Assembly: GCA_001443365.1 (NCBI GenBank)
Contig: LDXL01000004.1
Coordinates: 166,870 to 190,869, forward strand
Reading direction: 5' to 3'
Source: Thaumarchaeota archaeon CSP1-1
GTDB taxonomy: Archaea; Thermoproteota; Nitrososphaeria; Nitrososphaerales; Nitrosopumilaceae
DNA: 24,000 nucleotides
Shown: positions 1 to 24,000 of the stretch, piece by piece
Layout: each line of letters opens with the position of its first letter
Numbering within the stretch: the stretch's first letter is position 1
Notes under the pieces: generated by a model
What the model was told of the DNA's origin: nothing
The model's database searches: none
The model's input: only the letters and a program-made list of their open reading frames with translations
Translations under genes and position numbers: made by a program

Positions 1-1
1 A

Positions 2-442
2 AGCAATGATATAAACTCAATATTCATACTAAATGGACATCATGGAAATCAAAAGGCCGTAGAAAATCTAAGTAAGAAAATCAATAGACTTTCAAAGAAA
101 AAGGTTAGAGTTTTTGTCTTTTCATATTGGCATTTTATGAAACATGAATTTGACCATGCAGGATTTGTTGAAACATCACTAATGCTTGCCATATCTAAAA
201 AAGTCAAAATGAAGCGTGCTCAGGTGGGGTTGATTACAAAGAATTTGTCAAAAAAAGAAAAATCAAGAATAGCAAAACTGGCTTCAAAATCATTTCCATC
301 TGCGACTAGGAATGGCATATGGGGGAACCCAATGAAATCAACTGCAAAAGACGGCAAGAAGTTTCTAGCACAAATTGTACGTAATTTAACAAAAAAGAGT
401 CAAACATGCCTTACAGATAAAAGTCGAAAGTTACACCATTGA
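2..442 (+). CDS. Creatininase-family amidohydrolase (creatininase/ArfB-like), 5' end cut by window edge
   Basis: The frame of the tracked 137..442 ORF stays open back to base 2. The upstream part reads ..SIFILNGHHGNQKAVENL.. and the tracked part ..FDHAGFVETSLML.. These match the two metal-site signatures of the creatininase fold (NGHGGN-like and HAGxxETS). Confidence 0.7.
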   Translation, partial: SNDINSIFILNGHHGNQKAVENLSKKINRLSKKKVRVFVFSYWHFMKHEFDHAGFVETSLMLAISKKVKMKRAQVGLITKNLSKKEKSRIAKLASKSFPSATRNGIWGNPMKSTAKDGKKFLAQIVRNLTKKSQTCLTDKSRKLHH

Positions 443-487
443 AATTTTAATATAATCCCCCAATACCAGATCTAATAAGTGAATTAA

Positions 488-718
488 ATGTCAGTTGACA
501 TGGCAGTAAAAGTACTGGATGAGAGTATCAACAAAATCGTATTGATAAAGCTAAAAGGCGGAAAGACGATTCGAGGCAATCTACTCGGTTTTGACCAACA
601 CATGAACCTGCTACTCGACCAGTCAGAAGAGATCCCTTCTGAAGGCGATTCAAAGAGTCTTGGAACCATAGTTGTACGAGGAGACAATGTGGTAATGATT
701 TCACCACCACCTTCCTAG
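488..718 (+). CDS. Archaeal Sm-like (LSm/SmAP) RNA-binding protein
   Basis: 76 aa with an Sm1 motif ([24 protein letters not shown]) and an Sm2 motif ([12 protein letters not shown]). It is followed directly by the L37e gene, the conserved archaeal arrangement. Confidence 0.9.
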
Positions 719-724
719 GAGTGA
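717..724 (+). promoter_or_regulatory. Shine-Dalgarno-like site for L37e (AGGAGTGA) overlapping the LSm stop codon
   Basis: AGGAGTGA lies 6 nt upstream of ATG 731 and is nearly complementary to the archaeal 16S 3' tail (..AUCACCUCCU). Confidence 0.45.
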
Positions 725-730
725 TTTGAT

Positions 731-898
731 ATGGTAAGAGGCACTACTTCAATGGGTAATTTTACTCGAAAGAAGGTTCACATCAGATGTAGAAGATGTG
801 GAAAGAACTCATTTCATAGGCGTCACCACCAATGTGCTAGTTGTGGATTTCCCGACTCGAAACTAAGAAAATACTCTTGGATCAAATGGTACACATAG
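731..898 (+). CDS. rpl37e: Ribosomal protein L37e (eL37)
   Basis: 55-aa ORF below the ORF-track cutoff, translated by hand: [55 protein letters not shown]. It has a basic N-terminus and a four-Cys zinc ribbon (C20, C23, C35, C38), both typical of eL37. Confidence 0.9.
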
Positions 899-902
899 AT
901 AC

Positions 903-1760
903 ATGAATTTACTATTTTCAAAGTCCAAAGTTATATCAATAGGGGCCAATTCTCACATTAAGAGCCAGTTAAATTCATTGAATATAGAAAGAGATATTCT
1001 AACTAAGACTATCTCAAGACTTTACCAACAAGATGTAGATTTATCAAAAATTCAGCGCGACAGGCTACTAATAAGATACCAACACCAGTTAGGCATAGTT
1101 TTAGCTAAAATTGAGAAATTAGAAGCTGCAAGCAAACATCCTGATTTGGGTCCTCTAGGAGATGGGTTGATTACACTAATGGACCAAAAGCTATCACAGC
1201 TTGACAAGAGGTTATACGAGCTCACATCAAAAATTAACGTAGCAAACATGCAGATAGAAGAAACAAAACCAAAGATTGAAGAACAGATAAAGAAACCAAA
1301 AGAAGAAATCAAAAAGATTGAGGTTACGCCACAAATACAAAAAGAAATAGTAAAGGAGATTTCTCAAGTACTAGTACAACCAAAACCAAGAGCATTTGAA
1401 ATTACAACTCTAACAGAATTACCATCAAATGTATTAGAATTTCCGTTAATAGAACAAAAACCACGTGAGATACAAATGGAAATAATACAAGAACAGATTG
1501 AAAAACCTCAACCAAAAGCAGGTGAAAAAAGTGAGATTCTTCAAACAAGTTTAAGTTCTATTGATTTAGAAAAATCTGAAATAATGAAAGAGATTCCAGG
1601 ACAGGAAACTCTTCCTGTTGTACCAGAACACAAACCAAAGCCCACAATAAAGTTACCAGATGAAGAAAATATCGAAGACGATGATGAGGATGATCTTGAT
1701 AGAATTAAAGGGGAGATAATGAAAACTCTCTCCAAACTTGAGCAAGCAGAGGTAGAGTAA
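903..1760 (+). CDS. Hypothetical protein: N-terminal coiled coil plus long E/K/P/Q/I-rich low-complexity region and acidic tail
   Basis: 285-aa ORF packed between L37e (5 nt upstream) and rpiA (0 nt downstream). Heptad-like N-terminal ~115 aa, then KPK/EEI-type low complexity, then EENIEDDDEDDLD near the C-terminus. I recognise no family. Confidence 0.6.
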   Translation: MNLLFSKSKVISIGANSHIKSQLNSLNIERDILTKTISRLYQQDVDLSKIQRDRLLIRYQHQLGIVLAKIEKLEAASKHPDLGPLGDGLITLMDQKLSQLDKRLYELTSKINVANMQIEETKPKIEEQIKKPKEEIKKIEVTPQIQKEIVKEISQVLVQPKPRAFEITTLTELPSNVLEFPLIEQKPREIQMEIIQEQIEKPQPKAGEKSEILQTSLSSIDLEKSEIMKEIPGQETLPVVPEHKPKPTIKLPDEENIEDDDEDDLDRIKGEIMKTLSKLEQAEVE

Positions 1761-2438
1761 TTGTCATTTGATGATGCCATTTCGGCATTGTCAACAGATG
1801 CATTAAAATTTGTTAAAGATGGATATGTTATTGGTTTAGGTAGTGGTAGGGCAGCAACTGCATTTGTCAAATCACTTGCAATATTATTACGTAAAAAAAA
1901 TATCAAAGTTCGAGGGGTTCCTACTTCACTACAAATAAAAATAATTGCAGAAGAGGGTGGAATTCACTTAATTGAAGCAGATCAAGTGGAGAAGATTGAT
2001 GTAGTTTTTGATGGAGCTGACCAGATTGATGAACAGAAAAATCTAATCAAGGGTGGAGGTGGGGCTCTTCTTAGAGAAAATATTCTCATTAACGCAGCAA
2101 AAAAAGTCGTTATTATGGCAGATAAATCAAAGTTTGTAAAATATTTTAACAGAACAGTACCTGTTGAAGTTCATCCACTTGCAAGAAATACGGTTGTAAA
2201 ATCTATTCACACTCTTGGTGGAAAACCAAAAATACGTACAATAGAACGAGGGTATCCTTTCATAACAGAAAACGGTAATGTAATTTTAGATTGTGATTTT
2301 GGAGTTATAAAAAATCCAAAATCGCTTGCACAAAAGGTTAAACTTATTCCAGGAGTTATGGAAGTAGGCATATTCACTAGAAAGCCTGACGTGATTTACA
2401 AGGCCAAAACAAACGGAAAGTTTGAGATAATAACTTAG
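1761..2438 (+). CDS. rpiA: Ribose-5-phosphate isomerase A
   Basis: RpiA motifs GLGSGRAA, DGADQID and KGGGGALLREN are present, and the length (225 aa) fits. The TTG start directly abuts the upstream stop codon. Confidence 0.9.
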   Translation: MSFDDAISALSTDALKFVKDGYVIGLGSGRAATAFVKSLAILLRKKNIKVRGVPTSLQIKIIAEEGGIHLIEADQVEKIDVVFDGADQIDEQKNLIKGGGGALLRENILINAAKKVVIMADKSKFVKYFNRTVPVEVHPLARNTVVKSIHTLGGKPKIRTIERGYPFITENGNVILDCDFGVIKNPKSLAQKVKLIPGVMEVGIFTRKPDVIYKAKTNGKFEIIT

Positions 2439-2518
2439 TCAAATTATCTGTTATGTTGTTGAATAGAATTTTAAAAGATTTTACACAGTTATATTTAGAT
2501 AATAATTCTTAAAAATTA

Positions 2519-3493
2519 TTGAAAATCATTTTTCTGCTTTTATTAATTGGATTAGGATTTATTGATTATATTAGTGAAAACACTGCCAATTCAATAGCCT
2601 ACTTTCCTCCACCGTTAAAACAGATAGCAAGTGGAACAGCACCAGAAAATGTGATATGTGCTGAAGGCCTACAAATTATCCTAAAAAAATCAAGTGGAAT
2701 ACCCGCGTGTGTAAAACCTAGTAGTGTAGCCTCTCTTATTGAACGAGGATGGGGAATTCATGTTTTACCTGATTATATCAAAGATGAAAACAATAATTCA
2801 GAGATTTTTGACGATGGTTCATTTAGTATCACTACTGAAAACGTAAACTATTCAGATGACTATGTTGGATTTCTTGCACAACCTGAAGCTTCAGGATCAT
2901 ATCCAGGGATAGTTATGATTCATGAATGGTGGGGTCTTAATGATAACATAAAACAAATGGCCAAACACGTGGCTTCTCATGGTTACATAGTTCTTGCAGT
3001 TGATTTGTATGGGAAAGAACCTGCAACTACTGCCGATGAAGCACGACAGTTAATGTTATCATATGATTTGGAAAGAGGGATTGCTAACATGAATGATGCT
3101 TCAAATTTCCTTTTAGAAAACTATCAAGTTAATAACCTTGGATCTATTGGGTGGTGCTTTGGTGGAGGCCAGTCATTAAACCTTGCATTAAATAATGATG
3201 ATTTGAATGCCACCGTAATTTATTACGGACAGTTAACTACAGACGAATCTCAACTTTCATCAATTAATTGGCCAATTTTAGGTATATTTGCAGAGCTTGA
3301 TCAAGGAATTCCTGTTGGAACTGTCAATGAATTTGAAACTTCTCTTAATAATTTGGGAATAGAAAATGAAATTTACATTTATCCTGAAGTTAATCATGCT
3401 TTTGCTAATCCATCTGGCATGAGCTATGCTCCCGAGGAAACAAAGGATGCATGGGAAAAGACAATTATATTCTTAGAAGAACATTTGAAATAA
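2519..3493 (+). CDS. Dienelactone hydrolase-family alpha/beta hydrolase with N-terminal signal/anchor and a short Cys-pair module
   Basis: GIVMIHEWWGLNDNIKQMAKHVASHGYIVLAVDLYG, a nucleophile elbow GWCFGGG and NHAF (His) match the DLH family. Hydrophobic N-terminus MKIIFLLLLIGLGF. The TTG start is tentative. Confidence 0.8.
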   Translation: MKIIFLLLLIGLGFIDYISENTANSIAYFPPPLKQIASGTAPENVICAEGLQIILKKSSGIPACVKPSSVASLIERGWGIHVLPDYIKDENNNSEIFDDGSFSITTENVNYSDDYVGFLAQPEASGSYPGIVMIHEWWGLNDNIKQMAKHVASHGYIVLAVDLYGKEPATTADEARQLMLSYDLERGIANMNDASNFLLENYQVNNLGSIGWCFGGGQSLNLALNNDDLNATVIYYGQLTTDESQLSSINWPILGIFAELDQGIPVGTVNEFETSLNNLGIENEIYIYPEVNHAFANPSGMSYAPEETKDAWEKTIIFLEEHLK

Positions 3494-3505
3494 TTTTCTA
3501 GCAGA

Positions 3506-4912
3506 TTACAATGCTACTAAGGATGTGGGCTTCCTTACAACCATTTTTCCATATCCACGTTTTCCTATAACTTCAAAATTTTCTGCAACAACTGTTCCAC
3601 GTACAATGGTCTTGACGGGCCAACCTTTGAGATTCCATCCAGCATACACAATGTAGTCAGAAAATCCTCCAAATAGATCACTTGTGACTTTTTTTTCTTT
3701 TTTCAAATCAATCATTGTGATATCTGCATCTGAATCTTTTTCTAGTGAACCCTTATTTGGATACATTCCAAAAATTTTAGCAGCGTTCGTACTTGTAATC
3801 TGTGTTAATTTTTCAAGTGAAATCCTGTTCTTATTTACTCCCTCACTCAATAGTATAGGCAAAAGTGTTCCTATTCCAGGAAAACCGGCAAGAGCATCCC
3901 AAACATCATTTCCTCCTAGTTTTAGCTTCAGTTGGTTTGCAACATGATCAGTTCCAATTGTATTGATTTGTCCATCATGAATTGCATTCCAAACACTTTC
4001 TACATCCTTTGATGTCCTAATTGGTGGCATCACCTTTGCAAGATATCCTTCTTGCTTTTCATAAGATAAAGTCAGATAGTGAGGACATGTTTCTACAAAG
4101 ATCTTGGTACCATTTTTTTTCTCTTCTAATATCTGATTTAGTGCATCAGCTGAACCAATATGAACAAAGTATAATGTACAACCGCATTCTCTTGCAAATT
4201 TAGAAATTGTTTTTATCGATTTGACTTCAGATTGAGTAGATCTACTTTGAGACCATGCCGCAAGACCATCTTCATTTTTTTCCTTGGCAGTTTTGATACC
4301 ACAGGAACACATCTCATAATCTTCAGCATGAACTAAAACTGGACATCCCAATGATGCAGCGTTTTGAACAACTTTCTGAATTATTTCAGATGTTATCTCA
4401 ACTTTGGCCTCACGCAGAGAATTTGTACCAGGTTCCATATCCATGTAAACATGGCCAACATCTCCACCTAGATTCATGTATAGTTTGAATGAGGTTATCC
4501 ATTTATCAAGACAAAATTTCATTTCATCAATCTGTTGATTATTAAAAATTGAAGCATGAATGGAATAATCAATATAATGACTTTGGGAGCTTGCAATAAG
4601 TTGTGGTATCAATGAATTTTTGTATGATCCCCCCAGTCTAAGCATTCTCATCATTGTGGTGATTCCACCAATTGCTGCTGCATGAGACTCTGTTCCAGCT
4701 GCCTTTTCTATTGAAGAATAAACACCATAATGTACGTGGGGATCAATGACTCCGGGAATCGAAATCAATCCATTTCCATTTATTTTATTGTCACAAGATG
4801 GAACATCACTAGTAAAATCAACTATCTTTTCCTCATCGATGACGATGTTTTTGTTAACCATTCCTTGAGGAAGAATTACGTGCGAATCAACAATTACAGT
4901 ATCATATGTCAT
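3506..4912 (-). CDS. Cyclic amidohydrolase (dihydropyrimidinase/hydantoinase/dihydroorotase family)
   Basis: 468 aa with the metal-ligand signatures VIDPHVHYG (HxH), SFKLYM (carbamylated-Lys position), VHAED, VHIGS and GTDH. Confidence 0.8.
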   Translation of the reverse strand: MTYDTVIVDSHVILPQGMVNKNIVIDEEKIVDFTSDVPSCDNKINGNGLISIPGVIDPHVHYGVYSSIEKAAGTESHAAAIGGITTMMRMLRLGGSYKNSLIPQLIASSQSHYIDYSIHASIFNNQQIDEMKFCLDKWITSFKLYMNLGGDVGHVYMDMEPGTNSLREAKVEITSEIIQKVVQNAASLGCPVLVHAEDYEMCSCGIKTAKEKNEDGLAAWSQSRSTQSEVKSIKTISKFARECGCTLYFVHIGSADALNQILEEKKNGTKIFVETCPHYLTLSYEKQEGYLAKVMPPIRTSKDVESVWNAIHDGQINTIGTDHVANQLKLKLGGNDVWDALAGFPGIGTLLPILLSEGVNKNRISLEKLTQITSTNAAKIFGMYPNKGSLEKDSDADITMIDLKKEKKVTSDLFGGFSDYIVYAGWNLKGWPVKTIVRGTVVAENFEVIGKRGYGKMVVRKPTSLVAL

Positions 4913-4990
4913 CTATTTTTCTGAAAAGACTTCTCTGGGTTTTATTCGTTGAGTAAATGAATAAAAACAGATTCTTTTGTGGTAAGGGAA

Positions 4991-5062
4991 GGGCCGGTGG
5001 TTTAGTGGTATAACGCCGCGTTCGCAACGCGGATGTCGAGGGTTCAATTCCCTCCCGGTCCA
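4991..5062 (+). tRNA. tRNA-Ala (anticodon CGC)
   Basis: Hand-folded cloverleaf. Acceptor GGGCCGG/CCGGTCC includes the G3:U70 alanine identity pair. Anticodon stem CCGCG/CGCGG with loop TTCGCAA. T arm GAGGG-TTCAATT-CCCTC. Discriminator A. CCA is not encoded. Confidence 0.92.
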
Positions 5063-5105
5063 CTACCTAGAAACTATTATACATAAACCAAGAATATTGA
5101 TTTTC

Positions 5106-5468
5106 ATGAAGGTTTTCAATGGAAAACAAGCTGCAGAAGACTATATGTCAAGTCATACACTTGCATTTTCTACTCCAGAGTTGACCCTGATGAGATTTTC
5201 ATTTTGGTTAGGAGATATGGTTCCTGATCCAACTAAGAAAGAAAATAGTATACCAAGATTACTGACATTTGTTGAAGAAAAAGATTTTGAACCTGTTCAA
5301 ATTATTGATGATGAAAAATATGAACCAACAGGTGCGGTGAGGGGTTCTGGGATGTATGGCAATACTGCTCCTCAAACCAGTTCTAATACAAAATTTTGTT
5401 CTGAATGTGGAGGTAAAATTGCTTCAGCAGCAAGATTTTGTACTGAATGTGGTGCAACCCAAGTATAA
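5106..5468 (+). CDS. Hypothetical protein with C-terminal zinc-ribbon tail
   Basis: Ends in KFCSECGGKIASAARFCTECGATQV (C-x2-CG-x7-R-FC-x2-CG). I prefer ATG 5106 to the TTG at 5097 used by the ORF track. Confidence 0.6.
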   Translation: MKVFNGKQAAEDYMSSHTLAFSTPELTLMRFSFWLGDMVPDPTKKENSIPRLLTFVEEKDFEPVQIIDDEKYEPTGAVRGSGMYGNTAPQTSSNTKFCSECGGKIASAARFCTECGATQV

Positions 5469-5486
5469 TTTTTATTTATAATTTTT

Positions 5487-6029
5487 CTAAACTTTGTTTC
5501 CGCACTTTGTACAAAACTTTGCGTGTATTCTAAGTTCTGCACCACAACCTGTACAATGCATTCCACTACCTGGAGATCGTGATATTAATGAAGGATCTGG
5601 AGTTGGAAGTGTACCAGGTTGACTAAAACCTTGTTGGGCTGAAATTACTGAAGGTGGTGCACCTACTGGATTTTGATTAGTTCCAACACGTGCAGCGGAG
5701 GGTTGCATTCCCATTCCACCCATCATTCCTGGAGAACCCATACCAGGCATTAATCCAGGTGAATGGGTTCCACCTAGTGCTACACCCCCAGAAATTTTGT
5801 CAAGTGCTTTTTTCATTTCAAAAATAACTTTGATTGAAAGAAACTCAAGTGCAGAGTACGCAACAACATAATCACCTAGCTTTTGAAAAAATTGCTTATC
5901 AGTAAGTTTTCCATTTTTGTAAAGATTATTTGCATCAAGAAATGATTCATAGTATCCTTGTGACTGATCAAACAACGCATTTAATTTGTCTGTTAGAAGA
6001 TTTAATGTATCTATTTCACCAAGCGACAT
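5487..6029 (-). CDS. Hypothetical protein: helical N-domain, Gly/Met/Pro-rich linker, C-terminal zinc-ribbon tail
   Basis: 180 aa. The linker reads GGVALGGTHSPGLMPGMGSPGMMGGMGMQP. The tail reads MHCTGCGAELRIHAKFCTKCGNKV. Confidence 0.6.
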   Translation of the reverse strand: MSLGEIDTLNLLTDKLNALFDQSQGYYESFLDANNLYKNGKLTDKQFFQKLGDYVVAYSALEFLSIKVIFEMKKALDKISGGVALGGTHSPGLMPGMGSPGMMGGMGMQPSAARVGTNQNPVGAPPSVISAQQGFSQPGTLPTPDPSLISRSPGSGMHCTGCGAELRIHAKFCTKCGNKV

Positions 6030-6094
6030 GTGATTTTAATCTGACATTTCGAATATTAATTACTTTAGATTAAAAACGAAAAAATAGTACAAGT

Positions 6095-6436
6095 CTAGAC
6101 TTTTTCTAGTGCTCTTTCAATCATATTTTTGTAGGATTCTTTTGATGCAGCACCAACTTGCTGGGCAATAATCTGACCTTTACTGAAAATTGCTAGAGTA
6201 GGAATACTAAACACATTGTATTTTGATGCTAGTTCATTAGCGTGATCTACATTTACTTTGACAAAATCTACCTTGCCGTCGTATTCTTCTGATAGTTCTT
6301 CTACAACTGGACTGACCATTCTGCAGGGACCACACCATTCTGCCCAAAAGTCAACAAAAACGGGCATTGAAGATCTCATTACATCAGTTTCCCAACTCTT
6401 TGTGTCTGACACTTGCTTGACTGCCATTGTAAACAT
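6095..6436 (-). CDS. trxA: Thioredoxin
   Basis: Canonical WAEWCGPCRM active site, a cis-Pro region (SIPTLAIF) and typical length (113 aa). Confidence 0.92.
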   Translation of the reverse strand: MFTMAVKQVSDTKSWETDVMRSSMPVFVDFWAEWCGPCRMVSPVVEELSEEYDGKVDFVKVNVDHANELASKYNVFSIPTLAIFSKGQIIAQQVGAASKESYKNMIERALEKV

Positions 6437-6547
6437 AATTCATCCAAACATCCCTAAATATGTTCACACTATTTTGAAGCCAATTGAAGACTCAAATTGT
6501 TCTCAAAAAATTTAGGGTGTTTTCAAATTTGATGAATATATACTTAA

Positions 6548-7381
6548 ATGACCTTTTGGGAAATCTCAGATATGAGCTTCGAATCAAGGACGAAGAAATT
6601 AAGGGGTTCTGGCGGTTATATTATGGCCTCAATCAATGACGAACTACAAAGAAAAGGGAACTTGGGAGGGCCAGATTTATTTTTGGCGCCAGTTGGACGA
6701 ATTGATTCAGAGAAAATTTCAAAATTTTATTGTAATACTTGTGAAAAAGACTATGAAGGAGCTCCTAGGATCCAATTTGAAAATCCAAATGAGGAGGTTG
6801 CAGAAAATCTAATTCTTGTAGAGAAGGGGCAATACATTTGCACAACTTGCGGCTCTACTCTAGCAGAATACAGAGAATTCAAAAAACCAAACGAGGCAAT
6901 AGATACAGGCAATGCAAGACCAATGACTCCACGATATGATTCAATAATATCACCTTCTAAACCAATTCAACAATCATTTCCACCACCTAGTCCAACTGTT
7001 ACAATTCCTGACTTTGATTCTCAGATGCTTCCAAGCTCTAATTTACAAGAAGATATTGTACGCCAATCTCAGCAAACTAATTCATCTTTTAATGCAATCG
7101 CAGGAATGACAGTTTATGACGAGAAAGCCAAAAGAATGGGAATAGTAAAACAAGTAGGTGTTGATGCAACTCAAAATGTCGTACTAATTATAACAAAAAA
7201 TGATGGAAGTGAAGTAAGTGTAAAATGGAATCAAATTAAAAAAATCGGAGAGATAATTCTGCTCGGCGAAGGACAAGCGGGAAATACTGGCACAATACAG
7301 TCAGTCTTAAAATGTTCTAGCTGCGGTTTTGATAACAAGCCAGGCTCTAAATTCTGTCAGAGTTGTGGCTCTCAAGTATAG
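6548..7381 (+). CDS. Zinc-ribbon / PRC-barrel domain protein with C-terminal zinc-ribbon tail
   Basis: N-terminal C-x2-C...C-x2-C pair (FYCNTCEKD...YICTTCGST), a P/S/Q-rich linker, a PRC-barrel-like segment (MTVYDEKAKRMGIVKQVGVDATQNVVLIITKNDGSEVSVKWNQIKKIGEIILLG), and the tail LKCSSCGFDNKPGSKFCQSCGSQV. The true start may be ATG 6572, because the AATATATA box at 6535-6542 is too close to 6548. Confidence 0.65.
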   Translation: MTFWEISDMSFESRTKKLRGSGGYIMASINDELQRKGNLGGPDLFLAPVGRIDSEKISKFYCNTCEKDYEGAPRIQFENPNEEVAENLILVEKGQYICTTCGSTLAEYREFKKPNEAIDTGNARPMTPRYDSIISPSKPIQQSFPPPSPTVTIPDFDSQMLPSSNLQEDIVRQSQQTNSSFNAIAGMTVYDEKAKRMGIVKQVGVDATQNVVLIITKNDGSEVSVKWNQIKKIGEIILLGEGQAGNTGTIQSVLKCSSCGFDNKPGSKFCQSCGSQV

Positions 7382-7405
7382 CAGGTAACAAACAAAGGTT
7401 TTCTG

Positions 7406-8149
7406 ATGAAATCAAGTATGGAACATAAAATGAAAAGCGGTATGGTTCCAAAGGGAATTCTCAAGGATATCATTATTGTTGTAATTGGTGTTCTAATAAT
7501 ATGGATGGGTCTTCGAGTAGTCTTTGGTACTGAAAATCCATTTTATGTTGTTTCAAGCGGAAGTATGATACCTGAGTTACAGGTATTTGATGTACTAGTT
7601 GTACAAGGAAACGATCCATTTGAATCAGTAAAAATTGGCGATGTAATTGTCTTTGACCGACCTGAAGGTCAAGATCGTGTAATTGTGCATAGGGTTGCTG
7701 CAATACTCAATGAAGATCCTTATACCATCAGAACCAAAGGAGATGCAAACCCAGCTTCAATTCCGGGAACTGACTTTCCAATAACAGAAGAAGAATACAT
7801 TGGAAAAGTTGCATATGTAATACCACAAGTTGGATATGTAACTAGAGTTCTCACTCCTCCAATTAATTATATTATTATTGCTATAATTATTGCTGTTATG
7901 ATTGGCAAACAATTAAGGAAAACTAAAAAGGAACATGAATTATCTGATTCATTTGATTTTGATTCAAACAATAAAGACAATCAACCGCCTAAAGAGTTAG
8001 CTGACTTTGATATTCCAGATGATAAGGAATACTCTAAAGATTTTAAAAAAACTGAAAGTTCAGAACCTGAATTTTATAATGAAAAAATTTCAGAATCAAA
8101 GGATTATACTGAAGCCCAATCAAAAAATAATAAAGACGATAAAAAATAA
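7406..8149 (+). CDS. Signal peptidase I, archaeal/ER Sec11 type (S26B), with extra C-terminal TM and charged tail
   Basis: N-terminal TM helix, catalytic Ser box SSGSMIPEL, His box VIVHRV and the GDAN box. A second TM (INYIIIAIIIAVMIG) is followed by a ~80-aa K/D/E/S-rich tail. Confidence 0.8.
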   Translation: MKSSMEHKMKSGMVPKGILKDIIIVVIGVLIIWMGLRVVFGTENPFYVVSSGSMIPELQVFDVLVVQGNDPFESVKIGDVIVFDRPEGQDRVIVHRVAAILNEDPYTIRTKGDANPASIPGTDFPITEEEYIGKVAYVIPQVGYVTRVLTPPINYIIIAIIIAVMIGKQLRKTKKEHELSDSFDFDSNNKDNQPPKELADFDIPDDKEYSKDFKKTESSEPEFYNEKISESKDYTEAQSKNNKDDKK

Positions 8150-8197
8150 AATCTAAACTTTCTTCTAACTAAACCAATCACAGAATCATAAGATCAT

Positions 8198-8205
8198 TTA
8201 TAATT
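8198..8205 (+). promoter_or_regulatory. Putative TATA box of the cupredoxin gene
   Basis: TTTATAAT ends about 21 nt upstream of ATG 8227. Other genes in this window show the same geometry. Confidence 0.35.
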
Positions 8206-8226
8206 AGATAAATTTTAACGCATTTT

Positions 8227-8703
8227 ATGGCCGCAATCGATAAAGCAGCTATTGCTTGGACTATTGCCATTGTCGCAGTAGGGGTAGGTATTGCATCTAT
8301 AGGTGGTCAATTTCAATCACCTGTTGCTACAACAGTTCCTAATACTGCACCTCCGGTAATGGAAGAACCTAGCAAACCAGTAATGGAAGAACCTACTGGA
8401 CCAATGACAGTTGAGGTATCAATACCCGCTGGAACATCAGTACCTGGTTGTGAAGAGACCAACAAGTGCTTCATTCCATCATCGGTATCCATCATGAAAG
8501 GCGATACTGTAGTTTGGTCAAATGATGACACTGCTGCACACACTGTTACAAGTGGAAGTCCAGCAAATGGACCAAGTGGAACGTTTGATAGTAGTTTGTT
8601 GATAGGTGGAAAATCCTTTGAGCATACGTTTGATTCATCAGGTTCAATTGATTATTTCTGCATGGTTCACCCATGGATGACAGGAAGCGTTCAAGTTTCC
8701 TAA
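8227..8703 (+). CDS. Membrane-anchored blue copper protein (plastocyanin/amicyanin-like cupredoxin)
   Basis: N-terminal TM anchor, a Pro/Glu-rich linker, then a cupredoxin domain. Type-1 Cu ligands: TAAHTVTS (His) and YFCMVHPWM (C-x2-H-x2-M, amicyanin-type spacing). Confidence 0.87.
   Translation: MAAIDKAAIAWTIAIVAVGVGIASIGGQFQSPVATTVPNTAPPVMEEPSKPVMEEPTGPMTVEVSIPAGTSVPGCEETNKCFIPSSVSIMKGDTVVWSNDDTAAHTVTSGSPANGPSGTFDSSLLIGGKSFEHTFDSSGSIDYFCMVHPWMTGSVQVS
8353..8400 (+). repeat. 24-bp tandem duplication inside the cupredoxin linker (encodes PVMEEPSK / PVMEEPTG)
   Basis: ccggtaatggaagaacct (8353-8370) and ccagtaatggaagaacct (8377-8394) match at 17 of 18 positions and are exactly 24 nt apart, in frame. 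Confidence 0.85.
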
Positions 8704-8710
8704 TCTATCA

Positions 8711-8723
8711 TTTTTTATTTTTT
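8711..8723 (+). terminator. Oligo-T tract, candidate archaeal terminator after the cupredoxin gene
   Basis: TTTTTTATTTTTT begins 8 nt after the stop codon, in the gap between convergent genes. Archaeal RNA polymerase terminates at oligo-T. Confidence 0.3.
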
Positions 8724-8758
8724 ACCTAAGAAATTCAAATATAGGATAGATTTTTGAG

Positions 8759-10267
8759 CTAGTCTTCTGAATTTAATCTGAATACTCTTTTAAAATATTC
8801 TGACGGTTCGTTTATTTCTTCATTGTCATCTTTAACGCCAGCTAAGTTCTTTGCTAATTGTCTCTTGTAACCTAGTTGCATTTGACGAGCAATCTGAATT
8901 CTTTGTGCCTGTGGGGAACCTGCGCCGTGCATGGATTCTGTAAGATATCCTACAGCATTTCTTCCCATAGTCATGTTCTCAATTAATCGAAAAATTCTCA
9001 TTCTGTTTTCAACATCAACTCCTTTTCTTCCTACCAAGTATTTTTTCAAAAGAGGACCTACTTCAGGATGTCTAAAGTCTTTTTCAGACGGCATAGTTAC
9101 CACAAGTCCTCCAGCAATATCCTGTGCAAGTCTACCTATTTCATATGGAAATCTGGTAACGTTATGCTTGCAAACTTGAGCTAACATGTCATCGTTAAGA
9201 TACACTCCTGATTTCAGTTTATGTGCTTGATATGAAGATGCTATACCTGCTGCGAATATAGATTCGTTAAGATGAGTCATCTCGACTAATTTATCTTTGA
9301 TATGAGAAACATTTGGTATGCCATTGTAATCAGATATTGTTGATGCAGCACCAATTAATACATCACCTAGTCCGGTTTTACAAACATAGCTTCTTCTGTG
9401 ATAACAAGTGAATCTTTCAATAAGCATTGATGCAAATTCGTATTCCCCGTCCATGAAGATTTTGTCCCATGGAATAAACACATTATCAAGAATTATCATT
9501 GCCTCCTGTCCTGCATATAGAGCATTTCCAGAATCTATATCGCCACCCTCCATGCTTCGGGTGTCACACGACTGGCGACCATAAATGTAGGTTATACCTG
9601 GTGCATCTGCTGGGAATGCTCCCACTAAAGCATAGTCTTTGTCATTTTCTGTAAGTCTTAAGGTAGGCATTATTATTATCCAGTGCGAATTGATACAACC
9701 AGTTTGATGCGCTTTTGCACCAGTAACGTAAACTCCTTTGTCATCTCTTTTTACAACGTGAACAAACATGTCAGGATCAACTTGTTCTGCAGGACCTTTA
9801 CTCCTATCCCCTTTAGGATCAGTCATTGCACCACCAATGACAAAGTTCTCATTTTGCATCATTTTTATAAAATCAAGCAATCTTTTATGATATTTTGTTC
9901 CATGTTTTTCATCTATTTCATATGTAGTAGAATGAAGTGAGTTTATTGCATCCATGCCAACACAACGTTGAAAGCATGTTCCAGTGTTTTGTCCCATCTT
10001 TCTTTGCATCTTATTTTGGAAAACTAAATCTTGAGCACTTTCAGCAATGTGTAAGAAACGATTTACCCTTTTACCACTGATGGAAGATTGCGCTGACGCA
10101 AGTTCTTCTTCTCTTACTGCTAAATCATACGTCTCAGCTACTGCATTAATTGAAGGACGAATTATTGGATGTTCTACAGGATCTTTTATCTCTTCACCAA
10201 ATAGGAAAATTTTGAGTTTTCTTCCACGTAGACTATCAATGTATTCTTTGCCAGTTCTGATCGGCAT
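8759..10267 (-). CDS. abfD: 4-hydroxybutyryl-CoA dehydratase / vinylacetyl-CoA isomerase
   Basis: 502 aa. GTC98FQRC102VGMD (C-x3-C) and CYH290RRSYVC296K fall where the [4Fe-4S] ligands of clostridial AbfD lie (Cys99, Cys103, His292, Cys299). It is adjacent to the ADP-forming CoA ligase, as I recall for Nitrosopumilus maritimus. Confidence 0.9.
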   Translation of the reverse strand: MPIRTGKEYIDSLRGRKLKIFLFGEEIKDPVEHPIIRPSINAVAETYDLAVREEELASAQSSISGKRVNRFLHIAESAQDLVFQNKMQRKMGQNTGTCFQRCVGMDAINSLHSTTYEIDEKHGTKYHKRLLDFIKMMQNENFVIGGAMTDPKGDRSKGPAEQVDPDMFVHVVKRDDKGVYVTGAKAHQTGCINSHWIIIMPTLRLTENDKDYALVGAFPADAPGITYIYGRQSCDTRSMEGGDIDSGNALYAGQEAMIILDNVFIPWDKIFMDGEYEFASMLIERFTCYHRRSYVCKTGLGDVLIGAASTISDYNGIPNVSHIKDKLVEMTHLNESIFAAGIASSYQAHKLKSGVYLNDDMLAQVCKHNVTRFPYEIGRLAQDIAGGLVVTMPSEKDFRHPEVGPLLKKYLVGRKGVDVENRMRIFRLIENMTMGRNAVGYLTESMHGAGSPQAQRIQIARQMQLGYKRQLAKNLAGVKDDNEEINEPSEYFKRVFRLNSED

Positions 10268-10287
10268 ATAAAAGGTTGCTCGAAGTT

Positions 10288-10296
10288 GTATAAATA
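10288..10296 (-). promoter_or_regulatory. Putative TATA box of the dehydratase gene (minus strand ATTTATAC)
   Basis: On the minus strand, TTTATAC is followed by exactly 20 nt and then ATG 10267. This implies its own promoter and a leaderless or near-leaderless mRNA. Confidence 0.4.
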
Positions 10297-10335
10297 TTCA
10301 GATCATAGTAAAAATGATTTTTGGAATATAGATAG

Positions 10336-12432
10336 TCAGAGTCCTATTCTAACATCTAAAATCTTACAGCCTTTGCCTTGTTCCATTACTAATACTGGAT
10401 TCATGTCAAGCTCTTTGATTTCTTTAAAATCTGTCACAAGTTGTGAGAGTTTTTGTATGCACTCAGATAATTTAGCTTTGTCTGAGGGCTTTTCTCCTCT
10501 AACACCTTCTAGAATTTTTTTCATTTTAATTGAAGATATCATGTCATCAGCTTCTTTGTCAGTTACTGGTGCTAATTTGAAAGTTACATCCTTTAAGACT
10601 TCAACATAAATTCCACCCATTCCAAGCATAATCACTGGTCCCATTCCAGGTTCAAGTTTTGATCCAATAATCATCTCCTTTCCTCCTTTGATCATTTCAA
10701 CGATTAAAACTCCCTTAATCTCAGCTTTTTTGTTATATTTTTTGGCATTTGAAACGATTTCTTCAAAGGCAGATTTTACTTCGTTGTCATTTGTGAGATT
10801 AACTTTTACACCACCTGCATCAGATTTATGAATTATTTGTGGGGATACAATCTTCATTACCACTGGATAACCAATATTCTTTGCAATTTTTACTGCATCA
10901 TTTTCTGTTTTGGCTAGAGTACTCTTTGGAAGGGGGAATCCGTATGCACGCAATACTTCTTGTCCTTCCTCTTCAAGAAGATTTGGTCTTCCATCTTTTT
11001 TGACTTTATCAATAATTTTCTTGGCTGTTGCTTTGTTAACTTTGAATTTTGAAATTTTTCCAGGAGGGGATGAAATCCATTTTGTAAATCTTAGCATGGC
11101 AGTTAATGTCCTTATGGCACCTTCTGCGTAGGTATAATATGGAATTCCTCCTTCGGCAAGAATTTTACGATTTGTAATGCCTTCATCAAGACCCATTAGA
11201 CTCGCAAGCATTGTTTTTTTGTATTTTTTTGACATTGCTACTATAACTTCTGCAAGTTTATCATAATCTAATGTTCCTGATGGAGTACACATTGAGATAA
11301 CAGAACCAACATTTGGATGACCTAAAACATGGTCCAAAACGTTACTGAACCGATTAAAATCTGCATCACCAACTATGTCAACAGGATTTCTTGAGCTTCC
11401 CCAAGGTGGAATTACTGCATCAATCTTTGATCTAATGTTATCTATTTTGGCCATTTTAATTCCATTTTTTGAGCATGCATCAGTTGAAATGATTGCAGGT
11501 CCCCCTGCATTTGATACAATTACAAGTTCCCCTTTTGTTGGAAGTGGCTGTTTTGAAAATGCAACTGCATAATCAAATAATTCTTCCATTGTATCAACTC
11601 GGATAGCTCCAGATTGTTTTAGTAGAGCATCATAGATTTCATCAGAACCCATAAGAGCACCAGTATGAGACATTGCAGCTTTTGCACCTTCTGGACTTCG
11701 ACCAGATTTTAGAACTAGAACTGGTTTCTTTAATTTCCGTGTAATGTTTTTACAAACTTTAAGAAATTCTTGTCCATTACCCATATCTTCAAGATACATG
11801 ACAATAACTTTGGTCTGTTTATGATTAGCTAGCATATTGAGAACATCAATTTCGTTCATGACTGCCTTATTCCCCATACTTACCACAGCTGAAAATCCAA
11901 TGCCTTGTGCACTTGCATCTTCACAAAGTGCAGCACATATAGCTCCGCTTTGAGATACTAGAGCTATTTCACCAGACTTTGGGGTGATTTTTAGAAATGT
12001 AGAATTCATCATTGTTTTTGGATCAAGATTCATCACTCCAAGACAATTAGGTCCTATTACTTGGATTTTGTATTTTTTTGCTATGTCCTTGAGATGCTGT
12101 TCTAATTTTGCACCTTCTTCATCTACTTCTTTGAAACCAGCAGTGATTATAATTACGCCCTTTACTTTTTTCTTACCACATTCTTCTAGAACAATTGGAA
12201 CGATAGTATTTTTTGTAACAATTACTGCAAGATCAATTGGTTTTGGTACATCAAGAACAGATTTGTAGGCTTTTTTGTAAAAGACTGTGGGTCTGGTAGG
12301 ACTGATGGGAAAAACTGTACCTTTAAAACCGTTCATGATATTTGATGTAATGGTACGTCCAACACTACCTCTTTTATCAGATGCACCAATAATTGCAATC
12401 GATTTTGGAGAAAGGAAAACTGATTCTGTCAT
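10336..12432 (-). CDS. ADP-forming acyl-CoA synthetase, fused alpha-beta (NDP-forming ACD family); probable 4-hydroxybutyrate-CoA ligase (ADP-forming)
   Basis: 698 aa. CoA-binding Rossmann segment IAIIGASDKRGSVG, phosphohistidine loop AAMSHTGALMGS, and a C-terminal ATP-grasp half (YPVVMKIVSPQIIHKSDAGGVKVNL). Substrate assignment rests on adjacency to the dehydratase and on the characterised N. maritimus enzyme (Koenneke et al., PNAS 2014). Confidence 0.85.
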   Translation of the reverse strand: MTESVFLSPKSIAIIGASDKRGSVGRTITSNIMNGFKGTVFPISPTRPTVFYKKAYKSVLDVPKPIDLAVIVTKNTIVPIVLEECGKKKVKGVIIITAGFKEVDEEGAKLEQHLKDIAKKYKIQVIGPNCLGVMNLDPKTMMNSTFLKITPKSGEIALVSQSGAICAALCEDASAQGIGFSAVVSMGNKAVMNEIDVLNMLANHKQTKVIVMYLEDMGNGQEFLKVCKNITRKLKKPVLVLKSGRSPEGAKAAMSHTGALMGSDEIYDALLKQSGAIRVDTMEELFDYAVAFSKQPLPTKGELVIVSNAGGPAIISTDACSKNGIKMAKIDNIRSKIDAVIPPWGSSRNPVDIVGDADFNRFSNVLDHVLGHPNVGSVISMCTPSGTLDYDKLAEVIVAMSKKYKKTMLASLMGLDEGITNRKILAEGGIPYYTYAEGAIRTLTAMLRFTKWISSPPGKISKFKVNKATAKKIIDKVKKDGRPNLLEEEGQEVLRAYGFPLPKSTLAKTENDAVKIAKNIGYPVVMKIVSPQIIHKSDAGGVKVNLTNDNEVKSAFEEIVSNAKKYNKKAEIKGVLIVEMIKGGKEMIIGSKLEPGMGPVIMLGMGGIYVEVLKDVTFKLAPVTDKEADDMISSIKMKKILEGVRGEKPSDKAKLSECIQKLSQLVTDFKEIKELDMNPVLVMEQGKGCKILDVRIGL

Positions 12433-12452
12433 GGATAACGAACTTGGATCAG

Positions 12453-12470
12453 AATATTTTACATAATAAG
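12453..12470 (-). promoter_or_regulatory. Putative TATA region of the CoA-ligase gene
   Basis: The minus strand reads CTTATTATGTAAAATATT, then 20 nt, then ATG 12432. Confidence 0.35.
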
Positions 12471-12498
12471 GTTAACCATGACAAGTGCGATCGGCAAT

Positions 12499-12855
12499 CT
12501 AGCTTCCAAGCATTTTGCCAGCTAGATTTTCATTTCTTGGAATCCATTTAATTTTGAGATTAGAAAATTTGGAAATTATCGGCCATGCCTCTCTTGCTAG
12601 CTCTTTTAGTTGTTCGCTGTTTATGGCATATTCATGATTTAATTGTGAAACAGTATTTTTTGAATCACTAAATATTGTAACTTCTTCATCAGAATCTACA
12701 AATTTTTTTAATGCTGCAATGATTGCCAAGTATTCTGCTTGATTATTTGTGATATCTCGTTTTTTTTCATAAAACGATTCTCCTGTTTCTTTTACAAAAA
12801 ATCCATAACCAGAATCTGAACCACCAGACCCATCAACGTATACATTAATTGCCAT
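12499..12855 (-). CDS. rnhA: Minimal RNase H (type 1, RNase HI-like)
   Basis: 118 aa. VYVDGS (Asp8), NNQAEY (Glu41) and FSDSK (Asp64) match the first three DEDD residues. The C-terminus reads RNENLAGKMLGS instead of the usual ..N..AD.LA. Confidence 0.7.
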   Translation of the reverse strand: MAINVYVDGSGGSDSGYGFFVKETGESFYEKKRDITNNQAEYLAIIAALKKFVDSDEEVTIFSDSKNTVSQLNHEYAINSEQLKELAREAWPIISKFSNLKIKWIPRNENLAGKMLGS

Positions 12856-13297
12856 CTTTGTATAACCTCGTCATGATAACACTCAGATTTACTACAATCA
12901 TGTATACAATGGTGGATATACCTTGTGATGTCATTGATGCAATGTAGGGTTCATAATCTATTGTAAGCAAGTAATACTGGGTAATCCATCTAACTATTGT
13001 ATAAACAACCTCTGCAATTCCAAGTGAGGTAATAATTTTTATCAGATCTCTTCTTAGTGCAATTTTGTCAGTTTGACCAGATTCTAGTCTGTATTTTTTT
13101 CTATTATCAAGATAGTATAGTCCACCAAATATAGAAAAATATACTACATAATCTACAATGAGAGTATAGGTAGTGTTGAGATAATCTTCCTGAGCAACAA
13201 GTGATTGTGCTACAATAGCTGAAATTGCTATTGAGGCGGCAAAACCAGCAAGAATATTTTTGTTAAGTTTAAAATATTCTTTGTATTTTTGTTTCAT
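12845..13297 (-). CDS. Hypothetical membrane protein (about 4 TM helices)
   Basis: 150-aa ORF with four hydrophobic stretches. Its stop overlaps the RNase H start by 11 nt, which suggests co-transcription. Confidence 0.55.
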   Translation of the reverse strand: MKQKYKEYFKLNKNILAGFAASIAISAIVAQSLVAQEDYLNTTYTLIVDYVVYFSIFGGLYYLDNRKKYRLESGQTDKIALRRDLIKIITSLGIAEVVYTIVRWITQYYLLTIDYEPYIASMTSQGISTIVYMIVVNLSVIMTRLYKDGN

Positions 13298-13332
13298 TAA
13301 TATTTGGAAAATATTCTGACAAATAAACTAGA

Positions 13333-13617
13333 TTATTCCAAAGTAATTTTCAAAAGTATCAATACACCAGCAAGCTCTGCAATAGTAACACCTAACATGT
13401 ATGGGAACACCTCATGAGAAAATATCTGATCCATTGAAAAATATGCAAATGAGCCAATGATGTTATGCAAAAACAACATTCCTGCAAAAATAATCATTCC
13501 TAATGGAAGCTGTGCTTTTGTTTTGGAATACATTTTTCCAAAACACCACATCAAGATTCCAAGAACAATCATGTTAGCAATTGAGACACCTGATAAAATA
13601 GCACTAGTTGGTTCCAA
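13333..13617 (-). CDS. Small hypothetical membrane protein (3 TM helices)
   Basis: 94 aa with a TTG start. A strong SD (GGAGGTG) sits 11 nt upstream. It lies 25 nt downstream of the wHTH regulator gene. Confidence 0.55.
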   Translation of the reverse strand: MEPTSAILSGVSIANMIVLGILMWCFGKMYSKTKAQLPLGMIIFAGMLFLHNIIGSFAYFSMDQIFSHEVFPYMLGVTIAELAGVLILLKITLE

Positions 13618-13628
13618 TTAGATGAGAA

Positions 13629-13635
13629 CACCTCC
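13629..13635 (-). promoter_or_regulatory. Shine-Dalgarno site (GGAGGTG on the minus strand) for the 94-aa membrane protein
   Basis: Perfect complement of the CACCUCC 16S tail, with an 11-nt spacer to TTG 13617. Confidence 0.5.
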
Positions 13636-13642
13636 ACTATAC

Positions 13643-13945
13643 TTATTTACTTTTTTCCAATTTTTGAACAAGTTCATTAAAAGTTTCCATATTTACTTCT
13701 AGGAATGTTGAAATGAAATAAGTCACACCGTATTTTTCTCCTACCTTGGTAATGATGTTGTTTTTCTCAAGCACTCTAATGTGGTGCTGGATTGCTTTAT
13801 AGTCTAAACCTAATTCTTTTGCAAGTTGATTAGCATTAAGTGGGTTTTTTTTAATTGCAGATACAAGTCTAAGTCTATTCAACCCCCCTCGTGAACCTGC
13901 AAATAAAAACCAAAAAAGTCGTTTTGAATGGGGATCGTTTGCCAT
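13643..13945 (-). CDS. Winged helix-turn-helix transcriptional regulator (ArsR/HTH_20-like)
   Basis: 100 aa. NANQLAKELGLDYKAIQHHIRVLEKNNIITKVGEKYGVTYF matches the HTH plus wing pattern of ArsR-type regulators. It is the first gene of a four-gene minus-strand string. Confidence 0.7.
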   Translation of the reverse strand: MANDPHSKRLFWFLFAGSRGGLNRLRLVSAIKKNPLNANQLAKELGLDYKAIQHHIRVLEKNNIITKVGEKYGVTYFISTFLEVNMETFNELVQKLEKSK

Positions 13946-14043
13946 ATGAAGATAATTTTTGTGTAATTAATCTCCTAAAATGTATTTCAAAATCAATACC
14001 TACTAGTTGTATTATTTAAGTGAGCGAACTCCATTAGGAAATA

Positions 14044-14730
14044 GTGCAAAAAGACCGTCTCTCAGAATGGTTTGTACCAAAATTTGGTACTAGAAATTTT
14101 AGATTAGGAATTGGGATTCTCTTTTTACCCTATACTGGTATGGTAGTAGCGTTTGCAGCATGGGGTTCTCTTGTTGTTGACTACTCCTTAGAGAGACTCG
14201 TAGCAATTTGTTTACTTTATTTTTTAGCACTTGGAATATCAGCCCATTGTCTTGATGCTCTTGGCAGCAAAACAAAACCTTGGGGATTCTTATCAAAAAA
14301 GAAATTGTGGATAATTTCTTTGATTACCTTATCTGCTGCAATAATTATTGGATTTTATTATGCATTTTTAGATTCTCCTCTTTTAATTCCAATTGGAATT
14401 GTTGAAATATTTTTTCTTGTTTCATATAATTTAGAATTATTTAATGGAAAATTTCATAACAACTCTTCCTTTGTACTTTCATGGGGAGTACTACCAGTTC
14501 TTGCCGGGACTATCATTCAAATTAATTCAGTAACCTTAGAATCCTTTGCATTATCTGGGGTAGCTGGTATCTTGAGTTATATTTTGATCAAGACATCACG
14601 TATATACAAAAATCTTAAAAAGCAATCAGCAAAGACATCTCTTATCTACAAAAAAGAGATTGTTCTAAAATTAATCAGCTCAGGCGTAATTTTAAGCACA
14701 GTTTTATTCTTTTTGATAAGACATCTTTAA
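14044..14730 (+). CDS. Hypothetical polytopic membrane protein (about 7 TM)
   Basis: 228-aa ORF with a GTG start, hydrophobic throughout. No prenyltransferase NxxxDxxxD or other signature that I recognise. Confidence 0.55.
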   Translation: MQKDRLSEWFVPKFGTRNFRLGIGILFLPYTGMVVAFAAWGSLVVDYSLERLVAICLLYFLALGISAHCLDALGSKTKPWGFLSKKKLWIISLITLSAAIIIGFYYAFLDSPLLIPIGIVEIFFLVSYNLELFNGKFHNNSSFVLSWGVLPVLAGTIIQINSVTLESFALSGVAGILSYILIKTSRIYKNLKKQSAKTSLIYKKEIVLKLISSGVILSTVLFFLIRHL

Positions 14731-14754
14731 TTGAATTAATTTTATATTAATATT

Positions 14755-15192
14755 ATGGCAGTAATTTTGGATCCTCTGCTTCAGAGTATTTTAGATGCAC
14801 CAGTAGGACAGGTTGAAAGTACATTAAAAGTGGCCTTAGAATGTGATGTTTATCTTGACATTATAGAACAAAATCAAATATCTGGAACTAATTTTGTAAG
14901 AAAGATAATAATTACTGCAAATGAATTACCAGTTATTCTTGCAATAGTTAATTTTGATTCAAAAATTCTTCCTAGTAATGTATCGTCTGAGCTTTTACGA
15001 AAAAGAGATGGAATTGGCACTATACTTACACGTAATCATATCAAATCCAAAAGGAAAATTATTTCAGTTGATTATGACGATAAACGTGAAAAAGTTACTA
15101 GAAAATATCAAATCATTACAGATAATACGGTCTGGTTTGAGATAATTGAAGAAATAAGATTAGACTACATTACTTCCTGTAAGAATGGCTGA
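14755..15192 (+). CDS. Hypothetical protein, possibly chorismate-lyase/UTRA-like fold (DUF98-like)
   Basis: 145 aa. The pattern RKIIITANELPVILAIVNF..LP......LLRKRDGIGTIL....I.SKRKIISV...VTRKYQII.....WFEIIEEI resembles UbiC/DUF98 by eye only. Its 3' end overlaps the convergent methyltransferase gene by 33 nt. Confidence 0.45.
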   Translation: MAVILDPLLQSILDAPVGQVESTLKVALECDVYLDIIEQNQISGTNFVRKIIITANELPVILAIVNFDSKILPSNVSSELLRKRDGIGTILTRNHIKSKRKIISVDYDDKREKVTRKYQIITDNTVWFEIIEEIRLDYITSCKNG

Positions 15193-15840
15193 GCAACCCC
15201 ATGTCATCTGTTGTAGTTCTACTTTCAAGCCATGATTTTTCATGACTTTCTCAAATTCCCCAAGCCATCTAGTTGACTTGATTAATTTTGGAAGCTCGAC
15301 AAAAACATCCCTCCAGTTTGGGATGAAATATCCTATAATATTCAACACGACAAAATAAAGATTCCAAAAAATTCTAACTGCTTTATTTTCCGGATAGGTA
15401 AAATCATGTAGAATAATTTTTCCGCCAGTTTTCAAATGCTTCATGCATACATCTACCAGAATTTCTGGGTTACAGTACTTTGGAATATAAGATGAGGTAA
15501 TACAGTCAAATTTTTCCTCTAGATCTAATTTTTCTGCATCTTGTTTTACAAATGAGACGTTTTCTTTTGAAGCAAATCTCTTTTTTGCAATATCAAGATA
15601 GCTTTCGGTAATATCCACACCAACTATTTTTGCATCTGGAAGCTTTTCAGAAATTTTTTCAGTTAATATTCCTGTCCCGCATGCAAGATCTAATATTGAT
15701 TTACATTGTGGAATTTTTTTAAGAATTTCTTTTTTCCAATATTTGTCCTTGGCAAAAGTTGTTTGGTTTACAATTTTATCATAAGTTAAAGCCGTTTTAT
15801 CAAAGAATCTAGGAATGAGATTCTTAGTAGACTCACTCAT
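15160..15840 (-). CDS. Class I SAM-dependent methyltransferase, UbiE/MenG (COQ5) type
   Basis: N-terminal FFDKTALTYDKIVNQTTFAKDKYWKKEIL resembles the UbiE signature (F..VA..YD.MN...S.G.H..WR). SAM motif I is ILDLACGTGILT, with the acidic loop VGVDITE. Confidence 0.75.
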   Translation of the reverse strand: MSESTKNLIPRFFDKTALTYDKIVNQTTFAKDKYWKKEILKKIPQCKSILDLACGTGILTEKISEKLPDAKIVGVDITESYLDIAKKRFASKENVSFVKQDAEKLDLEEKFDCITSSYIPKYCNPEILVDVCMKHLKTGGKIILHDFTYPENKAVRIFWNLYFVVLNIIGYFIPNWRDVFVELPKLIKSTRWLGEFEKVMKNHGLKVELQQMTWGCSAILTGSNVV

Positions 15841-15938
15841 AATTATTAGACTATTGGATTATCCTTTAAGGAGTTTTACGAGTAGAAGCAAATCATGCAT
15901 ACTAAAACGATAAATTGGATTTGGTAGTACAGAAACCT

Positions 15939-16820
15939 ATGATGTTAAACTACGACTATCCAATGTATAGACCTCCTTCTGAAGCTAAATCTCTAATATT
16001 CCAAGTAACTCTAGGATGCTCATTTAACCAGTGTTCTTTTTGTGATATGTATAGATCAAAAGAATATTCTGAAAGGCCATGGGAGGAAATTAAGATGGAA
16101 ATCGATATGATGGCTAAACAGATGCCTGATACACCAAGAATTTTTCTTGCAGATGGTGATGCATTGAACCTTCAAACTGACTATATGATAAAGATTGTAA
16201 ACTATCTTTACAAAAAATTTCCTAATTTAGAACGAGTGTCATGTTATGCAATGCCAATGAATTTACTCAAAAAAACTCCTGAAGAATTAAGAAAAATGTA
16301 TGAAGCTGGACTTAAAATGATGTACATAGGAATCGAGAGTGGCTCCGATATTGTATTAAAAAAAGTAACAAAAGGAGCAACATCTCAGACAATCATTAGA
16401 GCTTGTCGTAAGGCAATAGATGCAGGTTTCACTATTTCATGTATGGTTATACTTGGATTAGGTGGTAAGACCTACACTAAAGAGCACATAAGAGGAACAG
16501 CGGAGGTACTAAGCGCTGCATCCCCTCAATACTCTGCTGCACTTACCTTAATCATTGAACCTGGGGTGAAAGATGAATTCATGACAAAGTTTGGTGAACC
16601 CTTTATCCCAATTTCAGATTCAGAAGCTCTAGATGAGCTAGAGGATTTAGTTAGTAAAATTGAAACAAAGGAAGAGATTATTTTTAGAGCAAACCATGGA
16701 TCCAATGCATACACTATCAAAGGAACCTTCCCACAAGACAAACAATCAATGTTAGAAAAGATTTCATGGATGAAACAACATCCAGAAGCTGTTAGACCTG
16801 AAGGTCTTCGAGGATTCTAA
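15939..16820 (+). CDS. Radical SAM enzyme with non-canonical CX4CX2C cluster motif
   Basis: LGC35SFNQC40SFC43DMY (numbering from TTG 15915), a GGE-like LADGDAL, and IGIESGSD typical of the radical-SAM TIM barrel. ATG 15939 (MMLNYDYPMYRPPSEA) is preferred over the TTG 15915 of the ORF track. Confidence 0.8.
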   Translation: MMLNYDYPMYRPPSEAKSLIFQVTLGCSFNQCSFCDMYRSKEYSERPWEEIKMEIDMMAKQMPDTPRIFLADGDALNLQTDYMIKIVNYLYKKFPNLERVSCYAMPMNLLKKTPEELRKMYEAGLKMMYIGIESGSDIVLKKVTKGATSQTIIRACRKAIDAGFTISCMVILGLGGKTYTKEHIRGTAEVLSAASPQYSAALTLIIEPGVKDEFMTKFGEPFIPISDSEALDELEDLVSKIETKEEIIFRANHGSNAYTIKGTFPQDKQSMLEKISWMKQHPEAVRPEGLRGF

Positions 16821-16830
16821 AAAATTATTT

Positions 16831-17094
16831 TCATAATTGAGCTAAAAGCGGTTTTAGATTTTCTGGTAGTTCAGGTAGTTCAGTATGGCTTTCGTTGTTT
16901 TCCAAAACTTCAGGTCCAATTCTCCTTACTTTTTGAGTTCCAATAAGAGTATCAATCCCTCTTTGAACATCTTTTTCTGAAAATACTCTCTTTAATTTTT
17001 CAATTAAAACCTCTTTATTTTCATATTTTTTTATAGCATATTGTATTAGGGTCATTTTTTCATCCTTAGATAGTTCGGCCATTTGTAGATTCAT
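16831..17094 (-). CDS. Small hypothetical acidic protein
   Basis: 87-aa ORF 36 nt downstream of the Lrp/TRASH regulator gene on the same strand. Predicted helical. No recognisable motif. Confidence 0.45.
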   Translation of the reverse strand: MNLQMAELSKDEKMTLIQYAIKKYENKEVLIEKLKRVFSEKDVQRGIDTLIGTQKVRRIGPEVLENNESHTELPELPENLKPLLAQL

Positions 17095-17130
17095 AATTTG
17101 TGCAGAATAAAAAACATTCCTTATTTCAGA

Positions 17131-17565
17131 TTATTTTTCAAGATTTTGCTTGGAAAGAGAATTTATTCTTCCACCATACTTGTCTTTGTATAATGTTCGA
17201 CATGAAGTACAACAAAAGAATCTCTCATACCGACCAAACTTCAAAACTTTTGGCTGGCTAGTTATCTCACCATCACAATAGTCACAGTTAACATTTACTG
17301 CAAGACCAGTTTGAATATGCGATTCTGGAGTTTTTATAACAGAATCTTCGGATATTTGTTTGTGAATTTTTTTATCAATCTTTTTCATATCTATGATCGG
17401 GGATACTGACTTTATCAAACCCAAGTTAACCAGCCTTTGATATCTAGACTTTATTGTTGGGGTGCTTATTGATAATTCTCTTGATATTTCTCGAAAGGAT
17501 TTTCTACCATCCTTCATCAATGATTTGATTATTGCTACATCTGTTTTATCTAATTTATGAGGCAA
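17131..17565 (-). CDS. Transcriptional regulator: Lrp/AsnC-type HTH fused to a C-terminal TRASH metal-binding domain
   Basis: The N-terminus LDKTDVAIIKSLMKDGRKSFREISRELSISTPTIKSRYQRLVNLGLI is an Lrp/AsnC HTH. The C-terminus NCDYCDGEITSQPKVLKFGRYERFFCCTSC fits the TRASH consensus C-x2-C-x20-C-x3-C (Ettema et al. 2003). A TTG start is forced by an in-frame upstream stop and the need to include the HTH. Confidence 0.78.
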   Translation of the reverse strand: MPHKLDKTDVAIIKSLMKDGRKSFREISRELSISTPTIKSRYQRLVNLGLIKSVSPIIDMKKIDKKIHKQISEDSVIKTPESHIQTGLAVNVNCDYCDGEITSQPKVLKFGRYERFFCCTSCRTLYKDKYGGRINSLSKQNLEK

Positions 17566-17585
17566 TGATTTGGTACACCTTGTTT

Positions 17586-17614
17586 GATATTTAATGATTA
17601 GACTTTACAAATGA
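17586..17614 (-). promoter_or_regulatory. Conserved 29-nt promoter/operator element, copy 1 (upstream of the TRASH regulator gene)
   Basis: The minus strand reads TCATTTGTAAAGTCTAATCATTAAATATC, then 20 nt, then TTG 17565. 26 of 29 positions are identical to copy 2. The 3' part (TTAAATAT) sits where a TATA box is expected. Confidence 0.5.
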
Positions 17615-17618
17615 CAAC

Positions 17619-17849
17619 TTAGTTATTGTGATAGAGTTTTTTGATCAATTCCTTTTTTGTTGGAACTCCTATAAACTCCAACTTGTCATCTATTACAATT
17701 CCAGGAGCAGTAAAGATTGGATATTTTTGAAGGTATTCTGGTTTTTCTGTAACATCTATAGTTGTATACAAAACCCCAAGCTCATCAAACATCTTTTCAA
17801 CTATATTACAATTTGAACATGCAGGAGTTGTAAGAATTTCAACCTTCAT
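17619..17849 (-). CDS. Small thioredoxin-fold CxxC protein (Thioredoxin_3 / redox-active disulfide protein 2-like)
   Basis: 76 aa. MKVEILTTPAC11SNC14 with a cis-Pro region TAPGIVIDDKLEFIGVP. Its start ATG overlaps the stop of the upstream YHS gene (ATGA, 17846-17849). Confidence 0.75.
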   Translation of the reverse strand: MKVEILTTPACSNCNIVEKMFDELGVLYTTIDVTEKPEYLQKYPIFTAPGIVIDDKLEFIGVPTKKELIKKLYHNN

Positions 17850-17983
17850 GATTTCTCAAATTGTTCTGGATTTCTCTCAAAGGCCCATTTACAGCTTGCA
17901 CAACAAAAATAGAATTTCCTACCGTTATAGTCTAAAGAATCATGTTTTTCATCAACTTCCATGCCACAAACAGGATCTTTCAT
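17846..17983 (-). CDS. YHS/TRASH-domain mini-protein (45 aa), putative metallochaperone
   Basis: Not in the ORF track because it is under 60 aa. Hand translation: MKDPVCGMEVDEKHDSLDYNGRKFYFCCASCKWAFERNPEQFEKS, a near-consensus YHS domain (DPVCGM.V......Y.G..YYFC...C...F..NP..). ATGA overlaps with the genes on both sides. Confidence 0.72.
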   Translation of the reverse strand: MKDPVCGMEVDEKHDSLDYNGRKFYFCCASCKWAFERNPEQFEKS

Positions 17984-18978
17984 ACAGTAACCTTTGCCTC
18001 CCTTTTATTTGCAAAATACCATGCTATTGGAAAGACAATTAATCCAGAAAATATTATTGGGATGATCTCCTGTGGTATGACAAAATCAAACATTTTTTGA
18101 TGAATGTGTTCTCCTATATGAAATTCGACTGGAAGGCCAGTCATAGATACAAGATTATTCCAACCTATGTGTACTATTGTACTCTCATACCAATCATGTC
18201 CTCCAGGAAAACCGTTAATTATTAAAAATGAGCCAATGAAAATTAGCATCCATCCTGTAATTTTCTCAATTTTGATTCTGTTAGTGGTCAAGCCCTTTGT
18301 TGCATTAATTCCTAAGATAGCAAGTAAGGAAAATAAAATTAATGGTATTGCTCTTCCTATTCCATGTACTAGGCCAAGCGAGGAACCAATCTCTAAACTT
18401 CCACTTCCTGCAATGTATATCAAAAGCCAATAAAACATTGGATTAGGACATCCAACACCTGCATTGCCAAGTAAAACCCCCATTAGATAAGATTTTGAAT
18501 ATTCGCCTCTATTCTGGATAAACTTTGGAGTCCTTGAATACGATGGCATCTTTAGTGTGATTAATTTTAGTTGTGATAGTCCAAAAATGAATCCAGAGAT
18601 TCCAGCTATGAGAAACATAATGGTAGAGAATTGATCAAGGGAAGTAGTTTTTCCTAAGGTTGCCACTCCTAAACCATACAAAGTTATTGTTGTTGTGAGT
18701 CCTGCACCAAAAAGCAATGCCATTGTTAAACCCTTTTTGTAACCTTTTCCCATACTTAGTGGAATTATTATGAAAACTAGTGGTAGAGTACAAGGAAGAA
18801 TTATCATTGAAAGGCCAGCAACATAAGATATTATCAACCAAGAGGGATAGGAAAAATCGCTTCCAGCTTTTACAGAGATATCACTAGTTAATGAAAAGAT
18901 TACACCAAGAAATATGAAAGAAAATAAGATGAATGCTGTTAAGATCCCTGATTTTTTGGCAAGTACTGATTGAGACAT
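17980..18978 (-). CDS. CcdA/DsbD-family transmembrane thiol-disulfide electron-transfer protein with His-rich C-terminal loop
   Basis: 332 aa, polytopic. Two membrane-embedded Cys motifs, IILPC63TLPL and GVGC177PNPMF, resemble the CcdA motifs (SPCxLP / TPCxGP). The loop at residues 259-296 carries H261, H270, H287, H291 and H293. Confidence 0.6.
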   Translation of the reverse strand: MSQSVLAKKSGILTAFILFSFIFLGVIFSLTSDISVKAGSDFSYPSWLIISYVAGLSMIILPCTLPLVFIIIPLSMGKGYKKGLTMALLFGAGLTTTITLYGLGVATLGKTTSLDQFSTIMFLIAGISGFIFGLSQLKLITLKMPSYSRTPKFIQNRGEYSKSYLMGVLLGNAGVGCPNPMFYWLLIYIAGSGSLEIGSSLGLVHGIGRAIPLILFSLLAILGINATKGLTTNRIKIEKITGWMLIFIGSFLIINGFPGGHDWYESTIVHIGWNNLVSMTGLPVEFHIGEHIHQKMFDFVIPQEIIPIIFSGLIVFPIAWYFANKREAKVTV

Positions 18979-18998
18979 GATTTGAGATATTATTCCCA

Positions 18999-19027
18999 GA
19001 TACTTAATGAATAGACTTTACAAATGT
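18999..19027 (-). promoter_or_regulatory. Conserved 29-nt promoter/operator element, copy 2 (upstream of the CcdA-like operon)
   Basis: The minus strand reads ACATTTGTAAAGTCTATTCATTAAGTATC, then 20 nt, then ATG 18978. The spacing is the same as for copy 1. Confidence 0.5.
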
Positions 19028-19046
19028 AAAAATCTAGGAAGAGGAA

Positions 19047-19121
19047 TGGGCCCACGGGGATTTGAACCCCGGACCTTCGCCGTGTAAGGGCGACGTCATA
19101 ACCGAACTGGACCATGAGCCC
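19047..19121 (-). tRNA. tRNA-Val (anticodon UAC)
   Basis: Hand-folded from the reverse complement. Acceptor GGGCTCA/TGGGCCC, anticodon stem TCGCC/GGCGA with loop CTTACAC, T arm CGGGG-TTCAAAT-CCCCG, discriminator A. CCA is not encoded. Confidence 0.9.
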
Positions 19122-19182
19122 AGCAAAGTACCTTGTTAAAATCCATTTAAACTTTGAGAATCAGTAAAACAAAAAATTAGAA

Positions 19183-20229
19183 ATGGGATCGTTTTCAAAT
19201 CAGGTCATGGTTGGCATAACATTTTTTTGCAGTCCAATTGGTCTAGGTCATGCCGCAAGAGATTCAGCAATTGTTCAACATCTTAAAGAGATTCCAATAA
19301 AATTTGTTACAGGTGATGCTGCAGCAAAATTTCTAAAACAATTAGAATTTAACGTTGAAGACGTATACATTCCACCACAATTTGTTATCAAAAACGGTTT
19401 GTTACAAAATTCACTAAGGTGGCTCTGGAAATATTACAAATATTACAAAGACTGTAAGGATATTTCCTCAAGTATAATTAAAAATGAAAAACCTCAAGTA
19501 ATTGTAAGCGATGAGGATTTTGCGTCTCTTACAGTTGCACAGGAACAAAATCTATCTTCAGTGCTAATTACAGATGTTCTAGAAACCAGATTTACAAAAG
19601 GAATTGGGTCTATAATCGAGAGAAAAATGAATCGATCTATGAAAGACATTATGAAAAAATGTGATGTTATTATTTTGCCTGAAGAGGGAATAGATGAAGA
19701 TAATGTAAGACGAGTAGGTCCAATTGTAAGAACAACCAATTATTCTAGAGAGGAGTTAAGAAAGAAATTTTCTTTTAACAAAAAGACAATTGTTGTTAGT
19801 GTTGGTGGTACAGATGCAGGAAAATTTTTAATTGAAAAAACAATTGAATCTTATACCAAAATAAAAAATGATGTAGAATTGGTAATAGTTTCAGGACCAT
19901 CACTGAAAAAAGATTACGGAGAAAATATTCGAAATTTGGGGTTTGTAAACAATTTACATGAAATAATATTTGCTTCGGATCTAATTGTATCTCTTGGAGG
20001 AAAATCTACAATTGATGAGTCAAAGTCATATGGAACTCCTGGTATTTTCATACCAATAAAAAATCATTTTGAACAAGAAGATAACGCCATGAGGGAGGGG
20101 TTCTCACATGAGGACGTAAATAAATTGGATTCTTTGATTTCTGAAAAACTTGGAGAAAAACGAAAGCCCAAAAGTTATGATGGAGCCAAAAAAGCGGCCG
20201 AAGTAATAAAAGATATCTTTCCAAAATGA
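19183..20229 (+). CDS. GT-B fold glycosyltransferase (GT1/GT28, MurG/UDP-glycosyltransferase-like)
   Basis: N-terminal FFCSPIGLGHAARDSAI (G-x-GH acceptor-domain motif). C-terminal donor-domain motifs VSVGGTDAG and GGKSTIDESKSYGTPGIFIP...EQEDNA. Confidence 0.7.
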   Translation: MGSFSNQVMVGITFFCSPIGLGHAARDSAIVQHLKEIPIKFVTGDAAAKFLKQLEFNVEDVYIPPQFVIKNGLLQNSLRWLWKYYKYYKDCKDISSSIIKNEKPQVIVSDEDFASLTVAQEQNLSSVLITDVLETRFTKGIGSIIERKMNRSMKDIMKKCDVIILPEEGIDEDNVRRVGPIVRTTNYSREELRKKFSFNKKTIVVSVGGTDAGKFLIEKTIESYTKIKNDVELVIVSGPSLKKDYGENIRNLGFVNNLHEIIFASDLIVSLGGKSTIDESKSYGTPGIFIPIKNHFEQEDNAMREGFSHEDVNKLDSLISEKLGEKRKPKSYDGAKKAAEVIKDIFPK

Positions 20230-20298
20230 AATTTAGATTTTATCAATTAATACCAAACCAATGATTAATACAGGATTATAATTTTTTATTATAATGGA

Positions 20299-21714
20299 TT
20301 GACTAGACTGATAGTAGCAAAATTCGGTGGTAGTGCTATTGGTGCAGATGGACTTTCAATCCCAATTATTATACAAAGAATCAATTCTTTAAAAAAAGAT
20401 GCTAAGGTAATCGCAGTTTTTTCTGCACCACTCACAATACAAAATGGCATGGCTAGATCTTTGACTGACATAGTTCTAGAGCTTGGAAGAAATGCGGAAA
20501 AAGGAGAAATACCAAAACTTGATGAGCTGAAAAATGCTTATGAAAAAATTCTTGAATTAGTTAGTTCGGATTATCAAGAAGAATGCAAAAATGTAATTAA
20601 TTCATTTTTAGAAAAATCAAGAATGGCCTTAGAAGATGCAAAACAAAAAGGAGTATTTGCTGATGAGATTCGTTCTAGAGCACTTGCAAATTCAGGTGAA
20701 CTTCTTATGTCTCAGGTAATGAATTATATTTTCAAAAGCCAGGGAATTAGTTCTGAAGCAGTAGATTTTGAATGCTGGCCTATTATTACTGATAATAACA
20801 TAGAATCAACAAACTTTCTTTTATCAAAATCAATAGAAAAATTAGATCCGCTAGAAAAATTACTAAAAGAAAATGATGTTGTATCGATGGGAGGTTTTAT
20901 TGGAAAGACAACTGATGGAATAATTACTACATATGAGAGAGGTGGGTCTGATAGAACTGCAATAGATCTAGGAATACTTCTTCACAAAAAATTTGAAACC
21001 ACCATTGATTTTGAAAAAGATAACTCAGTAGTTTCAGCAGATCCTAAAATTGTGACTGAAGAGCTTAGTGAAATAGAACAGCTCTCATACAATGAAGCCA
21101 GACTGGCAGGTATGTTTGGTATGAAGATTTTGGATCCTATTGCTATCAAGGAAATTGTTGAACATGGAGTTGATATGCCTATCATAATTACTAATATGAA
21201 AAATCCATCAAAAATCACTACTATAAAACGAACTCCCGATAATAAAAATGGTCATCCATTAAAAATAGTTACAGGGAAGAAAAACTGTGCAATTTTAAGA
21301 ATAGAAACAGAATATGTACACAAATTATTGGCATCACTAAATAATGAAAAACGGTATAATGAATTTGTTATCTTATCTCCTTTCATAAAAGATGGAATTG
21401 AATTTACAAGAATATTGTTTCTTGATGGAGATTATGTTAAACGGAATGAGAAATTCATCCTAGGATTTGATTCACTGGCTACAATTACATACAATCGAGG
21501 AGTAATTACTCTCATTGGTGACGAAATGTGGAGAGTTCAGCAGATTGCTTCAAAATCAAGTGCTAGAATAGGAGAGGCTGGATTAAACATATTGAATATG
21601 GATGCACAAGAAGAAACTTCAAGAATAATTATAGTGATTGAAGATTCTGGTGACAATATTGAAAAAGCAATCAAAGCAGTGCACAAAGAAAGAACAAAAA
21701 TTCAGTTTGTTTAA
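20299..21714 (+). CDS. Aspartate kinase (amino-acid kinase domain plus C-terminal ACT-type regulatory region)
   Basis: N-terminal IVAKFGGSAIG, then YERGGSDRTA (compare the aspartokinase motif RGGSDTSA). 471 aa. TTG start. Confidence 0.85.
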   Translation: MTRLIVAKFGGSAIGADGLSIPIIIQRINSLKKDAKVIAVFSAPLTIQNGMARSLTDIVLELGRNAEKGEIPKLDELKNAYEKILELVSSDYQEECKNVINSFLEKSRMALEDAKQKGVFADEIRSRALANSGELLMSQVMNYIFKSQGISSEAVDFECWPIITDNNIESTNFLLSKSIEKLDPLEKLLKENDVVSMGGFIGKTTDGIITTYERGGSDRTAIDLGILLHKKFETTIDFEKDNSVVSADPKIVTEELSEIEQLSYNEARLAGMFGMKILDPIAIKEIVEHGVDMPIIITNMKNPSKITTIKRTPDNKNGHPLKIVTGKKNCAILRIETEYVHKLLASLNNEKRYNEFVILSPFIKDGIEFTRILFLDGDYVKRNEKFILGFDSLATITYNRGVITLIGDEMWRVQQIASKSSARIGEAGLNILNMDAQEETSRIIIVIEDSGDNIEKAIKAVHKERTKIQFV

Positions 21715-21864
21715 ACAATAACTAGTTTGGCGCTACGGGTTTTCACCAGTAGTGCCAAAATGGGTTTGTTCTTGGACCGTCATCTAGAATCAGTCCGGCG
21801 TTACCCAAAACACGCTTACTTTGTATTAGAAATCCTAGTATTTAGAGCTGATCTATATAGTCTA

Positions 21865-22077
21865 TCAAGGAAGGCCGCCAGTTGAGTACCAGAGAGCAAA
21901 ACCTGCCCCTATGAGAATATACCATTTGAAGTTTCTTTTGTCCGTAAATATTCGAGGAGAGCCAAGTTCTTCATCACGTTTTGTAGAAACACGAATCTTT
22001 CGCATCTCAAAACCTTGACCAATTAATCCAAACATGACCAATCCAATAGCAAGAACTGGTATTATCCACTCTTCCAT
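21865..22077 (-). CDS. Small hypothetical membrane protein (2 TM)
   Basis: 70-aa ORF with two hydrophobic helices flanking a basic loop (RKIRVSTKRDEE). Its composition looks more like coding sequence than the flanking AT-rich spacer does. Confidence 0.4.
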   Translation of the reverse strand: MEEWIIPVLAIGLVMFGLIGQGFEMRKIRVSTKRDEELGSPRIFTDKRNFKWYILIGAGFALWYSTGGLP

Positions 22078-22331
22078 GTAATTAATAAATAGATTAGATA
22101 TTTAGTTCTAGTGAAATTTTCATTTTAAAAAATCATTAAAAGAACTTGTTTATTCTTAACGTTCAAACCCATCTAGATTACAATCGAATTTTTAATTATA
22201 TCAGTGACTAAAAGCTCATTCCCGTAGAGCAACAAAAAAACATTGGAAGAAAGCCTTGAAGATAAAAAGATGATTAAGCATAAAGGAAAAGTTGCCAATT
22301 CTTTAAATTACTAGAATAGATTCATTTTCAT

Positions 22332-23246
22332 ATGAAGGAAGTAGGTAAAATTTGGATGAATGGAAAGCTTGTGCCATTCAAAAATGCCAAAGTGCATGTC
22401 TTAACTCATGCATTACACTATTCAACGGCAATTTTTGAGGGTATAAGATGCTATAATACTCCTAGAGGTTCGGCAATTTTTCGCTTACCAGAACATGTTG
22501 ATAGATTTTTTAATTCTGCTAAAATGTATTCTATGAAAATGCAATATAACAAAAAACAAATTACAGATGCAATTATCAAGACCGTAAAAAATAGTACTTT
22601 GAAAGAATGTTACATTCGACCCATAGCTTACTATGGGTATGGTGAAATGGGCCTCACACCTACACAGAACAAGGTAGATGTTGCTATCGCCTGCTGGTCA
22701 TGGAAAATGGGTGAATCGAAAGCTGGAAAATTCGCTGGAGCTAGATGTAAAATTTCAAGTTGGATAAGAATTGATTCTGCTGCACAACCAATGAAAGCAA
22801 AGGCTGCACCAAACTATTCTAACGCTGCTCTGGCTCGTGTAGAGGCACTAAATGAAGGGTATGATGAAGCTATAATGCTAAACAATCAAGGAAAAATTGC
22901 AGAGGGGAGTGCAGAAAACATTTTTGTTTTAAAAAATGACCAAATAATTACGCCCCCATTAACTGCAGGAGTTTTAGAAGGTATAACCAGAGATAGCGTT
23001 ATTCAGATCATTAAGGAAAATGGCGGACAAGTAATTGAAGCGGATTTGGACAGGGAGGACCTATACGTAGCTGATGAGGTTTTTATGACAGGAACTGCAG
23101 CAGAGGTAAAATCCGTTACCACAATAGATCAGGCAACAATAGGAAATGGTAAACCTGGTAAGGTTACCAAGGCACTACAAAAATCATTCACAGATGTAAC
23201 GATGGGAAGGGATGAACGATTCCTTCACTGGCTCAAATACATCTAG
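22332..23246 (+). CDS. ilvE: Branched-chain amino acid aminotransferase (PLP fold type IV)
   Basis: YSTAIFEGIRCY, EGSAENIFVLKND, GVLEGITRDSV and FMTGTAAEV are typical IlvE blocks. 304 aa. Confidence 0.9.
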   Translation: MKEVGKIWMNGKLVPFKNAKVHVLTHALHYSTAIFEGIRCYNTPRGSAIFRLPEHVDRFFNSAKMYSMKMQYNKKQITDAIIKTVKNSTLKECYIRPIAYYGYGEMGLTPTQNKVDVAIACWSWKMGESKAGKFAGARCKISSWIRIDSAAQPMKAKAAPNYSNAALARVEALNEGYDEAIMLNNQGKIAEGSAENIFVLKNDQIITPPLTAGVLEGITRDSVIQIIKENGGQVIEADLDREDLYVADEVFMTGTAAEVKSVTTIDQATIGNGKPGKVTKALQKSFTDVTMGRDERFLHWLKYI

Positions 23247-23286
23247 AACTAGGTTTTTTACTGAAAAAATACATAGACAAACGTTA

Positions 23287-23451
23287 ATGGAATCTTGTTC
23301 TACTGGTGATTCAACCCAAGAAATATGCTGGTTTTGTAAGAAAGGAAGACATGAGGAATGTATGAGGCAAATACCAGTGGATGGAAAATCAGAAGGTCCA
23401 CATGACTGCACCTTTGATACAAAATTAGTTCCTTGCAAATGTACACATTAG
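23287..23451 (+). CDS. Small Cys/His-rich hypothetical protein (54 aa), probable zinc binder
   Basis: MESCSTGDSTQEICWFCKKGRHEECMRQIPVDGKSEGPHDCTFDTKLVPCKCTH has 7 Cys and 3 His in 54 aa. The internal ATG 23287 is preferred because the tracked 23212 start overlaps ilvE and adds no feature. Confidence 0.4.
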   Translation: MESCSTGDSTQEICWFCKKGRHEECMRQIPVDGKSEGPHDCTFDTKLVPCKCTH

Positions 23452-23482
23452 TAACAAATACGAGAAGAGTGAGATTGTTTTG

Positions 23483-24000
23483 ATGGAATATGACACTAAT
23501 TATTGGAACAAGTACACAAATGAGAACAAATCAAATTATAATGAAGAGTTTGCTAAATTCATCCGTGATTTAGCTACTTCTCTAAAAGCTAACAATGTTT
23601 TGGAGGTTGGGTGTAATATTGGAAATGATTTGCAAGGATTTTCCGAGAATTTTGAAGTGTATGGTTTAGACCTGAATGAGCATGCATTAGATATTGCTAT
23701 ACAAAGATTTCCTTCATTCAAATTTAAAAATGGTTCTATAACTGAGATGCCATATGGGGATTCCTCTATGGATTTTGTTTTTACACATAATGTTCTAAAT
23801 TACATACCTGAGAAAGAAATGGATAAAGCCATAAATGAATTGTATAGAGTTTCAAGAAAATACATACTAAATTGTGAATTATTTGATGAAAATGAAAGTC
23901 CAATAGATGATACTGATACTTCATGGAAAAGAAATGTGTATAAAAGATGGTTGAATTTTAAAGTGAAAATAATCAGTGACGTTGATATGCATGAAGATAT
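23483..24000 (+). CDS. Class I SAM-dependent methyltransferase, 3' end cut by window edge
   Basis: The frame is open from ATG 23483 to the window end (absent from the ORF track because there is no stop). Motif I is VLEVGCNIGNDL, with YGLDLNE (acidic loop) and MDFVFTHNVLNYI (motif II/III region). Confidence 0.7.
   Translation, partial: MEYDTNYWNKYTNENKSNYNEEFAKFIRDLATSLKANNVLEVGCNIGNDLQGFSENFEVYGLDLNEHALDIAIQRFPSFKFKNGSITEMPYGDSSMDFVFTHNVLNYIPEKEMDKAINELYRVSRKYILNCELFDENESPIDDTDTSWKRNVYKRWLNFKVKIISDVDMHED

Follow-up and report, generated by a model that had tools for sequence, protein, structure and literature searches.

The genes described here lie in a 24,000-nucleotide stretch of the genome of Thaumarchaeota archaeon CSP1-1 (the window) and encode a CcdA/DsbD-type membrane protein, a YHS mini-protein, a small thioredoxin and an Lrp-type regulator with a TRASH domain. 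We give about even chances to the interpretation that this module is a copper-dedicated transmembrane thiol relay which, in the window, stands under metal-responsive control; the best reading places such control in the loci carrying the regulator. The genes and their promoter elements are as follows.

17980-18978, minus strand: CcdA/DsbD-family membrane protein gene, 332 aa
17846-17983, minus strand: YHS/TRASH-superfamily mini-protein gene, 45 aa, cytoplasmic
17619-17849, minus strand: Thioredoxin_3 protein gene, 76 aa, small, cytoplasmic
17131-17565, minus strand: Lrp/AsnC-HTH plus TRASH regulator gene, 144 aa, TTG start
19017-19030, minus strand: candidate operator O1, TTTACATTTGTAAA, one mismatch from the family palindrome TTTACAATTGTAAA, ending 38 nt before the ccdA-like ATG
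18999-19026, minus strand: 28-nt promoter block, copy 1, holding the operator right half and a TATA-like ATTAAGTAT at 19000-19008
17586-17613, minus strand: 28-nt promoter block, copy 2, before the regulator gene, with a TATA-like ATTAAATAT at 17587-17595
17604-17617, minus strand: operator O2, TTGTCATTTGTAAA, degenerate, right half-site intact

The four minus-strand genes are real: their coordinates and lengths, both ATGA stop/start overlaps read in the sequence (17980-17983 and 17846-17849) and the 53-nt spacer between the thioredoxin and regulator genes agree with an earlier note on this DNA. Through the ATGA overlaps the YHS gene is joined to both neighbours, and the thioredoxin gene is translationally coupled in the operon. 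The TTG start of the regulator is backed by the N-termini of its orthologues (MPH(K/E)LD). In the profile searches proposed in that note all four proteins found matches (DsbD_TM, YHS, Thioredoxin_3, and HTH_AsnC-type plus Arc_trans_TRASH), and no computational result refuted its interpretation. The membrane protein had been said to stand in place of an efflux ATPase. This is true of the window, where no E1-E2 ATPase was found among the ORFs scanned by profile and the sole ORF of more than 600 aa encodes an acyl-CoA synthetase, but not in other phyla, where P1B ATPases lie beside the module (L024, L033, L035, L038, L045), so that the core is found alongside CopA in those phyla and cannot generally take its place. 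The cupredoxin mentioned for the same window is present at 8227-8703 and was ruled out as a member of the module by its distance of 9 kb and its lack of an operator site.

By its sequence, the 332-aa protein is a member of the CcdA/DsbD family. DsbD_TM (PF02683) matched residues 50-219 (E=7.7e-9, 35.6 bits against a cut-off of 27.1), DsbD_2 scored 22.9, slightly under its cut-off of 24.9, and a family profile matched the solved CcdA structure 5VKV (E=7.9e-7) over the whole core with both cysteines aligned. NCBIfam DsbD reached 38.3 bits against a cut-off of 330 with the membrane part alone matched; the periplasmic alpha/gamma thiol-redox domains of full-length DsbD/ScsB are absent from the protein, as is any extra cysteine outside the membrane. 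Its only two cysteines, C63 (LPCTLP) and C177 (GVGCPNP), lie in PCxxP-like motifs, one per half of the 6-TM core, which bears out the two cysteine signatures claimed before. In a 30-sequence alignment with identities down to 30%, C177 is invariant and C63, W263 and H270 are at least 90% conserved. The topology read from the sequence by the positive-inside rule predicts eight TM helices, namely the 6-TM CcdA core, whose helices are broken at C63 and C177, with one additional helix at either end, and puts a His-rich segment, about residues 257-305, on the extracytoplasmic side. An AF2 model (pLDDT 77) likewise has helix breaks at 61-64 and 171-179, at both cysteines. H205, W263 and H270 are conserved residues specific to the CcdA-like subfamily, which is small (449 representatives at E<=1e-3 among 1.8 billion). 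Distant homologues lacking both cysteines exist and still retain an adjacent gene for a CxxC thioredoxin-like protein; their contexts hold no clear metal genes and therefore do not discriminate between the hypotheses.

The mini-protein matched YHS (PF04945) with E=1.8e-16 and 60.3 bits (cut-off 30.3). Alignment of 24 orthologues gave the consensus DPVCGM...FC(C/S/A)xxC, in which C6, C37 and C41 are conserved, M8 mostly so, and C38 is dispensable. It is a candidate Cu(I) chaperone or buffer. A PDB search returned marginal matches only, to the YHS-like region of toluene/phenol monooxygenases, with no information on a metal site. In homologue P0121 the membrane protein carries the YHS domain as a C-terminal fusion. 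The 76-aa protein matched Thioredoxin_3 (PF13192; E=8.6e-13, 48.6 bits, cut-off 24.8), scored 46.2 against a cut-off of 92.75 with the NCBIfam MJ0307-family equivalog (TIGR00411), and has the active site CSNC, whose CxxC pattern is conserved in 27 sequences, those from DPANN and CPR loci included. It may serve as the donor of electrons to C63/C177; the proposed transfer from thioredoxin to extracytoplasmic thiols draws on the conserved adjacency of a CxxC thioredoxin gene and on the TrxB-like reductase gene that adjoins the equivalent thioredoxin gene in L026.

The regulator matched HTH_AsnC-type (E=9.4e-13, 48.2 bits, cut-off 27) and Arc_trans_TRASH (E=3.1e-8, 34.0 bits, cut-off 27), with no profile match to the AsnC/Lrp RAM ligand domain. 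Its TRASH domain follows the pattern CxxC...FFCCxSC, with five cysteines conserved in 10 orthologues. The resemblance of its FFCCTSC to the YFCCASC of the mini-protein is real, yet the two share 26% identity over 31 residues and differ in their N-terminal ligands (CxxC against a single C-G-M). To call them a paralogous sensor/chaperone pair therefore overstates what is a distant relationship within a superfamily.

The candidate operator was found by aligning the upstream regions of related loci. The 14-bp palindrome TTTACAATTGTAAA lies at a fixed spacing of 38-40 nt before the ccdA-like start codon; it occurs in 10/10 loci where a regulator is present and the region upstream of the ccdA-like gene can be read, and is absent from the ~10 loci without regulator. 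The 28-nt promoter block has two matches in the window, with none expected in shuffles; TATA and BRE were assigned from archaeal promoter geometry. Copy 1 stops 20 nt short of the ccdA-like ATG, pointing to a transcript with a very short leader or none, and the second block with O2 before the regulator gene implies autoregulation. In L001, L003, L010, L017 and L018 the regulator gene has a perfect palindrome before it, and in the first three of these one single palindrome sits between divergent promoters. On one archaeal contig (L018) the palindrome is also found in intergenic regions beside cupredoxin, Met-rich, DsbA-like, ZIP-like and ferric-reductase-like genes, and in L002 and L005 it precedes the gene for a BNR/sialidase-like exported protein. 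L018, a contig rich in the palindrome, holds three genes of DsbA-like type and one for an HtrA-like protease. The motif TTCSGSMTTTGWACYANT of N. viennensis promoters, tied to copper limitation, was considered as the same element and rejected, as it differs from the palindrome and shares a TTTGTA-like core alone.

The trio of ccdA-like, YHS and thioredoxin genes recurs in about 24 loci of Nitrosopumilaceae and in a single one of DPANN, a linkage far beyond chance. Of the four-gene neighbourhood proposed earlier the trio is thus conserved, whereas the regulator, present in about 11 of the ~24 Nitrosopumilaceae loci and in four arrangements around the trio, is an accessory part and not a fixed fourth gene. 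Several Nitrosopumilus loci are without both regulator and operator, and in sponge-symbiont loci (L019 to L022) the membrane gene stands without YHS and thioredoxin genes. Outside the ammonia oxidisers the CcdA-like/thioredoxin core keeps its types of partner with the families swapped: HMA for YHS, CsoR/RcnR-like or PadR for Lrp-TRASH, and often P1B ATPases nearby. From archaea to CPR bacteria the thioredoxin stays with the membrane protein. In L026 an HMA protein occupies the YHS slot, together with a CsoR/RcnR-like repressor and a cupredoxin, and no P-type ATPase lies within 5 kb of the CsoR-like, CcdA-like, HMA and thioredoxin genes; the CsoR-family protein there reads x-C-H-H, an RcnR-like fingerprint, against the classic Cu(I) C-H-C. 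An HMA protein again accompanies the core in L044, a PadR regulator with a Cys-rich tail and an HMA-ATPase in L024, and a divergent HMA-ATPase in L045, while L035 is a tight operon of thioredoxin, CcdA-like::MCO (multicopper oxidase), cupredoxin and HMA-P1B-ATPase. Several homologues are themselves fused to multicopper oxidases (P0160, P0162, P0147, P0158) or to a cupredoxin (P0131), the MCO, cupredoxin and His-rich YtkA-like domains being on the outer side. These HMA, CsoR/RcnR-like, PadR, CopA-type ATPase, cupredoxin and multicopper-oxidase associations give the copper idea independent support from other lineages. Of the proposed metal-responsive module that keeps Cys/Cu sites reduced or hands over Cu(I), the copper context stands; the metal itself, and the choice between relay and hand-over, we infer.

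Genomes of ammonia-oxidising archaea (AOA) are said to encode no known copper efflux proteins (PMC9723733); two P1B ATPases have been described in the soil AOA N. viennensis (PMC7785015). In AOA electron transfer copper proteins replace cytochromes c (PMC7785015), and the numerous Trx and Dsb proteins are regarded as stress adaptations (PMC7554672). Copper limitation is reported to induce in N. viennensis a DsbD-family gene, a possible orthologue of the window gene, and its sialidase-like operon partner (log2FC 2.8 and 4.0; PMC7785015); the N. viennensis genes considered as possible orthologues are NVIE_014160 and NVIE_011760. For N. maritimus, to whose copper data the earlier note had pointed, PMC7785015 reports at second hand that the DsbD-family homologue is unresponsive to copper limitation. 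This could be explained by the several Nitrosopumilus loci without regulator and operator. A literature search on TRASH, YHS, CcdA, CsoR, copper and Nitrosopumilus/ammonia-oxidizing archaea found no description of the module. A connection between DsbD and copper in AOA is already in print, Reyes et al. having invoked ScsB for the archaeal DsbD (PMC7785015), but not with regard to this module.

For the relay we infer the following course of electrons, acceptors, metal and sign of regulation included. Thioredoxin reductase would recharge the 76-aa cytoplasmic thioredoxin, which would reduce C63/C177 of the CcdA-like protein; this pair, alternating between the membrane faces, would bring reducing equivalents to the outer surface and hold the cysteines that act as ligands in cupredoxins, multicopper oxidases and DsbA-like partners in reduced form, making metallation or repair possible. 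Cu(II) on the conserved extracytoplasmic W/His motif may also be reduced. The YHS protein would bind cytoplasmic Cu(I) by its three conserved cysteines and buffer it or hand it on, and the regulator would bind TTTACAATTGTAAA immediately upstream of the BRE/TATA elements that precede the operon and the regulator gene itself, and would be switched when its TRASH domain takes up metal. CcdA membership with both cysteines conserved, the broken helices of the AF2 model, the constant thioredoxin partner and the TrxB-like gene in L026 count for a thiol relay. Its dedication to copper is favoured by the MCO/cupredoxin fusions, by the HMA, CsoR/RcnR-like, PadR and P1B-ATPase contexts and by the induction of a possible orthologue in N. 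viennensis (PMC7785015), and its control by the co-occurrence of operator and regulator and the palindromes of L018, L002 and L005. On the other side stand the operon's lack of a gene for an extracytoplasmic thioredoxin-like acceptor, the distant Cys-less homologues that still keep a thioredoxin-like gene, the N. maritimus homologue reported as unresponsive (PMC7785015) and, as to copper, the x-C-H-H fingerprint in L026.

Two further points against the relay are that a metal chaperone embedded between the relay genes, or fused to the cytoplasmic tail as in P0121, would be needless, and that a canonical CcdA has no use for the conserved extracytoplasmic W263/H270/HxH motif or for the membrane H205. 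Both would find a place if the two membrane cysteines and H205 formed the Cu(I) site of an elevator-type carrier, a less probable alternative in which copper would be moved between a chaperone in the cytoplasm, YHS in this locus and HMA in others, and the His motif and cuproproteins outside. The thioredoxin would keep the pair reduced or drive a copper-releasing redox cycle, and transport could run outward, serving cuproprotein assembly or detoxification, or inward. In its most specific form this proposal, which is rather doubtful, makes the subfamily a carrier of copper by its thiols in addition to a relay: the reduced C63/C177 pair with H205 would take Cu(I) from YHS/HMA at the cytoplasmic face and give it up, at the W/His motif outside, to cupredoxins and multicopper oxidases, while thioredoxin would reset and possibly energise the cycle. 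The exchange of one copper-chaperone family for another between the membrane and thioredoxin genes in other phyla fits a carrier, as do the outer-side MCO, cupredoxin and YtkA-like fusions, the core of L026 with CsoR-like and HMA proteins and no P-type ATPase within 5 kb, and the reported absence of known copper efflux proteins (PMC9723733). Against a carrier, there is no sign of energy coupling, variants lacking the Cys pair exist, an exporter is already there in the five loci with P1B ATPases, and the Cys pair with thioredoxin is the exact signature of an electron relay. DsbD_2 belongs to the LysE superfamily, which includes metal transporters; no CcdA/DsbD-family member is known to carry metal.

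An ordinary CcdA/Trx supply of reductant for extracytoplasmic thiol repair, without copper specificity, with structural zinc on the YHS/TRASH cysteines and a regulator sensing redox or another signal, seems unlikely. It agrees with the general family assignment by database names and Pfam, with the view of Trx/Dsb proteins as stress adaptations (PMC7554672), with the DsbA-like and HtrA-like genes of L018 and with the bare membrane genes of L019 to L022; it leaves unexplained the HMA, CsoR-family, CopA-type ATPase, cupredoxin and MCO-fusion associations in unrelated lineages and the cupredoxin and Met-rich genes beside the same operator. That the metal is another thiophilic one (Hg, Ag, Zn, Ni/Co or arsenite) is very unlikely: TRASH, YHS and HMA domains are not strictly copper-specific, Thioredoxin_3 includes ArsE-like proteins, L026 has its RcnR-like C-H-H fingerprint and L018 a ZIP-like permease at an operator site, but the enzymes fused to the core or lying beside it, MCO and cupredoxin, are copper proteins, and no MerA, ArsC, ArsB or CzcD-type gene was found in any context examined. 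The names 'cytochrome c-type biogenesis protein' and 'CcdA' in public annotations were carried over from the Pfam family title. A role in cytochrome c biogenesis is hardly credible and was rejected, since no Ccs, Res or Ccm genes were found in the window or related loci and AOA use copper proteins as electron carriers (PMC7785015); for this subfamily the public name misleads.

AOA energy metabolism runs on copper proteins, while known efflux systems are reported to be lacking (PMC9723733). The module offers a candidate set of sensor with operator, cytoplasmic metal-binding mini-protein, membrane Cys-pair protein and dedicated thioredoxin. Recurrence of the core in DPANN and CPR with other copper sensors and chaperones and with MCO fusions suggests a widespread, unrecognised link between the export of thiol reducing power and copper handling, and the loci tying it to copper proteins suggest undescribed copper handling at the cell surface. 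A copper carrier, if true, would be a new class of copper transporter and would answer how AOA without known efflux systems provide their many copper enzymes with the metal and manage them.

Among known systems, CcdA (Thermus thermophilus 5VKV; Bacillus, Rhodobacter) and the DsbD beta domain, which are reduced by cytoplasmic thioredoxin, have a 6-TM core with one essential cysteine per pseudo-symmetric half; the window protein resembles them in its predicted 6-TM core and in the two aligned cysteines. It differs in two extra predicted TM helices, in its conserved extracytoplasmic W-x6-H / HxH segment and in a membrane His in HGxGR where Thermus has Tyr; its module has a dedicated Thioredoxin_3 gene and an embedded gene for a candidate metal chaperone, and no cytochrome c or ResA/CcmG-type partner. 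Scs (ScsB/ScsC; Salmonella, Proteus, Caulobacter) and E. coli DsbD (cutA2/dipZ) likewise employ a DsbD-family membrane reductase and serve envelope copper tolerance or handling. In contrast, the window protein lacks periplasmic alpha/gamma domains and its operon a ScsC/ScsD-type partner, and a candidate cytoplasmic metal chaperone and a TRASH regulator take their place, in an archaeal single-membrane setting.

The Sulfolobus cop locus (CopR/CopT, CopM/CopT, CopA) also combines an Lrp/AsnC-HTH plus TRASH regulator, the kind of archaeal protein on which PF08394 was defined, with a small TRASH-superfamily protein. The P1B copper ATPase gene of the Sulfolobus CopR-type arrangement was not found beside the window regulator among the ORFs scanned; the membrane partner here is the CcdA-like protein with thioredoxin, the mini-protein belongs to the YHS type, not every Nitrosopumilaceae locus has the regulator and the operator sequence is group-specific. 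The closest functional analogy to the relay is the TlpA/ScoI/CoxB and CcdA-dependent maturation of copper centres in bacteria; in Bradyrhizobium, reducing power delivered through a CcdA/DsbD-type protein keeps the cysteines of copper sites and chaperones reduced for metallation. The window operon has no TlpA- or Sco-like gene, and its likely clients would be cupredoxins, multicopper oxidases and DsbA-like proteins.

Four genes on the minus strand were read in the window, as the earlier note had described them:

17980-18978, minus: CcdA/DsbD-family membrane protein, 332 aa (DsbD_TM, 7.7e-9, above the Pfam cut-off)
17846-17983, minus: YHS mini-protein, 45 aa (YHS, 1.8e-16)
17619-17849, minus: thioredoxin (Trx), 76 aa (Thioredoxin_3, 8.6e-13)
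17131-17565, minus: regulator, 144 aa, TTG start (HTH_AsnC-type, 9.4e-13; Arc_trans_TRASH, 3.1e-8)

The sequence shows the open reading frames, the 53-nt spacer and both ATGA overlaps, and the profile searches that the note had proposed matched all four proteins to the families listed. The TTG-start N-terminus of the regulator is confirmed by orthologues. Further matches in an NCBIfam search, to DsbD and MJ0307-thioredoxin, were both sub-threshold. The closest protein cluster, at 97-98% identity, takes in Thaumarchaeota archaeon CSP1-1, and the close relatives are all Nitrosarchaeum or Nitrosopumilaceae. An 87-aa protein without family match is encoded at 16831-17094 (minus), the regulator gene standing between it and the Trx gene; in most Nitrosopumilaceae loci its gene lies ~40 nt after the Trx gene on the same strand, and it may be co-transcribed with the trio of ccdA-like, YHS and Trx genes. 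Elsewhere in the window the following were seen:

5097-5468 (plus), 5487-6029 (minus), 6548-7381 (plus): three neighbouring proteins, each with a C-terminal zinc-ribbon, one also with a PRC-barrel domain
6095-6436: canonical thioredoxin, among the three zinc-ribbon protein genes
8759-12432, minus: 4-hydroxyphenylacetate-hydroxylase-family protein (4-hydroxybutyryl-CoA dehydratase type) beside an ADP-forming acyl-CoA synthetase, the hydroxypropionate/hydroxybutyrate-cycle pair typical of ammonia-oxidising archaea; an RNase H-like gene adjoins
13643-13945, minus: ArsR-type HTH protein, 100 aa, adjoining two small ORFs without family match and with no evident tie to the CcdA-like/YHS/Trx module

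The only cysteines of the membrane protein are C63 (LPCTLP) and C177 (GVGCPNP). Across an alignment of 30 sequences, with identities as low as 30%, C177 never varies and C63, W263 and H270 are conserved in ≥90%; most members also keep H205, part of an HGxGR motif, and an HxH at about residues 291-293. The family profile aligned with 5VKV, the only solved CcdA, across the whole 6-TM core (E=7.9e-7), with both cysteines matched. In the AlphaFold model (pLDDT 77, pTM 0.73) the helices break exactly at the two cysteines, one extra helix is found at each end and segment 286-296 is poorly ordered; a Foldseek search of the PDB returned no significant match. By the positive-inside rule, both termini would be cytoplasmic and the W/His segment (~257-305) would lie outside. 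The subfamily stands apart from bulk CcdA and is small, with 449 representatives at E≤1e-3 and 82 at E≤1e-30 among 1.8 billion. Two distant homologues of 26-28% identity (P0264 and P0260; L040 4342-5914 and L041 2497-4080) have lost both membrane cysteines and retain HALGR and GH(Q/G)WW motifs; immediately upstream of each, a CxxC thioredoxin-like gene persists. Such Cys-less proteins with a thioredoxin-like neighbour do not fit easily with a relay that works by thiol-disulfide exchange alone.

Linkage of the trio was upheld in related genomes: among 32 genome loci surveyed, ~24 Nitrosopumilaceae loci carry the three genes in the same order. The regulator, which the earlier note had counted as a fourth gene, is an accessory part, present at 11 of the ~24 trio loci in four arrangements:

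downstream, same strand: window, L005, L006, L030, L031
divergent upstream: L001, L002, L003, L010
convergent downstream: L017
1.3 kb away: L018

In loci of the sponge-symbiont type (L019 to L022) the membrane gene alone is kept. In one of these, from a Cenarchaeum MAG (L019), a double-rhodanese gene (5679-6452, plus) follows the ccdA-like gene in place of YHS and Trx, which may point to a partner of sulfur or persulfide type there. In the alignments C6, C37 and C41 of YHS are conserved and the second Cys of its 'CC' is dispensable; the CxxC of Trx and five Cys of the regulator are likewise conserved. The YHS protein and the TRASH domain of the regulator share 26% identity over 31 residues; the proposed paralogous pair is thus related, but only distantly.

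The ccdA-like gene and the regulator gene of the window are each preceded by a near-identical 28-nt block (18999-19026 and 17586-17613, respectively); both copies end 20 nt before the start codon, and none is expected by chance. Comparison of upstream regions across loci revealed a perfect 14-bp palindrome, TTTACAATTGTAAA, as a candidate operator. Its sites in the window are:

19017-19030: TTTACATTTGTAAA, before the ccdA-like gene
before the regulator gene: TTGTCATTTGTAAA, degenerate

In every locus with a regulator and a readable region upstream of the ccdA-like gene, the palindrome stands 38-40 nt before the ccdA-like start; regulator genes that have a promoter of their own show it 31-38 nt in front. 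In L001, L003 and L010 a single palindrome is found within the 83-nt gap between the divergent starts. With counts that ignore shared ancestry, the palindrome is present in 10/10 such loci with the regulator versus 1 of ~11 without, the sole exception being L016, where the regulator is not within view. Since four different gene arrangements are involved, simple inheritance of the pairing is disfavoured. Immediately downstream of the palindrome comes the BRE/TATA position of promoters that look leaderless. This placement is compatible with either activation or repression by the regulator. In the window, a tRNA-Val(TAC) gene (19046-19122, minus) ends ~16 nt upstream of the palindrome, leaving almost no space between the tRNA gene and the operon promoter.

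On the L018 contig (JAJDED010000042.1) six palindromes were found, all intergenic. Their neighbours are the genes for the regulator, a cupredoxin, a Met/His-rich protein and a membrane protein resembling ferric reductases, together with an operon that encodes a ZIP-like permease and a DsbA-like protein. Around the trio there are also an HtrA-like protease and two further DsbA-like genes. This contig has been assigned to a Planctomycetota MAG; its genes are of Nitrosopumilaceae type (69% identity to the window membrane protein), and with the same operator and regulator it is therefore probably mis-binned. In L017 a Met-rich gene and the ccdA-like gene are divergent with the palindrome between them. 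The Met-rich protein (L018 2776-3495, minus; L017 84-752, minus) has ~220-240 aa, is extremely rich in Met (MMxxM repeats) and also contains much His and Gln, and matches no Pfam family; it looks like a Cu(I)-binding protein. In L002 (2295-3200, plus) and L005 (6847-7755, minus) the palindrome precedes an exported BNR/Asp-box (sialidase-like) protein beside the regulator, of the annotation type of NVIE_014170 of N. viennensis.

No description of the CcdA-like/YHS/Trx module was found in the literature searched. In N. viennensis the DsbD-family gene NVIE_014160, at most a possible orthologue of the window membrane protein, is reported as induced by copper limitation (log2FC 2.8). The other members of its operon, NVIE_1444 and the sialidase-like NVIE_014170 (log2FC 4.0, 16-fold; in an operon with DsbD_a), respond likewise (Reyes et al., PMC7785015). 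The same study reports the N. maritimus DsbD homologue as unresponsive to copper limitation, speculates about Cu(I) binding by DsbD in the manner of ScsB, and shows in its supplement N. viennensis YHS proteins beside CopA2 and CopZ, and beside a PadR regulator. Elsewhere dsbA/D are listed only as general stress families (Abby et al., PMC7554672).

In other lineages copper proteins surround, or are joined to, the same core. Multicopper-oxidase (MCO) domains are fused C-terminally to the CcdA-like protein in P0160, P0162 (found in two independent assemblies), P0147 and P0158, a cupredoxin in P0131, and His-rich YtkA-like domains in P0124, P0129 and P0148; in P0121 the cytoplasmic tail carries a fused YHS domain. 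The gene contexts are as follows:

L024 (DPANN): trio, PadR regulator with a Cys-rich tail (CxxC...WFCCENC), two-HMA ATPase
L026 (Saccharibacteria MAG): cupredoxin, CsoR/RcnR-family repressor, CcdA-like, Thioredoxin_3, TrxB-like reductase; an HMA protein takes the position of YHS; no ATPase within 5 kb
L028 (unclassified bacterial MAG): cupredoxin, CsoR-like, CcdA-like and Trx genes in common with L026
L035: tight operon of Thioredoxin_3, CcdA-like::MCO, cupredoxin, HMA-P1B-ATPase
L037: YHS directly before the CcdA-like gene
L038: CcdA-like, small membrane peptide, CMHC thioredoxin; P-type ATPase and DsbA-like gene nearby
L044: CcdA-like, HMA and Thioredoxin_3 genes
L045: HMA-ATPase divergent from CcdA-like and YHS

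Because the CcdA-like protein and the small thioredoxin persist across such contexts while partners change, they form the constant core; sensor and chaperone are swapped for non-homologous or distantly related copper-type families. PCYCGC-like Cys-motif proteins (CYCGC, CCGNS...DCNHG) and DUF3105 also recur beside this core (Pacearchaeota, L025 3211-4402; Saccharibacteria, L026 570-2258; DUF3105 also in L044). The earlier suggestion that the relay stands in place of an efflux ATPase holds for the window locus; in five other loci P1B ATPases adjoin the module, which argues against its being simply a CopA replacement. The claim by Shafiee et al. (PMC9723733) that known copper efflux proteins are missing from AOA genomes is best limited to the marine genomes of their study, because P1B ATPases are described in N. 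viennensis.

The simplest mechanism would be a relay of CcdA type, supplied by thioredoxin, with copper chemistry as its outer-face output, a reading to which we give about an even chance. Trx would feed the relay, whose output would be reduction of copper-site Cys ligands and DsbA-like partners, possibly of Cu(II); the TRASH metal sensor would control the system, and YHS may buffer Cu(I) in the cytoplasm or pass it on. The outline of the earlier interpretation survives, with its details amended: the regulator is accessory, the pair distant and the lack of an ATPase locus-specific.

That the membrane protein itself carries Cu(I) seems unlikely to us. A chaperone embedded in the operon or fused to the protein, His and Trp residues specific to the subfamily, copper proteins fused on the outer face and an operon without an encoded thiol acceptor all suit the relay less well and keep such a carrier in play. 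Among the less likely readings, generic redox homeostasis is improbable, the handling of another metal quite improbable and cytochrome c biogenesis scarcely credible. The module is best seen as a fresh variation on systems already known, namely the CcdA/DsbD relay, the tie of Scs/DsbD to copper tolerance, and the archaeal TRASH cop regulators.

Follow-up and report, generated by a model that had tools for sequence, protein, structure and literature searches.

Copper-responsive HTH-TRASH regulators and related systems

The closest described counterpart of the regulatory system presented here is CopR (PF0739) of Pyrococcus furiosus, reported by Gruenberger et al. in 2021 (PMC7830388), which joins an N-terminal Lrp/AsnC-type HTH to a C-terminal TRASH domain, as does the regulator of this locus. 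The CopR motif derived from ChIP-seq and footprinting, TTNNCAWWWTGNNAA, is found immediately upstream of the BRE, and the promoters activated by CopR have deviant TATA boxes (PMC7830388). With copper, copR is repressed and copA is activated, and in EMSA copper releases CopR from DNA (PMC7830388). The same source cites further copper-responsive HTH-TRASH regulators, namely CopR of T. onnurineus, CopR/CopT (SSO2652) of Saccharolobus solfataricus and VNG1179C of Halobacterium salinarum; they adjoin a gene for a small TRASH/YHS chaperone (CopM/CopT) and control the CopA exporter (PMC7830388). It presents the regulators of Saccharolobus, Halobacterium and Pyrococcus as activators, and T. onnurineus CopR as repressing both copA and itself (PMC7830388). 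The closest experimental homologues thus differ in the direction of control, CopR activating in P. furiosus and repressing in T. onnurineus.

Classical Lrp/AsnC regulators, among them LrpA, Ss-LrpB, LysM and Ptr2, recognize AT-rich palindromic boxes of 13–15 bp close to the core promoter and are often autoregulated. In bacteria, the ScsABCD and DsbD/DsbC/DegP copper-stress responses combine a DsbD-type membrane reductase, DsbA/thioredoxin-like partners and the HtrA protease under metal-linked control, a content similar to that proposed for the archaeal system; the analogy is one of content only, with no relation in regulator type, promoter type or phylogeny. One study treats ScsB as a Cu(I)-handling homologue of DsbD (PMC7785015).

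Ammonia-oxidizing archaea need copper for ammonia oxidation, and the transcriptional control of their metal homeostasis is essentially unmapped. In the searchable literature, the only promoter motifs proposed for their copper-responsive genes are those of N. viennensis, which are different from the one described below (PMC7785015). In that organism, a gene pair encoding DsbD and a 'sialidase' (BNR) is induced 7- to 16-fold under copper limitation, not excess (PMC7785015).

Genes of the ccdA-YHS-trx locus

The window, a stretch of 24,000 nucleotides from Thaumarchaeota archaeon CSP1-1, carries a three-gene operon followed in tandem by the gene of a putative HTH-TRASH regulator, a layout that differs from the divergent one of P. 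furiosus CopR:

17980..18978, minus strand: CcdA/DsbD-type membrane thiol-disulfide transporter, 332 aa, first gene of the operon (Pfam DsbD_TM, 7.7e-9; NCBIfam DsbD subfamily)
17846..17983, minus strand: YHS/TRASH metal-binding protein, 45 aa, candidate CopM-like chaperone (Pfam YHS, 1.8e-16)
17619..17849, minus strand: thioredoxin/glutaredoxin-like protein, 76 aa, with a CSNC motif (Pfam Thioredoxin_3, 8.6e-13; NCBIfam MJ0307-family thioredoxin)
17131..17565, minus strand: regulator, 144 aa, with an AsnC/Lrp-type winged HTH, a flexible linker and a TRASH domain (Pfam, invariant Cys, AF2 model)
19046..19122, minus strand: tRNA-Val(TAC), upstream boundary of the ccdA promoter, ending 15 nt before the candidate operator O1

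In the CcdA-like protein, Pfam DsbD_TM spans residues 50–219, and each of the two transmembrane repeats of this core carries one conserved Cys, as is characteristic of CcdA/DsbD. The motifs LPCTLP (Cys63) and GCPNP (Cys177) are invariant, and the protein has a His-rich C-terminal extension. The YHS gene shares 4 nt with ccdA and another 4 nt with trx. Between 16800 and 19300, an Rfam E-value scan returned only the tRNA-Val, and a plasmid megablast of the 2.2-kb cluster gave no match.

The regulator has both domains of a CopR-type protein. Its N-terminal winged HTH (residues 5–52; Pfam HTH_24, 5.8e-14; HTH_AsnC-type, 9.4e-13) finds LrpC, PH0140 and LrpA among PDB sequences, and Foldseek matches are confined to this domain, which superimposes on that of classical Lrp/AsnC regulators at ~1 Å rmsd over 48–50 residues. 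In the AF2 model, a disordered linker (53–90) leads into the strands and helix of the TRASH domain (Pfam Arc_trans_TRASH, 3.1e-8, residues 93–129). The cysteine motif, CX2CX20CX3C, reads CDYC-X20-CCTSC (Cys94, 97, 118/119, 122) and fits the pattern C-X2-C-X19-22-C-X3-C of CopR-type regulators; Cys94, 97, 118, 119 and 122 are invariant among 36 homologues. A Pfam search returned no match to the RAM effector/oligomerization domain (AsnC_trans_reg/PF01037), so that the protein is not a Lrp/AsnC regulator (FFRP) in the strict sense. Whereas the classical members carry this RAM/ACT-like effector domain, the effector here is presumed to be a metal and not an amino acid.

Unlike P. furiosus CopR, the regulator has no His-rich tail and no CopA ATPase nearby: the window has 15 ORFs of 200 aa or more, and neither the size nor the Pfam domains of a P-type ATPase occur in any of them. 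The linkage to CopA (P1B ATPase) and a CopM/CopZ chaperone that marks CopR-type systems is thus represented by one half only, the 45-aa YHS protein, which fills the role of the small chaperone of the other archaea. The regulator is therefore filed as CopR-like rather than as the CopR of a cop cluster, and copper is no more than a candidate signal. The proposed targets also differ: in place of the CopA exporter they are the ccdA-YHS-trx operon here, joined in relatives by genes for DsbA-like proteins, cupredoxin, HtrA and a BNR propeller.

Two candidate operator-promoters

Both ccdA and the regulator gene are preceded by a 29-nt element. The two copies are best read, with a probability of roughly 0.8, as operator-promoters of a self-regulated, metal-responsive gene set under the adjacent CopR-like HTH-TRASH regulator, each element joining an archaeal core promoter to a putative operator:

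17586..17614, minus strand: 29-nt element, copy 1 (minus-strand comparison, shuffle test)
18999..19027, minus strand: 29-nt element, copy 2, with right half-site, BRE region and TATA box (minus-strand comparison, shuffle test)
19017..19030 (read 19030->19017 on the minus strand): candidate operator O1, perfect 14-bp palindrome TTTACATTTGTAAA, ending 38 nt before the ccdA start codon
17604..17617 (read 17617->17604): candidate operator O2, TTGTCATTTGTAAA, right half perfect, left half with 2 mismatches
19008..19016, minus strand: 9-nt segment between O1 and the ccdA TATA box, GTCTATTCA, presumably the BRE/TFB contact region
19000..19007, minus strand: TATA box of the ccdA-YHS-trx promoter, TTAAGTAT, at −29..−22 from ATG, deviant with G at position 5
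17587..17594, minus strand: TATA box of the regulator's own promoter, TTAAATAT, canonical, at −29..−22 from TTG

The near-identity claimed in the original prediction is borne out. On the minus strand, 17614->17586 reads TCATTTGTAAAGTCTAATCATTAAATATC and 19027->18999 reads ACATTTGTAAAGTCTATTCATTAAGTATC; they agree at 26 of 29 positions (mismatches at 1, 17 and 25), and each stands exactly 20 nt ahead of a start codon (TTG 17565 for the regulator, ATG 18978 for the CcdA-like gene). A degenerate 28-mer is present at two places in the window, where 0.00 were expected, and at least two matches were obtained in 0 of 100 dinucleotide-preserving shuffles of the window.

Other details need revision. 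The 15-mer CATTTGTAAAGTCTA is common to both copies, but the functional unit appears to be the 14-bp palindrome TTTACAWWTGTAAA. Because the 29-nt coordinates truncate the left half of this palindrome, the conserved unit at ccdA begins not at 19027 but 3 nt further 5′, at 19030. A third copy of the 15-mer with two mismatches or fewer is indeed missing from the window, yet relatives carry further sites. Both spacers were said to end in CAAATCA: the heptamer is common to them, but offset by 1 nt (CAAATC before ATG, CAAATCA before TTG). The proposal that CAAAT beside the start codon forms a second half-site was abandoned, as it is present in only 11 of 69 ccdA and 2 of 22 regulator promoters (background 5%) and is not conserved outside close relatives.

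The 3′ third of the element had rightly been placed at the TATA position, and the 5′ part consists of the right half of the palindrome and the BRE region. The TAAATA core, located in 612 unrelated upstreams from related loci, most often starts at −28/−27 from start codons (37 of 71 occurrences), and in both window copies the TATA box falls exactly on this peak of the lineage. Transcription would therefore be expected to begin at the start codon or only a few nt from it, giving a leaderless mRNA. The deviant box TTAAGTAT occurs once among the 612 other upstreams and recurs at ccdA and other palindrome-bearing promoters. O2 begins 1 nt past the trx stop codon and ends 38 nt ahead of the regulator's TTG, and its degenerate left half, TTGYCA, is kept across the tandem-architecture clade. 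A sigma-70/terminator scan, which is not applicable to archaea, reported nothing at the elements.

The likeness to P. furiosus extends to this arrangement. Each operator is a semi-palindrome of the half-sites TTNNCA/TGNNAA placed just upstream of the BRE, the centre here being one nucleotide shorter than in the published motif (2 nt in 14 bp against 3 nt in 15 bp). In both systems sites lie at several promoters, including the regulator's own, as expected of autoregulation and judged here by sequence; a single site can serve two divergent promoters; and deviant TATA boxes are found at regulated promoters.

Conservation of the palindrome

In a protein-anchored genome search, the closest named genomes are those of Nitrosarchaeum, not of Nitrosopumilus as first suggested. 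Of 69 distinct orthologous promoters, 68 have the palindrome 34–40 nt ahead of ccdA and the remaining one has it at 55 nt; in 50 of the 69 it is perfect. Mean pairwise identity among these promoters reaches 0.92 in the palindrome, against 0.41 over the 12 nt that precede it and 0.39 between TATA box and start codon. In tandem and convergent loci, regulator promoters give 0.81 for the palindrome and 0.35 and 0.38 for the corresponding flanks, and in 42 distinct promoters the palindrome stands 30–38 nt ahead of the regulator start. At ccdA promoters, the GT immediately 3′ of the palindrome is conserved as well. Judged by these alignments, the upstream part of the element is a strong phylogenetic footprint, its overall identity of 0.90–0.92 contrasting with 0.34–0.41 on either side.

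An inverted repeat situated just behind trx in one case and behind tRNA-Val in the other might also be read as an RNA hairpin that terminates or processes the upstream transcript. This is scarcely credible: the stem would have just 6 A-U-rich pairs and a 2-nt loop with no T-run after it, and neither the terminator scan nor an Rfam family reports it. The palindrome keeps a fixed distance to the downstream TATA box and not to upstream gene ends, and in divergent loci it lies between two promoters and would not be transcribed.

The two copies could, furthermore, be alike through recent duplication or conversion, or simply as ordinary strong promoters, with no specific regulation involved. Their identity does run past the palindrome through BRE and TATA, and shared ancestry within the tandem clade is plausible. 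Nevertheless, this account is very improbable, given that the palindrome holds an identity of about 0.9 while the flanks drift to 0.35–0.4, and that it is not found in the 612 other upstream regions, regulon islands excepted. Moreover, the convergent clade has the palindrome at both promoters even though the BRE and TATA segments differ, and unregulated paralogous ccdA operons have a TATA box of the form GATTAAATAT and no palindrome.

Co-occurrence with the regulator gene

A comparison of 82 non-redundant related loci with enough flanking sequence links the palindrome at ccdA to the adjacent regulator. Where the regulator is adjacent, the palindrome is present in 40 of 40 loci; where it is not, the palindrome is absent from 35 of 42 and present in 7 (Fisher p = 1.6e-16, uncorrected for phylogeny). 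The link holds in tandem, divergent, convergent and co-transcribed arrangements, and these four arrangements, together with the several genera involved, argue for independence. Tandem and convergent loci have two sites each. In divergent loci, an intergenic region of 82–83 bp contains one central palindrome serving both promoters, and regions of 127 or 303 bp contain two sites. In one locus (L033), the regulator is co-transcribed and has no promoter of its own.

The seven palindrome-bearing loci have no regulator within 3–5 kb, and a close relative with 95% ccdA identity (L050) has lost the adjacent regulator and kept the palindrome, which calls for a regulator encoded elsewhere or for another factor. 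Such loci would also suit an explanation in which a different transcription factor binds the palindrome throughout and the HTH-TRASH protein is merely a co-regulated target. This seems unlikely in the face of 40 regulator loci out of 40 and a link that survives four arrangements. In Nitrosotenuis, the regulator is unlinked to ccdA and still has two palindromes before its own gene. Additionally, the half-sites and the BRE-adjacent position match the CopR site, the domain architecture is the same, and the recognition-helix residues and the palindrome are both invariant across the family. Another of the more distant regulator homologues, likewise unlinked to ccdA, lies within a cobalamin cluster and lacks the palindrome. 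The original picture of a TATA box with an upstream regulator site in an autoregulated regulon is thus supported by the TATA position, by the footprint, by the co-occurrence (40/0 versus 7/35) and by the CopR precedent.

Proposed mechanism and direction of control

The comparisons show the anatomy, its conservation, the link to the regulator gene and the spread of sites over several promoters; from these and from precedent, we infer that a dimer of the 144-aa regulator may bind the palindrome, 9 nt upstream of the TATA box and across the BRE region. The perfect palindrome would place the ccdA-YHS-trx operon under its control, and the weaker site with its degenerate left half would do the same for its own gene. 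A second feedback route would probably be provided by read-through from the operon promoter into the regulator gene, since no oligo-T run lies between trx and that gene. Once the four TRASH cysteines have bound a metal, most likely Cu(I), the regulator would act differently on TBP/TFB recruitment at the neighbouring BRE and TATA box.

The favoured outcome is activation of ccdA, with the regulator's own promoter repressed or dampened, as in P. furiosus CopR. Activation is preferred because ccdA and several other regulon promoters have the weak-looking TATA box TTAAGTAT or variants of it, whereas regulator promoters carry the canonical TTAAATAT or ATAAATAT; palindrome-bearing ccdA promoters consistently have non-canonical TATA boxes that are rare elsewhere. 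This argument is weakened by the canonical-looking TATA boxes of the propeller and cupredoxin promoters found in relatives.

The same regulator on the same operator could act purely as a repressor, sitting beside or over the BRE and blocking TFB/TBP at both promoters until metal on the TRASH domain releases it. This is a serious possibility, although not the preferred one. It has a parallel in T. onnurineus, whose CopR is described as repressing copA and itself, and in the copper-induced release of P. furiosus CopR from DNA (PMC7830388); the palindrome, moreover, abuts the BRE region. In a mirror-image variant, likewise possible, the metal-bound form would repress a copper-acquisition system, which would fit the induction of the N. 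viennensis DsbD and BNR pair under copper limitation. Most archaeal repressors, however, act over the TATA box or the start site, and the site here is upstream of both BRE and TATA. The non-canonical TATA boxes of palindrome-bearing ccdA promoters, set against GATTAAATAT at the unregulated paralogues, also form the pattern of activator-dependent promoters.

A candidate regulon in ammonia-oxidizing archaea

The palindrome may define a still tentative regulon of ammonia-oxidizing archaea that has not been described before, in which a TRASH metal sensor would drive an envelope module through promoters bearing the weak TATA variant TTAAGTAT, specific to the regulon and making them reliant on the regulator. 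The module would comprise the CcdA reductase, the YHS chaperone, DsbA-like oxidoreductases, cupredoxin, the HtrA protease and the BNR propeller. Should the signal be copper, in scarcity or in excess, the system would be a switch linking copper availability to extracellular protein folding and copper handling. It would also explain a copper response of the DsbD locus in some lineages and not in those with only the palindrome-free paralogue. A homologue search for a link between the operon and N. viennensis DsbD listed Nitrosopumilales alone among its best 120 matches, so that the connection is a lead.

The analysis supplies a precise putative operator sequence with fixed geometry, a candidate regulator and a candidate regulon, for which the palindrome-free paralogous operons and the variant without a regulator gene are natural controls. 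CopR-type regulation, hitherto described in Thermococcales, Sulfolobales and haloarchaea, would be extended to another archaeal phylum, with an envelope thiol-redox and cupredoxin module as its target set and not a copper exporter.

Relatives carry an additional palindrome before a gene for an F510_1955-like BNR propeller. Marine lineages have 9–10 sites per 10 kb, which precede genes for DsbA-like proteins, cupredoxin, an HtrA/PDZ protease, a Met-rich protein and a Zn-ribbon protein. At these other promoters, the palindrome-to-TATA spacing is again 9–10 nt. Across 1.12 Mb of related DNA, 113 sites with at most one mismatch lie at ccdA, regulator or propeller promoters, and the 37 other distinct sites are found mostly before ORFs of the same islands. 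In a scan of viral contigs, the matches listed for the perfect 14-mer palindrome indicate that a sequence of this length meets many unrelated sequences by chance.

Promoter elements and genes of the cluster

Two near-identical 29-nt elements precede the ccdA-YHS-trx operon and the adjacent regulator gene. As the original prediction stated, the elements at 17614->17586 (regulator) and 19027->18999 (ccdA) on the minus strand agree at 26 of 29 positions, share the uninterrupted 15-mer CATTTGTAAAGTCTA, and end exactly 20 nt before the start codons TTG 17565 (144-aa ORF) and ATG 18978 (332-aa ORF). A degenerate 28-mer that fits either copy has two matches in the window (0.00 expected), a number reached in 0 of 100 dinucleotide-preserving shuffles of the window. 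No third copy of the 15-mer is present there at up to two mismatches. A tRNA-Val gene ends 15 nt before the ccdA element. Genes were assigned from Pfam and NCBIfam, and palindromes from the alignment of upstream regions.

Features of the cluster
19030->19017, minus strand: perfect palindrome at ccdA, TTTACATTTGTAAA
17980-18978, minus strand: ccdA, CcdA/DsbD-type membrane thiol-disulfide transporter, 332 aa
17846-17983, minus strand: 45-aa YHS/TRASH protein
17619-17849, minus strand: trx, 76-aa thioredoxin-like protein
17617->17604, minus strand: palindrome at the regulator gene, TTGTCATTTGTAAA, two mismatches in the left half
17131-17565, minus strand: regulator, 144 aa, AsnC/Lrp-type winged HTH (residues 5-52) and TRASH domain
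16831-17094, minus strand: 87-aa ORF without a match in Pfam or NCBIfam

The two signature cysteines of CcdA are invariant, as are the TRASH cysteines of the regulator (CX2CX20CX3C) in 36 homologues. In the AF2 model of the regulator (pLDDT 74), a disordered linker (residues 53-90) joins the HTH to the TRASH domain and a RAM domain is absent; solved Lrp/AsnC structures are matched by the HTH only. The 87-aa ORF is conserved after the regulator gene in the tandem arrangement, and the start of a homologous ORF also follows trx in one divergent locus (L026). The remainder of the window holds typical thaumarchaeal genes, e.g., a 4-hydroxybutyryl-CoA dehydratase-like HpaB protein, with no P-type ATPase among the genes of the window.

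Anatomy of operator and promoter

Orthologous loci were gathered from regulator homologues and from CcdA-anchored scans of metagenomes and genomes, giving a set of 167 loci (1.1 Mb in total); Nitrosarchaeum MAGs were the closest named genomes in the genome scan (CcdA identity 81-87%). The conserved unit in the aligned upstream regions is the 14-bp palindrome TTTACAWWTGTAAA rather than the 15-mer, which is made up of the right half-site and the 5 nt that follow it; the element start originally placed at ccdA likewise drops 3 nt of the left half. The only other palindrome match with two mismatches in the window, at 11990, is within chance expectation, and no third site was found there.

A TATA box occupies -29..-22 relative to the start codon, with 9 nt between it and the palindrome upstream; it reads TTAAGTAT for ccdA and TTAAATAT for the regulator gene. 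The TAAATA core peaks sharply at -28/-27 across 612 other upstream regions of the same loci set. The element's 3' third, already read as a TATA box, thus sits at the lineage's normal TATA-to-start distance, which implies that the transcripts would be leaderless or nearly so, as had been proposed. Among orthologues, the regulator starts with TTG, GTG, or ATG at one aligned position, with the TATA at -29..-22; this would imply that many lineages translate the regulator from a leaderless mRNA beginning with a codon other than AUG, an arrangement that would be unusual. The unusual TTAAGTAT TATA occurs once in 612 unrelated upstream regions and reappears at several palindrome-bearing promoters of marine lineages.

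Conservation

Mean pairwise identity over 69 distinct ccdA promoters
12 nt upstream of the palindrome: 0.41
Palindrome, 14 nt: 0.92
BRE region, 9 nt: 0.57
TATA region, 9 nt: 0.72
TATA-to-start spacer, 16 nt: 0.39

Alignment of orthologous upstream regions, suggested earlier as a check, shows that the palindrome was kept (0.92) while its flanks drifted (0.41, 0.39); it is perfect in 50 of the 69 promoters. Its end lies 34-40 nt from the ccdA start codon in 68/69 (mode 38, the window's value), and from the regulator start 36-38 nt in tandem and convergent arrangements and 30-31 nt in divergent ones. The system as a whole thus shares the identical spacing noted for the two copies. CAAATCA is indeed common to both spacers, with a 1-nt difference in its distance to the start codon; the idea that CAAAT forms a second half-site near the start is contradicted by the comparative data. 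The same data contradict a generic promoter, a neutral promoter duplication, and an RNA hairpin or terminator.

In two samples (L001/L002:2807-4001), ccdA lacks residues 53-121 through an internal deletion and is split into separate ORFs, and the regulator-side operator has lost 2 bp (TTTGAAG instead of TTTGTAAAG), changes that may reflect decay of the system.

Link between palindrome and regulator

Co-occurrence was counted on non-redundant loci with enough flanking sequence. With the regulator adjacent, the palindrome is found at ccdA in 40 loci and missing in 0; with no adjacent regulator, the numbers are 7 and 35 (Fisher's exact p = 1.6e-16, kinship among loci ignored). The association is kept across rearranged gene orders.

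Gene arrangements and sites
Tandem, as in the window: two sites
Divergent, 82-83-bp intergenic region: one central palindrome between two opposed TATA boxes
Divergent, 127 or 303 bp: two palindromes
Convergent: a palindrome at each promoter
L033 lineage: regulator co-transcribed, without a promoter of its own

In Nitrosotenuis, where the regulator is unlinked from ccdA, two palindromes lie upstream of its own gene. In a close relative (L050:4130-5406, CcdA identity 95%), the regulator gene and the 87-aa ORF are gone, leaving trx directly in front of a radical-SAM gene, and ccdA keeps a perfect palindrome; this locus is a natural regulator-deletion variant.

Operons without the palindrome have the canonical TATA GATTAAATAT. 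In 6/7 genomes with two operon copies, one bears the palindrome and one does not (L214/L248, L219/L267, L280/L223, L216/L266, L237/L245, L285/L246), the TATA of the latter usually being canonical (GATTAAATAT or GTTAAATAT). This coexistence identifies, by sequence comparison, the palindrome-free type as a paralogous operon that is probably constitutive.

Further sites in relatives

In seven loci (L013:1499-2464, L021:4847-5816, L012, L018-L020, and L022), an F510_1955-like BNR beta-propeller gene adjoining the regulator is preceded, at about 46 nt from its start, by TTTACAAATGTAAA; the 301-aa, membrane-anchored product is absent from the 24-kb window. Marine lineages, e.g., L277 (Marine Group I SCGC AAA799-D11) and L276, pack 9-10 palindromes into about 10 kb, every one of them followed by a TATA at 9-10 nt (L277:1500-10900; further islands in L272, L274, L279, and L280). 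Downstream of the L277/L276 sites lie ccdA and the regulator gene as well as genes for several DsbA-like thioredoxins, a cupredoxin, an HtrA/PDZ protease, a Met-rich 200-aa protein, a 73-aa Zn-ribbon protein, and a 69-aa membrane protein; together they suggest a module of several operons for envelope redox and copper functions. At some promoters, paired palindromes stand 17, 28, or 43 bp apart (L006:2520-2612, L288:4899-4955, L277:9876-9917) and may reflect binding that is cooperative or of higher order, along the lines suggested for the CopR octamer.

Known systems and proposed mechanism

The Pyrococcus furiosus CopR site TTNNCAWWWTGNNAA, defined by ChIP-seq, EMSA, and footprinting, lies between the divergently oriented promoters of copR and copA and adjoins the BRE on its upstream side; promoters activated by CopR have deviant TATA boxes, and copper represses copR and activates copA (PMC7830388). 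The window's regulator shares the HTH and TRASH architecture, and the palindrome equals the CopR site in half-sites and position. Unlike that system, the palindrome centre is 1 nt shorter, CopA is not among the targets, and the layout in the window is tandem. No published description of this operator or regulon in ammonia-oxidising archaea was found in the literature searched. The system extends the CopR-type family of regulators and operators by a new member, in a phylum for which that family had no earlier description; its 14-bp operator is well defined, and its set of envelope-redox and copper-protein targets is unusual.

The original interpretation as an autoregulated regulon is essentially right and the finding real: promoter and operator anatomy, conservation, co-occurrence with the regulator gene, and a regulon-like spread of sites are all directly observed. 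As to mechanism, a dimer of the HTH-TRASH protein would bind the palindrome, and metal bound by the TRASH cysteines, Cu(I) being the likeliest, would change how it acts on TFB/TBP at the BRE and TATA next to it. The regulator would activate the weak-TATA ccdA promoter and dampen its own canonical-TATA promoter via the weaker site; read-through from trx may also feed the regulator gene, since the gap is only 53 nt and lacks a T-run. Pure repression at both promoters is a serious alternative; a repressor role is reported for CopR of Thermococcus onnurineus (PMC7830388).

Among the genes that N. viennensis induces most strongly when copper is limiting are one of the DsbD family and its 'sialidase' (BNR) neighbour; in N. 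maritimus, DsbD-family genes are reported not to respond, and the promoter motif proposed in that paper differs from the palindrome (PMC7785015). The pair resembles the ccdA and propeller pairing and, if homologous to it, would be a lead that the signal might be copper scarcity rather than excess.

An HTH-TRASH paralogue (55% identity) in a Nitrososphaera MAG (L287:5001-5447), with no palindrome upstream, lies within a cobalamin biosynthesis cluster (cbiD, cbiG, cbiC, cbiX) and may be a cobalt- or corrinoid-linked family member; N. viennensis NVIE_004340 has the same context.
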